DNA from: Escherichia phage Lw1
Length of the DNA stretch: 64,000 bases
Sequence record: KC801932
Strand: one strand, 5' to 3'
The translations under genes were made by a program, and so were the position numbers. Below the pieces are notes generated by a model. The model saw nothing but the letters and a program-made list of their open reading frames with translations, was not told the DNA's origin and searched no databases. The number at the start of each line of letters is the position of its first letter. Within the stretch, counting starts at the first letter, position 1. Positions 1 through 64,000 of the stretch are shown one piece after another.

Positions 1-909
1 TTAGTAATGACTGAACCCTGCGGTTACATCAGTCATCACCTGATAACGGCATACACGCATTTTGGCGTTGTCGTAGTCTACAGGGATTGCCACCACGTCG
101 CGAGGATTTACCTTAACCTGAATCACTCGCCCACGTCCACCACCATAGTGAGGGAGATACGATTTTGCGGCAACATGCAGACCGCATGAACAGGTTTTGT
201 GTTTGTCTTCGTCTACCTGGTTGCGAGGCATTTTGACGATAGCGCCAGGGCTGTTATCGAACTTGCCTGTTGCCATATCCTTATAGTCTTCGCTAACGCG
301 TTTCCATGCGTAGAAATCACCGTCATCAGCTAATTCGATATCGTTATGCACCAGGAAGCCATAAAGCTGATACACAGCATCACGGGACGGGTTTTGCATC
401 AACTTTTCGAAGAAGTTGACCAGATGTTCGTATGGGCGTTCGTTGTACATTTCACGAACAATACGCTGCGTGATCCCGCTGTCAAACACGACATCTTTAT
501 ACATGACTTGGTGACCGATGATCTTGATATTACCTTTGCTGAACACCTTCAACGCCTGTTTGGTATTCAACAGCGCGGCTACACCTTCAATATCACCTTT
601 AGTCAGAAGAACATGCGCCTTTTCAAAGTTCGGATGGTTTGAATCAGCGGTGATAATCTCACCGTTTCGCACCAGAGTAATGAATGATTCAGAACCAATC
701 ATCTTAGAACCCGTATCCGTTTTCGGTAGCGGTTTCTGTTCTTCGTGTGCATATTTCGCGTGTTGTTCGGTAATAACGCGCCCGATTGTTCGGACGCTTA
801 CACCAAATTGTTTAGCCAGTGCGGTTTTGTTTGCGCTGGTTAGAAAGCCCTCATAGACTGCTTTCTTTTGTACATCATCGAGGATCTTAACAGTTCTCAT
901 TATTTCCAC
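1..909 (-). CDS. rIIB: rIIB protein
   Basis: 302-aa ORF directly downstream of rIIA on the same strand; C-terminal motifs (FYAWK, KMPR, GLHV..KSY, PRDVV.IP.DY.DAKMR) match T4 rIIB as recalled; stop at 1-3. Confidence 0.85.
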   Translation of the reverse strand: MEIMRTVKILDDVQKKAVYEGFLTSANKTALAKQFGVSVRTIGRVITEQHAKYAHEEQKPLPKTDTGSKMIGSESFITLVRNGEIITADSNHPNFEKAHVLLTKGDIEGVAALLNTKQALKVFSKGNIKIIGHQVMYKDVVFDSGITQRIVREMYNERPYEHLVNFFEKLMQNPSRDAVYQLYGFLVHNDIELADDGDFYAWKRVSEDYKDMATGKFDNSPGAIVKMPRNQVDEDKHKTCSCGLHVAAKSYLPHYGGGRGRVIQVKVNPRDVVAIPVDYDNAKMRVCRYQVMTDVTAGFSHY

Positions 910-3149
910 CGTATTAATTTTACCATATCATCAGTCATCGCTTTATCTCCCAGAATATACCGGATTTGATAGCCATCACTGTTTCTCAGGATTCGAGCAA
1001 TTAACGGATTGCGTTTAGCGAAAATCTCATATTGTTCGTCAACGCGTTCAATCATTGCATGTTCCATTTCTTCATGTCGGGCCTGTGCCACACGAATAGA
1101 CGGGTTCTTTGCTTCTGTCGTTTCACCGTCTTCTGTAGTCTGCATCAACACGTTACCATCAAGCGTGTTCAGAATGTTATAACGACGCGAATCATAACGG
1201 TTTTTAACCATGCGATCAAGGCTAATACCCAAATTTTCGTATAGTTCTTTAACGGAACCACGATACTTTTTCGAAACAAAAGCCGGATACCAGTTAGGTT
1301 TCATTTCTTTTGCAGTCTTGCAGAACAATTCAGCAAGGAACGTATCAAGACAAATCATGCTGCTGTCTGGGATCTTATTCCATAACGAATTACGGAGTGT
1401 ATACACCACACGAACACCAGAGATTTCCATCACAGTAGCCAGGTTATTCATGATGCTTGACATCGAGAAGTTATTCGACTCACTCAACGAACTGTAATCA
1501 TCAACACCATACAGACGCAATGCGTATGCAGATTCGAGGTTTACAAACTCCGCTTTCGTGAGGAACAAATCTTCTTTGTTCAAATCGCCATTGATCCCGA
1601 CCGTGTAACGGTATGCTGTCGGCGTTTTCGGACGCGGTTCAGAATCTTTATCGATTGTTTCGCGTGTTGCTCTCCAGCGACGGCGGCCCTCAGTATACAC
1701 TTCCAGTTCTTCCGTCATTTCACTGGTTTTCAGATAAACGATTTCAGATTCATCATAGTAACCGTTTTTGATGAAGTTCTGTAAATTATCCTGGTTTCTG
1801 TTCGGATCGTATTCAACAAAGTTCATACGGTCAGTTTTGTGAAGCATACAGTACCCGATAGCATACGCACGTACAGACTTCGCGTTGTTATCGTTCTGTA
1901 ACAGATACAGGTTTCTCTGCTTCCACGGGTGCAGCATACGCGTAATATCCTGGCGGCGCATAGTTTCTGATTTAAACGTTTCCCAACGACGACCGGAACC
2001 TGTGCGCTCAAAGCTGCAATCTTTCCCGTCATACGTGTTCGCCCAGTATCCCCAGATTTGCATATTTGTGATTAGATCTTTACTGTTGAAGTGCATCACC
2101 AGATCCGAAAGCGTAATATTACCAACTCTGAATTTCTTATCGCGGGTAACGAATGATTGCAGCATAGTAGGAAGATTCTGATACCAGATCACCTTTTCAC
2201 GCGTCGTTTTCAGTTTCGCAAAGTCTTCCGTCAGTTCAGAATAGTAACATTCGTTAATACCTTTCAGACGATCCAGAATAGCTTGCTTGGTGATTTTATC
2301 CAGACTCAGTTCTTCACGGGACGGCATGAAGTCCAGAGTACCCAGGGGGAAATCCAGAATGTAAGCATAATCGCTGTTCTGATAGCAATAGAACAGTGAA
2401 TCCCTGAACATATCCAAATCGATCGGATAGCAGATATTACCCATACGAGCGAACAGGCCAGAATAATGTTTTGACTTATAACGGATGATCCCGCGATTAT
2501 TTGCTTCTGTCGGTTGCCAGTTGATATCCAGTTGAACACCAATAAAGCGAGGACGAATAGTTGTAAACGCTTCGTAAACACGAGCGGCTTCACGTTCCCA
2601 TTCTGGGATATCTTCGACGTTAACCGGAACTGTTACCTGAACGCCGTTAGGTTCATCAGTTTCTACAGCATACAGCGGGTCAATGTACGGTTCGCCGTCT
2701 TCATTGAGGTAAGCAGTATAACCGCGCTTCATGCCGTCCTGAATTGATTCTACGGTGAATGTTGAGGTGTAGCAGAACGGTGATTTGCTACCCAGCCCCA
2801 ACGCCCCGATCAGGTCGTCGGTGTCGGTTTTGGTTGATTCGAAATAAACGGTGAATACTTCGTTCACCATGTAATCACTCAGGCCAGTACCGTAATCACG
2901 AACGATGAAACGAGGATCGAGAACAGTCGGTAACTGAACGTCAAAGCGATCCATGTTACCCGCTACGATATGGCCATCAATCGCGTTACAAGAAATCTCA
3001 CGAATGATTGCGCGGATCTTGTATTTGTAGATTGTGGATGAAAGGATTTTGAACGCTTTCTTACCTGCTCTCATTCCAAAAGCTCTACGGCTTCCAGACT
3101 CGATACCTACACGATGAACTGTGCTTGCTTGGCTTTCGCGTAACTTCAT
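900..3149 (-). CDS. rIIA: rIIA protein (HATPase-like N-terminal region)
   Basis: 749 aa, T4 rIIA-sized; N-terminal NAIDGH-type ATPase motif; rIIA-rIIB adjacency. Confidence 0.85.
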   Translation of the reverse strand: MKLRESQASTVHRVGIESGSRRAFGMRAGKKAFKILSSTIYKYKIRAIIREISCNAIDGHIVAGNMDRFDVQLPTVLDPRFIVRDYGTGLSDYMVNEVFTVYFESTKTDTDDLIGALGLGSKSPFCYTSTFTVESIQDGMKRGYTAYLNEDGEPYIDPLYAVETDEPNGVQVTVPVNVEDIPEWEREAARVYEAFTTIRPRFIGVQLDINWQPTEANNRGIIRYKSKHYSGLFARMGNICYPIDLDMFRDSLFYCYQNSDYAYILDFPLGTLDFMPSREELSLDKITKQAILDRLKGINECYYSELTEDFAKLKTTREKVIWYQNLPTMLQSFVTRDKKFRVGNITLSDLVMHFNSKDLITNMQIWGYWANTYDGKDCSFERTGSGRRWETFKSETMRRQDITRMLHPWKQRNLYLLQNDNNAKSVRAYAIGYCMLHKTDRMNFVEYDPNRNQDNLQNFIKNGYYDESEIVYLKTSEMTEELEVYTEGRRRWRATRETIDKDSEPRPKTPTAYRYTVGINGDLNKEDLFLTKAEFVNLESAYALRLYGVDDYSSLSESNNFSMSSIMNNLATVMEISGVRVVYTLRNSLWNKIPDSSMICLDTFLAELFCKTAKEMKPNWYPAFVSKKYRGSVKELYENLGISLDRMVKNRYDSRRYNILNTLDGNVLMQTTEDGETTEAKNPSIRVAQARHEEMEHAMIERVDEQYEIFAKRNPLIARILRNSDGYQIRYILGDKAMTDDMVKLIRWK

Positions 3150-3159
3150 TGTTTATATC

Positions 3160-3393
3160 TCACTTGTTGAAAATAATGTTTTCGCATGAATACTTTGTCG
3201 GTTTCTTGTCGATACCGTATTCAAGCGGTGTACACATACGATCCATATAATCGTAAATTTCTTGTTTGCGTTTTTCGTCCTTTTTCATTTCAAGGATACC
3301 AAAAACGATAGCAGTCACAAAACACATAGCGATAGTTGAAAGAATAACGATAGCTACGTATTTTGATGTGTTTGGTGCGCTGCATGGTCTCAT
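3160..3393 (-). CDS. small membrane protein (rIIA.1 position)
   Basis: 77 aa with one hydrophobic helix; ATG overlaps upstream stop as ATGA. Confidence 0.5.
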   Translation of the reverse strand: MRPCSAPNTSKYVAIVILSTIAMCFVTAIVFGILEMKKDEKRKQEIYDYMDRMCTPLEYGIDKKPTKYSCENIIFNK

Positions 3394-3656
3394 TGTAACA
3401 CCTTCGCAAATTCCTGTGAAGTCAGTTTACGGGCAACTAAACGCCCTTTTGTTGATGCTTTATGGCCTACCATATACATCGTGGAAATGTTGCGTTTTCC
3501 TGATTGGATTTCATTATACATCTTTTCCGGCATGGTTGATTGATAAACTTCACCGTTTGATGTTTTCAGGAACATAGCATAAACATGGTCATCTTTCTTT
3601 TCGATGATTTCTTTTTCACGAACACGAACCTTAGACGATGTTGGTTTAGCACCCAA
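3390..3656 (-). CDS. hypothetical protein; in-frame continuation of the SprT-like ORF after a TGA
   Basis: 88 codons in the same frame as 3675..3932, separated by TGA plus 6 codons; track start is TTG. Confidence 0.35.
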   Translation of the reverse strand: MGAKPTSSKVRVREKEIIEKKDDHVYAMFLKTSNGEVYQSTMPEKMYNEIQSGKRNISTMYMVGHKASTKGRLVARKLTSQEFAKVLQ

Positions 3657-3674
3657 TTCAATAGCCTTTCTTTG

Positions 3675-3932
3675 TCATACAGGTCCGTGTCCAGCACCAT
3701 AACCAACAAGGGCATGTGCGATTTCGTGCATAAGAGTATCCAAAATGCAATCGTAGGTATCTTCTTCAACATGTTTCCGGCGTAACTGGATCTCTCTTTT
3801 GGAGTAACTGCAACAACCCAGAGTAGTTTTCAAACGTCCGTTAATTTTGAATGACCAATCAGACAAACCATGTTTAGCCATGATGCTTTTGGCCCAAAGA
3901 ATAATTTCCATGTCGCTACGAGTTTTGAACAT
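3675..3932 (-). CDS. SprT-like zinc metallopeptidase domain protein (N-terminal part)
   Basis: DTLMHEIAHALVGYGAGHG contains HExxH plus a downstream His; ends at TGA with the frame open beyond. Confidence 0.55.
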   Translation of the reverse strand: MFKTRSDMEIILWAKSIMAKHGLSDWSFKINGRLKTTLGCCSYSKREIQLRRKHVEEDTYDCILDTLMHEIAHALVGYGAGHGPV

Positions 3933-3959
3933 TTTACATCCTCCTGTGTTTACGGGAGT

Positions 3960-3993
3960 AATATAACAAAAAAGCCCCTGCTATGCAAGGGCT
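3960..3993 (-). promoter_or_regulatory. terminator hairpin with embedded promoter (-35 TTGCAT, 17 bp, -10 TATATT)
   Basis: minus-sense AAGCCCTTGCATAGCAGGGGCTTTTTTGTTATATT between gene 52 stop and the SprT-like ORF. Confidence 0.45.
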
Positions 3994-4002
3994 TGATGTA
4001 AA

Positions 4003-5292
4003 CTATTTCAATTTCTTCGAAAGTTCTTTCAAGTCATTGAGATATTCAATTTTCGGGGTTGTTGTTTCCCAGTATTTCAGTTGCTTACGCAGTTCGTTCG
4101 CTTCGTCTTCCAGCTTTTGACGTTCGTCCGTGGTTAGATGATAGATGTTCATCGCAACCAGAATTTCGGCGTGGTTCTCACAACCAGTCCACGTAGAGAC
4201 AAGTTTAACCGCTTCGCTGCGACTAAGCCCCTTCAACGCGTCAGGCTGTGCGATCATCTGGTCGATGAAGTCAACCTTCGCTAATGCCTTAGCCAGCGCT
4301 TCTTTAGCTTCCTGAATACGTTTTTCAATGCGCTGCTGGTAAACCGTCATACGGATATCAACGAAGTCTTTCAGCAACGTTTCAGGACGTTCATACGAAT
4401 GCAGTTTTCCGTTGAAGATAACGTTGATGTTCGGGTTTGAGTTCTCAATCAATCCGAAATCTTTCAGGATCTTCTCATGGGTAAGCCCGTTGGCATATTC
4501 GCGTTTAAGGGTTATCTCATAGCGGAAATCTTCTTTCGATAGATCCTTGTAGCTTACGATATAACCTTTCTCTTCCAGTTTATCCAGAATGGAGATATAT
4601 TTCACGCGGTCATACTTGACCGGAATCTCAGTAATCACCAGTTTGGTTTTGCCCTGGAGTTCGAATTTACCGTACATCGTACCGTCTTTAATATCGCCTT
4701 TAAAGTGCGGATATTTCAGATCTAACGCGAAATCTTTCCCATTCAGGTAACTAATACACCCATTCAGAACCGATACCGGATCATGTGGTGGAATGTTGGT
4801 AGCGTATGCTTTCGCGATCCCGCTGAACCCGTTAACCAATACCATCGGAATGATAGGCAGATAATAGGCAGGCGGTACGTGTTCAGGGTCTTCATGCGGA
4901 AGAGTTAAATCTTCGTCCATGTAGATAGCCTTGAACAGCGGAGACAGCTTACATTTGATGTAACGCGGTGCGCCTGGCTTCTTAACCAGACGGGAACCAA
5001 AGAACCCATCACGTTCGAAAAGCGGGATGTTGTTGCACCAGTGCGCCGCCATGAGAGACAACGCTTCTTCAACGGATGTTTCCCCGTGGTGATAACCATA
5101 CATAGCAACACCGCCAGCGATAGAGGCTACTTTCTGGAAGCCTGTACCGCCTTTTGCAGCGGAATGTATGAAGAAACGGTGAACGGGTTTGAACCCGTCT
5201 ACCAGGTGCGGGATCGCACGAGAATAAATTGTGTAAAGGGCAAACGTAAGCCCTTCAACCTGCACAACGTCTTTAATACTTCGTTCCATCAA
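4003..5292 (-). CDS. 52: DNA topoisomerase II medium subunit (GyrA-like)
   Basis: 429 aa; FKPVHRF, SIAGG, GYHHGE, FGSR, HVPPAYYLPIIP motifs as in T4 gp52. Confidence 0.9.
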   Translation of the reverse strand: MMERSIKDVVQVEGLTFALYTIYSRAIPHLVDGFKPVHRFFIHSAAKGGTGFQKVASIAGGVAMYGYHHGETSVEEALSLMAAHWCNNIPLFERDGFFGSRLVKKPGAPRYIKCKLSPLFKAIYMDEDLTLPHEDPEHVPPAYYLPIIPMVLVNGFSGIAKAYATNIPPHDPVSVLNGCISYLNGKDFALDLKYPHFKGDIKDGTMYGKFELQGKTKLVITEIPVKYDRVKYISILDKLEEKGYIVSYKDLSKEDFRYEITLKREYANGLTHEKILKDFGLIENSNPNINVIFNGKLHSYERPETLLKDFVDIRMTVYQQRIEKRIQEAKEALAKALAKVDFIDQMIAQPDALKGLSRSEAVKLVSTWTGCENHAEILVAMNIYHLTTDERQKLEDEANELRKQLKYWETTTPKIEYLNDLKELSKKLK

Positions 5293-7190
5293 TCAACCCT
5301 TGAAAATTTATGTTTTCCGTTTACCCAGTCTTTACGCGGATCGGAATCATCACCGAAACACAGTTCCAGAACGTCTTTGTATTCGTCGCCCAGTACGATT
5401 GTATCGTATTTCAACTGGTCGCCCAACACCCGATCGTAATCTTCTTTACGCAAAGAACCCAGCCCTTTGATGTATCGTACCTCTTTCGCTTTATCACGGA
5501 AAGGCGTGAAATCGTCCAGAGAGTAGAACCATTTTTCTTCACGTCCGACTTTCGCAATGATAATCGGTGTGCGAATATACCGGATCTTTTTCTTCGCGAA
5601 CAACTCAGGCCAACGGCTAAAGAATGCAATTAACAGGGTGAGAATATCGCCCCCGTCAACGTCAGCATCCACCATGATCCCGATGTTGTCGTAAGTCATT
5701 TCGGACGAGTCGCCTGGATGGAGATTCAGGATCGCCATTAACTCGAATAATTCTTTGTTTTTGAGAATGTCGGAAATGCTCATTCCCCAGGTGTTCAACG
5801 GTTTGCCACGTAGCGGAAACGCGCCTTGTGTCTCTTCGTTTCTGCACTCGATAAACTGCCCCACAGCGGAATCACCTTCCGTCAGAAACAAAGTGGTTTC
5901 GACTCCATCGGTATCAATTCCTGATGCTGGAACATGTTTTGCAACCTTCGCCTTTTTCGCTTTCTTTTTCGCTTTCGTAATGGCTGCTGCTTCTGCTGCC
6001 TGTTTGCGAATCAAAGCGGACTCGATGATCGGAGTGATTATTTCAGAAGTATCCATAATCTGTTTCGCGATCTTCTTGTAGTTCAGTCCGGCGTGGTTGT
6101 TGAACTCCCCAGCAGTGTTTGTCAGTTTTTCTTTCGTCTGACTATCAAAAGCTGGTGCATTGAAGTTATGCAAAAACACGACCAAAGTCAAACATTCTTT
6201 TACACGGGCTTTCGGGATCTCGATAGCGTGTTTCTTCTTGATCATCGGTTCCAGTTCGGCATAGATACCATCGATCATGCAATCGACGTGTACACCACCG
6301 TTTTTTGTGTCAAGACCGTTGACAAATGATTTCTGTTTGAACCCGTCTTCTGTGCTTGCCAGGATGAAACTGATTTTGTTGTTTGTCTGAACAATCGTTT
6401 TCTCTCCGTACATCGCACCATACATCGCGAATTTATTCGGGAGAACTTCATTGTTGTACGTAAATTTAACCGAAGGGAATGCCACTGCAAGCGCCATAAG
6501 GCGATCTTTGATGACTTCCTTTGTTTCTTCATCGATACCATCCACACCGAAGATAGAGAAATCAGGGGTAAACTTAACAGTGGTTCCCTGTTCTTTCGTC
6601 GGGCTGGTTCGGTAATCCATGTTCTGTGCGCCGTCAGTACAGTTGATAGTTACTTTGCGCTTACCGTTGGATGTCTCACCGATAAAGATTGAACTGTAAC
6701 AGTTCGTCAGGAAAGAACCTACACCGTTCATCCCCATTGTTACGCGGTTTTCATCATCGAAGTTCGAACCTGATTTTGCCATAGTCCATGCTGCAACAGG
6801 TTTAGGGACGATTTTACCTTCCGGCGTTCTTACGTCATCTTGGGGGATGCCTCGCCCGTTGTCGGAGATTGTCACCAAATTATGATCAATCTTCACTTCG
6901 ATTTTGTTCGCGAATTTAAAATCTGTGCGGATCGCTTCGTCAATAGAGTTATCGAGGATTTCGTTGATGATTTTCACCAGACCTTCGACATATTCCACTT
7001 TGCGGAACTTACCCTGAATGAAGCGTTCGTGTGCTTCTCGGTTCACTGAACCCACATACATGTTAGGACGTTTGCGAATGTGATCGCGATCACTTAGGCA
7101 GAATGATTCATCGACTTCCACGCCTTTTGGCGTTTCCGGTACTTTCTGCGGTTCTTCTTCGTCCATTAAGAAATCTAAACTCATATTCAC
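5289..7190 (-). CDS. 39: DNA topoisomerase II large subunit (GyrB-like, gene 39 fused with gene-60 portion)
   Basis: 633 aa; N-terminus parallels T4 gp39 (MY.GS, HERF, NS.DE.IRT.FKFANKI, DNGRGIPQ); longer than T4 gp39 alone, so uninterrupted 39/60. Confidence 0.9.
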   Translation of the reverse strand: MNMSLDFLMDEEEPQKVPETPKGVEVDESFCLSDRDHIRKRPNMYVGSVNREAHERFIQGKFRKVEYVEGLVKIINEILDNSIDEAIRTDFKFANKIEVKIDHNLVTISDNGRGIPQDDVRTPEGKIVPKPVAAWTMAKSGSNFDDENRVTMGMNGVGSFLTNCYSSIFIGETSNGKRKVTINCTDGAQNMDYRTSPTKEQGTTVKFTPDFSIFGVDGIDEETKEVIKDRLMALAVAFPSVKFTYNNEVLPNKFAMYGAMYGEKTIVQTNNKISFILASTEDGFKQKSFVNGLDTKNGGVHVDCMIDGIYAELEPMIKKKHAIEIPKARVKECLTLVVFLHNFNAPAFDSQTKEKLTNTAGEFNNHAGLNYKKIAKQIMDTSEIITPIIESALIRKQAAEAAAITKAKKKAKKAKVAKHVPASGIDTDGVETTLFLTEGDSAVGQFIECRNEETQGAFPLRGKPLNTWGMSISDILKNKELFELMAILNLHPGDSSEMTYDNIGIMVDADVDGGDILTLLIAFFSRWPELFAKKKIRYIRTPIIIAKVGREEKWFYSLDDFTPFRDKAKEVRYIKGLGSLRKEDYDRVLGDQLKYDTIVLGDEYKDVLELCFGDDSDPRKDWVNGKHKFSRVD

Positions 7191-7249
7191 CTCTTTGTTA
7201 GTTCAGTCATTATATAGGGTTCTATGAAAAAGAAAACCCCTTTCGGGGT

Positions 7250-7459
7250 TTAAGCATCTTTGATTTTTTGAAGAATGGGTATCAGTTCTTCAACTTGCAT
7301 TCGTGTTAACGCGATCTCAAAACCGTATTGGTTAATTCGCGTGATTTGCGACACCGATTCTGAATCAAATTCAACAATCAGTTTGTCGCAATATTCTTGC
7401 GGTTGAAACCCATCAGCATACCCGTAATCGTCGGGTATGGTTTCGTTTATTTTAGACAT
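7250..7459 (-). CDS. hypothetical protein
   Basis: ATG start 4 codons inside the track ORF (MSKINETIP...); intercistronic hairpin at its 3' end. Confidence 0.5.
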   Translation of the reverse strand: MSKINETIPDDYGYADGFQPQEYCDKLIVEFDSESVSQITRINQYGFEIALTRMQVEELIPILQKIKDA

Positions 7460-7613
7460 AGGGAAAGCCACCTTTTACCATTTGGGGCTTATCAACTGTT
7501 CGATGTGCTTCGCCCCCGCATTCACAGTCCTTTGGTGCATCGCGGGTCGCAATGCTGGACATTTTCGGGAACTCTTTTTCACACTTTTTGCATTTATAGG
7601 TATAAGTCGGCAT
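7452..7613 (-). CDS. small zinc-ribbon protein (FmdB-like)
   Basis: 53-aa ORF absent from track: MPTYTYKCKKCEKEF...CECGG; TAATG overlap with upstream gene. Confidence 0.45.
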   Translation of the reverse strand: MPTYTYKCKKCEKEFPKMSSIATRDAPKDCECGGEAHRTVDKPQMVKGGFPYV

Positions 7614-8050
7614 TAATAGATCTCTTTTAAACTCAACATATCAATAAGATTAGCTCTACGCATATCAAACACACATTGTGATTTACCTGCATACAACCGA
7701 TCAACTTCATATACCATACAAACGAAACCACAATTGTGTAAGCGTTCGCGTTCGTATTTGTTAAACCATTTTGACAGTTTAGGCAATGAAGCAAATCCGA
7801 AATGAAATCCATCGAAACCGTCACCATTAAGACTACGAGAAAGTCGCAGATCTTCCCAAGGGGCCGGATGTCGGTCGTCGTCAATGGATACACAAGGACG
7901 AGGATTAATATAAAATTGTTCTAACCATTTTAACGTTTTGTTGTTTATTACTTGCGTTACGTATGGCCCGATATTGCGAGTCCATTGCGTTTTTCCACAA
8001 TTCTGATCACGAATAACAGAAACGTTCAATTCAACACGGTAGACTAACAT
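7613..8050 (-). CDS. hypothetical protein
   Basis: 145 aa; ATG preceded by GAGGA. Confidence 0.55.
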   Translation of the reverse strand: MLVYRVELNVSVIRDQNCGKTQWTRNIGPYVTQVINNKTLKWLEQFYINPRPCVSIDDDRHPAPWEDLRLSRSLNGDGFDGFHFGFASLPKLSKWFNKYERERLHNCGFVCMVYEVDRLYAGKSQCVFDMRRANLIDMLSLKEIY

Positions 8051-8070
8051 TATATAATCCTCACAATTGA

Positions 8071-8718
8071 TTAACTACAGGTATCGTACCACTTCTGTAG
8101 TTTCTTCGCAACAAGTTTATTCACTACTTGCGCGATTTCGTGCGTTCCGTGGGTTGCGTTCAGTTCCAGGTAGATGACATCCAGAGCGCACAGGATCACA
8201 TCAACGCTTTCCTCTACGATGTTACCGCCTCGCTGGGGCTGAATGATACATTCAGACACTTCCCCAACTTCTGCCGCCATGTGATGCACTACGTCGCTTT
8301 TGTGGCGTTTCTTAACCCGGTGCGCAACCTTAAAGAAGTCATCCAGCACAACAGAAGTTGATTCACGCGGGGCGACCTCGCCTCCTGCTGTTGCTTCTTC
8401 CAGAATTTTTCTGAACAGTTCTGGAACAACAATATCGTTTCTTGGCGCTTCTGCTTCTTCTGCTTCTTCGCGTGTTGCGATGTATACCGGATTAAACAGG
8501 GTTTTCAGCGTGTCAAACGTAACCGGACAGGGGATGCCCTCAAGATAAACTGAGTTCAGCATTACAATGCTGATTTTACGCGGCGCGTTGAAGTCCATCG
8601 GATTCTTGCGCAATGCTTCATAGATACGACGAACCGGATCGGTCGGTTTGCACGTTTGCACAACCGCTAAGAAAATCGATTTCGGGGCGTACATGTCGCC
8701 TACTTTATACTTGCTCAT
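8071..8718 (-). CDS. hypothetical protein
   Basis: 215 aa from internal ATG (MSKYKVGD); TAATG junction with upstream gene; acidic-helical C-terminal half. Confidence 0.55.
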   Translation of the reverse strand: MSKYKVGDMYAPKSIFLAVVQTCKPTDPVRRIYEALRKNPMDFNAPRKISIVMLNSVYLEGIPCPVTFDTLKTLFNPVYIATREEAEEAEAPRNDIVVPELFRKILEEATAGGEVAPRESTSVVLDDFFKVAHRVKKRHKSDVVHHMAAEVGEVSECIIQPQRGGNIVEESVDVILCALDVIYLELNATHGTHEIAQVVNKLVAKKLQKWYDTCS

Positions 8719-8989
8719 TAACAATACCTTTATAGTAACCAAAAATAAAACAGTTCACGGTCGGACGTTCGCCAGGGAAATGAACACACTGCATGATGCG
8801 TTCAGCCATTAAAACATCGTCAAGATACACGCACGTTGTTTCTTCGTGATAATGGCTGTCATATGATGTACGCTTAACCATGCCAGGCAAACCAGCAATG
8901 TGCATGAATTTGGCGTTGCTGCACGGCTTTCCTGGCTTATCGTCGTAACATAACACTACATTCGTTTTGCTGTTCTTTGGTCTGCTCAT
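8705..8989 (-). CDS. hypothetical protein
   Basis: 94 aa; ATGA overlap with upstream gene. Confidence 0.5.
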   Translation of the reverse strand: MSRPKNSKTNVVLCYDDKPGKPCSNAKFMHIAGLPGMVKRTSYDSHYHEETTCVYLDDVLMAERIMQCVHFPGERPTVNCFIFGYYKGIVNEQV

Positions 8990-9576
8990 TTGTTCACAAC
9001 CTCATTATATGTTTTCAAATTCCATTCATGCACTTCCGGCACTTTGGAGTAATGATCCAGAAAAATTAACTGGACTTGCATAACACTAGCACGGCTCATA
9101 TTGAAAAGGAAGCGCTGAGGCGATGAAATACACAGATAATCTTCTGTGATCCCTCTGCTCGCGGTAAATTCCTTTGTTTCTCCACCGTCGAATTTTGCAT
9201 AAACGCTAGTGGAGAAGTACGGGGCGAAAAGATTACGCTTTTCGTCGTCAGTAATCGCGCTAAAACATGCGCTGACGAGTTTTCCAGTCCCTTCCCTTGT
9301 GACGGTGAAGGTTGTTCCCTTCGTGCGTCCTAAGACGTTCACAACGCGTTCTGTGACATCACCGAAAGCGTTCGTATAATTAACAGTTTCGACAAATCCG
9401 TGATCGCGCCTTTCCTGCAACATCTTTTCATGTTGGGCTATTGAATCTTGTTCAGCGGCTTGTTCTGCTGCTTGATAAACTGCTTTATTCGGATCTCTTG
9501 ATTGCCATGCGAAGAAAAACACTCCAGCGGCTATCAGTCCAAAAATTGCAAATCGTGCGGTTCCTGATAGTTTCAT
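8986..9576 (-). CDS. membrane-anchored or secreted protein
   Basis: 196 aa from internal ATG (MKLSGTARFAIFGLIAAGVFFFA = signal/anchor); track N-terminal extension overlaps the next gene in another frame. Confidence 0.5.
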   Translation of the reverse strand: MKLSGTARFAIFGLIAAGVFFFAWQSRDPNKAVYQAAEQAAEQDSIAQHEKMLQERRDHGFVETVNYTNAFGDVTERVVNVLGRTKGTTFTVTREGTGKLVSACFSAITDDEKRNLFAPYFSTSVYAKFDGGETKEFTASRGITEDYLCISSPQRFLFNMSRASVMQVQLIFLDHYSKVPEVHEWNLKTYNEVVNK

Positions 9577-9610
9577 TTTCTTTTCCAGAAAGGGGCCGAA
9601 GCCCCTTAGT

Positions 9611-9940
9611 TTAGCGTAAGTATTTGACATACCCAGATGAATCGATGCTGTTTTCTGGGTTGTTGAAGATGTTACCACGAATACCCTTAGCAGGTGCTTT
9701 CCAGCCAGCGGCTTTGTAGATATTCCCGTCATTATCCAGGAATCCGGCAACTGAACGCTGGTTGAACATTCCACCAGTTTCTTTGTTGCGAGTATCCTGC
9801 ACGATGCGATGATACTTACGACCTTTCTCCAGAGTAAAAACAGTTTCAAACGGAGAATCTTGGAAACGTGCGTTACGAGCAACGAACATCGCGTTCAGGT
9901 AAGGTGCTGCGGCGTTAGCGAGAGTTTCAAAAGTATTCAT
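9611..9940 (-). CDS. hypothetical protein
   Basis: 109 aa; AAGGAG before ATG; shares upstream element CTTTGATATAGTTACCCCATCGAAAC with the 10226 gene. Confidence 0.5.
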   Translation of the reverse strand: MNTFETLANAAAPYLNAMFVARNARFQDSPFETVFTLEKGRKYHRIVQDTRNKETGGMFNQRSVAGFLDNDGNIYKAAGWKAPAKGIRGNIFNNPENSIDSSGYVKYLR

Positions 9941-10007
9941 GGTAAATCTCCTTAGTTCGTTTCGATGGGGTAACTATATCAAAGTCGGTATTGCGATACA
10001 AGCAATT

Positions 10008-10226
10008 TTATTGATTTTCGAGCAAATAATTCAAATGGGCTTTCAGGGCCGGAAGTTCTGCAATGTGGTTTTTCTTAACTTTATCATACTCTTTGCGTTC
10101 CCACGGTTCCAGGTTACTCGCCAGCGCTTCATCACAATAAGCGATCCCGCGTTCTGCGTCCTGAACCATTTGAGTCCACTGTTTTACTGCTTGCTGATGA
10201 AGAGAACCGTTAACCATCATAATCAT
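10008..10226 (-). CDS. hypothetical protein
   Basis: 72 aa; GGGAGG before ATG. Confidence 0.45.
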   Translation of the reverse strand: MIMMVNGSLHQQAVKQWTQMVQDAERGIAYCDEALASNLEPWERKEYDKVKKNHIAELPALKAHLNYLLENQ

Positions 10227-10451
10227 TTCCTCCCTTGTTTCGATGGGGTAACTATATCAAAGCTACCCCGTGAAGTCTTTAGCAAAAAGTGCTATGAGTG
10301 AAGCCAATTACCGATCGCAACAATAAAACTAGTGATGAATGGGGCATTACAGAAAAACAGTACCCCGTAATCACATTCCTTTATCTTAAAGTTGTTGTAT
10401 ACAAGATAAAGAAAATTAGCAAAGGCCCATAGTGAGAACACAGCGAAAAAT

Positions 10452-10670
10452 TCAACCATGATTCTCTACCAGTTTTCCCTGATACCACTTAGGAAACGTA
10501 ACGCGTTCAATCAGGGTTCTTGCCAGGTTATGACTATCACCGAAAAGGAGAACACCAAACAAAGGATCTCTCTTGATGTCGTTTTTCCCTACGGTTCTCA
10601 TATTGCCTTGATAAATCACGGTGTCGCCCACCGTGATATCTTTGATACTGACTTTTGTTACATTATACAT
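10452..10670 (-). CDS. hypothetical protein
   Basis: 72 aa. Confidence 0.45.
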   Translation of the reverse strand: MYNVTKVSIKDITVGDTVIYQGNMRTVGKNDIKRDPLFGVLLFGDSHNLARTLIERVTFPKWYQGKLVENHG

Positions 10671-10819
10671 ACAATCACCTCAGCAAGTTTCGCGGGTTTC
10701 GCTTCCGGTCTGATTTTGAGCGCATCATCTAAATTCTTTTCAACCATAACAACTGCGTTTTCTTCGTTGAACCCGTTCTTAACCAGGGCTTTAACTACTT
10801 TGGCTTTTAAGTTTTCCAT
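10658..10819 (-). CDS. hypothetical small protein
   Basis: 53 aa from ATG (MENLKAKVVK); track N-terminus is translated leader sequence. Confidence 0.4.
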   Translation of the reverse strand: MENLKAKVVKALVKNGFNEENAVVMVEKNLDDALKIRPEAKPAKLAEVIVCIM

Positions 10820-10856
10820 GATGCGTTCCTTTTGTCTGTTTCGTTTCGATGTGTGT

Positions 10857-10900
10857 AATATACAAAAAAGCCCCCTGCATTGCAAGAGGCTTCTTTAGCA
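10857..10900 (-). promoter_or_regulatory. terminator hairpin with embedded promoter (-35 TTGCAA, 17 bp, -10 TATATT) plus conserved leader
   Basis: minus-sense hairpin followed by T-run after the 10911..11207 gene; leader 10825..10862 identical to 56214..56251. Confidence 0.5.
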
Positions 10901-10910
10901 AAAAGTGCTA

Positions 10911-11207
10911 TTATCTCAATAGTCGTTTACGAATGCCGCCATCACGGGTTTGGTCGTAAATCGCTTTGGCTTCTACTATTGTCTTTTTCAGTGTATGGCT
11001 TTCCCCGTATCCGGTAAAATAGAACTCAACGAACCCTTCGTAAAGGTTTACATGGGTCGTCACACCTTCACCACGGAAGTGTTTCACAAACTGGCGCGTA
11101 TTATACTTAAACCAATCATGGGCTTCCCCGTGTCTGTATAAGGAGTGGATCACAAATGCACCACCAACACTAATCAGAATAAGGCCAATTAATATAATAG
11201 TATTCAT
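10911..11207 (-). CDS. membrane protein
   Basis: 98 aa with N-terminal TM helix (MNTIILIGLILISVGGAFVI). Confidence 0.5.
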   Translation of the reverse strand: MNTIILIGLILISVGGAFVIHSLYRHGEAHDWFKYNTRQFVKHFRGEGVTTHVNLYEGFVEFYFTGYGESHTLKKTIVEAKAIYDQTRDGGIRKRLLR

Positions 11208-11413
11208 TATTTTCCCCTGTTTACAGACTGACGATGCAGCGCACGGTTGATGCGCGGTGCTTTATACGGTTTTACTTTGTATGGAGTCGGTTCATCGTAT
11301 GGAATTCGACTACACAGATCAACACAAGGTGTACGAACCCAACGAATAGAATCAATCAAGCAACTTACCAGAGTGCGGCTAATCATAGTACCGCCTAATA
11401 CCGCTATACGCAT
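11207..11413 (-). CDS. hypothetical protein
   Basis: 68 aa from internal ATG (MRIAVLGG). Confidence 0.4.
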   Translation of the reverse strand: MRIAVLGGTMISRTLVSCLIDSIRWVRTPCVDLCSRIPYDEPTPYKVKPYKAPRINRALHRQSVNRGK

Positions 11414-11421
11414 AAAACCCC

Positions 11422-11565
11422 CTATCGAGTAGCAAGAATGCGAAGCCATTCGCCCAACCAAACGATCGCCTCGTAGGACAACCATAATCCGATCGATACA
11501 ACTGAAATCATACCAATAATCGCAAATGCGAATACAACCTTAAATCCTTCTTTCAAATCAAACAT
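11422..11565 (-). CDS. small membrane protein
   Basis: 47-aa ORF absent from track (MFDLKEGFKVVFAFAIIGMISVVSIGLWL...); AAGAGGA before ATG. Confidence 0.4.
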   Translation of the reverse strand: MFDLKEGFKVVFAFAIIGMISVVSIGLWLSYEAIVWLGEWLRILATR

Positions 11566-11592
11566 AAATTGTCCTCTTTTGTGTCAGTCCCT

Positions 11593-11626
11593 AAAATAAC
11601 AAAACCCTTGCACGAATGCAAGGGTT
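11593..11626 (-). promoter_or_regulatory. terminator hairpin with embedded promoter (-35 TTGCAT, 17 bp, -10 TATTTT)
   Basis: minus-sense AACCCTTGCA-TTCG-TGCAAGGGTT after dexA, upstream of the 47-aa membrane ORF. Confidence 0.45.
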
Positions 11627-11630
11627 TTTA

Positions 11631-12302
11631 TTATCTTTTTCTCGGTAAACTCAGTTCGTCGGTTTCTTCTTCGGTCGGCGGTTCTTCCAACCCCATTGCA
11701 TAACGCATGGCATAGATCAGCATCAGCGCATCTTTTGCACAATCGTGAATTGAGTTGTGCATCACAAAACCATTTAGAATGCCTTTACGCAGAGGACAGG
11801 TTGAAGCCCCACGGGTCAACAGTCGGTTTTCAATGGCTGTACGCACATCACGACTATTCCAGAACACGGTCGGCATGTCGTCAAAGATGTCAATCTTTCC
11901 TATCATCTTACGTACCACATCAACCAGGATACCTCGATCGAATTCAGGGCCACGAACATAATCGAGGGATTGCCAACGGCTTACACCGTCTGCTTTCAAG
12001 TCCTCGAAAAACTGTTTATGTCCTTCGTACAGGTCGATATCATCAGGCGAAGGTTTCAGAATAGCACGGGCTTCTTCGCTTTGCTGTTTCCACCAATCAA
12101 TCGTTGATTTGTCAGCAATGCGATCCGGTTGCTTTTTCAAATCGAACTTATATTTTCTCCCCCGCGAAACCAGTTCCGCGAATGTTGGCGGGTTGTGGGG
12201 GTCGTCGATAAACGGAACGTAAGACAGTTCAACGAGTTTACCGTTTGGTGACGGGCCTACAGTTTCATAGTCCCATACGTAATCAACTGGAAGATGTGAC
12301 AT
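11631..12302 (-). CDS. dexA: exonuclease A (DEDDh 3'-5' exonuclease)
   Basis: 223 aa from ATG (MSHLPVDY); DYETVG and H-x4-D (HNSIHDCAKDA) motifs; near dda as in T4. Confidence 0.7.
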   Translation of the reverse strand: MSHLPVDYVWDYETVGPSPNGKLVELSYVPFIDDPHNPPTFAELVSRGRKYKFDLKKQPDRIADKSTIDWWKQQSEEARAILKPSPDDIDLYEGHKQFFEDLKADGVSRWQSLDYVRGPEFDRGILVDVVRKMIGKIDIFDDMPTVFWNSRDVRTAIENRLLTRGASTCPLRKGILNGFVMHNSIHDCAKDALMLIYAMRYAMGLEEPPTEEETDELSLPRKR

Positions 12303-12594
12303 TACGAATCCTCTTATATTCTTCCATGAAACCAGCCAGCGCAAGGGCTACTCTGGGAGTGATATCAAACTCACTGATTTCTTCGTTACTCAGCATCTGC
12401 ATACCGAATTGACGCAAACCACAGTTATATATCGACTGTTCGAGTCGCTTTGTATTTTCAACAGCTTCCACGAATTCACACAGATAGTCATAATCAACGT
12501 GTAACGGGATTTGCTCGCGGGGTGTCTTTAAAATCAGATCAGCAATCAGATCCGCATGAAGACGAGGGAATTTCATAGAGATATCTGTTTTCAT
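12283..12594 (-). CDS. hypothetical protein
   Basis: 103 aa from internal ATG; ATGA overlap with upstream gene. Confidence 0.5.
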   Translation of the reverse strand: MKTDISMKFPRLHADLIADLILKTPREQIPLHVDYDYLCEFVEAVENTKRLEQSIYNCGLRQFGMQMLSNEEISEFDITPRVALALAGFMEEYKRIRNVTSSS

Positions 12595-12902
12595 GGTAAG
12601 TACCACAGGTCTTTGTTTTCGCGTAAGTTACGCATGACACGAAGAATCATAGTAACAACACCATATTCTTCATATGTAAGTTCAACTGTAAGGGCGACGT
12701 TACCCCATGAATAACTTGGCCCATTAGGGCAATACAGATTTTTATTGTAGCTGTCAATGTATTTCAGCTTACGGATCACATCAGCAGGATCGATAGTGCT
12801 GTACATTGCAAACATGGAATTTGCATGAGGGTCTTTTTCGCGAATCTTTTCGACTGCGTTCAGAATCTGCTGGATGTCGGTAACTTTGATACTCAATTTC
12901 AT
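12591..12902 (-). CDS. hypothetical protein
   Basis: 103 aa. Confidence 0.5.
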   Translation of the reverse strand: MKLSIKVTDIQQILNAVEKIREKDPHANSMFAMYSTIDPADVIRKLKYIDSYNKNLYCPNGPSYSWGNVALTVELTYEEYGVVTMILRVMRNLRENKDLWYLP

Positions 12903-12928
12903 AATAACCTCATAGGGGCCGTAGCCCC

Positions 12929-14260
12929 TTATACATAGTCAACGGTGAAACGTGCGCGGGTAATACCCACATAGATTAACTGTTTGCACAGGTCATAGTC
13001 AGCGAAAGCGTAAGCATCGCGGGTATACATGTATGAATGGTCATACGTGCTTCCCTGGCCTTTGTGGTACGTGCAAACCGGAAGAGGCTTAACGTCCTGG
13101 AACTTGTTTTTAATGGCCCAGAATGAATGCCACGGGGCTTTATAACCTGTTTGCTGCTTGATGCGCTTATAGTTGCTTGCGACATAAGCCAGATAGTTCC
13201 CCAGACGTTCTTTCATCACCGGATCAACAACAACCTGAATCTGTGCGTTTGTCCCTTCTTCCAAAGATACCGTTTTCAGAAGGTAGTAGTCAATAGAAAT
13301 TTTCTCGTCACACTTATCAGCCTTAATGACCTCAGTTCGCGGAACAATTTCAAGCACCCTGATTTGTTCGTTATTGTTGTAAATGATTTCGGTGAATATC
13401 TGCCCGTTAAGACGCATTTCCTGAACTAACGGTTCCTGCATCACGATCACTTCGTCAACAATAAACGGTTGTGTTGTTTTATACAGGTGTTTTCGGATCG
13501 TTGCGTTCAGTTTGTCTACGTTGTCGTTGGTGTAGGCAAACATACGGTTTTCGATCAGATCATCAGGAGTCTTCACACGACGAAAATACTGTTTCAGGAA
13601 GTCTACAGCGTTCGCATGTTGGAATACACCAATATCCCCGACCGACATCGGTTTAAGCATCTTACCATCGCGTACAGCGCGTGAAACCTGAATAATCGGG
13701 TTCCCTTCGGCTTGACGCATGATTTTATCCAGACGAATAACATCAAAGATTTCTTCATCAAAGAATGGTGATAACTCAGTTTTCCCGTCAGAGTTTACCG
13801 GACGGATCTGGTCTTTGTCGCCCAGTCCCAGAATAACCGCATGACTGGGAATCGTTCGCTTAATGATGCGAAACAGTTCTGTATCAATCATCGATACTTC
13901 TTCGACAACAAACACACGACATTCTGATAAGTCTGCCGCTTTTTTACCGCGCTGCTGTTCGAATACGCGGATCTCTTCGTTCGTCACAGGGCTAATTTTC
14001 AAAGCAGAATGAACCGTTGTTGCATCCATACCCGTAGCCTGTGCAAGCACGTTTTTAGCCTGGTGCGTCGGTGCGGTTAACCACAACCCGCTAATACCCA
14101 TAGCTTTCAGGGTTTCGAAGATAAACTTCACCAGTGTTGTTTTACCAACGCCAGGGCCACCCGTGATTGTGGTATGTACCTTGTTTTGAATGTTTTTGAT
14201 AACACGATCGTGACCTGCTTTCTGGTCATCACTCAGATCGTCAAATGTTAATTCGTTCAT
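12929..14260 (-). CDS. dda: Dda DNA helicase (SF1B)
   Basis: 443 aa; Walker A GGPGVGKTT; EVSM, KQIRPV, VMQEPL, GQGSTYDHSYMY, LIYVGITRARFTVDYV closely parallel T4 Dda. Confidence 0.9.
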   Translation of the reverse strand: MNELTFDDLSDDQKAGHDRVIKNIQNKVHTTITGGPGVGKTTLVKFIFETLKAMGISGLWLTAPTHQAKNVLAQATGMDATTVHSALKISPVTNEEIRVFEQQRGKKAADLSECRVFVVEEVSMIDTELFRIIKRTIPSHAVILGLGDKDQIRPVNSDGKTELSPFFDEEIFDVIRLDKIMRQAEGNPIIQVSRAVRDGKMLKPMSVGDIGVFQHANAVDFLKQYFRRVKTPDDLIENRMFAYTNDNVDKLNATIRKHLYKTTQPFIVDEVIVMQEPLVQEMRLNGQIFTEIIYNNNEQIRVLEIVPRTEVIKADKCDEKISIDYYLLKTVSLEEGTNAQIQVVVDPVMKERLGNYLAYVASNYKRIKQQTGYKAPWHSFWAIKNKFQDVKPLPVCTYHKGQGSTYDHSYMYTRDAYAFADYDLCKQLIYVGITRARFTVDYV

Positions 14261-14544
14261 ACTTTGAGTATTACCCCTTGAATTTTCGAGTTCTCAATAA
14301 ACCAACGCATTTCTTTCTTCTGTTCTTCGGTTGCTGGCAACTGTTCGGTCTTGCGGAAGAAACTAAAACGCGGTTCTTCTGGAACATAGTTGATTTTTTG
14401 TTCAAAGCAACCCTGGATAAAACGCAACTTCGAAGCCGCTGCGTCTTGAGTCAGAAACAGTTCTGGCGGTTTTCCCTTTTCGGTGTAAGGAACAGTGAAC
14501 CCGTCTTTGTCTTTCGTAACAATGATGTAATATTTGGCAATCAT
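14257..14544 (-). CDS. hypothetical protein
   Basis: 95 aa. Confidence 0.5.
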   Translation of the reverse strand: MIAKYYIIVTKDKDGFTVPYTEKGKPPELFLTQDAAASKLRFIQGCFEQKINYVPEEPRFSFFRKTEQLPATEEQKKEMRWFIENSKIQGVILKV

Positions 14545-14726
14545 TTTTCTCGCCCCTCATATATGACGTAGAATAAACCTATAAACCATAATATTGATAC
14601 TACAGCCAACAGGGGTTTGTTGTCAACACCGTTTACATGGAAAACGCACCATCCAAAGAGATACGTTATCACCGCGCACACGATGTATGACATTGCTAAT
14701 ATTGCGTATAGCGCGGTGATGTCCAT
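14541..14726 (-). CDS. small membrane protein
   Basis: 61 aa, two hydrophobic segments. Confidence 0.45.
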   Translation of the reverse strand: MDITALYAILAMSYIVCAVITYLFGWCVFHVNGVDNKPLLAVVSILWFIGLFYVIYEGREK

Positions 14727-15262
14727 TAGTAGTTGTTAGCCCAACGACGCAGGTTTTCAGCCTGTTTCAGAGCATACAGCTTGTAGATGGTTTCCGCATC
14801 CAGCCCCAGCGCGAGGAACTTACACATGAAGAAATGCCACTGGTCGATCAGTTCAAACAGGATTTCCAGTTTATCTTCTTCTTTCATTTCTGCGAATACC
14901 TGGTTACGCAGTGCCTGATGATTTGATTTCCACGGTTTCCAGACACCGGAAGCCGCTTTTGCACCGCGAGACATACCACCCAGAGCGGTGTAAAGTTCGC
15001 GGGTTTCATCTGCGATCGCGTCATCTTGTAGTTTCAGCCAGTCTAGGATCTCACCGCACGTTTTCAGTTCGTTCGGACGTGGAACCCAATGCAGCGTATC
15101 AGACAGGCTTTGTTGTGCATGGTTTTGTAAATCCAGCATGGATTGTAAAGGATCGCCATTACGGGCCAGAACCTTTTGATATTCGGAATCTACAAATTCC
15201 AGATCTTCCGGGTTAACCAGGTGCGCACATGAATTAAATACAGGAGTTTTATCAGTAGTCAT
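14726..15262 (-). CDS. 56: dCTP pyrophosphatase (dCTPase)
   Basis: 178 aa; NSCAHLV, LQSMLDLQ, LGGMSRGAKAASGVWKPWK, LEILFELIDQWHF, KLYALKQAEN parallel T4 gp56. Confidence 0.8.
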   Translation of the reverse strand: MTTDKTPVFNSCAHLVNPEDLEFVDSEYQKVLARNGDPLQSMLDLQNHAQQSLSDTLHWVPRPNELKTCGEILDWLKLQDDAIADETRELYTALGGMSRGAKAASGVWKPWKSNHQALRNQVFAEMKEEDKLEILFELIDQWHFFMCKFLALGLDAETIYKLYALKQAENLRRWANNY

Positions 15263-15273
15263 ATCAATCTCAA

Positions 15274-15591
15274 TTAAATTAGGTTGTTGTTCCAGTTTTT
15301 ATACATGCTGCGATTATTGATCGCATCTTCGATATTTTCTTTGAATACAGCTACAAATTGTGCCTTTGTGATATCAAGAGGTAAATAATCGGCGGTTGTA
15401 TCGCAGTACGGCCCATATGCATAACAATCACTGGATCGCTCAACAAAGAAATATTCATTCATAAATTCGCTGATCTTTGGATTATCCTTAACGAATGCGC
15501 CGAACCCACACCATGCGCCCTCACCCTCATTAAGTCCTTTCAGGTAGTTGAATAATCCAACACTATCAATTTTATATTTTGCTTTAGCCAT
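15274..15591 (-). CDS. hypothetical protein
   Basis: 105 aa. Confidence 0.5.
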   Translation of the reverse strand: MAKAKYKIDSVGLFNYLKGLNEGEGAWCGFGAFVKDNPKISEFMNEYFFVERSSDCYAYGPYCDTTADYLPLDITKAQFVAVFKENIEDAINNRSMYKNWNNNLI

Positions 15592-15598
15592 AATTATC

Positions 15599-16624
15599 TC
15601 ATTTTTTCGGTGATTTGTTCCACGACTTAAATCGAAGTTTTGCCATGAGTCCAGAAACAGTATTATCTTTCAAATACTGCATAATTTCGGCTTTGGTTGC
15701 ACCGTCAGTTTTTATCATTTCGTTGATATCTTTTGACGACCACGGGCTATTATCCCACATCACAACCTTTTCGCCGGACTCAATTAATTTTAAAAGGCGT
15801 GAACAAGTATCAGGGTGACGGGCTTCGTTGTCAAGTACCCAAACACGCATATTTTTATACGGAACCTCAGACAACGCCAACTGTCCACCAGTGATCGCCC
15901 CTGCATTATCAACAAACAGGCTATCTAATGGCCCTTCAAGGAAGTAAACCGTTTTCAACGGGTCTATGGTGTCTTGTCCATAGATTTTCGTTGACTGCTC
16001 ACATGCTTTGATAGTCATGTATTTTGCTGCTGCATTGTCACGCAGAGCACGTCCCTGGAACGATTCAATCTTACCTTTGTTGTCAAAGATAGGGATCACT
16101 AAACGCGGTTCATCCTTCGGCAATGGGTACGCATCAGGAGTGATCGAGTTTACCAGGTGTTGCCATTGACGCGTAAACCAGAGGCGATCATATTTGTCTT
16201 TAGGTATGTGGCGACCTGCAACATACTTAATGATAGGGTGACTTTCTGGTAAAGTGTCCAGGCGTTCGCAGAACTGCAATTCAGGAATATACTTCTTCTC
16301 TTCCTTCGGGGGTTCTACATGGGTTTGTTTCGTTTGTTTGCGATCCTTGAACGATTCCATAAGATAATCCCTGTAATCGTCAGGGTAATAATCTTTAAGG
16401 AACACGGTAAACGGTCGGTTATACCCACAGTTAAAACAACCACAGTTCATGTGGTCGCCTTTCTTCGACGGATAGATCCAGAAACGTTTTTTGTGTTTGT
16501 CTTTCATGGAGTCGCCACAAATCGGACAACGGGAATGGATGCTTAACGATCCACCCCGTCGAACGATTTCACTTTGTGGTAATGATCCCATGATACGAGT
16601 TGCAAACTCTATATCAAGATACAT
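15599..16624 (-). CDS. 61: DNA primase
   Basis: 341 aa; N-terminal zinc ribbon (CPICGDS...CGCFNCGY) and C-terminal TOPRIM-like region; T4 gp61 size. Confidence 0.85.
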   Translation of the reverse strand: MYLDIEFATRIMGSLPQSEIVRRGGSLSIHSRCPICGDSMKDKHKKRFWIYPSKKGDHMNCGCFNCGYNRPFTVFLKDYYPDDYRDYLMESFKDRKQTKQTHVEPPKEEKKYIPELQFCERLDTLPESHPIIKYVAGRHIPKDKYDRLWFTRQWQHLVNSITPDAYPLPKDEPRLVIPIFDNKGKIESFQGRALRDNAAAKYMTIKACEQSTKIYGQDTIDPLKTVYFLEGPLDSLFVDNAGAITGGQLALSEVPYKNMRVWVLDNEARHPDTCSRLLKLIESGEKVVMWDNSPWSSKDINEMIKTDGATKAEIMQYLKDNTVSGLMAKLRFKSWNKSPKK

Positions 16625-16632
16625 TATTACCT

Positions 16633-16854
16633 CTATTCGTAAACTTCGTTTTCAGTACCGTCTAACGTGATTTTCCAGTCACAGAATACATCATTAAACG
16701 AACGGGATCTAGGAATATCAACACCAGATGTTCCCTTTCTTACATTCGTATACACAACAACGGTATCGCTCATGTATCGGATTCGGATCGGGAACCATGT
16801 GTAATTATTCGCAGTCACCCATATTCTATAATTCAACGGAGGGAATGGTTTCAT
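16633..16854 (-). CDS. hypothetical protein
   Basis: 73 aa. Confidence 0.4.
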   Translation of the reverse strand: MKPFPPLNYRIWVTANNYTWFPIRIRYMSDTVVVYTNVRKGTSGVDIPRSRSFNDVFCDWKITLDGTENEVYE

Positions 16855-17342
16855 TCTTCACTCTTCATAATTTTACGTTTGCGTTTATGAGGACGCGTAG
16901 AACCCAGGACTTTTGGCCCTTTGTTCGTGATCGCGCCAGTGGTAACACCAGAAGCAATATTTTCAACACTACCGCCTGAATCACCAGCGACCATTTCTTC
17001 ATTCATGATTTGACGCATTTCTGGCATGTTCATCATGATCATTTCGTGGTCTTCTTCCGTCAGGTTATAACGGTTGCGTAGCGAGTCGTACATGCTCGTA
17101 AGGTTCATGAACCCAGACATATAGGGAACCGCATTTAAACGGCGCTTGATGTGTCTAACAGAGCGATGGAACGGGGAATATGCTTCCTGTTCTTCCTTCG
17201 TCTTAGGGTTCTTGATTACTTCCCCTTGACCGTCGATGATTCCCAGCTTGTACGCCGTCCATTCGGTAAAGGGTTTTTTCAGTAGGCGAATCATTCGCAC
17301 ACTGTAAGTTAAATCCATGTTTTTTACTAATTGATCGCTCAT
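16851..17342 (-). CDS. hypothetical protein
   Basis: 163 aa; basic C-terminal tail. Confidence 0.5.
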   Translation of the reverse strand: MSDQLVKNMDLTYSVRMIRLLKKPFTEWTAYKLGIIDGQGEVIKNPKTKEEQEAYSPFHRSVRHIKRRLNAVPYMSGFMNLTSMYDSLRNRYNLTEEDHEMIMMNMPEMRQIMNEEMVAGDSGGSVENIASGVTTGAITNKGPKVLGSTRPHKRKRKIMKSEE

Positions 17343-17347
17343 AGTCT

Positions 17348-18133
17348 TTACTCTATTGTGAAAGTGAAAAGGTTTTGCGCGGGTTTGGTTTCCGGTTCGG
17401 GGAATTCCATGCAGACAATTTCACACAACGGCTTCACGCCTTTCCAGTCCTCCAGATAGTATCCGGTATCAATGCCGCAACCAGGTTGCATTTCAAGGCC
17501 AGTTTCATCGAGAAACTTTTTACATTTTGATGACGTTGTTGATTCATCTTTCCTAAAATAACGTTCACCGGAGTATCGGAAGTTAGCGGACATTTGCGGG
17601 AGGATGAACGTACCCATACGGGCAATCTGTGAAGCACGTTCGATCACCTTATATTCAAATTCCGCGCCTGTATACTTACCCTTAAAATCGGATGTCTTTA
17701 TCTTCCCGAAAGGTGGATTACTGATCGCCATATCAAACAGAGTATCAAACTCAGTCGTTAATGCGTCTGCATTAATCCAGGTCGCTTCCGGTACGATACG
17801 CTTACCCAACTTATAGTATGTATGGTTTAACTCAACACAGACGATTTCACGCGGTTTTGCGTACATCATCATATGAATCATCGCAAAGGATAAACCACCA
17901 ATACCAGCGCAAAGGTCAACAACACTTCCGCTTGTGCAAGCATCGATCGTGAAATCGCGAGCAAGCCCAATCGGGGTAAAGAATGCCCCTAACTCAGAAT
18001 TATTCGTAAAAGCACCTTCATGGAAGTTCTCAATAATGAATAACTTCTCTTCATAGGTTAGTGCTTTGTCAGACTCCACCAGATCCATTATCTGATTGTG
18101 TTTCTTCGTTTCCGCTTTTGTTAACTTCGCCAT
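17348..18133 (-). CDS. putative N6-adenine-type DNA methyltransferase
   Basis: 261 aa; GAFFTP, SAM-binding VDLCAGIGG, catalytic NPPF; motif order suits a gamma-class amino-methyltransferase. Confidence 0.65.
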   Translation of the reverse strand: MAKLTKAETKKHNQIMDLVESDKALTYEEKLFIIENFHEGAFTNNSELGAFFTPIGLARDFTIDACTSGSVVDLCAGIGGLSFAMIHMMMYAKPREIVCVELNHTYYKLGKRIVPEATWINADALTTEFDTLFDMAISNPPFGKIKTSDFKGKYTGAEFEYKVIERASQIARMGTFILPQMSANFRYSGERYFRKDESTTSSKCKKFLDETGLEMQPGCGIDTGYYLEDWKGVKPLCEIVCMEFPEPETKPAQNLFTFTIE

Positions 18134-18473
18134 TGTCCCAACTATACAATAATGTTGATTCGTTTGGATAGAATTCCCACCCGTCTACATATCCGGTTTC
18201 CCAGTCAGTAGTTTGGTCAAAACCACAGATCCATTCATACACACCTGGCGGCATTTCAACGGAATCAGGTAGCCCGATATCTTCCGCACTGCGTCCACAT
18301 TCAAAGAATGAATCATGTATGTTTGGTCGAGATAATACAGTAACATAACCTTCGTCGTCAATAGCCACAATCCATTTCGAACTGTGAGGACTATCGAAAA
18401 CTGGTCCTTCATCAGGAATTGCTTGCATTTCCACGTTTCCCAAGTCAAAATTTCCCCAGTCAATATTATTCAT
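18069..18473 (-). CDS. hypothetical protein
   Basis: 134 aa; 3' end overlaps the methyltransferase start by about 65 nt. Confidence 0.5.
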   Translation of the reverse strand: MNNIDWGNFDLGNVEMQAIPDEGPVFDSPHSSKWIVAIDDEGYVTVLSRPNIHDSFFECGRSAEDIGLPDSVEMPPGVYEWICGFDQTTDWETGYVDGWEFYPNESTLLYSWDNGEVNKSGNEETQSDNGSGGV

Positions 18474-18700
18474 TTCACTAAACCCTCTTTCAAACCTTCT
18501 TTGATTGCTTTAAGAACACCAATGAACGCATCTTTACCGCCCATAGCACCGATGATAATCATAAGCCCCATTACAAACCCTGCTGCTGCGATCCTGAAAA
18601 GGTTCCATGCAAACGGGATAGCCATTAAAACCAGCCACGGGAACGGGAATCCCATCAGCGCGTTCAGAACAAGTAAGATAAAAGCGATTGCAAGTTTCAT
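18470..18700 (-). CDS. membrane protein
   Basis: about 76 aa from internal ATG (MKLAIAFILLV); three hydrophobic segments. Confidence 0.5.
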   Translation of the reverse strand: MKLAIAFILLVLNALMGFPFPWLVLMAIPFAWNLFRIAAAGFVMGLMIIIGAMGGKDAFIGVLKAIKEGLKEGLVK

Positions 18701-18764
18701 GATGTCCTCCTTTTGTTTAATATAAGGTATCACTTTTCACAGGTGATTGCAATACCTACAAATA

Positions 18765-18790
18765 CAAAAAAGCCCCGAAAGGGGCTTTTA
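18765..18790. terminator. bidirectional intrinsic terminator (A-run, AGCCCC-GAAA-GGGGCT, T-run)
   Basis: read directly between the 18470 and 18793 genes. Confidence 0.65.
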
Positions 18791-18792
18791 TT

Positions 18793-19047
18793 TTATGCTT
18801 TGTTGATTAGATACCGGAGAACGTTTTTCGCTTGTTCCTCATTACAACCAACTTTGAAATCAGGGTCGATCGGAAGGAAGTTCCAGAGGAATTCAACACT
18901 ACCTTCAACGTCAGCTTTAGCGCCTTTCAGCATTTCAACAAGTAAACCTCTGTTTACTACGCTGTTGACTACTGCATCGAAATAACCACTGCTGAAATTC
19001 AGTTCTGGGTTCAGAACTTCGTCGTATGGGTTGTTCAGTAAGTTCAT
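18793..19047 (-). CDS. hypothetical protein
   Basis: 84 aa; AAGGAG before ATG; bidirectional terminator at 3' end. Confidence 0.5.
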   Translation of the reverse strand: MNLLNNPYDEVLNPELNFSSGYFDAVVNSVVNRGLLVEMLKGAKADVEGSVEFLWNFLPIDPDFKVGCNEEQAKNVLRYLINKA

Positions 19048-19120
19048 TTGGTATCTCCTTTTAATCTTTTGTTGTCTACGGGAGTCATATTATCATACTG
19101 ACTACCTGTGTCAACAACTT

Positions 19121-19270
19121 TTTAGATTATCGGGTACTTTTTACAACCCATCGAGAGAATGCAGGAAATACACCTGCAACAGCAACGGTAATCACCACCC
19201 ATACAGCGATTTTACCCACAGTCAATAGAATCAGCGGAGAGAATACCCACCACCAGGAAGCAGTAGCCAT
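19121..19270 (-). CDS. possible small transmembrane peptide
   Basis: 49-codon ORF absent from track (MATASWWWVFSPLILLTVGKIAVWVVITVAVAGVF...); in frame with gp41 beyond its stop; no clear SD. Confidence 0.3.
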
Positions 19271-19360
19271 AAGGCCAACTTGTGCGAGTTTTAAACCCAA
19301 CAGGATCAGAAATACAACGGATAAATTTTCACAGTTTACCTTTAGGGGGCCGTAGCCCCG

Positions 19361-20797
19361 TTAAAATTCAATGTTCATAGATTTTGCGGCTTCGGCTAAC
19401 TTACTTCTGTTACCCTCTGCCTGTTTTACCATAGCGCCTTGTGCTTCTTCAACAGTTTTCGGCATCTGACGACCTTTATAATCAGATTTAAACCCGATAT
19501 CGCTGTTGTCGGTATCCATCCAGCGCTGGTTTCCCTTACGTACTTCAAGTTTGAAATGGTTGAAATGATTCTTGTCACCATAACGAGACTTGATTTGCTT
19601 AAACACCTGCAAGCCCTGATCGGCTAGTTCATCCGTTTCAATCACCGCTAACATAAAGTCGGCAGTAGCTGGCAAACCAGCAGATTCGGCAACATCACCC
19701 ATGCTAATATCAGAAGCGTCCCATGCGTTACGAGTTGTTTGCGCACCAGTCCACATTACTGTATTAGTTTCGACAGCTAAACCGCGAAGTTCTTCGGCAA
19801 TCGCTTTAACCAGAATGTATGTGTTTTCAGCACCACGCACACGGGTAGAAGCACAGATCCCCAGGTAATCGATAATGATTACATCAGGAACAAAGTTCTT
19901 CTTCAATTTAAGCTCTTTAATCAGCGCTTTGAAGTGGTTTGCGTTTGCCCCTGCTGTTGGGTACTGCTTAACGATTAAACGCCCGACCTTAGTCTGTTTG
20001 AGGCGTTCCATGCGGTTTTTATAGTCCGCATAGGTGATATTACCATTGTCGATATCATCAAGCGATACATCAAGTAAATTCGCATCAATACGTTTAGAAC
20101 AAACATGTTCAGCCATTTCCATGCTGATGTAGAGAACGTTTTTACCTGATTGCAGATAATCAGCGGCAAGAGAACACAGCCCTAATGATTTACCAACGTT
20201 AACACCAGCCATAAGGATGTTCAATGTTCCTCGTTCCGCACCGCCTTTTGTAATGGCGTTCAGGATCGGGATATTGAAAGGGATCTTCATCGCTTTGGAC
20301 TGGTAAAGCATCCAGCGTTTTTCGTAGTCTTCGAAGTAATCATGACCGACCGAACTATCGAAGCTAATCGCCAACGCCTCAGCCATAATATCAGGGATAG
20401 CCCCAACATCAGGGATTTTGTTGTTGCGTTCGCCAGCAGGTTTTTCCGCGTTTGCCTGGATCTCGATTGCGCGTGACAGGGCGCGATACATCGCCTTGTC
20501 TTTGCAATACGTTTCCGTTTCCTTCATCAACCAATCTAAATCTTCCGGTGCATTTTTCATGCTGCGGATCATCTTCTTGGTGTCTTCGTAAACTACATCG
20601 CTAAGACTCCGTTTTTCAAGCGCAACCTCTAACGCTGTCTGTGAAGGAATGCTGTTGAATTCCTGTACGTGCTTGTCCATCAGATCATAAAGGACTTGCG
20701 CGTTACCTTCGAAATAGTCGCGTTTTAAATGGGGCCATGCCTGAACAAAATACGTGCCATTAAAAACCAGATTTGAAAATATTGTTTCGACGATCAT
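19361..20797 (-). CDS. 41: replicative DNA helicase (DnaB-like)
   Basis: 478 aa; Walker A (GVNVGKS) and RecA-like core; T4 gp41 size and position beside uvsX. Confidence 0.9.
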   Translation of the reverse strand: MIVETIFSNLVFNGTYFVQAWPHLKRDYFEGNAQVLYDLMDKHVQEFNSIPSQTALEVALEKRSLSDVVYEDTKKMIRSMKNAPEDLDWLMKETETYCKDKAMYRALSRAIEIQANAEKPAGERNNKIPDVGAIPDIMAEALAISFDSSVGHDYFEDYEKRWMLYQSKAMKIPFNIPILNAITKGGAERGTLNILMAGVNVGKSLGLCSLAADYLQSGKNVLYISMEMAEHVCSKRIDANLLDVSLDDIDNGNITYADYKNRMERLKQTKVGRLIVKQYPTAGANANHFKALIKELKLKKNFVPDVIIIDYLGICASTRVRGAENTYILVKAIAEELRGLAVETNTVMWTGAQTTRNAWDASDISMGDVAESAGLPATADFMLAVIETDELADQGLQVFKQIKSRYGDKNHFNHFKLEVRKGNQRWMDTDNSDIGFKSDYKGRQMPKTVEEAQGAMVKQAEGNRSKLAEAAKSMNIEF

Positions 20798-20806
20798 TAT
20801 TACCTC

Positions 20807-21112
20807 TTAAACCAGATTGGCGAACATTTGAAAGAAATTGTACAGCTTTACTTTCAATGCCGCCCATAAGGTCTTTTCAGGCTTTGGGAGATTTGGCGCT
20901 ATCTGTGCGTAAATTGCATCATGCACCAATGGGATCAGTGCTTCTTTGTTTTCATCCGGCGTACTGAATTCAACTTTTAAACCGTTGTCCCAGTAAACCT
21001 TATGAATGTATACTAAATGCGCAACATCATTTTCATCGTTGATCAGCAGTTCTTGAATAACGTCCTGCATTGCTTCATCGAGAATGTTTTGTGTTTTTTG
21101 TTCAATGTCCAT
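20807..21112 (-). CDS. hypothetical protein (gene 40 position)
   Basis: 101 aa between uvsX and gene 41; assignment positional only. Confidence 0.45.
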   Translation of the reverse strand: MDIEQKTQNILDEAMQDVIQELLINDENDVAHLVYIHKVYWDNGLKVEFSTPDENKEALIPLVHDAIYAQIAPNLPKPEKTLWAALKVKLYNFFQMFANLV

Positions 21113-21150
21113 GATTCACCTGTTAAGGGGGCAAAAGCCCCCAGTTATTA

Positions 21151-22296
21151 TTACTCTTCCATCAGATCTACATCATCGGGAATATCATCATCGAAATCAA
21201 CTTTATTTGATTCGACAACATCATCAGAATAAAGATCTTCGAGTGCTGCACCATCAGTGATTTCTTTATCAGGAATCCGGTATTTGTCCTGAATAGCGTC
21301 GATGAACGGCTGATGTTTAAACAGAGGTTTCCAGAACTCGATGCAGTTGGTTTCTGCTTCGCGCCATTTCTTTTCTTCCAGTTCCAGTTCACCCGTTTCC
21401 GTGTTCAGGAACGCACGACCACGCCAGCCTTTAGTTGGAGTCTGAACGAAGTTCATTTCCATAGCCAGATCCAGAAGACCAGAGAACATACTGATACCAC
21501 CCTCATACGTAACATGAAGAGGGAATTTCGATTTTTCTTTCACGAAACGAGATTTCTCAACGTTCATAATGAAGTCATAACCGACAACCTCAGTACCTTC
21601 TTTCACCTGCTGTTTGCCCAGGATAATAGCAGTATCAGCGGAGTACATCAAACCCGTACCGCCTGAAATGACCTTCTTGCTGTACATTTCTTGCGTATCG
21701 TAAGTGTGACAGATACACACCATAGGGATATCAATGTCAGCCAGGTAAGGCGTTACCATACGGAACATACCTTTCAGGGCTTTAGCTCGCGTCATATCCT
21801 GCTTGTCGTTGTCTTCCAGAGCATCTTTAAGCTCTTTCTTACTTGCCGTGTTGCCTACAGAGTCCACGAAAATGATCACTTTGTCGCCGCGTTCAAGCGC
21901 GTCAAGCTGGCTTACAACATCGTTACGAAGTTGTTCAACTGTCGTGATACGAGTATACACAACACGATCCGGGTCAACGCCCATTGATTTCAGATAGGAC
22001 TTAGTAACGCCTTTCTCTGAATCATAGAACAGACATACAGCGTCCTCATTCGCTTTGAGATACGCCGCAACTGCAACCAGTCCCAGATTCGATTTGAAGT
22101 GTTTCGACGGGCCAGCGATCAGCGTTAAGCCGGAGGTAAGGCCACCATCAAAAGCACCAGATAGAACGAGGTTCAAGATTGGTACACGGGTTCGGGTTTT
22201 GGTGATGTTATTAAAAACATCGCTTTCAGACAGAATTGACGCAGATTGACTATTCGAATTTTTGATCAGTTTTTTCAGGAGTGCTTTATTAGACAT
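21151..22296 (-). CDS. uvsX: UvsX recombinase (RecA-like)
   Basis: 381 aa; RecA-fold Walker A region (GPSKHFKS); T4 UvsX size; acidic C-terminus. Confidence 0.9.
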   Translation of the reverse strand: MSNKALLKKLIKNSNSQSASILSESDVFNNITKTRTRVPILNLVLSGAFDGGLTSGLTLIAGPSKHFKSNLGLVAVAAYLKANEDAVCLFYDSEKGVTKSYLKSMGVDPDRVVYTRITTVEQLRNDVVSQLDALERGDKVIIFVDSVGNTASKKELKDALEDNDKQDMTRAKALKGMFRMVTPYLADIDIPMVCICHTYDTQEMYSKKVISGGTGLMYSADTAIILGKQQVKEGTEVVGYDFIMNVEKSRFVKEKSKFPLHVTYEGGISMFSGLLDLAMEMNFVQTPTKGWRGRAFLNTETGELELEEKKWREAETNCIEFWKPLFKHQPFIDAIQDKYRIPDKEITDGAALEDLYSDDVVESNKVDFDDDIPDDVDLMEE

Positions 22297-22346
22297 TTAT
22301 TTTTCCGGTTTATATACACGCATAATATTTTCCTCACAAGTTTATA

Positions 22347-22367
22347 TAAAAGGGGCATTTCTGCCCC
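22347..22367 (-). terminator. intrinsic terminator after gene 43 (GGGGCA-GAAA-TGCCCC + T-run, minus sense)
   Basis: hairpin followed by TTTT in the minus sense, between gene 43 stop and uvsX. Confidence 0.6.
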
Positions 22368-22375
22368 ATCAGGTC

Positions 22376-25081
22376 TTACCAGTCATCACCGAACAAAGTA
22401 TTCAGGGATGCGCGTTTTTCGTAATCAATTTTACATGCTTCCGTGATGTTTTGCAATGGACTGATTACATGTTTTTCAAATAATCCGTTGTAGTCAACCC
22501 ATTTGAGAATATCACTTTCAATCTCAACAGGTAAACGGCTACCGGATTGCCATGCGATACAATCAGCTTGCCACGGGTTTTTATCACGCAACGGCAGAAC
22601 CATAACCTTTTCACCTTCCATAATCTGAGTGACTCCAGGAATCCCCTTCGTATGGCGGTTAAAGAACAGTACGCCTTTAATGTGGTTTGGTGTGCCTTTA
22701 ATCGGGTATCCCATACCATCATTATATTTCGTGATGTTGTTTGCCGATGATACACCAGCAATCTCGCGATAGTCAAGCGCCTTATACTCTTCCTCAAAAA
22801 CTTTGAAGGATTCGTGTAATGACTCTTCACCTTCTTGCAGGATGCGACGGATCGCCTCTTTCAAGAATTTTTTAACCGCTGTTGGTGTACTGCTTCGCTG
22901 GGTTTCCATTCCCATGATTTTTAATTTAGGCTTCTCGTAGCGGGTTCCTTCGGAGTCCCACACGTTAGCCGCATAACGTTTCTTCGCAGTCCAGAAACTA
23001 CCCAACCCTTTCGAACCCAACGGAGGGCCGGAAATGATTTCGCGATCCATGAACATCAAGTGTTCGACGTTGTTCATGTATTCGCATAGTTCGCGATAGC
23101 CCTTATCAATGATAGGTTCCATGCGCTCACGACTGAATTTATCCAGGAAATCAACCCAGTGATTGTTGTCTCTGAACTTGCTTTCGCCGCCCACTTTCTC
23201 GATCACGTTATCCATACATACATAGATTGAATCCGTGTCGCAGTAGCGAACGTAAGCGTAATCCGTGGTGTTGCACAACTGGTTCAGATATTCGTTAACC
23301 TTGCGCTCAATCCACTGGATAGCCAATTGACCGAACATGGTGATCGCGCTGGCGTTTCGAATATCAAAGTACCGGAAGTGTTCGTTACCCAACGCACCAT
23401 AAAGGGAGTTGATACTGATCTTACGGTTAAGCTGTGCGGTGTTCGCCTGTGCGATTTTCTTCTCACAAACTTTCTTCACGGCTTTAAGCATTTGCTTAGT
23501 CAGCGTTTTAAGAACCGCTTTCGATTCATCACTGAAATCAGTATAGAAATCGAAATCAGGATCAATCATCTGGTTATGCGCATCCGTCAGGTGTTCGAGT
23601 TCATGCTTGATTAATTCAAGATTTCTCTCACCCGCCATCATTCGTTTTTTCCACATCTTACGCTGATCGAATACTTTCTTGATCTCGACTGGGATCACGC
23701 CTTTAACGTCACGCCGGAACATCCACCCGTTAGGAGAGCAGCTAAATTCATCGCTAGGACGTGGAGCGGTCTTATTGATGTATTCGTGCATAGGACGCAC
23801 CGCAAAGCTGTTAGCGATTGTCTCAGGGCTTATATTCACCTGTCTGATGATAGACGGGTACAGACTGGTTAAGTCGAACGATACAATGTATTTGTATGGA
23901 GCAACAACCGGATCTTTAACATACGCACCATCATAAGGCGTTTTAGTGTGGCGTTTGTTTTCTGGGATTACAATCTTATCTTCTCGCAAAGAGTTATATA
24001 TGATTGCGTCCCACGTTTTCAACGGCGACATTACACCAGGGAAGTTGATCTTCGCATAGTACGCCACAGACAGAACCAGTTCGATGAAGTTACGCTTACC
24101 ATCAATATCAAGTACGCGGATTACGTCAACGATGTTGTACGTGATGTATTTCTGGTGATCCGCTTGACGCAGTTCAGACAGAGAACCTTCGTAATCAACT
24201 TTGCTCTTACCTGTTTCATATTCAGCGATCGCGCCCAGTCCGTAAGACGGTTGCGGGGTGAAACTGAACTTCTTATACAGATCCATGCCGTCCATCTGAG
24301 AAACGCCATAAATCTCATATCCCAGTTGTTCGTTCCCGTACTGGTCGGTCGTTGTCTTCGCTGTCACCTTACCGAACGGGCTAAAATGACGAACCACGTT
24401 TTGCCCGAAAATATTCAGGTAACGTGTGATGATGTATGCGATATCGAATTTGTTTGAGTTCCAGCCCGTAACAATAACAGGTGTGCGCTCTTTCCAGTCT
24501 TTGATGTACGCAGACAGCAACGATTTTTCAGTTGAGAATGAACGATATACAACCTTTTTCAAATCCTCTTCACTGATTTCATTTTCAGTGTCAACCTTTG
24601 AGGCTACCCACTCGTCTAAACCACCCTCGACCAGATCATACACAAAGAACTTATCTTCAACGCTGTCATAGTGGGTGATTGCGTCGATAGCATATTTTGC
24701 TTCGCGTGGATCAGGGAATTCAGGCGCGGTAACTTCGATATCGAGTGAAGCGATACGGATTCTTTCGCGGTTATAGTCGATCTCGGTTCGATAGGTGTCG
24801 GAAATGTAAGCAAGGCGATAGTCATCCATCCCCAGAGCTTCCATCCCGACATCCTTCATTCGCTGCATCCAGCTTTTAGCATCCTTGATGCTGTCAAACT
24901 TTTTCTTGATGCACGTCTTACCGTAGATGTCTTTGTATGGCGAGTCTACACCCGCCATAGCGTGTTGATACATCGTTGGTTCATATTTTGTTTTGCGAAC
25001 TTGTTCGCGTCCCTCAGAGTCAATGAAGCGCTCATAGATATGATCGCCCATTTGCTCAACCGATAGATAAAATTCAGTCAT
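22376..25081 (-). CDS. 43: DNA polymerase (family B)
   Basis: 901 aa (T4 gp43 898); exonuclease and polymerase motifs (YCDTDS, SLYPSI, KIDYEK-type). Confidence 0.95.
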   Translation of the reverse strand: MTEFYLSVEQMGDHIYERFIDSEGREQVRKTKYEPTMYQHAMAGVDSPYKDIYGKTCIKKKFDSIKDAKSWMQRMKDVGMEALGMDDYRLAYISDTYRTEIDYNRERIRIASLDIEVTAPEFPDPREAKYAIDAITHYDSVEDKFFVYDLVEGGLDEWVASKVDTENEISEEDLKKVVYRSFSTEKSLLSAYIKDWKERTPVIVTGWNSNKFDIAYIITRYLNIFGQNVVRHFSPFGKVTAKTTTDQYGNEQLGYEIYGVSQMDGMDLYKKFSFTPQPSYGLGAIAEYETGKSKVDYEGSLSELRQADHQKYITYNIVDVIRVLDIDGKRNFIELVLSVAYYAKINFPGVMSPLKTWDAIIYNSLREDKIVIPENKRHTKTPYDGAYVKDPVVAPYKYIVSFDLTSLYPSIIRQVNISPETIANSFAVRPMHEYINKTAPRPSDEFSCSPNGWMFRRDVKGVIPVEIKKVFDQRKMWKKRMMAGERNLELIKHELEHLTDAHNQMIDPDFDFYTDFSDESKAVLKTLTKQMLKAVKKVCEKKIAQANTAQLNRKISINSLYGALGNEHFRYFDIRNASAITMFGQLAIQWIERKVNEYLNQLCNTTDYAYVRYCDTDSIYVCMDNVIEKVGGESKFRDNNHWVDFLDKFSRERMEPIIDKGYRELCEYMNNVEHLMFMDREIISGPPLGSKGLGSFWTAKKRYAANVWDSEGTRYEKPKLKIMGMETQRSSTPTAVKKFLKEAIRRILQEGEESLHESFKVFEEEYKALDYREIAGVSSANNITKYNDGMGYPIKGTPNHIKGVLFFNRHTKGIPGVTQIMEGEKVMVLPLRDKNPWQADCIAWQSGSRLPVEIESDILKWVDYNGLFEKHVISPLQNITEACKIDYEKRASLNTLFGDDW

Positions 25082-25394
25082 TACGTTTTTCTTTCTCCGC
25101 GTTTAATCGTATCAGAAATGATACACCAGCCAGCTTGATCAGATCAAGTGAACGCTGTGCAGAATCACGAAGGGTTTTATGTCCTTCAATCGAATTCAAC
25201 TGATTTACCAGCAGTGTATATTCATTCATGATACGTGTATAGAAATTGGGGAAGTAGTTCTGTGCGTAATTATAGGTACGCAGATCAGAGAGATTGCAAG
25301 TCAGAGACAGATCGATTTCGTCGCGGTGCAGACGGATAATCAAATGGTCGTCTGTTTTGAGAGATTTAAGAATTTCTTCAATACTAATTTTCAT
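25074..25394 (-). CDS. hypothetical protein
   Basis: 106 aa between regA and gene 43; overlaps gene 43 start. Confidence 0.5.
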   Translation of the reverse strand: MKISIEEILKSLKTDDHLIIRLHRDEIDLSLTCNLSDLRTYNYAQNYFPNFYTRIMNEYTLLVNQLNSIEGHKTLRDSAQRSLDLIKLAGVSFLIRLNAEKEKRND

Positions 25395-25431
25395 AATTTA
25401 GTCCTCACAATTGGTGTACAACCAATATAAC

Positions 25432-25465
25432 AAAGCCCTTGCATTTCTGCAAGGGCTTTTTGATT
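25432..25465 (-). promoter_or_regulatory. terminator hairpin with embedded promoter (-35 TTGCAG, 17 bp, -10 TATATT)
   Basis: minus-sense AAGCCCTTGCA-GAAA-TGCAAGGGCTT then TGTTATATT between regA and the ORF preceding gene 43. Confidence 0.45.
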
Positions 25466-25832
25466 AATGTCCGATCCGGTACTTGTATTTCAAAGTCCAT
25501 TCGGCTTTTTGTGCGTGGGTCAGTACGCGGAAGTTATTCTCTTCTGAGAATTTCAGATCCGGCGTAAGGATTTCGATCATTCCCCACTCTTCCAGAAGTC
25601 GCGCAATGTTGTTGCGGCGTAATTCGTCGTCTTCGGTCATGTCAACCTGGCGACCGTCCAGCCTCAAAAGTTCTTTGAAGTGTACGATAAAATAGCGCCC
25701 TTGCTTCTGTAAGATGTGGCAAGACTGCCACAGCATTTTCTTTTTATTGTTTGCGATCCCGATACGGGTTAGCGTTTCGCGAATTTTTAAAAAACTGTCG
25801 TCGCTGGACAGTTTGATTTCGAGCATGTTCAT
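25464..25832 (-). CDS. regA: RegA translational repressor
   Basis: 122 aa, same length as T4 RegA; ETLTRIGIANNKKKMLWQSCHILQK...HFKELLRLDGRQV parallels T4 RegA. Confidence 0.9.
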   Translation of the reverse strand: MNMLEIKLSSDDSFLKIRETLTRIGIANNKKKMLWQSCHILQKQGRYFIVHFKELLRLDGRQVDMTEDDELRRNNIARLLEEWGMIEILTPDLKFSEENNFRVLTHAQKAEWTLKYKYRIGH

Positions 25833-25835
25833 ATA

Positions 25836-26408
25836 TCACCATTTCTTTATTAATTGTTCAACCTTTTTCTGGTCGGTTTTATTTTTCACAACATCAGCCA
25901 ACACAGATATAGCAACTTTCATATTTTTCCGCTTCCACTCGTCCAGTTTTTCAAGCTGTTTGAGTTCTTCGTAATATTCCATTGCGATACGTGTATTTAC
26001 GCCATACCGTTTTTGGAGAACATGAAGGATAACTTTCATTTCGTTATCTTCGGTGAGTTTAGCCCACGCCCCGAACCGCTTACCTTTGCGCACCGTATGC
26101 AGGTAATAATCAAAGTGCGCCTGGTCAGGTAAACCGGAACCGATCATATTCATTGTGTATGCAGGGATCAGCGTTTCGATATGCTGGCTCATTGCATTGT
26201 CAATGAAATACTTGTCGTATGAATCAAGGCCAGAAATACGCAATGGTTTCTTTCCTGTATTCAATTCTTCGAGAACCATAAACAAGGTGTTTTCCTTGTC
26301 TTTGGTGTACTCTTTCACAAGCCCTTCGATCTTATCCCAGTCTTTAGAACGCCAGGCCGCTTCATGTTCGTTCAGTTCTTCTTCATCGAGAAAAGCAGCC
26401 AATGACAT
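25836..26408 (-). CDS. 62: clamp loader small subunit
   Basis: 190 aa (T4 gp62 187) between gene 44 and regA. Confidence 0.75.
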   Translation of the reverse strand: MSLAAFLDEEELNEHEAAWRSKDWDKIEGLVKEYTKDKENTLFMVLEELNTGKKPLRISGLDSYDKYFIDNAMSQHIETLIPAYTMNMIGSGLPDQAHFDYYLHTVRKGKRFGAWAKLTEDNEMKVILHVLQKRYGVNTRIAMEYYEELKQLEKLDEWKRKNMKVAISVLADVVKNKTDQKKVEQLIKKW

Positions 26409-26409
26409 T

Positions 26410-27408
26410 TTAAGCCTCCCACGCGAGGGTAAGCATTAACCCCATGAACAGATATTGCAGGTGAATTTCTTTGTTCACTGCCAGCCCGTATTGTGCGTTG
26501 TTTTCGCCAATTGCCTGAATCAATGCAACTTTAGATTCGTTGGTGACGATCGGGTATACAGCATCAAGCAGTTTAGCCAGGAACGTTTCATACTCAGGCG
26601 CGTACTTGATTGCTTCGGCTCGCAGTGCTTTGAAGTTCTTCGCTTTAAGCCCCTCAATCACTGGTGTGATGTCCGAACCAACAATCTCACTCAAGATACC
26701 CGCATCAATTTTACCGCGCTTAGAATAGAACCCAAGAGCTTTTACGATGGATCGTGCATCAGGGTAGTGCTTCTTAACGAACGCCGCGATCACCTGCTGG
26801 TCATATTCGATTCCTTCGATTTCGAGGATACCGAAACAACGCTTGATCATCTGCTTCATAAGTTCAATTCGTTCTTCCTTCGACGGGGAACCGAACTTAA
26901 CCGGAGGGCAACGAGACAACAGCGCCGGATGAATACCATTGATATTGTTTGCGGTGACGATAACGGTTACGTTCTTGCTGTATGCTTCGATAAAGCTACG
27001 CATGTGTTTCTGTGCTTCTGCCATGCCAGGGCGATCGAATTCGTCAATCAGGATAATTTTGCCGCCTTTCTTCTGAGTCATCGAAGAGGCGAAACGATCC
27101 ATTTCGTTACGGATGAAGTTCACACCACAATCTGAACCGTTGACAAACATCACTTCTGCGTCAACTTCATTACCCAGAACCAGCGCCAGTGTTGTTTTAC
27201 CCGTACCAGGGGAATCAGAAACCAGAGTCATGTTATCAATGCGACCGGACTTGATAAACCCGCGCATCGTTTCTTTATCCGCAGCAGGGAGAATACATTC
27301 ATCAATCGTTGTCGGGCGATAGCGTTGATCCCATGCGAATTCATCGGGAGATTGGGAGATTTTGCCGTATTTGGTGTCAATCAGTTGTACGTTTTCACTA
27401 AGTTCCAT
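26410..27408 (-). CDS. 44: clamp loader large subunit (AAA+)
   Basis: 332 aa; Walker A SPGTGKTT, DEFD Walker B, SRC arginine finger. Confidence 0.9.
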   Translation of the reverse strand: MELSENVQLIDTKYGKISQSPDEFAWDQRYRPTTIDECILPAADKETMRGFIKSGRIDNMTLVSDSPGTGKTTLALVLGNEVDAEVMFVNGSDCGVNFIRNEMDRFASSMTQKKGGKIILIDEFDRPGMAEAQKHMRSFIEAYSKNVTVIVTANNINGIHPALLSRCPPVKFGSPSKEERIELMKQMIKRCFGILEIEGIEYDQQVIAAFVKKHYPDARSIVKALGFYSKRGKIDAGILSEIVGSDITPVIEGLKAKNFKALRAEAIKYAPEYETFLAKLLDAVYPIVTNESKVALIQAIGENNAQYGLAVNKEIHLQYLFMGLMLTLAWEA

Positions 27409-27429
27409 AATATACCTTCATTAATTTAT

Positions 27430-27451
27430 CAAAAAGGGGCATTACGCCCCT
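27430..27451 (-). terminator. intrinsic terminator/attenuator between genes 45 and 44 (minus sense)
   Basis: AGGGGC-GTAAT-GCCCCT followed by TTTTTG in the minus sense. Confidence 0.6.
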
Positions 27452-27470
27452 AACATTACTGCTTTTTATC

Positions 27471-28142
27471 TTACTTGAACTGGCTGGTTGCTTCAAGCAC
27501 AACCACGTAAGCAACACCATTTTCGGAAGAGAATTTAGCCGCACCCTGTGCAGAGATTTCGACTTTGTAATCACTGTTGATGAACTGCATGTTGTCAATC
27601 TTCATATCGAAGTTAAACACGTTATCACCTTCGTAGTCGCCTACTTCAACAGAGAAAGTAGATTGACTTTCTTTGCTTTTCGCGGTGATTACCAGTTTGC
27701 CGTTGATTGGTTCAACAGACAGGTCGGTCAGTTTCATCATGCGTGATGCTTTGATCAGTTTTTCGAAATCGTTAGCGCTAATCTGGAAAATCAGATCGGC
27801 AACAGGCATTTGCAAACGTTTTTTCGGCTTGACGATGGTAGTCGGGTCGCATGAACGCTCAACGATTTTCATTTTCTCACCGCGAATAACGATTTCGCCA
27901 GTAGACAGATCGTGCGTTACATCAGCATCCGAACCTACAACGTTAAGCATGTTCAGGAAGGAGTTCAGATCGTAGATACCTACGTCTTCGTCGATTACGT
28001 CAGGAATTTCTGCTTCCGCGTAAACTACGCTGTTAATGGTTTTCGTCATGATGAACGAACCTTTAGTCAGCATGATAGACGGGTTGATCTGAGAGAAGTT
28101 TTTCAGGATATCAATTGTTTGTTTTGAGAATTTCATATTCAA
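27471..28142 (-). CDS. 45: sliding clamp
   Basis: 223 aa; close parallel to T4 gp45 along its length (TINS..YAEAEIPDVID.DVGIYDLN, GDYEGDNVFNF, GAAKF). Confidence 0.9.
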   Translation of the reverse strand: MNMKFSKQTIDILKNFSQINPSIMLTKGSFIMTKTINSVVYAEAEIPDVIDEDVGIYDLNSFLNMLNVVGSDADVTHDLSTGEIVIRGEKMKIVERSCDPTTIVKPKKRLQMPVADLIFQISANDFEKLIKASRMMKLTDLSVEPINGKLVITAKSKESQSTFSVEVGDYEGDNVFNFDMKIDNMQFINSDYKVEISAQGAAKFSSENGVAYVVVLEATSQFK

Positions 28143-28156
28143 CCTATAATTTTCAA

Positions 28157-28441
28157 TTAGGCAAAAGTGCCGTTAATCAGAGTTTCTACCACGGAAGCCG
28201 CAGCGTTTTCGAGCAATTCTTTATTCTTTGATTCAGTGACTTTAATTCCCGCTTCGCGAGCGTCCAGAATCAATCCGCTATGTACAGCGCTTACTGCTTC
28301 ATCGATTCGTTTATAATGATCGAATCGTTCAGATTGAGGCATCGCACGAAACATCAATTTAATATTGTCGGGGGTTTTATTTACCCATGATTTGCGGACA
28401 GTATTCAGGTGCGCAACATATACATTTTGTTCTAAATTCAT
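28157..28441 (-). CDS. hypothetical protein (rpbA position)
   Basis: 94 aa immediately upstream of gene 45; positional only. Confidence 0.45.
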   Translation of the reverse strand: MNLEQNVYVAHLNTVRKSWVNKTPDNIKLMFRAMPQSERFDHYKRIDEAVSAVHSGLILDAREAGIKVTESKNKELLENAAASVVETLINGTFA

Positions 28442-28487
28442 ATCTACCTCAAACTTTCAAAGTTGGGGGCTTTCGCCCCCGTAAGCA

Positions 28488-29468
28488 TTACAGATCCAGC
28501 AGTTTATCCAGGTCGTCATCACCGGAACCATTACCCAGATCAAACGGAACATCGTCATCAGGTACAGAACTTCCTACATTCAGTTGGCTAACGCCACCGG
28601 ATTCAACAGAACCTTTTGACTGGTTGCTATTGTCGAAGTTTTTCAGATCATTGTCAAATGAACTTAATTCGCTATCCAGATCAGCACCAGCGCTTGCGCC
28701 AGCACCCAGAGCAGCACCGCCACCGAATACTTTAGTGAAACGCGCGGTCAGTTCAGCAGCAGGTTTAAACTGGTCTGGTGCAGTAATCGGACGGAGATCA
28801 CTCATACCTTCGAAAATCGCTTTCTGAACGGCTTCTTCGTCGATACCTTTAATCGGGCCAGGTACGCCGAATGTGCTGTCGTCATAGTTAGGCCATTCGC
28901 CTACTTTCTTCGCTTTCAGAGTGAAGTTAGCACCACCGAACGGACACGTTACAGCAATACCAGGTTCATCCAGATCAGGGTTGCCAGCGATGGTTGCGGT
29001 GATTTTGTCCATGATCTTCTTACCGAAGCGGAACTTAAACACTTTACCTTCATTTTCCGGTGCGCCAGGATCTTTGATTACCAGGATGTTAGCCCAGAAC
29101 GATTGTTTACGTCCGATTTGTCCCAGCAGTTTATCGGCTTCACCGCCTTTATTTGCTTTCGCTTTTTCGAACAGGTCGTTGTCAGAAATATACTGACATA
29201 CCGGACAACCATCATAATCGCCGTGAGTAGACGGGCAGTTTTCGATATACCACTGATTTTGTTTTTTGAATGAATGGCTAACGATACGCACGAACGCCAG
29301 TTCATCATCGGAGCGGTTAGGCAGGAAACGAATCACAGCGGAACCGTTTTTCTGTGCATCCAGAGTGAGTTTCCACTCTTTTTCATCTTTCTGGAAGCCG
29401 GAAGAACCTTTCAGGGCTGCAACTTGTTCTTGTAATTTGGTCGGGTCTTGACGTTTAAAAAATGACAT
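28488..29468 (-). CDS. 32: single-stranded DNA-binding protein
   Basis: 326 aa; WKLTLDAQKNGSAVIRFLP, WYIENCPSTHGDYDGCPVCQYIS, ANILVIKDPGAPENEGKVFKFRFGKKI, acidic tail, as in T4 gp32. Confidence 0.95.
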   Translation of the reverse strand: MSFFKRQDPTKLQEQVAALKGSSGFQKDEKEWKLTLDAQKNGSAVIRFLPNRSDDELAFVRIVSHSFKKQNQWYIENCPSTHGDYDGCPVCQYISDNDLFEKAKANKGGEADKLLGQIGRKQSFWANILVIKDPGAPENEGKVFKFRFGKKIMDKITATIAGNPDLDEPGIAVTCPFGGANFTLKAKKVGEWPNYDDSTFGVPGPIKGIDEEAVQKAIFEGMSDLRPITAPDQFKPAAELTARFTKVFGGGAALGAGASAGADLDSELSSFDNDLKNFDNSNQSKGSVESGGVSQLNVGSSVPDDDVPFDLGNGSGDDDLDKLLDL

Positions 29469-29471
29469 GGA

Positions 29472-30137
29472 TTATTTCTCGTTTAGTTTAGTTAAGGTTT
29501 GTTTCATTAAATTTCGGTATTTTACGATTTCTTCGTCACTGATTTCTACTAATTTTCTGTATGCGTTTAGTTTTTTGCTAAATTCATTCCAGACAAAATC
29601 CGTTGCGATTTCATCGTGTTTATTTATGATGTCTAAAAATGAGTCGAGAATCAAGAATGATTCGTAAGAAATCACTCCAGACTGAACGAGTTTACTGATA
29701 TAAGAAGTGGATGATTTTACGCTATACTGAAACACCGTTGAGAGGGGAATACCTTTCATGCGGGAAAATTCATACAGGTTTTTTACATCGTCCACGAAAA
29801 TATTATCAATTCGTCGCAACTTACCAATGTATTGACGATAAAACACGATCGTATCTTCGTCTATATCCCCAACCCAAAAGTCGGGGTTAGCCACCATGTT
29901 GCAGAGTAGTATAAGGTAAATTTCCTTGAAAGTAAACCTTTCGGCTAACTTCGTGAAGAAATACTTATCCTTTCTCTTCTGGAACGCGTGTTCAGTGATC
30001 TTTATTTCCCATTTGTACTTGATCGCGTCATATCTTCCCGCGAAATGGTTTTTCATCACCAGATACAGCTTGTACACCGCGATCGGTTTCAAACGGGAAT
30101 TTGCCTCTGAACCGACAAACGGGGTTTTAAATTTCAC
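29472..30137 (-). CDS. 59: helicase loader
   Basis: 221 aa directly upstream of gene 32; T4 gp59 size. Confidence 0.8.
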   Translation of the reverse strand: MKFKTPFVGSEANSRLKPIAVYKLYLVMKNHFAGRYDAIKYKWEIKITEHAFQKRKDKYFFTKLAERFTFKEIYLILLCNMVANPDFWVGDIDEDTIVFYRQYIGKLRRIDNIFVDDVKNLYEFSRMKGIPLSTVFQYSVKSSTSYISKLVQSGVISYESFLILDSFLDIINKHDEIATDFVWNEFSKKLNAYRKLVEISDEEIVKYRNLMKQTLTKLNEK

Positions 30138-30385
30138 ATGAAATCATCCAGGGTTTGCGTTGTTGCGTGGTCTTTAGCCACAGAAGGACGCAGCAAATTG
30201 TTTTTGATTGCTTCATCGCTAATCTTGTCAATGATAGCTTTCGGAACAGTTTTGTTCAACATCGAATAATCGATGCTATTTTCATCCATCCATTGTAACG
30301 TTGCTTCCATGTAAGTTGCCCCTTCCGAGGCAACCAGATTTTCGATGTATAAGCCAACTTCGGTTTTATTTCCAATTTCGCTCAT
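30134..30385 (-). CDS. 33: late transcription co-activator (gp33-like)
   Basis: 83 aa between dsbA and 59; positional. Confidence 0.5.
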   Translation of the reverse strand: MSEIGNKTEVGLYIENLVASEGATYMEATLQWMDENSIDYSMLNKTVPKAIIDKISDEAIKNNLLRPSVAKDHATTQTLDDFM

Positions 30386-30386
30386 A

Positions 30387-30650
30387 TTACGCCTTATCGA
30401 TCACATCGTAAAGCTGAACCAGTTCGTTGTTTTGTTCTTCGAACTCGTTACGCGCCTGGTTGTGATACAGGTTGAACAGTTTGGTAAAGGTTTTACCATC
30501 GATACCGTAATCAGTTTTAGCTTTGGATTTGATATCCTTCAACGTACCCTGATGGATCTCGATCTGGGTTTTCACGTTGGACGCTTCTTTGATCATGTCT
30601 TTGATTGCTTTTGCAATTTCAGGGTTTTCTTGCAGTAATTCAATGCTCAT
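30387..30650 (-). CDS. dsbA: double-stranded DNA-binding protein DsbA
   Basis: 87 aa (T4 DsbA 89); position between rnh and 33. Confidence 0.7.
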   Translation of the reverse strand: MSIELLQENPEIAKAIKDMIKEASNVKTQIEIHQGTLKDIKSKAKTDYGIDGKTFTKLFNLYHNQARNEFEEQNNELVQLYDVIDKA

Positions 30651-30658
30651 TTGTTACC

Positions 30659-31594
30659 TCAAAAGTCACTTAATTTTTCAAACATACGGACAAGTTTGTT
30701 TTCCATGAAGTATTTCTCCATTTTAGCCTTGTTGCCCGATTTCGGATTATTGTACGCCTTTTCGATTTCATCTGCAACATCTTTTGGAATAAAATCGAAA
30801 TCACGTAGTTCTTCGTTTTCCCTGTACCTTGCGGCCCACTCAGGGGTCATATGGACAGTAGGGTCGTCCGCATCCAGCCACAATTCCAGTTCATTAGCGC
30901 GGATTTGCGGGGCGCGTTCACCTTCAACTTTCGTAACAATATAGTCGTTTCTCATTTTAATACAAGCGATACTATCTTTTTTATCGCCCTTAATGATCTT
31001 CATACGTAAATCATTACGAGGTGTACCGTATTTCGGCGTAACCCATTTCTTTTGGGTAGGCGACCATTGTCGAACACCCTGATATTTTTGCAGCGCGGTA
31101 AAGTCACTATCCGCTGATACAATCAGGACTCGCTTACCTTGCGCTACTGCGTTTTTCGTAACGACACCGATAATATCATCGGCTTCTGCGAAGTCAACCC
31201 TCAAACCTTTGTACGGAAGATTCTCGCGGATCTCGTCGTAGGTCGGATGAAGGAAACCGTTCAGAAAATCCCAGTCCCATTCGGATTCCGCGTGTTCCAT
31301 TTGTCGTTTCTTTTTGTAGTACCAGGCTTTACTTCTTCGCCAATACTTGTTATCATCAAAGGCTAAGACAATTTCTGGGTACTCACCTTTGAATTTAACC
31401 ACGTTGTACCGGATTGTGTCAAGAACAATGTGACGAATAATTTGTTGATTGATGTCTTTCTGGTCTTTCGGCTTGAAGTTGTTCATCAACGTTGCTACCG
31501 AAAGGTTTGAAATATCTATACACATCACATCAACAGGATCATCTTCATTGCTCATTAAACTGTTCAGATTGAACATTGAAGCAAATGAACTCAT
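30659..31594 (-). CDS. rnh: RNase H (5'-3' flap endonuclease)
   Basis: 311 aa from ATG (MSSFASMF) with GAGGT SD; CIDISN, YWRR, WDWDF, SADSDFTALQKY, VRQWSP, KGDKKDSIA, TKVEGERAP parallel T4 RNase H. Confidence 0.85.
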   Translation of the reverse strand: MSSFASMFNLNSLMSNEDDPVDVMCIDISNLSVATLMNNFKPKDQKDINQQIIRHIVLDTIRYNVVKFKGEYPEIVLAFDDNKYWRRSKAWYYKKKRQMEHAESEWDWDFLNGFLHPTYDEIRENLPYKGLRVDFAEADDIIGVVTKNAVAQGKRVLIVSADSDFTALQKYQGVRQWSPTQKKWVTPKYGTPRNDLRMKIIKGDKKDSIACIKMRNDYIVTKVEGERAPQIRANELELWLDADDPTVHMTPEWAARYRENEELRDFDFIPKDVADEIEKAYNNPKSGNKAKMEKYFMENKLVRMFEKLSDF

Positions 31595-31671
31595 TTCAAT
31601 ACCTCGTTGTTGTTGAATGAAGCTGATTATAGTGATCACTTTTTCAAAGTCAATAGATCATTTCAAGATTC

Positions 31672-31812
31672 TGAGCGAAGCGAAGGACACGAACGAAGTG
31701 AGTGTCTAACTACATAACTACACTTTTAAATTTTTATATTTTATATATAGAGAAAAATGTAGTTTTTGGTATGTTTTTTAACCAATCTTACCTATCCGTT
31801 TCGCTTCGCTCA
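31672..31812. repeat. 13-bp perfect inverted repeat (TGAGCGAAGCGAA / TTCGCTTCGCTCA) flanking an AT-rich 115-bp core
   Basis: read directly in the rnh/55 divergent intergenic region; GCGAAG-type sub-repeats on both arms. Confidence 0.7.
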
Positions 31813-31916
31813 CGGAAACGCTTCGCGTTGATTTTATTAAATAATATAGATTGGAAGTAGGTTTGAAACCTGTAATTCCATCAGCTATAATGAATGTATT
31901 CAATTTGGAGAATATA

Positions 31917-32432
31917 ATGACTACTAAGATTTATGCAGATAATGATAAGCTGTATCCGGTTATGTGTAAGTGGAAACAGCAGATCCGTGAAACTGGAGAT
32001 CGCAAAATGCCTGATGACCTGGGTATTGCAATCATGAACATCGCTCACGGTTTGGCCCGTCGATACAACTTCAACCGTTATTCCGAAGATTGGAAAATGG
32101 ATATGATCGATGATGGTATTTCCGCTACGATTTCCGGTTTACACAACTTTGATGAAACCAAATATACAAACGTTTATGGGTATATCAATAAGGCTTGTTG
32201 GCAAGCGTTTGTAACCCGCATTCTCTACGAAAAGAAAGAGAACGCGAAGAAATACAAATACTTCCTGGAACACGTTTACGATAGTGACGATGCTGATATG
32301 ACTTCGATAGCTGATGAAACTTTCATTCAGGATATTCATGATAAATTAAATCAGTATGAAGAGTCCGCGAAAAAACCGAAGGATAAAATCGAGGTTGTGG
32401 ACGAATCGCCAACTTTGGAAATGTTTCTATGA
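31917..32432 (+). CDS. 55: late-promoter sigma factor
   Basis: 171 aa from ATG after GGAG; DDLGIAIMNIAHGLARRYNFNRYS parallels T4 gp55. Confidence 0.85.
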   Translation: MTTKIYADNDKLYPVMCKWKQQIRETGDRKMPDDLGIAIMNIAHGLARRYNFNRYSEDWKMDMIDDGISATISGLHNFDETKYTNVYGYINKACWQAFVTRILYEKKENAKKYKYFLEHVYDSDDADMTSIADETFIQDIHDKLNQYEESAKKPKDKIEVVDESPTLEMFL

Positions 32433-32656
32433 AAATTAAAATTGACCTGAACAAAATTTTAGCAGACGCTGAAAACGAAATTGATCTGCTTCCGTACCTC
32501 GTGAAATTAGAGTTGCAGAACGTAGGGGTTCCGGTTATTATCGACCCTACTGATGTACGAGATCCAGACTTTGCTATAGAAAGCGGACGACTGGACTATG
32601 TAATAAATGCCGAAACAATGATCATGGAGATCACTTACTATGACCGAGCAGCATGA
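32429..32656 (+). CDS. hypothetical protein
   Basis: 75 aa; overlapping start/stop with gene 55. Confidence 0.45.
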   Translation: MKIKIDLNKILADAENEIDLLPYLVKLELQNVGVPVIIDPTDVRDPDFAIESGRLDYVINAETMIMEITYYDRAA

Positions 32657-32987
32657 AGTAATCGACGAAGTAGTACACGACAAAACAGCCACAGAACTTC
32701 GTGAAGAAGAACTGGAATCCCTGAAAGGTACGCGTGTTGAACAGGAAGCGCTAAGCAAAGCACAGAAGTATATGCGAAAGAACCGCGCTGAATGGAAACG
32801 ACTTCACAAACACGCAGAAAATGCCCTGTTCGATGGTAACAAAGCACAGTATGTGTACGCTATCAAAAAGATGCGTGATATGCTTAAACAGCCATACAAC
32901 GATGAACTGATTGAAACGATGTGGATCACTTCAAATCAACAGCTTAAAGATCTATTCGTAATGGCTTCCGAAAAATACGGCAAATAA
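32640..32987 (+). CDS. hypothetical protein
   Basis: 115 aa; followed by terminator hairpin. Confidence 0.5.
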   Translation: MTEQHEVIDEVVHDKTATELREEELESLKGTRVEQEALSKAQKYMRKNRAEWKRLHKHAENALFDGNKAQYVYAIKKMRDMLKQPYNDELIETMWITSNQQLKDLFVMASEKYGK

Positions 32988-33004
32988 ACCCCTTCGGGGG
33001 TTTT
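32987..33004 (+). terminator. intrinsic terminator (AACCCC-TTCG-GGGGTT + T-run)
   Basis: GC stem with UUCG tetraloop followed by TTTT, immediately after the 32640..32987 stop. Confidence 0.6.
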
Positions 33005-33013
33005 GAGGTATAT

Positions 33014-34033
33014 ATGAATTATGTGTTAATTGGCGATACACATGCAGGACTTCGCCAGGATAACCCCTGGAACGAAGATAACCTGTATGAAGTATTCAAA
33101 CAGATAGTAGCGTATTGCAAAGAACATGGGATCACTCGCGGTTTCCATGCGGGTGATTTCTTTGATGTTCGAAAAGCAACCACACAGACAACGATGAATT
33201 TCGTTCGTGAAAAGCTGGTTCCTCTTCTGACTGAGGCTGGGATCGTTATCGATACTTTGGTTGGCAACCACGATTGCCAATTTAAAGACAAAATCCGGCC
33301 CAACGCGCCGCGCGAGATACTCAGTCAGTATGAATGCTTTAATGTCATCGACGAACCGACCACAGTCGATTTAGGCGGTGGAAAATCGATTGACCTGATC
33401 CCGTGGATTTGTCAGGAAAACAGTCATAGGATTTTCGAGTTTATCAAACAGTCAAAATCAAATTTCTGTCTGGGACACTTCGAACTTTCTGGTTACTATT
33501 TCTACAAAAACAGTAAAGCGGATCACGGGCTTGAACCGGACTTCTTGAAAAAGTATGAACGCGTTTACTCTGGACACTATCACCATGCAAACGAAGGTGA
33601 TAACGTGTTTTACATCGGTACACCGCTTACTATGAGCGCCAACGATGAAGACGAAACACGCGGGTTTTATGTGTTCACTGGTAAACCTGAACTCACTTTC
33701 ATTGCAAACCCAGTGTGCCACCATCGCCGGATTATGTACCCGTCACAGAAAGATGTTGATCTGGAAGAGTACCGCAATTGTTCTGTGCGTCTGATCGTGA
33801 GTGAAGTTGACAACGGCCTTGCGAAGTTCCAGACGAAGATCGAAGAAATCGCATACGAAATCAGCATCATAGATAAAATTCAGACTGATGCAACCGTAGA
33901 TACTGACTTTGAGATCAAAACCGTCCGTGGGCTAATCAGCGAATATGTTGCTAATATGCAAATAAGCGACGACGAAAAAGAAGATGTTAACAAGCTGATA
34001 AGTGAACTTTACGCGGAGGTGTCAAGTGCATAA
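33014..34033 (+). CDS. 47: recombination endonuclease subunit (Mre11-like)
   Basis: 339 aa (same as T4 gp47); phosphoesterase motifs GDTHAG, GDFFD, GNHD, GHxH. Confidence 0.9.
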   Translation: MNYVLIGDTHAGLRQDNPWNEDNLYEVFKQIVAYCKEHGITRGFHAGDFFDVRKATTQTTMNFVREKLVPLLTEAGIVIDTLVGNHDCQFKDKIRPNAPREILSQYECFNVIDEPTTVDLGGGKSIDLIPWICQENSHRIFEFIKQSKSNFCLGHFELSGYYFYKNSKADHGLEPDFLKKYERVYSGHYHHANEGDNVFYIGTPLTMSANDEDETRGFYVFTGKPELTFIANPVCHHRRIMYPSQKDVDLEEYRNCSVRLIVSEVDNGLAKFQTKIEEIAYEISIIDKIQTDATVDTDFEIKTVRGLISEYVANMQISDDEKEDVNKLISELYAEVSSA

Positions 34034-34085
34034 ACGATATGAAAAATATTTTGGGGAAACCCCATTGTATTTGCCACTGCTTACG

Positions 34086-34301
34086 ATGTTCGGTATTGAC
34101 CATATTGTAAGCGAAAGCGATGATAGTGTATGTTTGACGTTCGTTAAAGGGAACTGGCATTCTTCAAGAACGTTTTCTATCCTGATGCTTGATGCGTTAG
34201 ACGATGATACATTGTCATATGCTCTTGAGGTCGAACTCGTTAATATGGTTGCAGAACTTAGTGAAGGTATTTTAAGTGAAACTAAACTTCAAAAAAATTA
34301 A
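34086..34301 (+). CDS. hypothetical small protein
   Basis: 72 aa from first ATG of track ORF 34002..34301; overlaps gene 46 start; weak. Confidence 0.25.
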   Translation: MFGIDHIVSESDDSVCLTFVKGNWHSSRTFSILMLDALDDDTLSYALEVELVNMVAELSEGILSETKLQKN

Positions 34302-35967
34302 GTATCAGAATATTCTGTCGGTAGGGAATACCCCGATCGAACTTGAATTCGATACTGCAAAGAAAACCCTGATCACGGGTAAAAATGGTGGTGGTAAATC
34401 CACACTGATCGAAGCGTTGACGTATGCTCTTTTTGGTAAGTCATTTCGTGATTTAAAAGTCGGGCAACTGGTAAACAGTGTCAACAAAAAGAAATGTCTG
34501 GTTGAACTGGATATTGAATACGGGAAAGATTCGTACAAAGTCGTTCGCGGACAAAAGCCGAAAGTATTCGAGATCTGGAAAAACGGTGATAAGTTAGCAG
34601 AAGATTCAGCAGCGGGTGATTATCAATCTCAGCTTGAATCCATGCTCAATATTAACCTGGTTGGATTCAAACAGGTAATCGTTTTGGGTACTGCTGGCTA
34701 TACTCCATTCATGGAACTGAAAACACCGGATCGCCGTAAACTGGTTGAAGACCTGTTGTCGCTATCGGTTATCAGTGAAATGGATAAGCTGAACAAATCA
34801 TATGTCCGTGGTGTTAATCAGCAGTTGGATACCCTGTCAATGCAGGTTAACCACATCCAGCAGCAGATCGCTACACACCAGCGCTTCATTGATGAACAGC
34901 GAGCTAAAGCGAACCAGAACAACGCACGATACAAAGAGATCTACGATAGCCACGTTGAAACCGCTAAGAATATCAAAGCACAGCTTATGCAGTTGCAAGC
35001 GGAGATCGCAGAAACGGTGATCACTGGCGCAGACCGAACGGAAGATATAAACAAACTCCGTGATGGATATACGCGCCTCTCTATGACTGTAGAACAGTTT
35101 AAAAAGCTGGAAGTGATGTATCAGAAAGGTGGTGAGTGTCCGGCCTGTAAACAGGCGATTACGCCCACTCCTGAACGCATGGAAGAGATCGCAAACAACA
35201 TCAAAGCGGGTACGCAACGATTAACGCTGATCAAAACCAAACAGGACGAGTTGCAAGGCATTATGAACGAGTTGCTTCAACAGCAACGCGCACTGAATGC
35301 TATGAAAACGAAATACGAAGCCCTGAAAGGTACGCTGCAAAATGAAGTTGCCAACGCTAAACGCGCACAAGCGATCATGGAACAGGCAAGCGCGGAAGTT
35401 GTTATTGATGAAGAACCTGTTAAGCAGTTGCAACAACAGGAAGCAGATCTGAACGATAAACGTCAAGGATATGTGAAAGAAAAATATATCCGTGGTATCG
35501 TTACAGATATGTTAAAAGATTCGGGTGTAAAAGCCAGCATCGTAAAACGTTATATCCCGTACTTCAACAAGCAGATCGCATACTATCTGGATCTGTTGGG
35601 CGCTGACTACCAGTTCACGTTAGATGATGAATTCAACGAATCAATCAAATCACTGGGGCGCGATGATTTTAGTTACGCATCATTTAGCCAGGGTGAACGC
35701 GCACGAATCAACTTATCGATTCTGTTTACATGGCGCGACGTAACAAGCAAAGTTTCCGGCGTGGACCTGTCTCTTCTGATTATGGACGAAGTTTTCGATA
35801 ACGCTCTTGATAAAGAAGGTGCGTTTGCTGTAGGGGCTGTTCTGAATGGTATTGATGGTAATATCATGGTGATTAGCCACAACGATTTAGACCCTGGTGA
35901 TTTCGATCGTCATATCGTCATGGCTAAATTGGGGCGCTTCTCGAAGATGGAAATCAAGAAGTCTTAA
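34276..35967 (+). CDS. 46: recombination endonuclease subunit (Rad50/SbcC-like ATPase)
   Basis: 563 aa; GTG start; Walker A GKNGGGKS, central coiled coil with CPAC zinc hook, C-terminal signature/Walker B. Confidence 0.9.
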   Translation: MKLNFKKIKYQNILSVGNTPIELEFDTAKKTLITGKNGGGKSTLIEALTYALFGKSFRDLKVGQLVNSVNKKKCLVELDIEYGKDSYKVVRGQKPKVFEIWKNGDKLAEDSAAGDYQSQLESMLNINLVGFKQVIVLGTAGYTPFMELKTPDRRKLVEDLLSLSVISEMDKLNKSYVRGVNQQLDTLSMQVNHIQQQIATHQRFIDEQRAKANQNNARYKEIYDSHVETAKNIKAQLMQLQAEIAETVITGADRTEDINKLRDGYTRLSMTVEQFKKLEVMYQKGGECPACKQAITPTPERMEEIANNIKAGTQRLTLIKTKQDELQGIMNELLQQQRALNAMKTKYEALKGTLQNEVANAKRAQAIMEQASAEVVIDEEPVKQLQQQEADLNDKRQGYVKEKYIRGIVTDMLKDSGVKASIVKRYIPYFNKQIAYYLDLLGADYQFTLDDEFNESIKSLGRDDFSYASFSQGERARINLSILFTWRDVTSKVSGVDLSLLIMDEVFDNALDKEGAFAVGAVLNGIDGNIMVISHNDLDPGDFDRHIVMAKLGRFSKMEIKKS

Positions 35968-36664
35968 ACTTACAGTTGTCAAAATGCCATCGTTTCATAT
36001 TGGTGGCATCACCAACTTTAGCGCAATGGGGGCAAGTTAATTGCTCCCTTTTCTTTTGTATTTTTCTGTCTGGGTTCTTGGTACAATATGGAATATGACT
36101 GTTCAAGTAATGCACTGTCGATTCTGTACCACAATGAGGACAAGAACCGCGCTCCGATACTACGTTTCTGTTTTTATGTGCTCGCATGACTCCTGCAAAT
36201 GCATTCACTTTCCCTTCATTGCCTGGCTTGTTCTTGCAGTTGTCGAAGTGCCAGCGGTTCATATTACCTACTAAGCCGGACGTATTGCAATGAGGACACG
36301 TAACCCTGTTCTGTTGAAGTTTGGCCTGTCTCATGCGTAAGCGTGTCTCTTCGCTGAACTCTTTTTGTTTCTGGGCTTCAAGTGCTTTTTCTTTTAACCA
36401 TCCATAGCGGCGGTTTGCTGTACGCGCAGACGATCGAGAAGTGCCGACTGTAAGCATGTTAGCAGCATAAATTAGTTTATGGTTGCCTGGATACATCTTA
36501 ACCAATAGCAGATGTGCTATGAAATGTTGACGTGCTGACAGTTCAACCAGATTTTCGGGATCGTCCGATCCTCCCATACATTTTGGAACGATGTGGTGTT
36601 TCTCTTTGTACTCTGCATCCGTTCCGGCAGTCATGAGTTGTTCGTAAATCTTATGATAATTCAT
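35954..36664 (-). CDS. HNH homing-endonuclease-like protein with three C-terminal zinc-finger repeats
   Basis: 236 aa; HNH core HHIVPKCMGGSDDPENLVELSARQHFIAH; three copies of CPHC-x12-14-(R/K)WHFDNCK; opposite strand to flanking genes. Confidence 0.8.
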   Translation of the reverse strand: MNYHKIYEQLMTAGTDAEYKEKHHIVPKCMGGSDDPENLVELSARQHFIAHLLLVKMYPGNHKLIYAANMLTVGTSRSSARTANRRYGWLKEKALEAQKQKEFSEETRLRMRQAKLQQNRVTCPHCNTSGLVGNMNRWHFDNCKNKPGNEGKVNAFAGVMRAHKNRNVVSERGSCPHCGTESTVHYLNSHIPYCTKNPDRKIQKKREQLTCPHCAKVGDATNMKRWHFDNCKFKTS

Positions 36665-36712
36665 GATGATAAACCCTGTTTGATAGTCCGTTAGATACCC
36701 CTATTTAGGAAC

Positions 36713-36910
36713 ATGATTATGTTAGAACGAGAATTTGAATTGATGACCTCTCCAGAAGCGGAGAGGTTTTATCTTCATAACGAACTGTTGGAAGAAAAAC
36801 ACGTTGTCACTATGGAAGATGTCAAAGAAGCCTTTAAAGACAATCAGTTAGAGCTAACGCGAATACTGAATAATAAATCGTCTATGTGGTTTCTCGAAAA
36901 AATCTATTGA
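36713..36910 (+). CDS. hypothetical protein
   Basis: 65 aa; followed by terminator. Confidence 0.45.
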   Translation: MIMLEREFELMTSPEAERFYLHNELLEEKHVVTMEDVKEAFKDNQLELTRILNNKSSMWFLEKIY

Positions 36911-36936
36911 CATCAGAACATAAATACCTTAAAGTT

Positions 36937-36969
36937 GCCCGTGTACTGAGTTGCACGGGCTTTTATTTT
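36937..36969 (+). terminator. intrinsic terminator (GCCCGTG...CACGGGC + TTTTATTTT)
   Basis: 7-bp GC stem plus T-run between the 65-aa ORF and the J-domain gene. Confidence 0.7.
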
Positions 36970-36981
36970 GAGGAACGGAAA

Positions 36982-38679
36982 ATGATTAACGAAAAAATGA
37001 CACACCGCGAAGCGTTGGAAATCTTAGGGGCCACGGGTACTGAATCCAAAGCTGAAATGTCCAAACTCTTCAAACGTGCTTCTCTGCGTAATCACCCCGA
37101 TCGTGGTGGTAGCACAGAACTCATGCAAAAAATTAACCAGGCATATGACGTAGTAACGAGAACAAACAGTTCTGGTGAAACTATGATGGATATGCGAGCG
37201 CGTCACGCAGCGAATAAAAAAGCGTGGGAAGAAAAACTGGATGCGTATTTTGTTGTTGCTAAGAACTATTTCAGCACGAAATTTAACGCACAGGAATTCG
37301 CTGAATACTTCACCAAATACACCGGACAGCCGACGACCTTCACACAGGAAGTCAAGAAAGATACAATTTCCGTATCTGCTGTGTTCCGTTTCACTTCTGG
37401 TGATGCTCACTTTGATTTCGCTTTCTACTGCAAGCCAGAAGAAGGTAAAGGTTTGATGTCTCCTGATGCAAGCGCATTGGGTAGTGTTTCTGTCAATACT
37501 CTGGTACTGGTTGGAACCAAAAAACATAAAATGGCAAGCCGTGAATATCAATGGGGCAAAAACCCAGATAAGATCACACCGGAAAGCCTGTTCCCGTCCA
37601 AGAAACTTGCATCAATTTTCAGCCCGACACAAAAGAACCTCAAGTTCAAACGTGCTGACTATATGACTTCTTTCCGCAAGCACTTAGACGCAGAAATCAG
37701 CGGCAATGATATCTATGTTCCTGTAGGCGACCTGAAAGTTCGTTTCTATCGTCATGTAATGATGCGTAAAGGTGCGTATGTGTTTAGTGCGGTATACGAC
37801 CCAGCGGTAAGTAAATTCCGTTCTGCTGCAAACCTTCGCGGAACTATGTTCGAAGACGAAGACGGCGCATGTTTGGATATGATTATCGACACTTTCAAAG
37901 AAATGCAGAAAGCAAAACCGAACGTTAACGGTATTGTCAGTATCATTGACAAGATGAACGCAGAATTCGCAGCGGGACACCGTTCAGCATCTTTCGTCAA
38001 ACGTATGGCACAGCAAGCAGCAGCACCGAAGCCGGAAGAAAAGCCGAAACGCACTGTTAACCGTATCAGCAAAGATGATTATTTCAACGCATTGAAACAA
38101 GCGGGTGCAACATTCCGTAGCAACTACGGTGAGTTTGATAACGGCGCTGGATTGACTTTCCACTTCAAGCGCGAGATCAGCAACCGTAAAGGCTTCTGGA
38201 GTTTCAGCAGTTTTAATTTCATGCACTCCGGTCAACGTCATGTTGAATGGTTGAAAGATATCGACATTGACGAAGACAGCAAAGGTGCAAGTATCGGTCT
38301 GATGGTTGATACTCTGAAACAGTTGCGTGGTGTTGCTGATTGGTATACTGCAAGAAAGATCCTGGAAGCGATGCGCGATAACTTCAAAGCTGGTAAGTTC
38401 TCCGCACCACACGTTAAGAAAGAAGCCGAACAGAAACGCACTGAGGCGCAAGCTAAGGACGAGTTAGGCGCACAGCCTACCAAACCCCATGAAGCGAAGA
38501 AAGAAGCCCCAGCAGTTGATAAGGCTCACGAGGCGCAAATGGCGAAAGAGAAAGCACAGATGAATGCAACTATTCGTTCTATGCTCTCCGCTCTGGTTAA
38601 AGCTGGACGCAAAGACACGCCGGAAGAAATTAAAAAAGCAGTTGATGAAGCAATCGCTCTTTGGCGCTTGAAACACTAA
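36982..38679 (+). CDS. J-domain (DnaJ-like) protein, large, C-terminal region of unknown function
   Basis: 565 aa from ATG after GAGGA; N-terminal J-domain with HPD (EALEILGATGTESKAEMSKLFKRASLRNHPDRGGSTELMQKINQAYDVV); Lys/Ala/Glu-rich tail. Confidence 0.75.
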   Translation: MINEKMTHREALEILGATGTESKAEMSKLFKRASLRNHPDRGGSTELMQKINQAYDVVTRTNSSGETMMDMRARHAANKKAWEEKLDAYFVVAKNYFSTKFNAQEFAEYFTKYTGQPTTFTQEVKKDTISVSAVFRFTSGDAHFDFAFYCKPEEGKGLMSPDASALGSVSVNTLVLVGTKKHKMASREYQWGKNPDKITPESLFPSKKLASIFSPTQKNLKFKRADYMTSFRKHLDAEISGNDIYVPVGDLKVRFYRHVMMRKGAYVFSAVYDPAVSKFRSAANLRGTMFEDEDGACLDMIIDTFKEMQKAKPNVNGIVSIIDKMNAEFAAGHRSASFVKRMAQQAAAPKPEEKPKRTVNRISKDDYFNALKQAGATFRSNYGEFDNGAGLTFHFKREISNRKGFWSFSSFNFMHSGQRHVEWLKDIDIDEDSKGASIGLMVDTLKQLRGVADWYTARKILEAMRDNFKAGKFSAPHVKKEAEQKRTEAQAKDELGAQPTKPHEAKKEAPAVDKAHEAQMAKEKAQMNATIRSMLSALVKAGRKDTPEEIKKAVDEAIALWRLKH

Positions 38680-38695
38680 CTGATTGTGTTATACT

Positions 38696-38725
38696 GGGAA
38701 CTGTTGAAAAGCAGTTCCCTTTTTT
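38696..38725 (+). terminator. intrinsic terminator (GGGAACTG...CAGTTCCC + TTTTTT)
   Basis: 8-bp stem plus T6 immediately after the J-domain gene. Confidence 0.75.
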
Positions 38726-38739
38726 ATGAGGAAAATACT

Positions 38740-39066
38740 ATGAGTTGTCCAACATGGGCGCATTTTGAAAATTTGAAAGAAGGTACGCAGAAACGCGTGT
38801 ATATCAATTTGGGTTGGATTCCACCAACTGATTTTGAATTAGCCGTAATAATGGTTAATGCCAGCAAAGAGATCAGCGAAACTTTCGAATGGGAAAGACT
38901 TACTTTGCCTGTTCATCCAGGGTTCTTTATGGCCCGTGAAAAGTTCGAAGAAATGAAACGAGCGGTAGAATGTATCAATGGGTTGACTACGCCATCTTTA
39001 CGTATGCACTACCGGAACCTATTCACCCTGAAAAAAGCATGGGAAATCGCGGAGGTTGAATTATGA
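38740..39066 (+). CDS. hypothetical protein
   Basis: 108 aa from ATG (MSCPTWAHF) after GAGGAAAA. Confidence 0.5.
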   Translation: MSCPTWAHFENLKEGTQKRVYINLGWIPPTDFELAVIMVNASKEISETFEWERLTLPVHPGFFMAREKFEEMKRAVECINGLTTPSLRMHYRNLFTLKKAWEIAEVEL

Positions 39067-39344
39067 TTATTCAGGTATCCGTACAGGGTAATACTCTGAC
39101 CGTAACCTATTCAATTATGACCGCTATGGCTGCATGTCGTGATCATGTGTTGACAAAGCCGCCTGTGACTGAAATTCTGGAAATTGATATATGGAACGGT
39201 GGTGTAATTTGTGGATCTTATGGATTTACACCACTGGAAGAAAATTTAAACACAATGGAAGAATGGTTATATGGGAAATTGTACACCAATGAAACTACCA
39301 AAGCATACGACGCTGTTAACTCGCGAAAAACTACATTCTGTTGA
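39063..39344 (+). CDS. hypothetical protein
   Basis: 93 aa. Confidence 0.45.
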   Translation: MIIQVSVQGNTLTVTYSIMTAMAACRDHVLTKPPVTEILEIDIWNGGVICGSYGFTPLEENLNTMEEWLYGKLYTNETTKAYDAVNSRKTTFC

Positions 39345-39546
39345 ATGGAGTCCGTTAGACGTGATGATCTTTGATATCGAATCACGGATCATTAATGCTC
39401 GTATGAACGGATTAGGAATCTTTTCTGTTGAATTCGAAAAGATTCGCGGTTATAATGCTGACTGTAAAAACAAGTTGCGCGTCATGGTGGAAGCAATGGG
39501 CTACATCGTGGATATTGAAGACAATAAAATGTGGATCGGATTATGA
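39289..39546 (+). CDS. hypothetical protein
   Basis: about 85 aa; start uncertain; overlaps neighbours. Confidence 0.4.
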   Translation: MKLPKHTTLLTREKLHSVEWSPLDVMIFDIESRIINARMNGLGIFSVEFEKIRGYNADCKNKLRVMVEAMGYIVDIEDNKMWIGL

Positions 39547-40124
39547 GCAAAGTAAAAGCAGTTTTCGCAGTCGGTAATGACGCATACGAAGAAGATTTTG
39601 CGTTTGGCTACCAGCAGGGTTTACCGTGGGGGCATTGCAAAGAAGATTTGCAGAAATTCAAAGCAGAAACTGCAAATAGCGTCCTGATCATGGGTGCGAA
39701 CACTTTTACTTCTCTGCCTGGTAAATTGTCAGGGCGAGTACATTGCGTTATGTCTGCATCCGGTCAACGTCTGGTAACGAAGAACGGAAATACCGCTGAT
39801 TACATCATCCACTGTGGCGGGTTGTCTGCTGCAATCGACGTGATGAAAGCAACGCATCCAGATAGTGATGTGTGTATCATTGGTGGTAAGGGGTTGCTTC
39901 TGGAAGCAATCAATAATACACTGGTTGATGAATTAGTCATAACTCACGTTTATGGACATCGTGTGTATAATGCACCAGCGTTTAAACGTGATGTCTCGTT
40001 TAGCGTCAAAGAATTCTATGATGCAGTCTTGAAGTATGGATATTGTGATTTTGAAACTATCCATATTCACGACAACGAACGCGTTGCAAAACTTGTGATC
40101 GACCGACATACGAAAAAGGCATGA
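39543..40124 (+). CDS. frd: dihydrofolate reductase
   Basis: 193 aa from ATG (MSKVKAVFAVG); LPW motif and Gly-rich NADPH region; upstream of td as in T4. Confidence 0.85.
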   Translation: MSKVKAVFAVGNDAYEEDFAFGYQQGLPWGHCKEDLQKFKAETANSVLIMGANTFTSLPGKLSGRVHCVMSASGQRLVTKNGNTADYIIHCGGLSAAIDVMKATHPDSDVCIIGGKGLLLEAINNTLVDELVITHVYGHRVYNAPAFKRDVSFSVKEFYDAVLKYGYCDFETIHIHDNERVAKLVIDRHTKKA

Positions 40125-40125
40125 A

Positions 40126-40992
40126 ATGAAACAGTATCTTGATATTATAAACACAGTTCTAACACACGGTGTAGAATCAACGGATCGTACTGGTGTTGGT
40201 ACACTTCGCATCTTCGGAATGCAAACCCGTTGGAACCTCGCAGAAGGTTTCCCAGCAACAACCAGCAAACAACTATTCTTCAAACCGTGTAAGCATGAAT
40301 TGCAATGGTTCCTGTCCGGTTCTACTAACGTTGATGAACTACGTGAAATGACCTGGGGAATAGGAAGCGATAAACGCACTATTTGGGACGATAACTACGA
40401 AAATCAGGCTAAAGCACTGGGATACTCTCATGGTTATCTGGGGCCAATCTACGGCTACCAGTGGCGTTCGTTTGGTGGCAATGGTGAATTCGATGGTAAT
40501 TTCCCTGGTGTTGACCAGATCGCTCGAATCATCAAAGAACTGAAAGAGAAACCAGACGATCGCGGGATCATCGTTTCCGCATGGAATCCGGTTGATCTTG
40601 ATGCAATGGCTTTGCGTCCGTGTCACTGTTTCTTCCAGTTCGTCGTAATCAACGGTAAACTGTCTCTACAGTGGTATCAGCGTTCGGTTGATGTCTTCTT
40701 AGGGTTGCCGTTCAATATAGCCTCATACGCTCTCCTGACGCATATTATCGCTGATATTTGCGGGTATGAAGTAGGCGATCTGGTTTGGACTGGTGGTGAT
40801 GTTCATATCTACAAAAATGCAATTGAACAAGCGAAAGAACTATTGAAGCCGGAACGCACACCGTTACCGCTTCCGACTCTGGTAATGCCGAAGGTAAATA
40901 GCTTACTTGATTTGGATCAAGAATTCTTTGACTCCATCCATTTGAAAGACTATAATCACCACGGCTCGCTAAAAGCAGCTATGGCAGTATAA
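40126..40992 (+). CDS. td: thymidylate synthase
   Basis: 288 aa, uninterrupted; ThyA motifs (R.FG, catalytic PCH, DRR-type); no intron evident. Confidence 0.95.
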   Translation: MKQYLDIINTVLTHGVESTDRTGVGTLRIFGMQTRWNLAEGFPATTSKQLFFKPCKHELQWFLSGSTNVDELREMTWGIGSDKRTIWDDNYENQAKALGYSHGYLGPIYGYQWRSFGGNGEFDGNFPGVDQIARIIKELKEKPDDRGIIVSAWNPVDLDAMALRPCHCFFQFVVINGKLSLQWYQRSVDVFLGLPFNIASYALLTHIIADICGYEVGDLVWTGGDVHIYKNAIEQAKELLKPERTPLPLPTLVMPKVNSLLDLDQEFFDSIHLKDYNHHGSLKAAMAV

Positions 40993-40996
40993 ACAA

Positions 40997-41017
40997 AAGG
41001 GGCTACGGCCCCTTTCT
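40997..41017 (+). terminator. stem-loop (AGGGGC-TACG-GCCCCT) after td
   Basis: 6-bp GC stem plus tetraloop then TTCTT. Confidence 0.55.
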
Positions 41018-41032
41018 TAACAAGGTAAGATA

Positions 41033-43282
41033 ATGAGTGATATTAAAACAGTAGTAAAATCCTCTGGTGTAAGTCAACCATTCGACAAAGAAAAACTGTT
41101 TAAAGTCCTGAACTGGGCCAGTGTTGGAAAGAATATTGATGTTAACGCATTCCTTGAAAGTGTCGTTGACCTGCTTCGTGACGGTATGACTACCAAACAG
41201 ATCCAGGGCGTAGCTATCAAGTATGCAGCGGATCGCATTTCAGTAAAAGAACCTGACTGGCAGTATGTAGCGGCTAACCTCGAAATGTTCGCCCTTCGTA
41301 AAACCGTTTACGGGCAATTTGACCCGATCCCATTCTACGAACACATCACTAAGCTGGTTGAGGCTGGAAAATACGACAAAGAGATCCTAACCAAATGGAC
41401 TAAATCTGATATCGAATATTTCGAAGAGAACATTAAGCACGATAAAGATTTCGAGTTCTCTTACGCTGGTGTTCAGCAGTTGATCGGGAAATATCTGTTG
41501 CAGGATCGCACAAACGGTGACATCTACGAAACCCCGCAATACGCTTTCATGCTGATTGCTATGTGTCTGCATCAGGACGAACCGCGAACCCTGAGCGCAT
41601 TTAATCATGTGGTTGATTTCTACAACGCAATTTCGGATCGTAAGCTGTCGTTACCTACGCCTATTATGGCTGGTGTGCGTACTCCTACGCGTCAGTTTTC
41701 CAGTTGCGTAGTGATTGAATCAGGTGATTCACTGGGTTCTCTGAATGCTGTAACCTCTGCGATCGTGAAGTATATTTCACAACGTGCTGGTATCGGTGTA
41801 AACGCCGGACATATTCGCGCGATGGGTTCTAAAATCCGTGGTGGTGAAGCAGTTCATACAGGCGTGATCCCGTTCTGGAAACATATTCAGACAGCGGTTA
41901 AATCCTGTTCACAAGGTGGTGTTCGTGGTGGTGCTGCAACGTTGTATTATCCGATCTGGCATTTGGAAGTTGAAAACCTGCTGGTTCTGAAAAACAACAA
42001 AGGTGTTGAAAACAACCGTATCCGTCACCTGGATTATGGCGTACAGCTTAACGATTTGATGTATAAACGTTTGATGAATAACGATTACATCACTCTGTTC
42101 AGCCCTGATGTTGCTAACGATCGTCTGTATGATGCGTTCTATCAAGCGGATCAGACTGAATTCGAAGAACTGTATACCAGCCTTGAAAAAGACCCGACTG
42201 TACGCAAGAAACGTATTAAAGCGGTAGATCTGTTCCAGTTGCTTGCACAGGAACGCGCACAGACTGGACGCAAATATATTTTCAACAGTCATCACGTCAA
42301 TCAGCAGGGTAGTTTCTCTGTTCCGGTTCGTATGTCGAACCTTTGCTGTGAAATTGCGATCCCTACAAGTCCTCTGGATGACGATGATAAACTGGCTGGC
42401 GAAATTGGACTGTGTACGCTTATGGCTATCGTTCTCGATAATGCCGATATAAGCGAATTTCCGGCCCTTACGCGCATTGCAGTACGCGCACTGGATAACT
42501 TGCTGGATTACCAGAATTATCCTGTTGCAGCGGCACTGAAAGCTAAACAGCGTCGTTCTCTGGGTGTTGGTATCACCAACTATGCTTCGTGGCTGGCAAG
42601 TAACTATTGCGACTACTCAGAAGCATACGCCGGAAACGTTCATGAACTGATGGAAGCGTTTCAATATAACTTGTTGGTTGCCTCTATGGAACTGGCAAAA
42701 GAACGCGGCGCGTGTGGACTGTTCCACGAAACAAAATATTCACAGGGACTGTTACCGATCGATTGGTACTGCAAGAACGTTGATGAACTCGCATCACCTG
42801 TGTATAACTGCGACTGGGAATGGTTGCGTGGTGAAATCAAAAAATACGGCTTGCGTAACTCAACGCTTTCTGCTTTAATGCCATGTGAGAGTAGTTCTCA
42901 AGTAAGTAACTCCACAAACGGTATTGAACCGCCTCGCGGCCCTGTGAGTGTGAAATCTTCGAAGGAAGGTTCATTTAACCAGGTAGTTCCGAACCATAAT
43001 GACCAGATTGATTTCTATGATTATCTCTGGACAATGGCTAAACGCGGTAACAAAGGTTATCTGTCTCATGTTGCTGTTATGCAGAAGTTTGTTGACCAGG
43101 CTATCTCTGCAAACACCGACTATGATCCGGCTAACTATGCTGATGGTAAAGTTCCGACTGAGGAAATCTTAGATGACCTCCTGTACGCGAACTATTTCGG
43201 TGTTAAAACACTGTATTACCACAACACCCGCGATGGTGCTGGTGAAGATGAAGCGGAAGATTGCGAAGGTTGCAAGATTTGA
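41033..43282 (+). CDS. nrdA: ribonucleotide reductase alpha subunit (class Ia)
   Basis: 749 aa; N-terminal ATP-cone, catalytic NLCCEI-type cysteines, C-terminal CEGCK pair. Confidence 0.95.
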   Translation: MSDIKTVVKSSGVSQPFDKEKLFKVLNWASVGKNIDVNAFLESVVDLLRDGMTTKQIQGVAIKYAADRISVKEPDWQYVAANLEMFALRKTVYGQFDPIPFYEHITKLVEAGKYDKEILTKWTKSDIEYFEENIKHDKDFEFSYAGVQQLIGKYLLQDRTNGDIYETPQYAFMLIAMCLHQDEPRTLSAFNHVVDFYNAISDRKLSLPTPIMAGVRTPTRQFSSCVVIESGDSLGSLNAVTSAIVKYISQRAGIGVNAGHIRAMGSKIRGGEAVHTGVIPFWKHIQTAVKSCSQGGVRGGAATLYYPIWHLEVENLLVLKNNKGVENNRIRHLDYGVQLNDLMYKRLMNNDYITLFSPDVANDRLYDAFYQADQTEFEELYTSLEKDPTVRKKRIKAVDLFQLLAQERAQTGRKYIFNSHHVNQQGSFSVPVRMSNLCCEIAIPTSPLDDDDKLAGEIGLCTLMAIVLDNADISEFPALTRIAVRALDNLLDYQNYPVAAALKAKQRRSLGVGITNYASWLASNYCDYSEAYAGNVHELMEAFQYNLLVASMELAKERGACGLFHETKYSQGLLPIDWYCKNVDELASPVYNCDWEWLRGEIKKYGLRNSTLSALMPCESSSQVSNSTNGIEPPRGPVSVKSSKEGSFNQVVPNHNDQIDFYDYLWTMAKRGNKGYLSHVAVMQKFVDQAISANTDYDPANYADGKVPTEEILDDLLYANYFGVKTLYYHNTRDGAGEDEAEDCEGCKI

Positions 43283-43287
43283 TTAAT

Positions 43288-43307
43288 GCCCCTTCGGGGG
43301 CTTTTAT
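43288..43307 (+). terminator. intrinsic terminator (GCCCC-TTCG-GGGGC + T-run)
   Basis: after nrdA stop. Confidence 0.65.
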
Positions 43308-43318
43308 AAGGTAAACTC

Positions 43319-44494
43319 ATGTTAACAGTAATGAACACAAACCCCGAACACAAACACTTAGAACAGCCGATGTTCTTCGGTGAGGATACGGGGGTTGCCC
43401 GATATGAAGAACAAAAACACAGTGTATTTGAAAAGCTGACTGAAAAACAACTGTCATTCTTCTGGCGACCGGAAGAAGTGGATCTGTCGATTGACCGTAT
43501 GCAGTATGCGAAAATGCCGGAACATGAAAAAATCATTTTCGATTCTAACCTGCAATATCAAACCCTACTGGATACCATTCAGGGACGCGGCCCTAACCTT
43601 GCATTTCTCCCGATTGCCTCTGATGTATCAATGGAAACGTGGATCGAAACATGGGCGTTCAGTGAAACAATTCACAGTCGCAGTTATACGCACATTCAGC
43701 GCAACCTGCATATCGATCCGGCTAAAGAGTTCGACAAAATCCTTCGTAACGAAGCGATCATGAAACGTTCTGCATCAATGACCAGTTATTACGATAACTT
43801 GATCAGCGAATGTCATGAACTGAAAAACATCGTTCTCAAGATCGAAATGATGACATCCCACGGATACCCAGACGAATCGATCGCTGAATACGAACAGAAA
43901 CGCAAAGAGCAAATGCGCAAATGTAAGGTTGCTCTTTATCTGTGTATGCACGCTGTCAACGCTCTGGAAGCGATTCGTTTCTATGTCTCGTTTACCTTTA
44001 CGTTCAACTTTGCCGAACAGGGCAAGATGGAAGGTAACGCAAAGATCATGCGTCTGATTGCCCGTGATGAAGCACTTCATCAGAAAGGTACTCAAAGCAA
44101 GATCCGACTCTGGCAGATGGGTAAAGATGACCCAGAAATGGCAGAAATCGCGTATCAGTACGAAGAAGAAGCAACACAGATTTTCCTCGAAGTTTACGAG
44201 CAGGAAAAAGAATGGGCTGAACACTTATTCAGTATTGGTGATGTTGACGGCGTGACACTGAAAAGTACAATCGCCTATATCGAACACTTAACCGACCAAC
44301 GTATGCGAGCGGTTGGGTTACAGTCTCCGTTTAAACCGAGTCCTAACCCGTATCCGTGGATGAACAAATGGTTGAAGTCTGACAACGTTCAGGTAGCCCC
44401 GCAAGAGGTTGAAGTAAGTTCTTACCTGGTTGGCAACCTCAACACTGAGATCAGCGACGAAGCCTATGCAAAATGGCGACAAAAATACGCTTGA
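43319..44494 (+). CDS. nrdB: ribonucleotide reductase beta subunit
   Basis: 391 aa, uninterrupted; di-iron/tyrosyl radical region (ETWAFSETIHSRSYTHI). Confidence 0.95.
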   Translation: MLTVMNTNPEHKHLEQPMFFGEDTGVARYEEQKHSVFEKLTEKQLSFFWRPEEVDLSIDRMQYAKMPEHEKIIFDSNLQYQTLLDTIQGRGPNLAFLPIASDVSMETWIETWAFSETIHSRSYTHIQRNLHIDPAKEFDKILRNEAIMKRSASMTSYYDNLISECHELKNIVLKIEMMTSHGYPDESIAEYEQKRKEQMRKCKVALYLCMHAVNALEAIRFYVSFTFTFNFAEQGKMEGNAKIMRLIARDEALHQKGTQSKIRLWQMGKDDPEMAEIAYQYEEEATQIFLEVYEQEKEWAEHLFSIGDVDGVTLKSTIAYIEHLTDQRMRAVGLQSPFKPSPNPYPWMNKWLKSDNVQVAPQEVEVSSYLVGNLNTEISDEAYAKWRQKYA

Positions 44495-44777
44495 TTGTCG
44501 CGTCGTAAACAAGTATAAAGGTAACTGGGATGTCGATATTCAAAGAGGTACGAAGTTCGGCAATCCCTTTTACAAGGGAACACGGGGTGAAAACATTCTT
44601 AACTTCATCCCGTATTTCCAAAACTTGATTCGAACTGGCGTGATCACAATCGACGAACTGAAAGAACTGGACGGGAAGCGGTTAGGCTGTAGTTGCAAAC
44701 CCTTACCGTGTCACGGTGATTATATTGCTCACTGCGTCAATGTGTTGACCGGAAAGGTGAATAAGTTGGATATATAA
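44466..44777 (+). CDS. DUF4326-like small protein (GNPF and CSCKPLPCHGD motifs)
   Basis: about 103 aa from first in-frame ATG of track ORF; start overlaps nrdB 3' end; family assignment from memory. Confidence 0.5.
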   Translation: MQNGDKNTLDCRVVNKYKGNWDVDIQRGTKFGNPFYKGTRGENILNFIPYFQNLIRTGVITIDELKELDGKRLGCSCKPLPCHGDYIAHCVNVLTGKVNKLDI

Positions 44778-45175
44778 TGGACGATGTAACGTTTGGTGTA
44801 ATATTTCCTTTGCGTCTGGGTTCAGACAAAAGGATAGATCGGAGTTTTGTTAAATGTGGTGAATTCCGGCATTGTGTATATTTTATTGAAATCGACGGTC
44901 GGATAGTGTATGTTGGCAAGTGTCGTGATTTGTGGAAGCGGTTAGACACATACCGCAATTCGAAATACTGGCGGGAAGCAAACCCCAGTAACATTTTGAA
45001 AACCGCACGTCTGGAAATGGCAATCAAAAAAGGTAAACGTGTAAATCTTATCGTGACAACACACGACGAAAGCACGTATCACGATTTTGAAATCAACATG
45101 ATCCGAAAAATTAATCCTGAATGGAACAAACAGCACTATGACAAATCTAACCAAAAATCAGAAAACCCTCTTTGA
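44777..45175 (+). CDS. denA: endonuclease II (GIY-YIG)
   Basis: 132 aa (T4 DenA 136); GIY-YIG-like VYFIEIDGRIVYVGK; follows nrdB as in T4. Confidence 0.6.
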   Translation: MDDVTFGVIFPLRLGSDKRIDRSFVKCGEFRHCVYFIEIDGRIVYVGKCRDLWKRLDTYRNSKYWREANPSNILKTARLEMAIKKGKRVNLIVTTHDESTYHDFEINMIRKINPEWNKQHYDKSNQKSENPL

Positions 45176-46295
45176 CCAGTTGATGAAACTGTGTAACGAA
45201 AGCGAATGCTTCTATTTCATTGATCAAAAAACCGTGATGCAAACCCATGTTCGCATCTTTAACTATCGCATGGCGAGCTATTCCGACTGGTTAAAACCTG
45301 GTGCGCTGGAATGTCGCGGTATCATGTTTGTGATGGATGGGGATACCCCCGTAAAACTCGTCAGTCGCCCGATGGAGAAGTTTTTCAACTATGCCGAAGT
45401 AAAGGCATGGGAAGCACTTAAAGCCGCTCCTGTAACGATTGGTGAAACCGTAGTTGATGTGATGATTAAGGAAGATGGTTCCCTTATTTCCACCTTCTGT
45501 GATTCCGGCTATCTGGGCGTTAAGTCTAAAGCATCAGTTCAATCTGAACAGGCTATGGACGCTATGAGCGTGATTCAGAGAAACCGCGCACTGTTCGATC
45601 GTCTGACCGAACTGGTTAATGATGGTTTCACAGTCAATATGGAATACGTCGCACCAACAAACCGTATCGTAATTGGTTATCAGGAACCAGCAGTGGTGAT
45701 CCTGAACATCCGTAATAACGACACGGGCGAATACGTCGATTATCAGGACATCTTCGCAGATAGTGTATTACGTCCGTTCCTGGTTGAGCGTGAGAAAATC
45801 GAAGTCACCGATCTGGATGCATTCATTACCGAAGCCTACACGAAAGAAGGTTTTGAGGGTTACGTAATCAAAACTGATAAAGGGTTCGTGAAAGCGAAAA
45901 CTAACTGGTACGTAAACCTACACCGCACGAAAGATAGCATCAACAATAATAAGGATCTGTTCTTAAATATTGTTGAAAATACCGTAGATGACCTGAAACA
46001 AATGTTCCTCGATGATATGTACGCACTCAAGAAAATTGACGCATTCGAAACGTTATTCCTTGATAGTCTGAATCGTCTGACTGCAAAAGCATTCCAGGCA
46101 ATCGAAGACACGAAAGGCAAATCACACAAAGATTACGCGATCGCCCTGAGTTCTGACTTAACCCCTGACGGTCGTATCATCTTCGGGCCTATGATGCGTT
46201 ATTTTGATGATACCGATAAGCAAAAGCTGGTCGATAACATCGTTGCATTAATGGCGAAGAACTACGAACAGTTTATACCGGAAGAATATAAATGA
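45138..46295 (+). CDS. rnlA: RNA ligase 1
   Basis: 385 aa; adenylation lysine motif KEDGSL; T4 gene 63 size and position. Confidence 0.7.
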   Translation: MTNLTKNQKTLFDQLMKLCNESECFYFIDQKTVMQTHVRIFNYRMASYSDWLKPGALECRGIMFVMDGDTPVKLVSRPMEKFFNYAEVKAWEALKAAPVTIGETVVDVMIKEDGSLISTFCDSGYLGVKSKASVQSEQAMDAMSVIQRNRALFDRLTELVNDGFTVNMEYVAPTNRIVIGYQEPAVVILNIRNNDTGEYVDYQDIFADSVLRPFLVEREKIEVTDLDAFITEAYTKEGFEGYVIKTDKGFVKAKTNWYVNLHRTKDSINNNKDLFLNIVENTVDDLKQMFLDDMYALKKIDAFETLFLDSLNRLTAKAFQAIEDTKGKSHKDYAIALSSDLTPDGRIIFGPMMRYFDDTDKQKLVDNIVALMAKNYEQFIPEEYK

Positions 46296-46618
46296 CATTA
46301 CCCGCCTTTCCAAAGTTAACTTCTTTGGTGTGGCCTGTACTTGTTGCCCTGTCTCTGGCAGGGCTTTTGTACATGACAATCACGCTGAAAAGTGAAAACG
46401 ATCAATTGGCTAAAGATATCAAAGAGTTACGCGATGATGTCAAAAAAGTCAAAGAGACAAACAACACCAATACGGTGATCTACGTCGAACAAAAAGCGAA
46501 GGATCAGCAGTTGGTCAAGGATGCCGGACGTAAAGACCTGTTGTTCAAGAAACCAGGACTGATCGAAATCAAGATCAATAAATCCTTCGAAGAGTATATG
46601 AGAGATTTCGAAAAATGA
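46292..46618 (+). CDS. i-spanin-like protein (type II membrane, coiled coil)
   Basis: 108 aa; N-terminal TM then coiled-coil region; directly upstream of a lipoprotein ORF and pseT. Confidence 0.55.
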   Translation: MTLPAFPKLTSLVWPVLVALSLAGLLYMTITLKSENDQLAKDIKELRDDVKKVKETNNTNTVIYVEQKAKDQQLVKDAGRKDLLFKKPGLIEIKINKSFEEYMRDFEK

Positions 46619-46941
46619 AAATAACGACATTAGCCCTTGTTCTGGGCGTTCTGTTGGTCGGGTGTGCTGAGAAGCCCCCTGAAAAGATTTTGCCGACTTT
46701 ACCCGCTAAGGTAAACCCTGTTGATGTGAAATGGAAAGTAATGGCGGAAGTAAGGGAAATCGACGGGAAGAAATATCTCGTTATGCCGTTTGACGGCAAC
46801 CCATACGTTGCGCTATCATATCCAGACTCATTGATTTTTCGTAGCTGGATGAATGACGTTAAGCGACAGAAAGATCAAACCGATAATATCCTATGTACCG
46901 TGGGATATTCCGAAAAATGCAAATTGAGAGATTCTAAATGA
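46615..46941 (+). CDS. o-spanin-like outer-membrane lipoprotein
   Basis: 108 aa; signal peptide with lipobox LLVGC. Confidence 0.6.
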   Translation: MKITTLALVLGVLLVGCAEKPPEKILPTLPAKVNPVDVKWKVMAEVREIDGKKYLVMPFDGNPYVALSYPDSLIFRSWMNDVKRQKDQTDNILCTVGYSEKCKLRDSK

Positions 46942-47825
46942 ACCTGTTTATTACTGTAGGCGTACCAGGTAGCGGGAAAACTACATGGGCGAAAGAAAAA
47001 GCGCGTCAACTGGGGAACACTCTGACTGTTTCCCGTGACGATATCCGTCGAACCCTTTATTGTGCTGGCGGTGATCTAACTGGCTACCGCTTCACCGAAG
47101 AGAAAGAAAAACTGGTAACTCAGATGCAAACCAATATTGTTCTTAGTGCTCTGGGGCATGGAAAGAACGTTATTGTACACAATACGCATCTTAAACCAGG
47201 CGACCATATCTTCTGGAAAGAACTCGCGAAAGGAACAGGCGCGGAGTTGCATTTCGAATACTTTGATGTTGATATCGTCGAACTGCTGAAGCGCAACCAT
47301 AAACGCGGTGTAAATGCTTTGCCTGTCTCCCGTGTATGGGAAATGTTTACACAGTATCGTAAATTGCGTGGTTGGGTTCCGGCTATGCAGTACGCAGATC
47401 CAAACAAACCAAAATGCGTTATCTTCGACGTTGACGGAACGTTAACCAAAGTTGGACAGCGTAGCCCGTATGACTTTACGAAGGTAATCAACGATCCGGC
47501 TAACCCTCCGGTTCAGGAACTGTTCAGAATGTATAAAGCCTCTGGCTATGCCTGTGTTGTTGTATCGGGGCGTGAGGGTACTGTACAGTGCGCACATGAT
47601 ACCGCTGCAAGCCTGATCGGGTATGGTGTTGACCTGAGCGATGGTATTTTCATGCGCGAAGAAGGGGATCATCGTCACGATTTTCACGTAAAAGAGCAAA
47701 TACTTGTTGAAAAGATTCTCGATAAGTATTATCCTGTTCTTGCAGTGGACGACCGAGATACCCCTACCGGAATGTGGCGAATGAACGGTATCCCATGTTT
47801 CCAGGTTGATTACGGCGACTTCTAA
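46938..47825 (+). CDS. pseT: polynucleotide 5'-kinase/3'-phosphatase
   Basis: 295 aa; P-loop GVPGSGKTT; phosphatase DVDGTL; parallels T4 Pnk throughout. Confidence 0.9.
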   Translation: MNLFITVGVPGSGKTTWAKEKARQLGNTLTVSRDDIRRTLYCAGGDLTGYRFTEEKEKLVTQMQTNIVLSALGHGKNVIVHNTHLKPGDHIFWKELAKGTGAELHFEYFDVDIVELLKRNHKRGVNALPVSRVWEMFTQYRKLRGWVPAMQYADPNKPKCVIFDVDGTLTKVGQRSPYDFTKVINDPANPPVQELFRMYKASGYACVVVSGREGTVQCAHDTAASLIGYGVDLSDGIFMREEGDHRHDFHVKEQILVEKILDKYYPVLAVDDRDTPTGMWRMNGIPCFQVDYGDF

Positions 47826-47884
47826 AAACAGTTGACAGTGATTGCGGGTATGATAAGATACCCGCACACAAAAGGAGATATATT

Positions 47885-48151
47885 ATGATCGAACGTGAAA
47901 ATGTAAATGTAATAGTTGAACTGGGTGATCGTGTTAATGTTGATAATCCGGTTGATTTACAACTGAAACTGAACCAGTTAGGCCAGCGTCTTGTTGATCG
48001 GCTTCCTGCTGGTTACAACGTGAAACTTGTCCGTGACGGTCAGTTCTCCTTCCTGCTGGGGATTATTAGTCAACGTGGTATCGTTGAACAACAGTTCGGA
48101 ATCCAATGGAATCCGGTTTCTAAATTCGTAACGTGGGCTGGTGTATTATGA
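47885..48151 (+). CDS. hypothetical protein
   Basis: 88 aa; GGAG before ATG. Confidence 0.5.
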   Translation: MIERENVNVIVELGDRVNVDNPVDLQLKLNQLGQRLVDRLPAGYNVKLVRDGQFSFLLGIISQRGIVEQQFGIQWNPVSKFVTWAGVL

Positions 48152-48399
48152 ACGAAGCTAAAAAGATCCATCAAGCATGGTTGTTGATGGATACCCGAAT
48201 GGTTCGATATGGTTGTGTTTTTGGTTTGGTTGACAACGATCCGACATTGGATATTGTAACAAGTCCGGTTGTTGAATACGAAATTCCTAGCGATAATTCG
48301 TATGTGATCGTGAAAACTCGTTCTGGTAGTACATATCATATTGTCGAACCAGACAACAATTTTCTGAAAGACCTTCTGAAATACATGGGCGACCGATGA
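48148..48399 (+). CDS. hypothetical protein
   Basis: 83 aa from ATG (MNEAKKI). Confidence 0.45.
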   Translation: MNEAKKIHQAWLLMDTRMVRYGCVFGLVDNDPTLDIVTSPVVEYEIPSDNSYVIVKTRSGSTYHIVEPDNNFLKDLLKYMGDR

Positions 48400-48920
48400 A
48401 ATTACTTCATATGATCCGCGCCATAAAACACAGTCAGGGTTCTCGATGTGTATCGACCCGTGTAGGTGCGGTTATTGTAATGAATGGGCGCGTGGTGTCC
48501 CAGGGTTCGAATAATACGGTTGATTCCGATTGTCGTTGTGCTGATCATAACGAGCACATGCTGAATGATGAAGGTAAGCTGAAAGCTGTTCACCGTCCAG
48601 AACATTCAGCATGGTCGAACGACAACGAGATCCACGCCGAAATGAAAGCGTTGCTAAGTGCTCATACTAATGGTATCATGCTTAACAACGCAGAGTTGTA
48701 CACAACCACTTCACCGTGTCCGAACTGTGCAAAACACATCGAATGGTATGTTGCGATTGGTGCAATAACTGCTGTATACTACCTCGATAAATACGATCGT
48801 GGTAATGACGAATGGATTTCACGTTTGCAAAAATATGGTTGCAGAGTGGAACAAATTAAACGGGAAGAGTTGGAACCTCATATCAACTTTTCTAATTTAG
48901 TGTTTAACAACAATGAGTAA
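48396..48920 (+). CDS. cd: dCMP deaminase
   Basis: 174 aa; zinc-binding HAEMKAL and SPCPNCAK. Confidence 0.85.
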   Translation: MKLLHMIRAIKHSQGSRCVSTRVGAVIVMNGRVVSQGSNNTVDSDCRCADHNEHMLNDEGKLKAVHRPEHSAWSNDNEIHAEMKALLSAHTNGIMLNNAELYTTTSPCPNCAKHIEWYVAIGAITAVYYLDKYDRGNDEWISRLQKYGCRVEQIKREELEPHINFSNLVFNNNE

Positions 48921-49269
48921 CAAAATGTCTGAATTGAAAGTAAAAGCATCTTTTGAATACGTGATTATCGAAGCAACTGCTCGACCGCAGGGTTCCGAAA
49001 TCGTATCATCAACTGGCATTGTAGTAGGTGTGCGTCAACAAGGGGAACAACCGTATTTTGGTAAAGTTGTTTCTGTAGGGCCGGAAGTACCGGAAGAAAA
49101 CGCAAAAGCCCTGTTGGGTAAAATGGTTCCGCTTCCACATGCTCAAATGGCGAATGTTCCAGATCCAGACCTGGTTGCTGGCTACATTTCCGAAAAAGAA
49201 GCAAAAGAGAAAGAAACGAAATACGTTTCTGCACATTACAAAGCTGTTCAGGCAATTTACGAGATCTAA
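48913..49269 (+). CDS. 31: co-chaperonin (GroES-like)
   Basis: 118 aa; between cd and rIII as in T4; GroES-like size. Confidence 0.65.
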   Translation: MSNKMSELKVKASFEYVIIEATARPQGSEIVSSTGIVVGVRQQGEQPYFGKVVSVGPEVPEENAKALLGKMVPLPHAQMANVPDPDLVAGYISEKEAKEKETKYVSAHYKAVQAIYEI

Positions 49270-49271
49270 TC

Positions 49272-49523
49272 ATGGCTAAATCAATTCAAAGCATTATCGC
49301 TGATACCGTCAGCAAGTCCAAAAAACTGTTCGACAAAGGCGATATCCTGGAAGCTCCGGCACGTATCGACGTGATGGCAGCAATGATCATCGATGCGCAT
49401 CAGGGTAAACTGAAATCTCGTGCCGATGAAGTCATGGCATATGTTGTCCAGTTTGAAGACGTATGCAAATACGCGAAGGGTGTAGACCCGCTGGTACAAG
49501 AGATCTACCGTAAGCAATTCTAA
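49272..49523 (+). CDS. rIII: rIII-like protein
   Basis: 83 aa (T4 rIII 82) directly after gene 31; positional. Confidence 0.5.
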   Translation: MAKSIQSIIADTVSKSKKLFDKGDILEAPARIDVMAAMIIDAHQGKLKSRADEVMAYVVQFEDVCKYAKGVDPLVQEIYRKQF

Positions 49524-49529
49524 AAATTT

Positions 49530-49607
49530 GGCCCCTTAGCTCAATTGGTTAGAGCGAACCCCTCATAAGGGTGTGGTTTCCGGTTCAAGTCACGGAAGGG
49601 GCCACCA
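49530..49607 (+). tRNA. tRNA with CAU anticodon (Met or lysidine-dependent Ile)
   Basis: hand-folded: 7-bp acceptor stem GGCCCCT/AGGGGCC, D-arm GCTC..GAGC, anticodon loop CUCAUAA, T-loop TTCAAGT, encoded CCA; one A-G mismatch in anticodon stem and one G-A in T-stem. Confidence 0.6.
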
Positions 49608-49760
49608 AATCAGGGTGCTGGCGCAATGCCGTTAAATGGTTCCGAATATGCAACCTTATCCATTGGATAGGCTCTGTTGGTATCGGGTAATAGGTTCCCC
49701 GGAATGCGGGGTGAAGTAAAGAAACTTCCAGCCCATCAAATTAACTTAAAGAGAAATGAA

Positions 49761-50192
49761 ATGAATACATCTGGTCTGATTACCCTGTTTAAACTGGCTC
49801 CGAAAATCCGTGCTGTTATTGCCTCGCGTTCAGAAGATCATCTCAACGCAGGGATCATGCAAGTATTTCAAGAAGAAATTCCTGATTTTGAACGTGTGTT
49901 CGGTGATGCGCTTACCGCATATTCTACACAGGGTTATCTCGCTGCACCGTTAGTGAACGACCCCAACGCATATCGACGGACATATTTCAACTGGCAGATC
50001 ATTACGCTGGTTAAGCGTAGCGGTATTACTCCGACAAACTACCAGCTTTTAACAGTTGACGCGTCGAAGTTTTTAATCCAATATCTGATGACAGGTGGAT
50101 TCAAAAACGAACTCGTACCTGTGGATAACGATGCGTTAATCAGAGAATTCGACGACGCAAAAAATCTAATCGAATCATTGAAATCTATGTGA
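49761..50192 (+). CDS. hypothetical protein
   Basis: 143 aa from ATG (MNTSGLI); track N-terminal extension covers the tRNA region. Confidence 0.5.
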   Translation: MNTSGLITLFKLAPKIRAVIASRSEDHLNAGIMQVFQEEIPDFERVFGDALTAYSTQGYLAAPLVNDPNAYRRTYFNWQIITLVKRSGITPTNYQLLTVDASKFLIQYLMTGGFKNELVPVDNDALIREFDDAKNLIESLKSM

Positions 50193-50199
50193 GGTTTAT

Positions 50200-50481
50200 A
50201 TGAAGTTCCGTAAATATGATAGTCGCAATCATAACAGGTATGACGAAAGCTGTTTTATACCAATGAGCGCAAAAACATTTAAAGAGCGGTATGGGTATAG
50301 CTTTACTGAATGGAAATCTGAGTTAGATAAAGACGATTATCGTCGTAACTTTAAATTCAGTGAATGTTATTGTGACGATGATCCATATGATCAAGATATA
50401 TACGGGACAACAACACCTATCATTGAACGAACGATTGACGAACTTTATGATTCTGTTTGTTTGTCAGCAGACGAAATTTAA
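50200..50481 (+). CDS. hypothetical protein
   Basis: 93 aa; followed by terminator. Confidence 0.5.
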   Translation: MKFRKYDSRNHNRYDESCFIPMSAKTFKERYGYSFTEWKSELDKDDYRRNFKFSECYCDDDPYDQDIYGTTTPIIERTIDELYDSVCLSADEI

Positions 50482-50486
50482 TCAAC

Positions 50487-50512
50487 AGGCTATCTTCGGA
50501 TAGCCTTTTTTC
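50487..50512 (+). terminator. intrinsic terminator (AGGCTATC-TTCG-GATAGCCT + T6)
   Basis: 8-bp stem, UUCG loop, T-run. Confidence 0.7.
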
Positions 50513-50522
50513 TGGAGAAACT

Positions 50523-51092
50523 ATGCGCTATTTAAAATACGCAAGCTGGATCTTACTGGTTCCGGTAGACATTATCACAGGTATCCTGGCTATCTTGCTG
50601 GCCCCCTTCGTGGTTCCGTTCTATGACGAAAAAGTAGGACATTTGCCTAAAGGGTTCCGATGGATGGAAACCTACGACAACCCGATCGATGGTGACGGTG
50701 GACACATCGAACGCTGGAAAGATATTCGAAAATGGGGCGCTGTCGGTGTCTATGCTCAACGTGTAGCATGGCTATGGCGTAACAAGGCGTATAACTTCGC
50801 GTATCACGTGCTGGGACGTGAGTCTATATCACACACCTACTGGAAAGGAAACAAACTGGTAGACAGCAGTTCAAGCGATCCTAAACATCACGGCTTCCTG
50901 GTGATGTGGAACGAATCTGCATGGGGTGTGTTCGGCTTCGTGCCGTGGCTACGGGTGCATAACATTCAATTCTGTCTGCGTGTCTATTGCGGGTGGAAAC
51001 TGAAATCAGAAGTAAACAACCCAGACAACAAAGACCGTGTGATGCTGGCATTCCACATCAACCCGTTCCGGTTCTATAAGGTAAACACATGA
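50523..51092 (+). CDS. membrane-anchored hypothetical protein
   Basis: 189 aa from ATG (MRYLKYASWILLVPVDIITGILAILLAPFVV). Confidence 0.5.
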   Translation: MRYLKYASWILLVPVDIITGILAILLAPFVVPFYDEKVGHLPKGFRWMETYDNPIDGDGGHIERWKDIRKWGAVGVYAQRVAWLWRNKAYNFAYHVLGRESISHTYWKGNKLVDSSSSDPKHHGFLVMWNESAWGVFGFVPWLRVHNIQFCLRVYCGWKLKSEVNNPDNKDRVMLAFHINPFRFYKVNT

Positions 51093-51367
51093 TCGAAGAT
51101 ATCAAGGGGTATAAACCCCATACCGAAGAAAAGATTACGATTGTAAATCGTATCAAAGCAGTTGAAAATGAAATGGGTGCAATCCTCGATGATCTGGATA
51201 AACGATATTCAGGAGACTATGCGTGTTCAGATCTGGAATCACACACAGAAAAAGAACTTGATGAAATGCTCGAACGCACACATCAAATTCAACTGGCAAA
51301 AGACCGACTGAAAGAAGCCTCTATGTGGGCGTGTCGTGCGGTATTCCAGCCAGAAGAAAAGTATTAA
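51089..51367 (+). CDS. hypothetical protein
   Basis: 92 aa. Confidence 0.5.
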   Translation: MIEDIKGYKPHTEEKITIVNRIKAVENEMGAILDDLDKRYSGDYACSDLESHTEKELDEMLERTHQIQLAKDRLKEASMWACRAVFQPEEKY

Positions 51368-51371
51368 AACC

Positions 51372-51402
51372 AAGCCGTTGCCGAAAGGTAGCGGCTTTTT
51401 TC
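51372..51402 (+). terminator. intrinsic terminator (11-bp stem, GAAA loop, T-run)
   Basis: AAGCCGTTGCC-GAAA-GGTAGCGGCTT followed by TTTTTTCGTTTTT. Confidence 0.7.
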
Positions 51403-51422
51403 GTTTTTATGAAAAATAATGC

Positions 51423-51451
51423 TTGCATCAAATACGGCTTTCTTGTATCTT
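51423..51451 (+). promoter_or_regulatory. sigma70-like promoter (-35 TTGCAT, 17-bp spacer, -10 TATCTT)
   Basis: read directly; upstream TGCTTG resembles a MotA box; about 40 nt before the GAGGA/ATG of the 51493 gene. Confidence 0.45.
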
Positions 51452-51492
51452 TAACCACGTAGGCAAGACAACTTAACTTTGAGGATGACATT

Positions 51493-51783
51493 ATGAAAAC
51501 TTACAACATGAAAGACCTGGTTTGCTTCAAAACTCGCCGTGAAGCCCGTGCGTATGTTTTGGCGGCTGGTAAGAATACCTCTGCTGTAATCGACCTGGGT
51601 ACTGATAAAGAGGTTGGTGCTCGTTGGGCCGCTGTTGTGGTTATCGCTGTCCCTGTTACCCCTGCTAAAACTCTGGTTCTGGGTGCTCGCAACAGCGAAA
51701 CTCTGAACACCAGCACTTGCAATAACAGAGGCGTTCATAGTGTCAAAGTGTTCAAACGTCGCAGCATTGGCGCGAGGGTTTAA
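51493..51783 (+). CDS. small basic protein with strongly optimized codon usage (internal-protein-like candidate)
   Basis: 96 aa beginning MKTY; codons almost all CTG/CGT/GGT/GCT/GTT/AAA/GAA, like gp32; GAGGA SD. Confidence 0.55.
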   Translation: MKTYNMKDLVCFKTRREARAYVLAAGKNTSAVIDLGTDKEVGARWAAVVVIAVPVTPAKTLVLGARNSETLNTSTCNNRGVHSVKVFKRRSIGARV

Positions 51784-51786
51784 ACA

Positions 51787-52014
51787 ATGAGTTCTATTAA
51801 CACAGAAAAAGATTTTGTGATGTTTGTCGGGGTACAGACTGTAAAGAAAGATATCTTCGGTAAACTGTACCTGTCAAACGACGATCGCAACCCTGCATCA
51901 TTCGAAACCGATGAAGATGCATATATCGCGAAGAACATCAGCGATAATGAAGACATTCGCCAATATGCGCGGATCTATAACCGTGAAGTAACAACCCGTC
52001 TGGAGAGAGCGTGA
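51787..52014 (+). CDS. hypothetical protein
   Basis: 75 aa. Confidence 0.45.
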   Translation: MSSINTEKDFVMFVGVQTVKKDIFGKLYLSNDDRNPASFETDEDAYIAKNISDNEDIRQYARIYNREVTTRLERA

Positions 52015-52244
52015 TGAAATACATTCTCGAATATCATGAGCATCAAATAACAGAACCAATGATCGATAAGATGCGGTGTTATAACCAAAACATCATCAGC
52101 ATCAAACCGCTGTCAGTATATCGTGAATTTGTGGGATACTCCTTCGCGATGTACACAAATTCCGAAGATGACGCAACCGCTTATCTGAAAAGTATCGGTG
52201 CAATCTTCGACAAATTCGACAAAGTATGGAAGGTAGGTTTCTAA
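52011..52244 (+). CDS. hypothetical protein
   Basis: 77 aa. Confidence 0.45.
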   Translation: MMKYILEYHEHQITEPMIDKMRCYNQNIISIKPLSVYREFVGYSFAMYTNSEDDATAYLKSIGAIFDKFDKVWKVGF

Positions 52245-52405
52245 TGAAACAATATTTTATTGAAGCGGCAGATCGTATCGTTCTGGCTATGCTGAACTGG
52301 AACCGTCGTCAGGATGTTTCTATCATGGCATCAACCAACGGGACAACATACGACCGTTATGATCCGGCGCGTGGACTCCATGAACCCTATGAGGTGAAAG
52401 AGTGA
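52244..52405 (+). CDS. hypothetical small protein
   Basis: 53-aa ORF absent from track (MKQYFIEAADRIVLAML...); ATGA-type overlap with upstream gene. Confidence 0.3.
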   Translation: MKQYFIEAADRIVLAMLNWNRRQDVSIMASTNGTTYDRYDPARGLHEPYEVKE

Positions 52406-52706
52406 ATGTCGAAACGATGGATGTAATGTTGGTCATTGTATCTTTTATTTTGGGTTATTGGGCGGCATCATGAAATACTATGGATTCAAAACGAGTCATT
52501 TCGGTAAAGCATACCGCACTGACAACATCGATCGCAAACGTCCGTACTATGATTCCCTTGTACGTGCAGGGCGCAAACGTGCTCGCCAGGAAGGGAAGAA
52601 GCAAGGAGAATCCGAGCTATGAACTGGAAACAAATAGTCGGAATTATTGCAGGTGTTATCATCGGACGCGGTTTGTATGATCTAATCTTTTCGGCGGGGG
52701 TTCATT

Positions 52707-53147
52707 GTGGACATTGGTTCGGGTAGTCAATATCCATCATGTGCATTGAGCAACTTCGCCCCGCATCCGTTCACTTTTGACGGGGTAGAATGTGCATCAA
52801 TGGAGGGTTTTTTACAAAGCCTGAAATACAGCAACCCAGATATGCAAGCGCATGTGTGTACTCTGGTAGGTAAAGCCGCCAAGTTCAAAGGCAAGAAAAA
52901 GAAATGGTATCGCGATCAGACCCTATACTGGAAAGGTACACCGATTCACCGTGAGTCCGAAGCGTATCAGATTCTTATCGAAAACGCGTACAATGCTCTT
53001 TTCCTGAATGACGGGTTTCGCCGTGCGTTGAAAGCAACCGGAAAAAGCACCTTGACTCATTCAATGGGAAAGAATAAGATGAATGAAACAGTGCTCACCG
53101 AACGTGAGTTTGTTCGAAATTTAACCCGACTAAGGGATCTGCTATGA
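52707..53147 (+). CDS. NADAR-domain protein (YbiA-like, DUF1768)
   Basis: 146 aa; N-terminal YPSCALSNFAPHPFTFDGVECASMEGFLQSLKY fits the NADAR signature; GTG start. Confidence 0.7.
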   Translation: MDIGSGSQYPSCALSNFAPHPFTFDGVECASMEGFLQSLKYSNPDMQAHVCTLVGKAAKFKGKKKKWYRDQTLYWKGTPIHRESEAYQILIENAYNALFLNDGFRRALKATGKSTLTHSMGKNKMNETVLTEREFVRNLTRLRDLL

Positions 53148-53353
53148 TTGATTATTCAGTCATTCAAATGTATACCGGGAACTGGCGACTGTTTTATTAT
53201 TTTCGTTGGTTTCCGTGGTATAAATGGACCCCGACCTTCGGTGACGGTTGCGGAAATGATACTGGTATTCCGGTTGAATACAACCAAAAGAATGATGTTA
53301 TTGATTGGCATCGTAAGAACGAACAACTAAAAGAAAGGTTGAAATTATTATGA
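53144..53353 (+). CDS. hypothetical protein
   Basis: 69 aa, Trp/Tyr-rich. Confidence 0.45.
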   Translation: MIDYSVIQMYTGNWRLFYYFRWFPWYKWTPTFGDGCGNDTGIPVEYNQKNDVIDWHRKNEQLKERLKLL

Positions 53354-53556
53354 TCTATTTCGCAATCGTGGTTGGTGTCTTGATATACCTTGCTATTGGT
53401 GTATACTGTGCAGCACGGTTTACCTGGTGTTTTGGTGTAAGTCATAACGGCTACCATACATTCTGGGGTACTGTGTTACAATATACCATTTTCCCGTTGA
53501 TTGTGCTGTTTTGGCCTTTCTTCGCGTTGTGGTTCATTTTTGCATTATTTGTTTGA
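53350..53556 (+). CDS. small membrane protein
   Basis: 68 aa, two TM helices. Confidence 0.5.
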   Translation: MIYFAIVVGVLIYLAIGVYCAARFTWCFGVSHNGYHTFWGTVLQYTIFPLIVLFWPFFALWFIFALFV

Positions 53557-53563
53557 GGTTATT

Positions 53564-53827
53564 ATGAGTGATGAAAGAGTAACATGTGCGTTCTTGTTCA
53601 AAGGCGCGATTAACCCGCTGGCATTACTCCATGCACAGGGTGCTTTGAGTTCTACCCTGATTATGGGTGTTGTCTATAAAGCGGGTGTGTATTACGTCAC
53701 AATTGGCGCAAACAACATGAACGTAATCAACAGCTATGTTGAAAAGTGTAATGTTAAAGGCATTGTGTTTAACAAAGTTGAAATGGATGTTCCTGGTTTC
53801 GACGCTGTTTATATGTACAGGGGTTGA
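53564..53827 (+). CDS. hypothetical protein
   Basis: 87 aa from ATG (MSDERV). Confidence 0.45.
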   Translation: MSDERVTCAFLFKGAINPLALLHAQGALSSTLIMGVVYKAGVYYVTIGANNMNVINSYVEKCNVKGIVFNKVEMDVPGFDAVYMYRG

Positions 53828-53828
53828 T

Positions 53829-54050
53829 ATGAGTTATGTAGTGTATTTTGACTGTTCGGATCTCGACCCGTTTGTTCTGCAACAGGCGAAGAAATACCAT
53901 CAGGATATCGTTGGCATCAGTGTAACAAATGATGATATGCTGTGCATTGAATTTGATTATTATCGTACATTCGAACGTGATTATTTCATGGGTGAACTGA
54001 ACGCGTTCAAAAGTACCCTTTTCTTTGATCGTTATGAGGTTAAATCTTGA
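53829..54050 (+). CDS. hypothetical protein
   Basis: 73 aa from ATG (MSYVVYFD). Confidence 0.4.
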   Translation: MSYVVYFDCSDLDPFVLQQAKKYHQDIVGISVTNDDMLCIEFDYYRTFERDYFMGELNAFKSTLFFDRYEVKS

Positions 54051-54664
54051 AACCAGTTATTCTTACCGATATTGACGGGATCGCCGTAAAATGGCAAAGC
54101 GGCCTCCCGTTCTTTTTGTCTAAACACAATATGCCTACTGATATTGCTCTGGACATGGTCACCGATGAAAGATTTCGTGATATGACCGAAATATTCGGGT
54201 GTGATCACCAACTGGCTAAAATCCTGATGGAAGAATATAACAACAGTTCGTTTATTCGCTATCTAAGCGCGTATGACGATGCGTTAGTTGTGATCAACCG
54301 TCTGAAAGCCAAATATGATTTCGTCGCTGTCACGGCGCTGGGAACCACTCCTACGGCAAGTCTGAACCGTATTGCAAACCTGAACACATTGTTCCCGTCT
54401 GCATTCAAAGAAGTGATGGTCGTCGGACATGGTGAAACAAAAACACATCGTTACCTGGAAGCAAAAGCCAAATACGGATCGCGGTTGGTTTGCTTTGTTG
54501 ATGACCTTGCGGTAAACTTAAACGAGTGTCATAACGTCATCAGTCAGTTGCCGTTATTTCACATGTTGCGTGGTGAACGTGAACAACCAAATGTTCCGCA
54601 CAGTATCGTAAAATCATGGTTTGAAATTGAAGAGAAATTAGATGATCTTATCAATATTGAATGA
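54047..54664 (+). CDS. HAD-superfamily hydrolase-like protein (possible 5'(3')-deoxyribonucleotidase)
   Basis: 205 aa; N-terminal ILTDIDGI resembles HAD motif I; C-terminal VDD. Confidence 0.5.
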   Translation: MKPVILTDIDGIAVKWQSGLPFFLSKHNMPTDIALDMVTDERFRDMTEIFGCDHQLAKILMEEYNNSSFIRYLSAYDDALVVINRLKAKYDFVAVTALGTTPTASLNRIANLNTLFPSAFKEVMVVGHGETKTHRYLEAKAKYGSRLVCFVDDLAVNLNECHNVISQLPLFHMLRGEREQPNVPHSIVKSWFEIEEKLDDLINIE

Positions 54665-56165
54665 ACTTGCATCGACTCTGAAAACCTCAGAGAAGGAAGC
54701 AATTTTAAAACGTAATGCAAACAACCTATTGTTGAAAGAGATTTTCCGAATTACGTACACAAAACAGATTATGTTCTATGTGCGTAAGTTTCCCCAGGTG
54801 GACGGCAAACCAGGAACAACCCCGCTATCAAATGCAATCGCGGACCTGATGTCCGATTTAGCATCGCGGAAGTATACAGGTAATGCAGCCCGCGATCGCC
54901 TGATGGATATTGTGTCATCAGTAAACGAGAACGATCGCGAAGTGTTGCGCCGTATCATTAACCGCGATCTTGAATGTGGTGCGGGTACAACTCTGCCAAA
55001 CCGCGTATGGAAGAAACTTATTCCAGAACAGCCTCAATGCCTCGCTACGCCGTTTAGTGAAAAAGCCTTAAAACGTATTCGCTTCCCTGCTTACTCTCAG
55101 CTTAAAGCCGATGGTGCGCGTTGTATGTCGGATCTGTTAGAAGACCAGATTCGCAAAGCAACCCGCGCGGGAAATGAGTATACAGGTTTGGTTGATCTGG
55201 ATAAGGATTTGAAAAAGATCCGCGAATATCTGGGTTATGATGTTGTGCTGGATGGAGAATTGATTTATGTCCCTGGTGGAAAATCCGTTGAAGTTCCTGT
55301 GTCTCCTGTTACGTTTAGCCTTGCTGGGTTTATGGGCGATGACGATGATTCTGTTACTGACTTTGTGGCTGATGTTAGGCGGGAAGCCACCGAGGGAGAA
55401 AAACAGGAAGAGGCGAAACGCGAAGAAGGAAACGGAATCGTAAACAAATCCCTGAAAGGCACTATCAGCGACGAAGAACAACAGAACATCGTTTATGTTG
55501 TCTGGGACATCATACCGTATGAAGTTTATTATGGTGATGCTCCGAGTGTTCAGCCTTACAAAGATCGCTTGTCTATCCTTGATGGTGTTATCGCTGGCAC
55601 TGGTGTAACATCGGTTCAGTTGATTCCTTCTATCCTGGTGCAAACCATCGCGGAAGCAAAACAGGATTACAACAATTACCGCAATGACGGTAAAGAGGGT
55701 TCAATCCTGAAAAACGTTGATTTCGTCTGGAAGGATTCACGCGTTGCGGATCAGGTTAAGTTGAAGAACAAAACCCCGATCGAACTACGAATCATCGACG
55801 TATACGCGCACACCAAAGAACCTCATAAGGTCGGCGGGTTTGTTGTTGAGGACTTATCAGGAGAAGCCAGGACGAACACAGGTTCCGGTTTAACTGATAC
55901 AGACTACCGTTACGATGAAGACGGTGTTACCCGCGTGTATATCCCGTTAGACGAACGTGGAGAACTGGATCGCGAGTATATCATGACGAACAAAGATGAC
56001 TATATTGGCGCTATCGTCGAAATGGAAGTTGACGGACTCCAGAAGTCTAAAACGCGTAAGAAGGGCGAACCTGAATACAGTTTCTTCTTGCCAATCATCA
56101 AGAAGATTCGACGCGATAAGACGGAACCTGATGATATTCATGTGGTTTTTGCCGATCTGTTTTAA
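54642..56165 (+). CDS. 30: ATP-dependent DNA ligase
   Basis: 507 aa; N-terminus MILSILNELAS parallels T4 gp30; adenylation motif LKADGARC. Confidence 0.9.
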   Translation: MILSILNELASTLKTSEKEAILKRNANNLLLKEIFRITYTKQIMFYVRKFPQVDGKPGTTPLSNAIADLMSDLASRKYTGNAARDRLMDIVSSVNENDREVLRRIINRDLECGAGTTLPNRVWKKLIPEQPQCLATPFSEKALKRIRFPAYSQLKADGARCMSDLLEDQIRKATRAGNEYTGLVDLDKDLKKIREYLGYDVVLDGELIYVPGGKSVEVPVSPVTFSLAGFMGDDDDSVTDFVADVRREATEGEKQEEAKREEGNGIVNKSLKGTISDEEQQNIVYVVWDIIPYEVYYGDAPSVQPYKDRLSILDGVIAGTGVTSVQLIPSILVQTIAEAKQDYNNYRNDGKEGSILKNVDFVWKDSRVADQVKLKNKTPIELRIIDVYAHTKEPHKVGGFVVEDLSGEARTNTGSGLTDTDYRYDEDGVTRVYIPLDERGELDREYIMTNKDDYIGAIVEMEVDGLQKSKTRKKGEPEYSFFLPIIKKIRRDKTEPDDIHVVFADLF

Positions 56166-56184
56166 ATAGCACTTTTTGTTTAAA

Positions 56185-56219
56185 AAGCCCTTGCATACGT
56201 GCGAGGGCTTTGTTATATT
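56185..56219 (+). promoter_or_regulatory. terminator hairpin with embedded promoter (-35 TTGCAT in stem, 17-bp spacer, -10 TATATT)
   Basis: AAAGCCCTTGCA-TACG-TGCGAGGGCTTT hairpin after ligase; -10 begins the 38-nt leader that recurs identically at 10825..10862. Confidence 0.5.
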
Positions 56220-56256
56220 ACACACATCGAAACGAAACAGACAAAAGGAACATCCC

Positions 56257-56529
56257 ATGCAAATCACTAAAGAACTCGAAGGCAAAGTAATCAACCTGAC
56301 ATACCGTGCGCGTTTTGAAAAACTGGCTAATGGTGGCGAATCTTTGGGTGAAGCGGTAGCGTTATTCGAAAGACTTCGGGTTAAACGTGTTGTTGATGGT
56401 TGGGTTATTGCTCTCCCTGTTGCAGATGAAGATAAAGCAGTATATGACCCAGTTGCCGATTCATGGGATATTGAAATCTGTTTAGTTAACGTTGAAGTAG
56501 AACTTTGCTTCGAAGAAGAAAATAATTGA
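56257..56529 (+). CDS. hypothetical protein
   Basis: 90 aa from ATG (MQITKELEG) after AAGGAA; track N-terminus is translated leader. Confidence 0.5.
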   Translation: MQITKELEGKVINLTYRARFEKLANGGESLGEAVALFERLRVKRVVDGWVIALPVADEDKAVYDPVADSWDIEICLVNVEVELCFEEENN

Positions 56530-56596
56530 AATAGTTCTTGTATTGTGTGTAGGGTAGTGTGGTATCTTACACACATCGGAACAAAGGAGAGACACC

Positions 56597-56887
56597 ATGA
56601 AAAATAAAGAATACGACCCAGCAGAAATTAAAGAACGGTTATCAGTAGCAAGGAGATTCCTTGAATCTATCGATCCAGATAAACTTGGAAAACTCCCAGA
56701 CACGATTTGTTTAAATTGTGGTCGCTGTGTGTTGGTTGGTAAATGTTGCGACAACCCAAACATTGTCGTCATGGAACGGAAAGAAGTTTCGCCGGAAGTG
56801 TGGGATAAGATTCAGGAAATCATCAAAAACCCTCCAGAACCAACGAAACGTTTACGAGAACTTATGAGCAAGGAATACACGTTATGA
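56597..56887 (+). CDS. hypothetical Cys-rich protein
   Basis: 96 aa; CLNCGRCVLVGKCC cluster; AAGGAG before ATG. Confidence 0.5.
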   Translation: MKNKEYDPAEIKERLSVARRFLESIDPDKLGKLPDTICLNCGRCVLVGKCCDNPNIVVMERKEVSPEVWDKIQEIIKNPPEPTKRLRELMSKEYTL

Positions 56888-57264
56888 AAAATGAACCAAG
56901 CAAGACTGTACGCCTTATCCGTTGGGAAGGCAACGAACTCCGTTATGAAGACGGCGACCGCGAATTCGTTCATGAAATGCTGGCGCATAATCTGGGATTG
57001 AAAAACGCTAACCTGGTGCAGATGCAGCAGACAGCAGATCCTGACACATGGCAATGTGTTATTGTTGAACTGAATCCTAACAAGGAATACACGGAAGATG
57101 AACTCTTTGTGCTTGTCCAGGACGTTCCAGCGCGTCAGAAATGTTTTATGATAGACATGCCACGGGAAAACTACGAGAACATCAAAAAAGCCCGTCAGAA
57201 GCCCAAAAACAACGTATTCGATCTGTTTATGGGCTATCATGAAGAACCACAAACAACGGCCTAA
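56884..57264 (+). CDS. hypothetical protein
   Basis: 126 aa. Confidence 0.5.
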   Translation: MKNEPSKTVRLIRWEGNELRYEDGDREFVHEMLAHNLGLKNANLVQMQQTADPDTWQCVIVELNPNKEYTEDELFVLVQDVPARQKCFMIDMPRENYENIKKARQKPKNNVFDLFMGYHEEPQTTA

Positions 57265-58364
57265 GCCTCGCTTGTTTTGCTGTTATCGTTAGTCGCAGCA
57301 GCCACCTGTACACATTCCAATGTTTGCAGGTGGAAATCTTTTGATACGTCACGGATACATTCAACGATCAAATACTTACCCGCGTATTCATCCCCCAACA
57401 CTTCAATCATCCCCCCTACTTTAACATCCATTCGACCCTGATTAATATCAAACTTAATCCGTTTTTCATAACCGGACAGTAACTGACATTTAACCGCCTG
57501 GAATGGCTGGCCTTGTTTGTCGGGGTTCTGGAAGTTGGTATTGTATACCGCGTTCCGGTTCATTGTGATCCACGCGTTTTCAACGTCTGTACTTGCGAGT
57601 ATATCGCTGTATAACTTCTTGTCAGTCATCGAGAAACTAAAGAAACTTGCATCCCCTAACAGGGTAGTGTTATCCTTATACGTAATGTATTCAGCTTTCG
57701 TGAATACCAAAGAATCACCTAAAAACGGATTGCTTACGTTATACTTGTAAGCCTTTAACGGGGTTTGTGCTAGGATCTCCGTATTGCTTCGCATAAAGAT
57801 ACCGGAACCATCTTCCCACAAATAACAGAAGTCTGACGAATCAACGCTCTGACCGTTATCCCTTATGTAATCAAACACGGTTTCATACGTCCCGCTTAAA
57901 CATGCCGGAGGTATACGCACGTTTGAAGCATCAATGGTCGGGGTAATCAGCTTCATATCGTTGTATAGTGCCGTCATACACTCTGTAATCGTCTGTACGG
58001 CGTTATTACTGAATGAACGGGAGAACTTACGACGAAATACCGTATGCACCGGAGAAAGGTTTAGGCGCAATATAGAACGGTTCATATCATCGGTTTCGAC
58101 GTTCGAATACAGAACACCATAGTAATGCTGTTCCAACGTCTGATTATACTTGAAAGATACCTGAATAATTGGTTTCTCTGTCAACTGATAGATTAACTGG
58201 TTATCGTAGATCTGCATCAATGTTTCAGAAGTACCGTTGATAATAGTTTTCTCACTCATTGAGACAAGGGCAGGTAGCAATTCAAGATAGACGTTATCCG
58301 CAAACTTTTCATATGTTGGATATAATTTAACCGATACAATACGGTTTATAACTTTATTGGACAT
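57261..58364 (-). CDS. 27: baseplate hub subunit (gp27-like)
   Basis: 367 aa; N-terminal SVKLYPTYEKFADNVYLELLPAL and C-terminal region resemble T4 gp27 as recalled; divergent to gp28-gp54. Confidence 0.55.
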   Translation of the reverse strand: MSNKVINRIVSVKLYPTYEKFADNVYLELLPALVSMSEKTIINGTSETLMQIYDNQLIYQLTEKPIIQVSFKYNQTLEQHYYGVLYSNVETDDMNRSILRLNLSPVHTVFRRKFSRSFSNNAVQTITECMTALYNDMKLITPTIDASNVRIPPACLSGTYETVFDYIRDNGQSVDSSDFCYLWEDGSGIFMRSNTEILAQTPLKAYKYNVSNPFLGDSLVFTKAEYITYKDNTTLLGDASFFSFSMTDKKLYSDILASTDVENAWITMNRNAVYNTNFQNPDKQGQPFQAVKCQLLSGYEKRIKFDINQGRMDVKVGGMIEVLGDEYAGKYLIVECIRDVSKDFHLQTLECVQVAAATNDNSKTSEA

Positions 58365-58424
58365 TAGACATCCTCCCTTTATTCTATTTACTAAATAGTA
58401 AATATCGGGATACTTGAGGCGATT

Positions 58425-59000
58425 ATGAACAAAAAGAACACACTTGATAAATTTATGGTTACTCGTTTAAACATCAAGAACAGCAAAAGCAAAATAGTTA
58501 CCTTGCCTACTGGTGAGAAAGTCACGATCCCGCGTCTGGGTTATCGTCATTTCACCCAGATTAAAGCAATGAAAGACCCTATGCAGTTGCTTGAATATAT
58601 CATCAACGAGATCAAACCGCGTGAGTTAACCGCAGCAGAAACTGAATTCCTTCTGATCCATTTGCATTACCATAATGATGATAAAGCAATGGAAGCATTA
58701 AAAGAGATCGGAATCAATCTGGATGATATGAAAATCAGCGAGGCTAAGTATGAATACACTTTCGATAACATTCGATTGGTATTCAATAAACCGACCTTGA
58801 TGCTGGATGATTTGGCTTTACTGATTAAAGAAGCATACGACAACGGGGAACCGATCGAACTTACGGACGATAACCGAATTCAATTAATTAACAGCCTGTA
58901 TCGTTATGAATATGACGATGTAAAACGTGGTGTACTCCAGGAAGTTTATATTGTGCATGAGGGGAAAACCATCAAAGGGCTTAACATCATCGGTGAATGA
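58425..59000 (+). CDS. baseplate distal hub subunit (gp28-like, positional)
   Basis: 191 aa immediately upstream of the tape-measure-like gene. Confidence 0.45.
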   Translation: MNKKNTLDKFMVTRLNIKNSKSKIVTLPTGEKVTIPRLGYRHFTQIKAMKDPMQLLEYIINEIKPRELTAAETEFLLIHLHYHNDDKAMEALKEIGINLDDMKISEAKYEYTFDNIRLVFNKPTLMLDDLALLIKEAYDNGEPIELTDDNRIQLINSLYRYEYDDVKRGVLQEVYIVHEGKTIKGLNIIGE

Positions 59001-60748
59001 TAATGGCTAACAATCCATATTACAGCGACGAACAACGCCGCAGGATGCAAAATCCAAAACCACAGCCACAACCCACCGTTCGTAAGATTAACGCAACGTT
59101 GGATAAGGCTTCGATGCAGGAATTGAAGGACATCAACGACAACACTCTCGAAACCGCGTTGAATACGCTGGATATCAAAGACAGTGTGAAGTCCTTCGAA
59201 GACCGTTTTAAAGAGAAATTTGCAGGGTTCCAGGAACAGTACGAACAGGATCAACAACCGTTAGCCGACCAGTTACCGGATTTTGTTGGTCCTTCTCGTC
59301 CTTCTGTTCTGACTGATAACAGCACGAATAGTGTTGATAATTCTGTTAGCGTATCAAATCAGAACAATCCGTTTAGTAAGCTGGAAGCACACACCAGCAC
59401 TATCGCAGACGCTATCACGAAGTTTATTGAACTGGCAAGCAAAAAGCCCGAACCAGCGCCGGAACCTGAACCCGTACCGGAAGAAGAACCAGAAGTTGAT
59501 AAGAAGAAAAAGAAAATACGCGATAAAGACAAAGACGAAAAGAAATTCAGTAAGAAAGTTCTGTTTCTTCTGGATGCGATCAAAAGCAATACGTCAGCTC
59601 TGTTGTCTCGTTTCATTGGTTATTCTCTGGAAACGATAGCGAAGTTTGCGAAGTGGACGTTGATTATCGGCAGTATCGTATTCGCGATCGAGGTGTTGGG
59701 TAAAGTTATTGCCTCGTGGTTTAATGATTTACTTAATGATGGGGAAGCATCCAAACAACTTTTTGGATCATATTTCAACAATATAAAGGCGTTGGCAAAA
59801 AGTATAGATGAAGGATTAGATAAATTAGGTGATAAAGATGCAACATTAGCAGAAAAATTAAAAGCTCTGTTAGTAGAACCATTTAAGATTCTGGGTAATA
59901 CCATTAAAACCGCAATCACGGAAGGTATCGGTAATCTGATTTACGCTCTGGGTGAATATACCGGATCTGAAACGATTACCAACGCCGGACGCGGAATGAA
60001 AGTATCAGCACTGCGCGACAAACAAAAATACGGTCTTGAAATTGATCCCGATGACCTGATTATGCTGAAAGAGCAAGAGATTCAGGATCAGAAAGATAAA
60101 ATCACACAGGCCCGTGAAAAGGTTGTTGAGCAAGTCAAAGCAACACAAGGCATGTTTAGCTATGGTTTCGGGCAACAGACAGAAGCACAACAGGTTCAGT
60201 CTAAGCACCTTGAAGAACTCCGTAACCAGGTTGATCTTGAAGAACAGATCACGAAGGAGAAAGAGAAAGAACTCCAGATGCTGAAAGATAACCCTAACCT
60301 GCTTAAAAAGCAAGTGTTGAAGGAAAACACCGCGAACGCTAAACGTGTTGATGATGCTAAACAGGTGGAAGCAGCGCAAAAGGCTACCAAACCAAAAGCA
60401 GAAAGTGAATTCGATCGGGGTGATGCTATTCTGGATAAAGACGAGATCACTGGCAAAGACAAAGAGTTAATGGAAAAGATCCTTGAATCTCTGGAAGAGA
60501 AGAACAATTCCAAAAAGCTCGATGAAGATGACAGCGAACGATATCGTTCTATGCTCGACCAATGGCAGAACAAAATTGCTGTTGTACCGGAAAGCAGCGC
60601 ATCAATCGACAAACAACCGGAACCTGTACGCGCACCTGTTGAAGCAACCGCATCAAACAATGTTCAGGTAAACAACAAAACAGTAAATAACACGGTTCAA
60701 CATTCTGTTCAACGAACCGAACGTAAACCGTTGATTGCATTAGCATAA
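58997..60748 (+). CDS. 29: baseplate hub / tail length determinator (gp29-like)
   Basis: 583 aa (T4 gp29 590); long coiled-coil, Lys/Glu-rich; precedes gp48/gp54-like genes. Confidence 0.6.
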   Translation: MIMANNPYYSDEQRRRMQNPKPQPQPTVRKINATLDKASMQELKDINDNTLETALNTLDIKDSVKSFEDRFKEKFAGFQEQYEQDQQPLADQLPDFVGPSRPSVLTDNSTNSVDNSVSVSNQNNPFSKLEAHTSTIADAITKFIELASKKPEPAPEPEPVPEEEPEVDKKKKKIRDKDKDEKKFSKKVLFLLDAIKSNTSALLSRFIGYSLETIAKFAKWTLIIGSIVFAIEVLGKVIASWFNDLLNDGEASKQLFGSYFNNIKALAKSIDEGLDKLGDKDATLAEKLKALLVEPFKILGNTIKTAITEGIGNLIYALGEYTGSETITNAGRGMKVSALRDKQKYGLEIDPDDLIMLKEQEIQDQKDKITQAREKVVEQVKATQGMFSYGFGQQTEAQQVQSKHLEELRNQVDLEEQITKEKEKELQMLKDNPNLLKKQVLKENTANAKRVDDAKQVEAAQKATKPKAESEFDRGDAILDKDEITGKDKELMEKILESLEEKNNSKKLDEDDSERYRSMLDQWQNKIAVVPESSASIDKQPEPVRAPVEATASNNVQVNNKTVNNTVQHSVQRTERKPLIALA

Positions 60749-60759
60749 GGGAAATTTAC

Positions 60760-61854
60760 ATGAAAATCAAAGTTTTACAAGATACTGTGCAATCATTTGC
60801 AAAAATCAAAAATGCTGGCATCCCCTCTGGGGGTGCTACAACAACTAAAAACGCGTTGACACAACCAATCGTAACAGCGGAATTTCCTTCCCAACGTGCA
60901 GCAGGTATTGATAACGCTTATAACGCATCAAGCCTGTATAATAACGGCTTGCTGTTCACTGCATATGAATTCACTGGTGGATTTGCACCAGGCAGTAAAG
61001 ATAACTACCGTTCACTACGTCAAGCAGCACAGAACGCACAACAGATCCTGAGCGCGAATACAGGCAACGTTCGATATAAACAAGTTTTGAATACCCGTAC
61101 TATGGGTACGCTCAACCCCATTTGTCAAATACTTTTACCGCGAAGCCTGAACGATAACGAGGTTAACAGCCACCGTTACCAGGATGCAACCGATAGTATC
61201 GTTGCTAAAGGACCGTCAAGAGTTGTGTCTAACGTTATCTGGGGCGTTATTGAGTCTGCTAGTGGTGGTATTTTGGCAGACCGTAGAGAAGCAGTTGATG
61301 TTGGTACGAAAGCAGCGTTTCAAGGTTCTGATAAGCGCACAAAGATGTATTACAATACATTCGTTATCGAAAGTCGTTATGACCTGCTGGAACTTATTAA
61401 AATCTATTATCTGTTCACGGTGCTGGGATATGGTACGACATCAGGAGGAACTGCCGCTGAAATAGCAGAATTAGCTAAACAAACAATTAATAAAGCATCA
61501 ACAACAGGGGCAAAACTTATTAATAATGCAGCCGCTGGAAATGGCCCTACACCTACTGTATCTAATGGTTCGATTATAAGCGATCAGATGGTTGATTTTG
61601 TAACTAACATTGAAGTTATTAAATCACCTCCTGTATGGTTTATACGTGATTTCCAGACGGGCGACAGTTTACGGTTCCCTCATTCTACATTTGGGCCAGC
61701 AGGGATCACCAGCGTTCGTTTCGGGCGCACGATGGACAATATCGTAAATACGTTAAGAGAATCACCCAACACGCCAATATCCGTTGAAATCGAAATACAG
61801 TTCATGGAACTAATCGATATGCGTCAAGATTCGATTTTCGATGTTCAATACTAG
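60760..61854 (+). CDS. 48: baseplate tail-tube junction protein (gp48-like)
   Basis: 364 aa, same length as T4 gp48; position after gp29. Confidence 0.65.
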   Translation: MKIKVLQDTVQSFAKIKNAGIPSGGATTTKNALTQPIVTAEFPSQRAAGIDNAYNASSLYNNGLLFTAYEFTGGFAPGSKDNYRSLRQAAQNAQQILSANTGNVRYKQVLNTRTMGTLNPICQILLPRSLNDNEVNSHRYQDATDSIVAKGPSRVVSNVIWGVIESASGGILADRREAVDVGTKAAFQGSDKRTKMYYNTFVIESRYDLLELIKIYYLFTVLGYGTTSGGTAAEIAELAKQTINKASTTGAKLINNAAAGNGPTPTVSNGSIISDQMVDFVTNIEVIKSPPVWFIRDFQTGDSLRFPHSTFGPAGITSVRFGRTMDNIVNTLRESPNTPISVEIEIQFMELIDMRQDSIFDVQY

Positions 61855-61862
61855 GGGGAATA

Positions 61863-62726
61863 ATGTTCTATAGCGTAGATGAATTTTTGTCAGGAATGGC
61901 AAACCGTGACTTTCAGCGAAGCAACCTGTTTAGTGTTGTGTTTGCAACCAGTCCAGCATCACGCATTCTGGATAGTACGATCGGGAGTATCCGCGACACG
62001 TTAATTGATGGCACAATGAGTTCCATTAACGCGAACAACCCGAACGAGTTCATGAACGCTATCACAGGGGGTGTAAGAAAGCTATTCAGCTACACAGTTG
62101 ATAAGGCTATTATGTCCCTGAACAAAACCGGGTTTAGTAAGATTATGGGGGCGTTAAGCCCTCGTCTGATTACTTCCCTGTTTGGTGACAGCGTTTACGG
62201 GCAACTCTTAACAGAATTCCGTGATAAAATGATGTACAATATGGGTTTGAGTATCGTCGGTGTTCAGTTGCCTGGTAAAACATTAGGCTATGAATACGTG
62301 TACAACGGCGGTGTTCCTCAGATCCGATTTACCCGACCGGAGAACGGCGAATTGTCGTTAACGTTCCGTGTTGACTCAGAAGCACGTAACCTGAAAGTAT
62401 TCAATGAGTGGATGTCTGCTATTCGTGATGATATCACCGGACAGTTTGCATTCATTGATGAAGTATCAAGCGCGATCCAGGTTAACTTACATAACCGTGA
62501 CGGTGTTCCGCACAGCACATATGTATTCCAGAAATGTCTACCTGTCAAGGTAAGCAGTCCTGAATTAAGCTATGAGAACAACAACGAAATCTGGACATTC
62601 ACCGTTGACTTTGCGTATAAAACAGGTTGGCTTGTTGAAGCAGATAAAGAAGGTTGGGACGGGTTCAAACAATCCATCATCGAAGGTGCAGCAATTGCCG
62701 TTCGTGGTGTGGTATCAGGACAATAA
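61863..62726 (+). CDS. 54: baseplate tail-tube initiator (gp54-like)
   Basis: 287 aa; position after gp48. Confidence 0.65.
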   Translation: MFYSVDEFLSGMANRDFQRSNLFSVVFATSPASRILDSTIGSIRDTLIDGTMSSINANNPNEFMNAITGGVRKLFSYTVDKAIMSLNKTGFSKIMGALSPRLITSLFGDSVYGQLLTEFRDKMMYNMGLSIVGVQLPGKTLGYEYVYNGGVPQIRFTRPENGELSLTFRVDSEARNLKVFNEWMSAIRDDITGQFAFIDEVSSAIQVNLHNRDGVPHSTYVFQKCLPVKVSSPELSYENNNEIWTFTVDFAYKTGWLVEADKEGWDGFKQSIIEGAAIAVRGVVSGQ

Positions 62727-62753
62727 GGGGCTTTATGCCCCTTTGAGGTTAGC

Positions 62754-63497
62754 ATGATTGATATAATTCGCGTCAAACTACCCACAGGGGTAAAGCGTTT
62801 CCCTATGTTCACTGTTCGTGACCAGTTGAGTTTCTTGCTCACCAGTGCAGATATGGAAGGGAAAACGCTAACAGAACAACAACAGATGCTGGATGAAATT
62901 CTGGATATTCTTTATCCGGGTTACTCCCGTACAGAGCAAGAGAATATATTCACGCGGGTATATTGTGTATCATTCGGTAAGAGTGTAATCAAAATCCGTA
63001 TGAAAAATAAAGACAGTTACACAGAAGCATTCATGCAGGTTCATGATTATGTTTTGAATAATGAATATGCGCTTGATGATTCTATTACCCTGGGATTCAC
63101 ATTTCCTAAGAATCGAGACAACAGCGAACATCTATTCATTGAGTGTATCCAGTATGTGAAACAGGACGGTGAACGCTACGAATGGAAAGCGTTAGACGAT
63201 GACACGAAGAATGCTATTTTGGATCTGGTGTCTATCGAGGACATGGAGAACATCATTAAGCTGTTGCGCAAGTCGTGCCATGTTACTGTTCGTGATATCG
63301 AGTTTAGTGATTTGCTCACGTTGTACAAGATCCTGTTTAATAAAGCAGAATTGAATGAGTTCTTCAAAACCAACTATTTGTTAAATAAGAATGCAGTACA
63401 CATTGAACCTATAATGAATGCAAGCCCGATGGAACGTTCAATATACGTTGCATTACTGGCAGAAGATTTGAAACGAAAAGAGAATCCAAATGCGTAA
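62754..63497 (+). CDS. hypothetical protein (possibly baseplate hub-associated)
   Basis: 247 aa after gp54-like gene; no motif recognised. Confidence 0.4.
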   Translation: MIDIIRVKLPTGVKRFPMFTVRDQLSFLLTSADMEGKTLTEQQQMLDEILDILYPGYSRTEQENIFTRVYCVSFGKSVIKIRMKNKDSYTEAFMQVHDYVLNNEYALDDSITLGFTFPKNRDNSEHLFIECIQYVKQDGERYEWKALDDDTKNAILDLVSIEDMENIIKLLRKSCHVTVRDIEFSDLLTLYKILFNKAELNEFFKTNYLLNKNAVHIEPIMNASPMERSIYVALLAEDLKRKENPNA

Positions 63498-64000
63498 ACA
63501 TACTCCCAGACATATCCAAAAATATAATGTAACATATCGCCCTTTGACTGTTGGTGATGTCGGTGACACGGATAACTTCATTTTAGAAGGGAAGGTGTTC
63601 AAGCATCAACGCGATTATGTTTATCTTATGGCCCTGTTTGATACAATCAATAAGGATACTGTAGATCTGCAAATCAAATGTCCTGAATGTGGGGAACTGA
63701 TTAAGTTCACTCTGAATCGTCATCATATCCTGGTGGATGAATTCGAAGAAAAACTGTTTGGTAATGAAATTAAGATTTCGGTCGAACCACATACAACCGG
63801 AAAAGAAGAGTTACCCGAACTGATTAAGTTTGTTGTGATCGACGGGGAACAAATCTTATGGGACGATTGTAAGGAGTCCGAGAAAGAGGCTGTACTTGAT
63901 AGCATTGACTATCAGGTGTTTAAATCGATAAATACCGCTCTGGATAAGCCAGCAATGGTCGCAAACATTCCGGTTGGGTGTTCGTGTGGCTACAAACACA
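63490..64000 (+). CDS. hypothetical protein with CxxC...CxC motif (3' end truncated by window)
   Basis: ATG overlaps upstream stop; open to window end; CPECGE and CSCGYK pairs. Confidence 0.4.
   Translation, partial: MRKHTPRHIQKYNVTYRPLTVGDVGDTDNFILEGKVFKHQRDYVYLMALFDTINKDTVDLQIKCPECGELIKFTLNRHHILVDEFEEKLFGNEIKISVEPHTTGKEELPELIKFVVIDGEQILWDDCKESEKEAVLDSIDYQVFKSINTALDKPAMVANIPVGCSCGYKH

What the first reader, a model, noticed from the sequence alone, without database searches (positions are those of the whole stretch)
3390..3932. SprT-like metallopeptidase ORF interrupted by a single in-frame TGA
3675..3932 encodes an HExxH-containing SprT-like segment ending at TGA. The same frame stays open for 6 codons and then 88 more codons (3390..3656) with no ATG start; the track uses TTG. 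That gives a 181-codon frame broken by one stop. It may be a programmed readthrough or recoding site, a recent pseudogene, a two-part gene, or a sequencing error. In T4 the equivalent neighbourhood, between rIIA and the topoisomerase genes, holds gene 60 with its translational bypass.
Basis: partly seen in the sequence, partly recalled or inferred. Interest (0 to 1): 0.55.

Follow-up and report, generated by a model that had tools for sequence, protein, structure and literature searches.

The report
Nonsense-mutated SprT-like protease gene
In phage Lw1 a single G-to-A change has turned an invariant tryptophan codon of a SprT-like zinc protease gene into a stop codon, so this is an ordinary, isolate-specific broken gene (or a one-base sequence error), not programmed recoding.

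Summary
On the minus strand, 3932..3390 is one 180-codon SprT-like gene with a single internal TGA at 3677..3675 (codon 86). The window is Escherichia phage Lw1 (Pseudotevenvirus, RB16/RB43 group). GenBank annotates the two pieces as gp004 (85 aa) and gp003 (88 aa, TTG start).

All 21 relatives inspected (11 isolates, 10 metagenome contigs) have one uninterrupted 179-180-aa gene with TGG (Trp) at that codon. In the 16 closest relatives, aligned base by base, that base is the only one in the gene where Lw1 differs from all of them. Trp86 is invariant in 37 homologues down to 25% identity.

Recoding is not supported:
- TGA is the normal stop of 29 of 72 genes in the window.
- The phage has only a tRNA-Met.
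- No RNA structure follows the stop.
- The alignment is colinear, so nothing is bypassed.
- Gene 60 is fused to gene 39 here and is unrelated.

The region after the stop shows no decay (0 non-synonymous changes), so the change is very recent, or it is a base-call error; reads are not available. No other conserved gene in the first 50 kb is broken. The UGA-C context may allow slight Trp readthrough that restores the wild-type protein. Verdict: ordinary, low interest.

The parts
3390..3932 (-). Whole SprT-like metallopeptidase gene (180 codons in relatives), interrupted in this genome at codon 86
   Evidence: Colinear full-length match to PHROG 6445. tblastn of RB16 p004 covers 1-180 with 0 gaps and 1 stop.
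3675..3677 (-). Premature opal stop TGA at codon 86. All relatives have TGG (Trp). The changed base is 3675: T on the + strand, A on the coding strand.
   Evidence: 21 of 21 relatives have TGG. In the base-by-base comparison with 16 relatives, gene nt 258 is the only position where Lw1 differs from all of them. W86 is invariant in 37 homologues.
3674..3674 (-). +4 base C, giving the tetranucleotide UGA-C, a weak termination context in E. coli
   Evidence: Sequence. Literature summary in PMC5289835.
3675..3932 (-). N-terminal piece, annotated in the Lw1 record as gp004 (85 aa). It holds the HExxH helix and the third His but ends 3 residues after H82.
   Evidence: AGJ71413.1. Pfam SprT-like over residues 20-84 of the fragment.
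3714..3728 (-). HEIAH zinc-binding and catalytic motif (H69, E70, H73)
   Evidence: Invariant columns.
3687..3689 (-). H82, the presumed third zinc ligand (GHG motif), four codons before the stop
   Evidence: Invariant. The role as zinc ligand is inferred from SprT/minigluzincin relatives.
3390..3656 (-). C-terminal piece, annotated in the Lw1 record as a separate gene gp003 (88 aa, TTG start). In relatives it is residues 93-180 of the same protein. The separate gene call is most likely an annotation artefact of the stop.
   Evidence: AGJ71412.1. Its cluster representative is the 180-aa RB16 protein. PHROG 6445 profile positions 93-180. 0 non-synonymous differences from close relatives.
3665..3669 (-). 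Weak Shine-Dalgarno-like AAAGG, 8 nt before the TTG at 3656. It is part of the conserved coding sequence QRKAIEL, so it did not evolve as a start signal, but it could allow a little reinitiation.
   Evidence: Sequence. The same nucleotides are present in RB16 and RB43. Function is inferred only.
3940..3945 (-). Ribosome-binding site AGGAGG of the SprT-like gene
   Evidence: Sequence. The equivalent site is annotated in phage Miller.
3972..3994 (-). Intrinsic-terminator-like hairpin plus T run after gene 52, just upstream of the SprT-like gene
   Evidence: A terminator is annotated at the same place in phage Margaery.
3390..3393 (-). ATGA overlap: the terminal TGA of the SprT-like gene overlaps the ATG of the next gene (77-aa protein, 3393..3160, PHROG 7845)

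Best explanation
The window is phage Lw1. Its SprT-like zinc metallopeptidase gene carries a very recent opal nonsense mutation private to this isolate. This is a G-to-A transition on the coding strand (C-to-T at + strand position 3675) that changes the invariant Trp86 codon TGG to TGA.

Translation by the standard code mostly stops there. The 85-residue product keeps the HExxH helix and the third His. It lacks the helix that starts at Trp86 and the whole C-terminal domain (about residues 95-180), so it is probably inactive. The gene is an accessory gene and the phage is evidently viable without it.

The '88-aa gene' called downstream from a TTG is the orphaned 3' part of the same gene, not an independent gene.

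The stop is UGA followed by C, and the near-cognate tRNA for UGA is tRNA-Trp. A small fraction of ribosomes may therefore read through and make exactly the wild-type protein. That would be incidental leakiness, not an evolved mechanism.

Shown: the substitution, its uniqueness to Lw1, the invariance of the residue, the lack of any recoding apparatus, and the lack of decay. Inferred: that the base is real rather than a base-call error, that the truncated product is inactive, and that some readthrough occurs.
For: Identity of the window: exact matches of both fragments to Lw1 proteins, each on a single contig.

All relatives have one intact gene with TGG at codon 86:
- RB43, RB16, GuL6, SemperBestia, Margaery.
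- RB43-GVA, IME-CF2, Miller and 10 independent metagenome or SRA contigs.
- EC-W2, Taquito, Olmo.

The exact joined protein with Trp exists on at least 10 other contigs. No phage record or IMG/VR contig has the TGA version.

Gene nt 258 is the only position at which Lw1 differs from all 16 aligned relatives. The nearest contigs differ at only 2 of 543 nt.

W86 is one of 13 invariant columns in 37 homologues down to 25% identity. It opens helix 84-92 in a confident model (pLDDT 91.5).

Both halves are under purifying selection in relatives (pN/pS 0-0.32). Downstream of the stop, Lw1 has 0 non-synonymous and 4-10 synonymous differences from the close relatives that differ there, so the lesion is recent.

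Assembly quality: of 76 RB16 genes compared with the window, none of the 71 with a hit has a frameshift and no other has a mid-gene stop. The genome was sequenced by 454/Newbler and the record is a revised second version (PMC3861415). From general knowledge, 454 consensus errors are mainly homopolymer indels, not substitutions.

Leakiness: UGA-C is a weak signal and tRNA-Trp misreads UGA in E. coli (PMC5289835; PMC10570021).
Against: No reads are available, so a single base-call or assembly error cannot be excluded. The total absence of any further change downstream of the stop is what an error would also give.

The nearest wild contig is only 98.6% identical in the flanks. It is a different strain and cannot serve as a resequencing control.

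Only the first 50 kb of RB16 was compared with the window, and only 64 kb of the 176-kb genome was available. The statement 'the only broken gene' therefore holds for that part only.

Inactivity of the 85-aa product and the extent of readthrough are untested. In the B-strain host, RF2 is, from general knowledge, more active than in K-12 (K-12 carries A246T; PMC9025336), so readthrough may be very low.
Confidence: 0.72

Rival explanations
1. Sequencing or assembly error. The phage really has TGG, and the deposited consensus has one wrong base at 3675.
For: The change is a single base, unique to this record. The rest of the gene is perfectly conserved at the protein level with no sign of decay. 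The truncated proteins occur on one contig only, the GenBank record. The genome is a 2013 454/Newbler assembly.
Against: 454 consensus errors are typically homopolymer-length errors that cause frameshifts (general knowledge). None is seen in the 71 RB16-homologous genes found in the window, which argues for a well-covered, clean consensus. A TGG-to-TGA substitution would need an undercall of GG plus a spurious A in the same reads. The record is a second, revised version, and the authors annotated the two pieces separately, so they saw the split.
Confidence: 0.2
2. Programmed stop-codon readthrough or recoding. The UGA would be an evolved, regulated site decoded as Trp, by near-cognate tRNA-Trp or a suppressor, to set the ratio of short to long product. 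Decoding as selenocysteine is a variant of the same idea.
For: UGA-C is the leakiest type of bacterial stop context, and tRNA-Trp is the natural misreader of UGA. Readthrough would restore the invariant Trp exactly.
Against: The stop is not conserved: 21 of 21 relatives have TGG. RNA folding around and downstream of the stop is no better than shuffled sequence (z -0.80). There is no Rfam match. The only tRNA in the window, and according to the genome paper in the whole genome, is tRNA-Met. TGA terminates 29 of 72 genes in the window, including this one. Relatives have Trp, not Cys or Sec, and no SECIS-like hairpin is present.
Confidence: 0.03
3. A functional two-part (split) gene. The 85-aa catalytic piece and an independently initiated 88-aa piece (TTG at 3656, weak AAAGG 8 nt upstream) would be made separately and work together or separately.
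For: The Lw1 record annotates it this way. A weak SD-like sequence and a TTG lie 7 codons after the stop. The C-terminal region forms its own compact domain in the model. Other SprT-like proteins carry different C-terminal modules, so the domains are modular.
Against: No relative has two genes. All have a single ORF, and the putative SD and TTG are simply the conserved codons for QRKAIEL, present unchanged in phages with the intact gene. The split would remove invariant W86 and residues 86-92 of a helix belonging to the protease domain (Pfam match runs to residue 101; model). The change is one base and private to one isolate.
Confidence: 0.03
4. Translational bypass (hop) as in T4 gene 60, or a programmed frameshift, joins the two pieces.
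Against: The two pieces are in the same frame. They align to the intact orthologues with zero gaps, and the stop occupies exactly the Trp codon. So there is no coding gap to hop over and no frame change to make. Gene 60 in this phage is fused to gene 39 in one uninterrupted ORF. The SprT-like gene is not a homologue of gene 60.
Confidence: 0.01

Closest known systems
Intact orthologues in Pseudotevenvirus phages (RB16 p004, RB43 ORF003c, IME-CF2, Miller CPTMiller_004, SemperBestia 'putative SprT domain-containing protein'); PHROG 6445
   Same: Same position between gene 52 (topoisomerase II medium subunit) and a 77-aa protein next to rIIA. Same length. 97-99% amino-acid identity to the closest ones, with identical C-terminal 94 residues in RB16 and RB43.
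   Different: They have TGG at codon 86 and encode one 179-180-aa protein. Lw1 has TGA and is annotated as two genes.
SprT-like / Spartan (SPRTN) / Wss1 zincin proteases (Pfam PF10263; PDB 6mdx, 5xbn) and archaeal minigluzincins (projannalysin 4jix, selecase 4qhf)
   Different: Sequence identity is only 13-21%. The C-terminal domain has no cysteine zinc ribbon and no independent structural match. No biochemical activity or substrate is known for the phage protein. A role in DNA-protein crosslink repair is only an analogy.
Classical leaky opal (UGA) nonsense mutants of T-even phages and natural UGA readthrough by tRNA-Trp in E. coli
   Same: UGA derived from a Trp codon, a weak UGA-C context, and near-cognate tRNA-Trp that would insert the original amino acid.
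   Different: Nothing here has been measured. The host BL21(DE3) has no known suppressor.
T4 gene 60 translational bypass
   Same: Only the rough genomic neighbourhood (rIIA and the topoisomerase genes).
   Different: Different gene. There is no coding gap, no take-off and landing codon pair is needed, and gene 60 is fused to gene 39 without interruption in this phage.

Membership tests
SprT-like metallopeptidase (Pfam PF10263) | Profile match above the curated gathering score | tested here: met
   Joined protein: 50 bits against a cut-off of 25.6, residues 20-101. The 85-aa fragment alone: 42.6 bits.
SprT-like metallopeptidase (Pfam PF10263) | HExxH motif plus a downstream third His, with the conserved Trp four residues later | tested here: met
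   H69, E70, H73 and H82 are present and invariant in 37 homologues. The Trp (W86) is invariant in homologues but is replaced by a stop in this genome.
SprT-like metallopeptidase (Pfam PF10263) | Zincin fold like the Spartan SprT domain, Wss1 and minigluzincins | tested here: met
SprT-like metallopeptidase (Pfam PF10263) | Zinc-dependent (DNA-stimulated) protease activity | not testable with these tools
   No biochemical data for any member of PHROG 6445 were found.
Intact functional member of PHROG 6445 | Uninterrupted reading frame of about 180 codons | tested here: not met
   TGA at codon 86. All 21 relatives inspected are uninterrupted.
Programmed stop-codon readthrough | The stop codon is conserved among orthologues | tested here: not met
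   0 of 21 relatives have a stop; all have TGG. No match with the TGA in the phage collection or IMG/VR.
Programmed stop-codon readthrough | Stimulatory context or downstream RNA structure | tested here: inconclusive
   The weak UGA-C context is present (PMC5289835). The downstream fold is not better than shuffles (z -0.80) and there is no Rfam hit. The C at +4 is simply the first base of the conserved Gln codon.
Suppressor-tRNA or reassigned-code decoding of TGA (code 4-like, or phage suppressor tRNA) | A tRNA reading UGA, and TGA avoided as a terminator | tested here: not met
   The only tRNA found is tRNA-Met. The paper reports 1 tRNA in the whole genome. TGA ends 29 of 72 genes.
Selenocysteine insertion | SECIS hairpin just 3' of the UGA; Cys or Sec in homologues | tested here: not met
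   No significant structure. Homologues have invariant Trp.
T4 gene 60-type translational bypass | Non-coding gap between matched take-off and landing codons inside a gene 60 homologue | tested here: not met
   Colinear gap-free alignment across the stop. The gene is not a gene 60 homologue. Gene 39+60 is one uninterrupted ORF, 5289..7190.
Recent pseudogene / nonsense allele | A disabling change relative to intact orthologues under purifying selection, private to one lineage | tested here: met
   Whether the base is real in the virus rather than in the record only could not be tested.

The most novel reading that the evidence does not exclude
The opal codon is real and was selected in the industrial BL21(DE3) culture from which Lw1 came. 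It would act as a leaky stop that lowers the SprT-like protease to a few per cent of its normal dose. tRNA-Trp readthrough at UGA-C would regenerate the exact wild-type protein. This would be a one-step dosage knock-down of an accessory protease that is harmful in that host.
Probability: 0.04. Interest if true: 0.35.

Novelty: already known. Interest (0 to 1): 0.1.

Why it matters
It matters mainly for annotation. In the Lw1 record, gp003 ('hypothetical protein', 88 aa) and gp004 ('putative SprT zinc metallopeptidase', 85 aa) should be merged and flagged as one disrupted gene. These two fragments are singleton sequences in public protein collections.

It also indicates that this conserved accessory gene is not needed for Lw1 to grow on E. 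coli B. If the stop is real, Lw1 is a ready-made natural knock-out, leaky at most. Comparing it with RB16 or RB43 could help find out what this widespread phage SprT-like protease does: 1,038 phage records carry a relative.

It says nothing new about recoding.

Tried and rejected
- TGA-carrying copies elsewhere. A 91-nt megablast against phages found no 100% match. An exact 36-mer scan of IMG/VR found 0 hits. Exact-protein look-up found the fragments only on the Lw1 record.
- Resequencing control. The closest contigs (L012, L018) are only about 98.6-98.9% identical in the flanks. They are other strains and cannot settle error versus mutation.
- Splits in other relatives. Several records listed three 'hypothetical proteins' under the match. 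The extra one is just an unnamed rIIA or topoisomerase gene.
- denA. A second apparent in-frame stop in denA is only a natural terminus three codons earlier.
- RNA elements. Rfam gave only two sub-threshold chance hits away from the stop. The fold z-score was -0.80.
- Antisense ORFs. 3585..3785 and 3266..3577 on the + strand have no PHROG match and are taken as shadows of the gene.
- Sequence search of the PDB found nothing significant (best E 0.12).
- Methylation hot spot. The mutated C (+ strand) is not in a Dcm CCWGG site (read from the sequence), so 5-methylcytosine deamination does not explain it.
- C-terminal domain. It found no independent structural match, so its function remains open.

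Full report
**What is in the sequence.** The minus strand of 3390..3932 reads as one frame of 180 sense positions with a single internal stop.
- ATG at 3932, preceded by AGGAGG at 3945..3940.
- 85 codons that include HEIAH (3728..3714) and a downstream His (H82, 3689..3687).
- TGA at 3677..3675, followed by C.
- Six codons (QRKAIE), then TTG at 3656.
- 88 more codons to the terminal TGA at 3392..3390. That stop overlaps the ATG of the next gene, a 77-aa protein of PHROG 7845.

**Is the pattern more than chance?** The bare pattern is not diagnostic. Twenty other places in the window have two open stretches of at least 85 codons in one frame separated by one stop, although in shuffled sequence only 0.4% of stop-to-stop intervals reach 94 codons. 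Homology running straight across the stop is what makes this case real.
- Pfam SprT-like (PF10263) covers residues 20-101 of the joined protein (50 bits, cut-off 25.6).
- PHROG 6445 matches positions 1-180 of 180 (E 4.6e-92). The 88-aa piece alone matches profile positions 93-180.

**Where the window comes from.** The region is 95-97% identical to RB43, RB16, IME-CF2, Miller and related Pseudotevenvirus phages. The first 25 kb are 97.7% identical to RB16 and start at the same genome coordinate.

An exact-sequence look-up identifies both fragments as proteins of Escherichia phage Lw1, each found on that one 176,227-bp contig only:
- AGJ71413.1, 'putative SprT zinc metallopeptidase', 85 aa.
- AGJ71412.1, 'hypothetical protein Lw1_gp003', 88 aa.

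The genome paper (PMC3861415) reports that Lw1 was isolated from a lysed E. coli BL21(DE3) culture. It was sequenced by 454 and assembled with Newbler. It has 273 ORFs and a single tRNA (Met), and the described record is a second version.

**The comparison that decides the matter.** Every relative examined has one uninterrupted gene of 179-180 codons at this position, with TGG (Trp) where Lw1 has TGA:
- RB43, RB16, GuL6, SemperBestia, Margaery.
- RB43-GVA, IME-CF2, Miller.
- EC-W2, Taquito, Olmo.
- Ten independent metagenome or SRA-assembly contigs that encode exactly the joined Lw1 protein with Trp at position 86.

In the base-by-base comparison with 16 of these, gene nucleotide 258 (window 3675) is the only position at which Lw1 differs from all of them. 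The closest contigs differ from Lw1 at just 2 of 543 nt. No phage record and no IMG/VR contig carries the TGA version.

In an alignment of 37 homologues reaching 25% identity, W86 is one of 13 invariant columns, together with H69, E70, H73 and H82.

So the stop is a one-base change (G to A on the coding strand) in an invariant Trp codon, and it is private to this record.

**Tests of recoding.**
- TGA is the ordinary terminator of 29 of 72 comparable genes in the window, including this gene's own end. The codon is therefore not reassigned.
- ARAGORN finds only tRNA-Met at 49530..49607, in agreement with the paper. There is no phage suppressor tRNA.
- The 121 nt around and after the stop fold no better than shuffled sequence (z -0.80). 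Rfam finds nothing there. There is therefore no readthrough stimulator or SECIS-like element.
- The alignment to the orthologues has no gap and no frame change. This excludes frameshifting and a gene 60-type hop.
- Gene 60 is fused to gene 39 in this phage group as one uninterrupted ORF (5289..7190, 99.4% identical to RB16 gp39plus60). The T4 analogy is positional only.
- The 'two-part gene' reading is contradicted by the same orthologues. The TTG and the weak AAAGG before it are just the conserved codons for QRKAIEL, and they are unchanged in phages with the intact gene.

**How old is the change, and how good is the assembly?** Both halves of the gene are under purifying selection among relatives (pN/pS 0 to 0.32). 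Downstream of the stop, Lw1 shows no non-synonymous difference and 4-10 synonymous differences from RB43, Miller, IME-CF2 and several contigs. It is identical there to RB16 and the nearest contig. There is no decay, so the stop is either very recent or not real.

I compared 76 annotated RB16 genes (first 50 kb) with the window. Five have no counterpart, and the other 71 are all full length or nearly so, without frameshifts. The only other in-alignment stop (denA) is just a terminus three codons earlier.

A clean, frameshift-free 454 consensus argues against an error-prone assembly. From general knowledge, 454 consensus errors are mostly homopolymer indels rather than substitutions. For these reasons I favour a real mutation over an error, at roughly 3.5 to 1. 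Only reads or resequencing can settle it. The nearest wild contig is another strain (98.6% identical over 8.3 kb) and cannot act as a control.

**What the protein is and what the stop does to it.** The joined protein gives a confident model (mean pLDDT 91.5).
- The N-terminal domain is a helix, a three-stranded sheet and the HExxH helix (60-76). After H82 comes a helix (84-92) that begins at W86.
- A compact C-terminal domain occupies about residues 105-180.

It is therefore a minimal zincin of the SprT/Spartan/Wss1 kind with an accessory domain of unknown function.

The 85-residue product of Lw1 keeps the three presumed zinc ligands. It loses the invariant Trp, the helix it starts, invariant G94 and the whole second domain. 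I infer that it is inactive or unstable; this is not shown.

Consequences are probably small. The gene is an accessory gene and Lw1 grows. The downstream 77-aa gene has its own SD (AAGGTG), though loss of translational coupling could lower its expression; this is an inference.

**Leakiness.** UGA followed by C is documented as a weak bacterial termination signal, and tRNA-Trp is the usual misreader of UGA in E. coli (PMC5289835; PMC10570021). Any readthrough would therefore restore the exact wild-type protein.

This follows trivially from how the stop arose (TGG to TGA, next codon CAA). It is not evidence of design. In B strains readthrough should, from general knowledge, be lower than in K-12, whose RF2 carries A246T (PMC9025336).

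**Verdict.** The feature is an ordinary isolate-specific nonsense allele, or a one-base error, in a known and widespread phage gene family; 1,038 phage records carry a relative and 208 have the full two-domain form. Its practical value is to correct the annotation of Lw1 gp003 and gp004. If the stop is real, it also offers a natural knock-out for studying this uncharacterised protease.

Noticed in passing
window 3390..7190 (also L001-L008, L010-L022): In all Pseudotevenvirus relatives checked, the SprT-like protease gene lies directly downstream of the two topoisomerase II genes (39+60 and 52). Its structural relatives Spartan and Wss1 digest topoisomerase-DNA crosslinks. The idea that the phage protease clears trapped phage topoisomerase II is untested.
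   Followed up: no
window 5289..7190 (-): Gene 39 and gene 60 are fused into one uninterrupted 633-codon ORF (99.4% identical to RB16 gp39plus60). This phage therefore has no gene 60-type bypass element.
   Followed up: yes
window 15274..15591 (-): A 105-aa ORF sits between genes 56 and 61. It has no counterpart in RB16, where those two genes are 8 nt apart. It is a small Lw1-specific insertion of unknown function.
   Followed up: partly
window 35954..36664 (-): A 236-aa HNH-type endonuclease-like ORF lies between genes 46 and 45.2, on the opposite strand to the neighbouring genes. RB16's three homing endonucleases and p066 have no match in the window. This fits the paper's remark that Lw1 lacks AP2-domain endonucleases but has one MobE-type gene.
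   Followed up: partly
window 44777..45175 (+): denA (endonuclease II) is only 79% identical to RB16's and ends three codons earlier. In tblastn this looks like an in-frame stop, but it is a normal terminus.
   Followed up: yes
window 18072..18443, 28160..28441, 34026..34286, 39543..40121: There are patches of much lower identity to RB16 (p030 52%, rpbA 66%, p053 59%, frd 83%) in a backbone that is otherwise 97-100% identical. This indicates mosaic exchange with other phages. The SprT-like gene is itself mosaic: its 5' third is RB43-like and its 3' part is identical to RB16.
   Followed up: partly
L001 (AY967407.1, RB43): The original RB43 record annotates rIIA and rIIB as one fused CDS (1..3150). 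RB16, Lw1 and the others have two genes overlapping by one base. This is probably an annotation quirk.
   Followed up: no

Follow-up and report, generated by a model that had tools for sequence, protein, structure and literature searches.

Fourteen small genes and repeated promoter-like modules in the interval from the topoisomerase gene to dexA in Escherichia phage Lw1: an RB16-like counterpart of the T4 39-dexA region

The block at positions 7250 to 11630 of the window (the whole analysed stretch of 64,000 nucleotides from Escherichia phage Lw1, record KC801932) is flanked by the fused topoisomerase gene 39+60 and by dexA. We called its genes from the listing of open reading frames and from an inspection of start codons and ribosome binding sites (Table 1). 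An earlier reading of the sequence alone had described about 13 small ORFs of 47-215 aa at this place, densely packed and often overlapping. The block is indeed there and the sizes are exact, but the genes number 14, all co-directional on the minus strand, and they occupy 4022 of the 4381 nt (92%). Overlapping genes are common: we find an ATGA overlap at P6/P5, TAATG at P3/P2 and P13/P12, and overlaps of 8-14 nt at P2/P1, P5/P4, P10/P9 and P11/P10.

Table 1. Genes, modules and exchanged segment in and around the block (positions in the window)
Feature	Position	Strand	Description
Gene 39+60	5289-7190		fused topoisomerase gene, flank
39+60 leader	7195-7251	minus	terminator hairpin (AAACCCCGAAAGGGGTTT) and -10 TATAAT, upstream of 39+60
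P1	7250-7459	minus	69 aa, acidic, pI 4.2; sporadic accessory gene
P2	7452-7613	minus	53 aa; gp39.2-type zinc ribbon (CxxC...CxC)
P3	7613-8050	minus	145 aa; motB.2 / Phage_T4_Y00F family
P4	8071-8718	minus	215 aa; two domains, C-terminal one MazG-like
P5	8705-8989	minus	94 aa; Cys/His-rich
P6	8986-9576	minus	196 aa; N-terminal membrane anchor and periplasm-type domain
P7 hairpin	9592-9605	minus	GGGGC-UUCG-GCCCC, after P7; terminator/attenuator
P7	9611-9940	minus	109 aa; DUF7717, basic (pI 9.7), alpha+beta
M3	9959-10010	minus	upstream of P7; extended -10 TGATATAGT, weak -35 TTGTAT
P8	10008-10217	minus	69 aa; single-gene unit between M2 and M3
Exchanged cassette	10204-10853	minus	M1 leader, P11, P10, P9, M2; ~650 bp
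M2	10237-10296	minus	upstream of P8
P9	10292-10459	minus	55 aa; two TM segments; sporadic
P10	10452-10670	minus	72 aa; basic
P11	10658-10819	minus	53 aa
M1	10843-10910	minus	composite terminator/promoter (promoter and terminator scan, repeats)
P12	10911-11207	minus	98 aa; N-terminal TM segment
P13	11207-11413	minus	68 aa; very basic, pI 10.4
P14	11422-11565	minus	47 aa; single TM
M0	11566-11630	minus	dexA terminator hairpin, 12-bp stem; -35 TTGCAT inside, -10 TATTTT 17 nt downstream
dexA	11631-12302		flank
M1 copy	56150-56260		fourth module copy

All 14 genes match a PHROG family (E 5e-28 to 4e-112). Comparisons with RB43, GuL6 or a Klebsiella phage gave dN/dS values of 0.02-0.38 for every one of them, taken only where dS was not saturated (synonymous divergence from 0.05 to above 1). 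Since both hold for each ORF, they are genuine protein-coding genes and not chance ORFs.

The sequence-only reading had assigned none of the genes, which is wrong for at least four of them (P2, P3, P4 and P7). It had rightly seen a zinc-ribbon protein: P2 matches the Pfam family Zn_ribbon_8 (PF09723) with 40.2 bits at a cut-off of 34.4. In a BLASTP comparison it shares 43% identity over 42 residues with T4 39.2 (E 9e-8), its place beside gene 39 is conserved, and it is the orthologue of T4 gp39.2. The T4 protein, NwgI, is described as a modulator of host GroEL (Ang and Georgopoulos 2012, as cited in PMC4396842). Both are small zinc-ribbon proteins encoded beside gene 39; the second cysteine pair of P2 is CxC, not CxxC, and a role at GroEL may be proposed for P2 by analogy. 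The databases label both P2 and T4 39.2 as "FmdB-like transcriptional regulator".

P3 is the homologue of T4 motB.2 (Pfam Phage_T4_Y00F). It occurs in two divergent allele classes among the relatives, and the allele found here is only 43% identical to its RB43 counterpart. Weak matches to the ADP-ribosyltransferase fold make P3 a possible candidate for such a fold, which we regard as an unproven lead. In one relative the MazG and Y00F domains are carried as a fusion. The MazG-like domain itself is found here in P4, in which an acidic linker that varies joins an N-terminal domain (residues 1-85) to a C-terminal one (~116-215). While P4 as such belongs to phrog_7315 (E 1.5e-108), residues 124-212 match phrog_1247, a MazG-like pyrophosphatase family (E 2.3e-15). 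A profile search of the PDB gave a weak match to iMazG (2q73, E 0.6), and with the Pfam MazG model P4 stayed below the threshold. The alignment shows invariant acidic residues at E150, E153, E156, E169, E170 and D173. Thus P4 retains the ExxE...EExxD residues of the MazG-like all-alpha NTP pyrophosphohydrolases, such as the integron protein iMazG, and differs from them by the additional N-terminal domain and the acidic linker; its C-terminal part is predicted to be an NTP pyrophosphohydrolase domain of this type. Finally, a Pfam search identified P7 as DUF7717. P7 contains the invariant motif GNIYKAAGWKAPAKGIRGN and is served by a promoter module and a hairpin of its own.

For nine of the 14 block products no functional clue was found. 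Within the block, conservation is strongest for P5 (phrog_7820, E 8e-60; dN/dS 0.017-0.13), which is 99% identical at the amino-acid level in RB43, Miller and IME-CF2; no PDB relatives of P5 were found. P10 (phrog_3623, E 5e-32; dN/dS 0.07-0.11) and P11 (phrog_9411, E 5e-36, plus phrog_7322 for the C-terminal part) are present in all eight relatives, and P13 matches phrog_7179 (E 7e-40). P8 (phrog_7866, E 7e-43; dN/dS 0.05-0.28) reaches only 47% identity in phages of Klebsiella and Cronobacter. P6, P12 and P14 had been read as membrane or secreted proteins, and hydropathy bears this out with one TM segment each, at residues 5-23, 3-21 and 10-28, respectively; furthermore, it gives two TM segments for P9, which had not been named among them. 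P12 (phrog_6661, E 7.5e-44) falls into two divergent allele classes, with 96-99% or 39-49% identity among the relatives. P14 matches phrog_7343 (E 5e-28).

The repeated promoter modules noticed earlier are real: the block contains two copies of a 22-mer and two of a 19-mer, where 0.00 such repeats are expected by chance. A promoter and terminator scan found -35/-10 pairs spaced 17 nt apart and terminator-like hairpins, and at these sites the annotation of phage KP27 likewise shows promoters and terminators. In M1 a TAGCACTTTTTGCTAAAGA box precedes a hairpin whose loop contains the -35 TTGCAA; a T-run comes next, and then the -10 TATATT. M2 also has the TAGCACTTTTTGCTAAAGA box, and after it a stem-loop (GGGGTA...TACCCC) around the -10 TATAGT. 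M2 and M3 have a 26-nt core in common, with identical 22-26-mers at 9959-9984 and 10237-10262; since the -35 hexamers of both are poor, they would depend on an extended -10. The hairpin after P7 has a T-run too short for the terminator scan and was read directly from the sequence; in KP27 the annotation has a terminator at the corresponding site. No promoter is visible between this hairpin and P6, so that P6 to P1 may depend on read-through of the hairpin.

The block is 97% identical in nucleotide sequence to RB16 over 96% of its length, with the gene order of RB16p007-019 and 93-100% aa identity of the proteins, and 90% identical to RB43 (RB43ORF006c-019c). As a variable region of early genes in an RB16-like Pseudotevenvirus, a phage group related to T4, it has been described before. 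Its location between the topoisomerase gene and dexA, as had been claimed, matches the variable 39-dexA region of T4, and the block is the Pseudotevenvirus counterpart of that hyperplastic region.

Every indel that we found adjoins a module. P9 is cleanly deleted in RB16, with the junction at M2 (the right edge of the deletion), and M1 is the point where a denV cassette is inserted in RB43 and Miller; there denV is flanked by two promoters sharing GTATATTACRCACAT, where Lw1 has a single module. RB43, Miller and KP27 carry an inserted LysM gene immediately upstream of M0, and the hairpin in the 39+60 leader is the right edge of the presence/absence polymorphism of P1; both the LysM and the P1 indels abut hairpins. 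The exchanged cassette is 98-100% identical to the Slopekvirus KP27, while the core genes are 70-80% and the flanks 52-84% identical, and this identity drops sharply inside M1 (right breakpoint) and M2 (left breakpoint). Because the modules are repeated, they also serve as recombination junctions, and the sequence comparison shows that cassettes are inserted, deleted and exchanged there between phages and even between genera. The region had been called hyperplastic. It is variable, but the word overstates the case, as 11 of the 14 genes are present in all eight relatives examined. Sporadic are only P1 (phrog_26912, E 1e-51; dN/dS 0.11-0.13), found in just 9 phage records and missing from Miller, IME-CF2, GAP161 and phi1_146010, and P9 (phrog_23355, E 2e-38), which occurs in 22 records and is matched best, at 96.4%, by Klebsiella phages. 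Of the eight relatives one, GAP161, has lost P8, and some relatives have the denV and LysM insertions. The plasticity of the block is moderate.

P6 has two conserved cysteines (C104 and C149). A tblastn search found it in 176 phage records of Pseudotevenvirus and Slopekvirus; there were no Tequatrovirus records among the hits. A full-length copy, 78-79% identical and with the TM anchor and both cysteines kept, lies in chromosomal islands of Enterobacter, flanked by decayed remnants of P7 and P5. Hundreds of assembly blocks from the Enterobacter cloacae complex have this copy, at one chromosomal locus, with Gabija (GajA/GajB), an EcoRII-type R-M system and PDC-S11 as neighbours. The dN/dS is 0.13 for phage against island; for two island variants with 87% identity to each other it is 0.23. 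PADLOC recognises neither P6 nor the island copy. These data suggest that P6 was captured intact by Enterobacter anti-phage defence islands and is under selection there. Because the islands captured P6 and kept it intact, we think that P6 most probably acts at the envelope, on circumstantial grounds, and our best guess is a superinfection-exclusion protein, as an unproven lead.

In summary, we are confident of the following overall account: the block would be the early accessory region of an RB16-like Pseudotevenvirus, with 14 genes, swap-point modules of the PeSL type (promoter-early stem-loops) and host-directed cargo. There would be about five transcription units, [P14-P13-P12], [P11-P10-P9], [P8], [P7] and [P6-P5-P4-P3-P2-P1]. 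In each module a hairpin would end the upstream unit and a sigma-70-type promoter, read by the host RNA polymerase, would start the following one; the same modules would double as junctions at which cassettes are inserted, deleted and exchanged among phages. The cargo would be a mixed set of non-structural, host-directed proteins: the gp39.2/NwgI-type zinc ribbon (GroEL modulation in T4), the Y00F/motB.2 protein, the MazG-like pyrophosphohydrolase, DUF7717, four small membrane proteins and six small soluble proteins. P6, with an inner-membrane anchor and a disulphide-type periplasmic domain, would act at the envelope, perhaps in superinfection exclusion.

Potentially, P6 could instead be an envelope protein for the phage's own cycle (lysis timing, an antiholin- or spanin-like protein, or a helper of DNA entry) and its bacterial copy a neutral relic of abortive recombination. 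That it is kept in all 176 records resembles a core function, its translation is coupled to that of P5 and P4, and, judging from the tblastn hits, it is without homology to T4 Imm or Sp. On the other hand, the island copy has kept its full length next to decayed fragments of P5 and P7, its dN/dS is low in both comparisons, and it recurs at one locus beside defence systems. We consider this reading of P6 somewhat unlikely. For the block as a whole, the sequence-only reading favoured host takeover, exclusion or anti-defence, and block genes may have such roles. What stands of this is the T4-equivalent site with its sigma-70-type modules, while the evidence on the roles themselves concerns P6 and is circumstantial. 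The narrower reading preferred there, an anti-defence island in which most of the small proteins inhibit bacterial immune systems, would fit the early-region location and the small ORFs with their own promoters. Two or three divergent allele classes (P3, P12, P13) suggest diversifying replacement, and the MazG-like enzyme and the possible NAD-utilising fold, fused in one relative, could degrade or modify nucleotide signals. We nevertheless consider it unlikely. No characterised family is matched beyond those listed, most genes are kept across two genera under strong purifying selection, which is more typical of general host takeover, and the sole characterised orthologue, 39.2/NwgI, targets a chaperone and not immunity. 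Note that the block proteins had no match in PADLOC and NCBIfam either, which weighs little against anti-defence because these libraries hold defence proteins and not anti-defence proteins.

That all the genes serve housekeeping, replication or nucleotide metabolism, like the neighbouring topoisomerase, dexA and dda, we consider highly improbable. P4 is MazG-like and denV lies in the same region of relatives, but the block encodes four membrane proteins, P4 is the only product with a likeness to nucleic-acid enzymes, phages in nature can do without P1 and P9, and the ORFs did not all turn out to have characterised housekeeping orthologues. There is practically no chance that the block is a non-coding spacer whose ORFs are for the most part accidental frames or remnants in decay: several have just 47-55 aa and no domain match, but the coding share on one strand, the RBS-like sequences, the coupled starts and a PHROG family for every ORF speak against it, and the dN/dS values well below 1 refute it.

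Among known systems, T4 Sp and Imm are superinfection-exclusion proteins of the early region that are anchored in the inner membrane and act at the envelope. The topology of P6 is of the same general kind, whereas, by the tblastn hits, it has no sequence similarity to them, and it is twice as long; exclusion by P6 would be an analogy. Escherichia phage RB16 has the same genes in the same order (RB16p007-RB16p019) and lacks P9, the extra gene of the Lw1 block, while RB43 has the denV and LysM genes that Lw1 lacks. The 39-dexA region of T4 (39.1, 39.2, goF, cef, motB, motB.1, motB.2) occupies the same interval, from the large topoisomerase subunit to dexA, on the same strand and with the same early-gene character, and homologues of 39.2 and motB.2 are common to both. 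The other 12 block genes are without a T4 counterpart in that interval, and goF, cef, motB and motB.1 are missing from Lw1.

The PeSLs, described for RB49/phi1, PST/T4 and nt-1/KVP40 (Arbiol et al. 2010; Comeau et al. 2014), have a stem-loop over the -35 or -10 (PMC2839356; PMC4122927). Like them, the block modules are intergenic, join a sigma-70-like promoter to a stem-loop that covers either the -35/-10 interval or the -10, and recur in the genome. As with the PeSLs, the ORFans that follow them have a Shine-Dalgarno sequence, and indels between close relatives fall at their sites. Judging from the sequence and from the experiments with RB49 and phi1, we infer that they are PeSL-type terminator/sigma-70 promoter cassettes; similarly, sequence and other phages suggest that the block is early. 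Their TAGCACTTTTTGCTAAAGA box, their TATAGT/TATATT -10 and their CATCGAAAC leader set the modules apart from the known PeSLs, as do the weak -35 hexamers of M2 and M3. Furthermore, the exchange documented here is one between genera, Pseudotevenvirus and Slopekvirus.

The block at 7250-11630 lies in the genome of a T4-type phage and is already annotated in two relatives. Its DNA is 97% identical to that of coliphage RB16 across 96% of the length, where the equivalent interval, bounded by the fused topoisomerase gene 39+60 and dexA, carries RB16p007-019, and 90% identical to that of RB43, which is annotated likewise. The listed ORFs, read along the minus strand together with their RBS contexts, gave 14 co-directional genes, numbered P1 to P14 from the topoisomerase side to the dexA side. 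The sequence-only reading had counted around 13; its size range of 47-215 aa was correct, and so was its description of densely packed, overlapping small genes, with ATGA and TAATG junctions, overlaps of 8-14 nt and a coding share of 92%. We consider the observation confirmed, because all 14 proteins match PHROG families, the dN/dS of all 14 genes is 0.02-0.38 (against RB43, Buttiauxella phage GuL6 or a Klebsiella phage, counted wherever synonymous sites were unsaturated), hydropathy predicts membrane segments in P6, P9, P12 and P14, and P2 is indeed the one zinc-ribbon protein that had been noticed. In summary, the block is an RB16-like phage's region of early accessory genes, in which cassettes of the promoter-early stem-loop (PeSL) type provide the organisation. 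This is a known kind of feature, in line with the model already published for hyperplastic regions and PeSL cassettes of T4-type phages. The adjacent gene for the topoisomerase large subunit (5289-7190) joins 39 and 60 in one frame of 633 aa, like that of RB16 and RB43; the gene split, the mobA insertion and the gene-60 translational bypass of T4 are all missing from it.

Selected genes and the intergenic modules of the block, with positions in the window
Feature	Position	Strand	Remark
M0	11630-11566	minus	module after dexA; hairpin, -35/-10 pair
M1	10910-10843	minus	upstream of P11; shares exact 19-26-nt repeats with M2 and M3
M2	10296-10237	minus	upstream of P8; shares exact 19-26-nt repeats with M1 and M3
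M3	10010-9959	minus	upstream of P7; shares exact 19-26-nt repeats with M1 and M2
P1	7250-7459	minus	
P2	7452-7613	minus	
P3	7613-8050	minus	
P4	8071-8718	minus	
P5	8705-8989	minus	
P6	8986-9576	minus	
P7	9611-9940	minus	
P9	10292-10459	minus	
P14	11422-11565	minus	

The repeated promoter modules that had been described as punctuating the block are well visible: the exact repeats common to M1, M2 and M3 have a chance expectation of 0.00. Predicted promoters are found in M0 (TTGCAT-17-TATTTT) and in M1 (TTGCAA-17-TATATT, 9/12 matches). Both modules have the same layout, in which a hairpin bearing the -35-like hexamer (11628-11601 in M0, 10889-10872 in M1) is followed by a T-run and then, 17 nt from the -35, by the -10 hexamer. 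M2 and M3 resemble a promoter in part: apart from weak -35 hexamers they offer just an extended -10 (TGATATAGT). M2 folds a GGGGTA...TACCCC stem-loop around its -10, and M3 has the -10/leader core in common with M2, without the upstream arm of the stem. On the 3' side of P7 there is a GGGGC-UUCG-GCCCC hairpin, and since no promoter is visible in the sequence that follows, transcription of P6 to P1 probably starts at upstream promoters. The TTGCT motif in the modules might also be read as the MotA box of a middle promoter; we rejected this reading, as the motif lies 21-23 nt from the -10, compared with N11-13 after the 9-nt MotA box in the T4 middle-promoter consensus.

A fourth, nearly identical copy of M1 is found 45 kb away on the opposite strand, at 56150-56260 (+). 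It has the TAGCACTTTTTG... hairpin and the TATATTACACACATCGAAACGAAACAGACAAAAGGAAC leader, and it lies directly 3' of the DNA ligase gene (54642-56165), ahead of a small ORF starting MQITKELEG. The cassette is therefore dispersed across the genome, on both strands.

How plastic is the block? In a presence/absence comparison with eight relatives the plasticity is only moderate, less than the term "hyperplastic" suggests, with 11 of the 14 genes present in every relative. The gene P6 occurs in 176 phage records that span Pseudotevenvirus and Slopekvirus-type phages, P9 in 22 and P1 in only 9; P3, P12 and P13 fall into sharply divergent allele classes among the eight relatives. Each of the indels that we found has one edge at a module. 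For example, the deletion of P9 in RB16 ends at the first base of M2, and denV of RB43 and Miller is flanked by two promoters that share GTATATTACRCACAT, where the window, RB16 and IME-CF2 have the single M1. Similarly, RB43, Miller and KP27 have their LysM gene immediately upstream of M0, and the site at which P1 is present or absent is just upstream of the gene-39 terminator.

The clearest case is a cassette at 10204-10853 (M1 leader, P11, P10, P9 and M2), which is 98-100% identical to Klebsiella phage KP27, a phage of a different genus. The identity drops to 52-84% in the 50-nt windows flanking it at both ends, and it is 70-80% in topoisomerase, dexA and dda. Both breakpoints lie at modules. 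The indel edges and the KP27 breakpoints thus mark the modules as recombination junctions, as the PeSL model proposes, and the sequence comparison shows a recent exchange between genera that the modules mediated here. It is an unusually clean natural case of module-bounded exchange between two phage genera, and it extends the PeSL shuffling model past near-identical phage pairs.

The comparison also brought up several annotation differences. An intact P9 homologue of 55 aa, 73-75% identical to P9, is encoded in RB43 (stretch L002, 6563-6727) and Miller (L003, 5814-5978), in an annotated gap of ~225 bp between ORF013c and ORF014c; this is a missed small membrane-protein gene. The annotation of Cronobacter phage GAP161 (L006, 5533-6131) splits P4 into two ORFs, one for the N-terminal and one for the MazG domain, and that of IME-CF2 (L005, 4193-4393) shows P5 as truncated; either frameshifts or differences in annotation may account for this.

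While the sequence-only reading could assign none of the genes, we were able to place four of them (P2, P3, P4 and P7) in families, one with a characterised T4 orthologue. The other ten match only PHROG families of no known function. PADLOC and NCBIfam scans of ten ORFs gave nothing credible, and 9 of the 14 ORFs had no Pfam match except weak ones below threshold. Neither PDB sequence searches with the single proteins P3, P4 and P7 nor PDB searches with family profiles of P4, the P3 family, P5, P6 and P7 returned anything significant. No paralogues of the 14 proteins were found in the window, and their tblastn search against the T4 39-dexA interval matched only 39.2, motB.2 and dexA. An Rfam scan of 7000-12000 gave only sub-threshold matches, at the dexA terminator hairpin, and our literature searches returned no functional study on motB.2, DUF7717, PF26820 or the RB43ORF/RB16p genes. 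The interpretation given by the sequence-only reading is supported in part; the anti-defence or exclusion role that it suggested from the location of the block may apply.

P2 is 43% identical to T4 gp39.2 (E 9e-8), which occupies the same genomic place in T4, and its zinc ribbon (PF09723, above its cut-off) has cysteines at positions 8, 11, 30 and 32. The T4 protein has been characterised under the name NwgI; it is small and shifts the balance between the open and closed states of host GroEL (PMC4396842). This GroEL modulation is known for the T4 protein only, of which P2 is a homologue by sequence. RefSeq labels gp39.2 homologues, including that of T4 itself (L009, 3703-3840), as "FmdB-like transcriptional regulator". 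This label is misleading, because it derives from the name of the zinc-ribbon family while the T4 protein is a GroEL modulator. P7 belongs to DUF7717 (53.8 bits against a Pfam gathering score of 27), and PF24835 is carried by all 49 of its homologues. Its predicted structure (pLDDT 93.9) is a long helix packed on a five-stranded sheet, for which structural comparison with the PDB gave no convincing neighbour. The basic motif GNIYKAAGWKAPAKGIRGN is invariant, and from the charge (pI 9.7) one might guess that P7 binds nucleic acids.

P3 is a homologue of T4 motB.2 (E 4e-14), and PF26820 (Phage_T4_Y00F) is precomputed on all ten of its close homologues. A profile search with P3 homologues gave ~1340 cluster representatives, mostly proteins of 117-130 aa. 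All of the 51 distant Y00F members that we sampled are in phrog_1106, and Pfam and PHROG scans of them gave no other annotated domain and no Pfam family of ADP-ribosyltransferases (ARTs). Among the top 32 matches of P3, about two thirds are ART-fold proteins by our reading (RES toxins, pertussis/LT-type toxins, DarT, Tpt1, PARP domains, Arr, TreTu), which is a weak ART-like signal. ARTs have R-S-E or H-Y-E as their catalytic signature, carried by strands 1, 2 and 5. R5 (VYR), S88 (GFxSL) and E115 (YExD) of P3 are invariant in the alignment and located on predicted strands, R5 and S88 being nearly invariant in the wider Y00F family; they follow each other in the right order and might make up an R-S-E signature. 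Foldseek of P3 against the PDB gave nothing, the PDB search with the P3 family profile had no match, and hhalign of the Y00F family with T4 ModA and ModB showed no relation (probability <1%); no sequence or profile relation to known ARTs was found. That P3 has an ADP-ribosyltransferase fold is a lead that we regard as possible, if rather doubtful.

The neighbouring P4 consists of an N-terminal domain, a variable acidic linker and a C-terminal MazG-like domain. Like MazG-like NTP pyrophosphohydrolases, it has both a family-model match (residues 124-212 to phrog_1247, MazG-like pyrophosphatases, E 2.3e-15) and conserved metal-binding acidic residues, namely the ExxE...EExxD pattern of E150, E153, E156, E169, E170 and D173, which is invariant in 7 phages. 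It remained below the threshold of the Pfam MazG model and matched PDB 2q73 at E 0.6 only. One related metagenomic phage contig encodes an in-frame fusion of a P4-like MazG domain with a Y00F domain, and a second Y00F gene comes next. This fusion, known from a single assembly, hints that the adjacent P4 and P3 may act together. An ART-like fold and a link to MazG make up the first structural hypothesis for T4 motB.2, a family that is widespread in phages.

Matches of P6 in a tblastn search against 50,697 phage records were confined to Pseudotevenvirus and Slopekvirus-type phages. Outside phage records, homologues with 75-79% identity are found in genomes of the Enterobacter cloacae complex. 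They are on complete chromosomes, at a single locus between fruBKA/MFS and an efp-like gene, in an island of low GC content headed by a large serine recombinase; among the genes of one island variant are those of an EcoRII-type R-M system, of Gabija (GajA E 7.5e-218, GajB E 5e-170) and of the candidate system PDC-S11. Island and phage DNA resemble each other only over P6 itself, the final codons of P7 on its upstream side and a decayed start of P5 on its downstream side; the source of the island gene was therefore a Pseudotevenvirus. One early gene from a lytic phage has here been kept intact while its neighbours decayed: the island copy retains the membrane anchor and both conserved cysteines, with a dN/dS of 0.13 against phage P6 and of 0.23 when two island variants, 87% identical to each other, are compared. 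In a scan of GTDB species representatives the sole P6 match was a 178-kb phage contig in a Flagellimonas assembly; the island copy is absent from these representatives and therefore strain-variable. That contig, from the Flagellimonas marina assembly (NZ_JBHSCL010000010.1, L022; 178,077 bp), encodes a P6 homologue with 81% identity; it almost certainly represents contamination by a Pseudotevenvirus genome, not DNA of a marine Bacteroidota.

The island copy, for which PADLOC had no credible match, is always beside other small exported proteins, of 76 and 124 aa with signal-peptide-like N-termini (L014 9717-9947 and 11291-11665; L017 8964-9725), and in one variant beside an LprI-like protein. 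These neighbours had no phage or PADLOC matches, the 124-aa protein being without a phage homologue. In one variant, L010 11926-12101 is 81% identical to the phage intergenic region at 31653-31826, which separates an rnh-like ORF (30659-31639) from the following gene; it may be a captured phage fragment or a shared regulatory element.

P6 would presumably act at the envelope and there be of use to a cell that meets these phages. Of such roles, superinfection exclusion is the simplest and, judged from these sequences, a candidate one; P6 has no sequence relation to Sp or Imm of T4. The island copy would then be a candidate stand-alone anti-phage gene, domesticated in a serine-recombinase-bounded island beside Gabija, EcoRII-type R-M and PDC-S11. 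If true, a defence gene would here have come directly from a lytic phage and be directed against the lineage of its donor. The capture offers a lead, open to testing, on the ways in which bacteria obtain defence genes. The boldest reading, that P6 is a periplasm-facing superinfection-exclusion family domesticated in Enterobacter and, independently, that Y00F/motB.2 is an unrecognised ART-fold clade with a MazG-like partner, seems unlikely to us. The observations that add value to the known picture are the KP27 exchange at module boundaries, the capture of P6, and the weak ART-like signal with the MazG fusion for the motB.2 family.

PeSLs have been described as composite promoter-terminator cassettes of T4-type phages, and experiments in RB49/phi1 have shown that they act as promoters and terminators and mediate modular shuffling (PMC2839356; PMC4122927). 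Their stem-loop is typically located in the stretch separating -35 from -10, or over the -10 (PMC2839356). As far as can be predicted, M0 to M3 are promoters/terminators that share this published architecture. M0 and M1 have a sigma-70-like -35/-10 pair at ~17 nt in an intergenic position, upstream of a Shine-Dalgarno sequence and start codon; a stem-loop lies within the cassette in M0, M1 and M2; the cassette is repeated in the genome (M1, M2, M3 and 56150-56260); and, as with PeSLs, its copies coincide with indels and replacements between related phages, namely at P9, denV, LysM, P1 and the KP27 breakpoints.

What the first reader, a model, noticed from the sequence alone, without database searches (positions are those of the whole stretch)
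25432..25465. Recurring module: stable hairpin with a -35 element in its stem, followed 17 bp later by TATATT
At five or more junctions (about 3960..3993, 10857..10900, 11593..11626, 25432..25465 on the minus strand; 56185..56219 on the plus strand) a GC-rich hairpin of the form AAGCCCTTGCA-loop-TGCAAGGGCTT ends an upstream gene. The same sequence supplies TTGCA(T/A/G) at the -35 position of a downstream -10 hexamer. One element therefore reads as a terminator in RNA and a promoter in DNA, giving compact re-initiation units throughout the early region.
Basis: partly seen in the sequence, partly recalled or inferred. Interest (0 to 1): 0.5.

Follow-up and report, generated by a model that had tools for sequence, protein, structure and literature searches.

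The report
Known phage terminator–promoter cassettes (PeSLs)
Five short gaps between genes in this T4-related phage each carry a stable hairpin that should stop the upstream transcript and that also holds part of the promoter for the next gene. This is real, but it is the already published "PeSL" design of T4-like phages.

Summary
The window is an RB16-like Pseudotevenvirus (88-99% identical to RB16 by block). It holds exactly five intergenic modules: 3960-3994, 10857-10897, 11593-11628 and 25424-25461 on the minus strand, and 56184-56219 on the plus strand. In each, a stable hairpin (-16 to -23 kcal/mol) starts 2-18 nt after a stop codon and carries TTGCA(T/A/G) in its 5' arm. A TAT(A/T)TT hexamer follows exactly 17 nt later, then a leader, a Shine-Dalgarno sequence and an ATG.

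Across 23 distinct modules from the RB43 group, CTTG and the -10 stay at a fixed distance while the hairpin register and T-run vary. That argues for a promoter constraint layered on a terminator.

Such composites were published as PeSLs (Arbiol 2010; Comeau 2014), including the stem-loop-over-the-35 subclass. In RB43, Nolan 2006 predicted an early promoter and a terminator at overlapping coordinates at all five homologous junctions.

The window also shows PeSL-style shuffling. denV is missing, with a hybrid promoter joined inside the -10 box. Function in this phage is inferred, since no transcript-end data were found. Interest is low.

The parts
25424..25461 (-). Focal composite module, in the regA to ORF (upstream of g43) intergenic region. 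It runs from the A-tract and hairpin through the -10 hexamer.
   Evidence: Orthologs are nearly invariant in 12 relatives.
25432..25459 (-). Terminator-type hairpin AAAGCCCTTGCA-gaaa-TGCAAGGGCTTT (12 bp, loop GAAA at 25447-25444)
   Evidence: Fold of -22.6 kcal/mol, z -4.8. Homologous position annotated 'terminator' in CfP1 and called by TransTerm in RB43.
25447..25452 (-). -35-like hexamer TTGCAG, lying in the 5' arm and first loop base
   Evidence: Exactly 17 nt upstream of TATATT. CTTG is invariant in 23 modules.
25424..25429 (-). -10 hexamer TATATT, preceded by TGT (an extended -10 TGn). It lies inside the terminator's U-rich tail.
25392..25406 (-). Shine-Dalgarno GAGGA (25406-25402) and ATG (25394-25392) of the downstream 106-aa ORF
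25464..25466 (-). Stop codon of regA, 2 nt before the A-tract of the hairpin
3960..3994 (-). Composite module between gp52 (stop 4005-4003) and a SprT-like ORF (ATG 3932-3930). Hairpin AAGCCCTTGC-ata-GCAGGGGCTT, -35 TTGCAT 3988-3983, -10 TATATT 3965-3960.
   Evidence: RB16 has a different hairpin variant here with the same 17-nt frame.
10857..10897 (-). Composite module. Hairpin TAAAGAAGCCTCTTG-caatg-CAGGGGGCTTTTTTG, -35 TTGCAA 10885-10880, -10 TATATT 10862-10857. It is a hybrid of two RB43 promoters joined within GTATATTAC, where RB43 carries denV.
11593..11628 (-). Composite module after dexA (stop 11633-11631). Hairpin AAAACCCTTGCA-ttcg-TGCAAGGGTTTT, -35 TTGCAT 11621-11616, -10 TATTTT 11598-11593, downstream ATG 11565-11563.
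   Evidence: Shows a G-C to A-U compensatory pair relative to RB43.
56184..56219 (+). Composite module after DNA ligase gp30 (stop 56163-56165). Hairpin AAAGCCCTTGCA-tacg-TGCGAGGGCTTT, -35 TTGCAT 56191-56196, -10 TATATT 56214-56219, downstream ATG 56257-56259.
10825..10856 (-). Shared transcribed leader ACACACATCGAAACGAAACAGACAAAAGGAAC. The same 32 nt occur at 56220-56251 (+). Related leaders occur at 9956-9984 and 10234-10262 (-) and at 56560-56590 (+).
   Evidence: families D4, D9, D12; 89-nt cross-match at 88.8%
10892..10910 (-). Shared upstream block TAGCACTTTTTGCTAAAGA. It also occurs at 10294-10276 (-) and, as a variant, at 56167-56187 (+).
10245..10269 (-). Related cassette of another subclass. 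The stem GGGGTA...TACCCC encloses an extended -10 (TGATATAGT) and has no hairpin over the -35.
   Evidence: read from sequence
56545..56574 (+). Related cassette. The stem GTGTGTA...TACACAC encloses TGGTATCTT (-10).
   Evidence: read from sequence

Best explanation
These are PeSL-type (promoter-early stem-loop) intergenic cassettes of a T4-related phage. Each is one roughly 70-95 bp unit serving two neighbouring early genes.

Proposed mechanism:
- In the RNA made from the upstream gene, the GC-rich hairpin followed by UUUGUUAUAUU acts as an intrinsic terminator or attenuator, and as a 3' end stabiliser.
- In the DNA, the same bases are read by host sigma-70 RNA polymerase. The A-tract of the 5' arm falls at -44 to -40 (UP-like). 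CTTGCA in the 5' arm is the -35. The 3' arm fills the 17-nt spacer. The T-run supplies TGn plus TATATT.
- Transcription restarts about 7 nt downstream of the -10 and runs through a short conserved leader with an SD into the next gene.
- Stopping upstream polymerases just before the promoter insulates it from read-through and sets expression gene by gene.

Because many junctions carry near-identical cassettes, they also act as homology patches where genes are lost, gained or swapped.

What is shown: anatomy, stability, the fixed promoter frame, conservation, and a recombination joint. What is inferred: actual termination and initiation in this phage.
For: Existence and non-randomness. Hairpin stability.

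Specific coupling of TTG and the -10: of six gene-strand terminator-like hairpins in the window with TTG in the 5' arm, five have TAnnnT at exactly 17 nt.

Fixed promoter frame: in 23 distinct modules from the RB43 group, CTTG and the T, A and T of the -10 are invariant. The spacer is 17 nt in 21 modules and 18 nt in 2. The hairpin centre moves between 5.0 and 6.5 nt from TTG and the T-run changes length.

RNA-level structure: the sense fold is more stable than the antisense fold in 21 of 23 modules (mean -18.8 vs -15.3 kcal/mol), with 26 G.U wobbles. In the same-register subset 99.2% of cells are paired.

Conservation: the focal junction is nearly invariant in 12 relatives whose flanks are about 90% identical.

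Recombination joint: a hairpin-less canonical promoter in RB43 (TTGACC-17-TATATT) recombined with the hairpin module exactly in the shared GTATATTAC to give the window's 10857 module. This shows that hexamer is used as a -10.

Published support:
- RB43 early-promoter HMM hits and TransTerm terminators overlap at all five homologous junctions: Pe:4005 with term 3977-3995, Pe:11463 with 11434-11454, Pe:12201 with 12170-12191, Pe:26374 with 26343-26364, and Pe:57694 with 57704-57725.
- CfP1 depositors annotated terminators at the four minus-strand junctions retrieved.
- PeSLs with stem-loops overlapping the -35 or lying between the -35 and -10 are described, with lacZ evidence for promoter and terminator activity in RB49/phi1. 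PeSL-like sequences are noted in the RB43 g43 locus.
Against: - No 5' or 3' transcript-end data for this phage or genus were found, so function rests on analogy.
- The -35 matches TTGACA at only 3-4 of 6 positions. A generic sigma-70 scan flagged only one of the four modules in the first 20 kb.
- In three modules the U-tract is interrupted (UUUGUUAUAUU), so termination may be partial.
- The hairpin core alone is a common plain terminator in unrelated phages, so TTGC in a stem is not by itself evidence of a -35.
- Formal covariation is weak: one two-sided change, and 46 of 500 shuffles did as well.
Confidence: 0.8

Rival explanations
1. These are plain intrinsic terminators only. The TTG in the stem and the TATATT in the T-rich tail resemble promoter elements by accident, and the downstream genes are expressed by read-through or from other promoters.
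For: The same hairpin core occurs as a bare terminator in many unrelated viral contigs. One hairpin in the window (51372) contains TTGC but has no -10. The -35 match is only 3-4 of 6, and the generic scan missed most of the modules.
Against: CTTG and the -10 are invariant at 17 nt in 21 of 23 modules, despite shifting hairpin register and T-run length. The -10 is interchangeable with that of a canonical TTGACC-17-TATATT promoter at the denV joint. A fixed leader, SD and ATG follow each module. Nolan's early-promoter HMM scores these sites 17.6-25.4, towards the top of the RB43 scores seen in the retrieved passages.
Confidence: 0.08
2. The inverted repeat is an operator. A dimeric phage or host DNA-binding protein binds the palindrome over the -35 and spacer to switch early promoters off or on, and the RNA hairpin is incidental.
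For: Palindromes overlapping the -35 and spacer are typical operator positions (general knowledge). The elements are restricted to early-gene junctions.
Against: Arm sequences differ between variants, for example GCCC/GGGC, GCCTC/GAGGC and GCCCC/GGGGC. Loop length varies from 3 to 6, so half-site spacing and register are not conserved. Pairing is asymmetric: 26 G.U wobbles favour the sense strand, which would be A.C mismatches of dyad symmetry on the other strand. No candidate binding protein was identified.
Confidence: 0.04
3. Their main role is as recombination substrates (mobile regulatory cassettes). Regulatory activity is secondary, and the repeats persist because they promote gene shuffling or mini-circle formation.
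For: The denV indel is joined inside the -10 of two flanking promoters. The ORF020c indel lies directly upstream of the 11593 module. Window and RB43 homology breaks at the next cassette after 56185. Hairpin variants are swapped between this window and RB16 at orthologous junctions within 96-99% identical flanks. PeSL mini-circles have been reported.
Against: This does not exclude the regulatory model. The focal regA module has no adjacent gene-content change in 12 relatives and is under strong conservation, which recombination alone does not explain. Several other window-versus-RB16 indels are homing-endonuclease genes with no module beside them.
Confidence: 0.08

Closest known systems
PeSLs (promoter-early stem-loops) of coliphages RB49/phi1 (Arbiol, Comeau & Krisch 2010, PMC2839356)
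   Same: An intergenic cassette made of stop codon, A/T-rich region, sigma-70-like -35 and -10 at about 17 nt, a stable stem-loop overlapping the promoter, SD and ATG. It is repeated through early and hyperplastic regions and found next to indels between close relatives. The subclass with the stem-loop overlapping the -35 or lying between the -35 and -10 is explicitly described.
   Different: RB49 stems are G(n)-loop-C(n) and its -35 is a near-perfect TTGACA. Here the stem is AAGCCCTTGCA/TGCAAGGGCTT and the -35 is TTGCAN. In this window a single placement dominates, with the 5' arm over the -35. Activity was measured in RB49/phi1 and not here.
PeSLs of T4/PST and KVP40/nt-1 (Comeau, Arbiol & Krisch 2014, PMC4122927)
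   Same: Composite terminator/promoter motifs that differ in sequence between T4-like lineages. The nt-1/KVP40 promoter consensus TTGYVH-N17-TAWWAT fits TTGCAT-17-TATATT exactly.
   Different: In PST the stem-loop lies just upstream of the promoter rather than containing the -35. The stem sequences are different (A3-4G3...C3T3-4 in nt-1).
Predicted RB43 early promoters and TransTerm terminators (Nolan et al. 2006, PMC1524935)
   Same: Orthologous junctions. A promoter and a terminator are both predicted at overlapping coordinates for all five. The paper notes C or G at -36, G at -33 and an A-rich -40 to -44, which equals AAAAAGCCCTTG.
   Different: The overlap was not discussed as a composite element. 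The main text has zero mentions of hairpin or stem-loop.
Lambdoid 'morons' (a gene with its own promoter and terminator)
   Same: Small genes bracketed by their own transcription signals and gained or lost as units.
   Different: In morons the signals are separate, are not conserved repeats and are not thought to mediate mobility (discussed). Here one overlapping element is shared by two neighbouring genes.
Quasipalindrome template-switch inversions (known mutational mechanism; from my own knowledge, not tested here)
   Same: Precise reverse-complement replacement of a hairpin loop between perfect arms, as at 25444-25447 (GAAA versus TTTC).
   Different: This concerns only the loop polymorphism, not the function of the element.

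Membership tests
PeSL (promoter-early stem-loop cassette) | Lies in the intergenic gap between the stop codon of one gene and the SD and ATG of the next gene on the same strand | tested here: met
   All five. Stop to hairpin is 2-18 nt, and -10 to ATG is 27-37 nt.
PeSL (promoter-early stem-loop cassette) | Sigma-70-like -35 and -10 boxes about 17 nt apart | tested here: met
   TTGCA(T/A/G)-17-TAT(A/T)TT in 5 of 5 window modules. The spacer is 17 nt in 21 of 23 modules in the RB43 group. The -35 match to TTGACA is only 3-4 of 6.
PeSL (promoter-early stem-loop cassette) | [quoted passage not shown] | tested here: met
   An A-tract at -44 to -40 in four modules (AAAAAG, AAAAA or AAAGAAG) and TTTACATCAA in the fifth. 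This matches the A-rich -40 to -44 noted for RB43.
PeSL (promoter-early stem-loop cassette) | A stable stem-loop adjacent to or overlapping the promoter boxes | tested here: met
   -16.4 to -22.6 kcal/mol, z -3.5 to -6.6. The 5' arm covers the -35 and the 3' arm lies in the spacer.
PeSL (promoter-early stem-loop cassette) | Repeated in the genome and associated with insertions, deletions or replacements between close relatives | tested here: met
   Five copies, plus related cassettes sharing upstream and leader blocks. There is a denV indel with the joint in the -10, an ORF020c indel, and swapped hairpin variants relative to RB16. No genome-wide statistical test was done.
PeSL (promoter-early stem-loop cassette) | Measured promoter and terminator activity; mini-circle formation | not testable with these tools
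   Shown only for RB49/phi1 by lacZ fusions and inverse PCR.
Rho-independent (intrinsic) terminator | GC-rich stem, short loop, and an immediately following U-rich tract on the transcribed strand at the end of a gene | tested here: met
   The scan flags the 3994, 11628 and 10889 hairpins. My own census lists all five. In three modules the U-tract is interrupted (TTTGTTATATT).
Sigma-70 promoter with extended -10 | TGn immediately upstream of the -10 hexamer | tested here: met
   TGT-TATATT or TGT-TATTTT in four of five. The 10857 module has TTG-TATATT, so TGn is not met there.
Any curated RNA family (Rfam 15) | Match at the gathering score | tested here: not met
   0 matches in the whole window.

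The most novel reading that the evidence does not exclude
The cassettes may be dynamic as well as regulatory. Their near-perfect palindromes may undergo frequent template-switch inversions and exchange between copies in vivo. Loop flips would then rewrite the last base of the -35 (TTGCAT to TTGCAG at the regA junction), and hairpin variants would be swapped between junctions, giving a built-in way to vary early-promoter strength and gene content. In addition, the same hairpin-over-the-35 layout has arisen in unrelated myovirus lineages: Flavobacterium-phage-like contigs, and distant T4-like contigs with TTGACA in the loop. That would point to a general design rule for compact phage early regions.
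Probability: 0.2. Interest if true: 0.4.

Novelty: already known. Interest (0 to 1): 0.15.

Why it matters
The finding gives a correct reading of how early genes are punctuated in this phage. It helps annotation, because promoter and terminator calls should be allowed to overlap. It also adds a base-resolution example (the denV joint inside the -10 box) to the published idea that these cassettes mediate gene shuffling in T4-like phages. It does not open a new question, since both the element class and its orthologs in RB43 are already in the literature.

Tried and rejected
- Rfam scan of the whole window: no family matched.
- Generic sigma-70 scan: total promoter-like hits were no more than in shuffles (42 vs 38.2), and it flagged only one of four modules because TTGCAT scores 3 of 6. 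It was not useful for this promoter type.
I used those only to show that the architecture is widespread, and fetched close orthologs one by one instead.
- Covariation statistics on the same-register subset: the copies are too similar. There was one two-sided change, and 46 of 500 shuffles did as well. The hairpin case therefore rests on stability, persistence across divergent variants and strand asymmetry.
- My automated tail-length against hairpin-centre correlation was confounded by extended outer pairs (r=0.08). The compensation is stated from inspection of the alignment only.
- Operator/palindrome reading: rejected because of the floating register and the G.U asymmetry.
- MotA-type middle promoter reading of the TGCTT at about 10003: rejected because the spacing to the -10 is too long (read).
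- Search for transcript-end mapping in Pseudotevenvirus: nothing found.

Full report
**Identity of the window.** A 3-kb segment around the finding is 99.3% identical to Escherichia phage RB16 and about 90% identical to RB43, CfP1 and many Cronobacter, Klebsiella, Enterobacter and Citrobacter phages. All belong to Straboviridae, genus Pseudotevenvirus. Along its length the window is 88-98% identical to RB16, with several indels, so it is an RB16-like relative and not RB16 itself. The focal site lies between regA and the small ORF upstream of DNA polymerase gene 43.

**Observation.** Reading the five sites confirms the description.

| Module | Strand | Hairpin | -35 | -10 |
|---|---|---|---|---|
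| 3960 | - | 3994-3972 | TTGCAT 3988-3983 | TATATT 3965-3960 |
| 10857 | - | 10897-10863 | TTGCAA 10885-10880 | TATATT 10862-10857 |
| 11593 | - | 11628-11601 | TTGCAT 11621-11616 | TATTTT 11598-11593 |
| 25424 (focal) | - | 25459-25432 | TTGCAG 25452-25447 | TATATT 25429-25424 |
| 56185 | + | 56184-56211 | TTGCAT 56191-56196 | TATATT 56214-56219 |

The spacer is exactly 17 nt in all five. A degenerate pattern gives 9 hits against 2.2 expected, with 0 of 100 shuffles as high. A structural scan returns the same five as the only intergenic, gene-oriented cases. As RNA the hairpins fold at -16.4 to -22.6 kcal/mol, with z from -3.5 to -6.6. Each begins 2-18 nt after a stop codon (gp52, a small ORF, dexA, regA, DNA ligase). 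Each is followed by a short leader, a Shine-Dalgarno sequence and an ATG on the same strand.

**Is the promoter reading more than a T-rich tail?** Four lines of evidence say yes.

1. In the window, six gene-strand terminator-like hairpins have TTG in the 5' arm. Five of them have TA...T exactly 17 nt away. The sixth (51372) is a plain terminator. Hairpins without TTG show no such coupling.
2. I collected 23 distinct modules from this window, RB16, RB43, CfP1 and RB43-like IMG/VR contigs. MAFFT aligns them essentially without internal gaps. CTTG and the T, A and T of the -10 are invariant columns. The spacer is 17 nt in 21 modules and 18 nt in 2. Meanwhile the loop length (3-6), the hairpin centre (5.0-6.5 nt after TTG) and the T-run (3-6 T) all vary. 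The hairpin floats inside a fixed promoter frame.
3. In RB43, denV is flanked upstream by the hairpin module and downstream by a conventional TTGACC-17-TATATT promoter. The window lacks denV and has one hybrid. It matches the upstream module for 56 nt, up to ...TTTGTATATTAC, and then matches the downstream promoter's leader. The crossover therefore lies inside the shared 9-nt GTATATTAC. So the hexamer of the hairpin module is interchangeable with the -10 of an ordinary promoter.
4. The A-tract of the 5' arm falls at -44 to -40, and C precedes TTG at -36. These are the features Nolan et al. reported for RB43 early promoters.

**Is the hairpin an RNA-level feature?** The sense-strand fold is more stable than the antisense fold in 21 of 23 modules (mean -18.8 vs -15.3 kcal/mol), because of 26 G.U wobbles. 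This asymmetry, the varied arm sequences and the varied loop lengths all argue against a symmetric protein-binding operator. Formal covariation is weak because the copies are so similar. In the same-register subset 99.2% of cells are paired, but there is only one two-sided change (G-C to A-U at the 11593 module) and four wobble-only pairs, and 46 of 500 shuffles did as well. The focal junction is nearly invariant across 12 relatives whose flanking genes are about 90% identical. No Rfam family matches.

**What is known.** The design is published as the PeSL.
- Arbiol et al. 2010 described composite sigma-70-like early promoters plus stem-loops in RB49/phi1. They listed five subclasses by stem-loop position, including overlap with the -35 and placement between the -35 and -10. 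lacZ assays showed strong promoter activity and terminator strength comparable to rrnB T1. They also noted PeSL-like sequences in the RB43 g43 locus.
- Comeau et al. 2014 extended PeSLs to T4/PST and KVP40/nt-1. The nt-1 consensus, TTGYVH-N17-TAWWAT, fits TTGCAT-17-TATATT.
- For RB43, Nolan et al. 2006 list an early-promoter HMM hit and a TransTerm terminator at overlapping coordinates at all five homologous junctions.
- CfP1's depositors annotated terminators at the four minus-strand junctions I retrieved.

No transcript-end mapping for this genus was found, so function here is inferred.

**Recombination aspect.** This is the second half of the PeSL concept, and the window illustrates it.
- denV is absent, with a hybrid joint in its place.
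- RB43's ORF020c is absent immediately upstream of the 11593 module.
- RB16 and the window carry different hairpin variants at the gp52 and 10.8-kb junctions inside 96-99% identical flanks, while keeping TTGCA(T/A)-17-TATA(T/G)T.
- At the ligase junction RB43 has yet another variant (TTGCGT-17-TATTGT), and window-RB43 homology breaks at the next cassette.
- The 10857 and 56185 copies share about 89 nt, including an upstream block and a 32-nt leader.

Not all indels involve modules. Several are homing-endonuclease genes.

**Breadth.** The bare hairpin core is a common terminator in unrelated viral contigs, so the stem sequence alone is not diagnostic. The composite layout does recur elsewhere. 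After regA in distant T4-like contigs, TTGAC(A/C) sits inside the hairpin with TATAAT at 17 nt, for example in L162, L165, L172 and L141. It also recurs in multiple copies in AT-rich contigs related to Flavobacterium myoviruses.

**Verdict.** The features are real and correctly interpreted. They belong to a known class, and their orthologs were already predicted as both promoter and terminator. Interest is low. The side observations (loop flips, the hybrid joint in the -10) are modest additions.

Noticed in passing
window 25444-25447 (minus strand loop GAAA): The 4-nt loop of the focal hairpin is the exact reverse complement of the loop in RB16, RB43 and CfP1 (TTTC). Eight other relatives share GAAA. 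The window otherwise matches RB16 base for base here, so the flip is recent and does not track flank similarity. It changes the -35 from TTGCAT to TTGCAG. A second flip pair (GTAA/TTAC) is seen between L057 and RB16 (L069) at another junction.
   Followed up: partly
window 10857-10865 (minus); RB43 L002 10835-11475: denV (endonuclease V) is present in RB43 and CfP1 between two early promoters, but is absent from this window and from the same junction in RB16. The window retains a single hybrid promoter whose crossover lies within GTATATTAC. tblastn finds no denV anywhere in the 64 kb.
   Followed up: yes
window 11629-11633; RB43 L002 12198-12479: RB43 and CfP1 have an extra yqbP-like ORF (ORF020c) between dexA and the 11593 module. 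It is absent here and in RB16.
   Followed up: partly
window 10292-10468 (minus): A 171-bp segment absent from RB16 encodes a 55-aa hydrophobic ORF (10459 to 10292). It is bounded by TCAT(G/A)G microhomology and abuts the shared block CATAGCACTTTTTGCTAAAGA.
   Followed up: partly
window 3675-3677 (minus): The HEIAH-motif (SprT-like) ORF downstream of the 3960 module has an in-frame stop at codon 86, where RB43 has Trp. The 180-aa gene is therefore split into 85-aa and 88-aa ORFs.
   Followed up: partly
window 15275-15596, ~34286, 35940-36712, 38731-39062, 43280-43319, 44490-44834: Further differences from RB16. There are two extra segments and two replaced segments. Two of RB16's putative homing-endonuclease genes (RB16 1 and 3) are absent. 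These indels were not checked for flanking modules.
   Followed up: no
window 10245-10269 (minus) and 56545-56574 (plus): A second cassette subclass, in which a stem (GGGGTA...TACCCC or GTGTGTA...TACACAC) encloses an extended -10 (TGATATAGT or TGGTATCTT) rather than covering the -35.
   Followed up: no
window 10825-10856 (minus), 56220-56251 (plus); related at 9956-9984, 10234-10262, 56560-56590: A conserved transcribed leader, ACACACATCGAAACGAAACAGACAAAAGGAAC (core CATCGAAAC), is shared by several early cassettes with and without the hairpin. It also occurs in IMG/VR relatives (L057, L115). Its role is unknown: it could be a translation signal, a processing signal or just homology.
   Followed up: no
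loci L063, L065, L074, L064, L047, L050 and others (IMG/VR): AT-rich contigs related to Flavobacterium phage vB_FspM_immuto carry the same hairpin core followed by TAT(A/C)TT at 17-18 nt, with two or three copies in several contigs, in front of small ORFs. This looks like an independent lineage with the same composite design. The spacing would also suit a Bacteroidetes-type TTG/TAnnTTTG promoter (my inference).
   Followed up: partly
loci L162, L186, L165, L172, L141, L149 (IMG/VR, after regA): In distant T4-like contigs, TTGAC(A/C) sits in the loop or arm of a terminator hairpin right after regA, followed by a T-run and TATAAT, CATAAT or TATAAA at 17 nt.
   Followed up: partly
window 11601-11628: This hairpin has A- and T-tracts on both sides and is called as a terminator on both strands by the scan. 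No converging gene requires that here.
   Followed up: no
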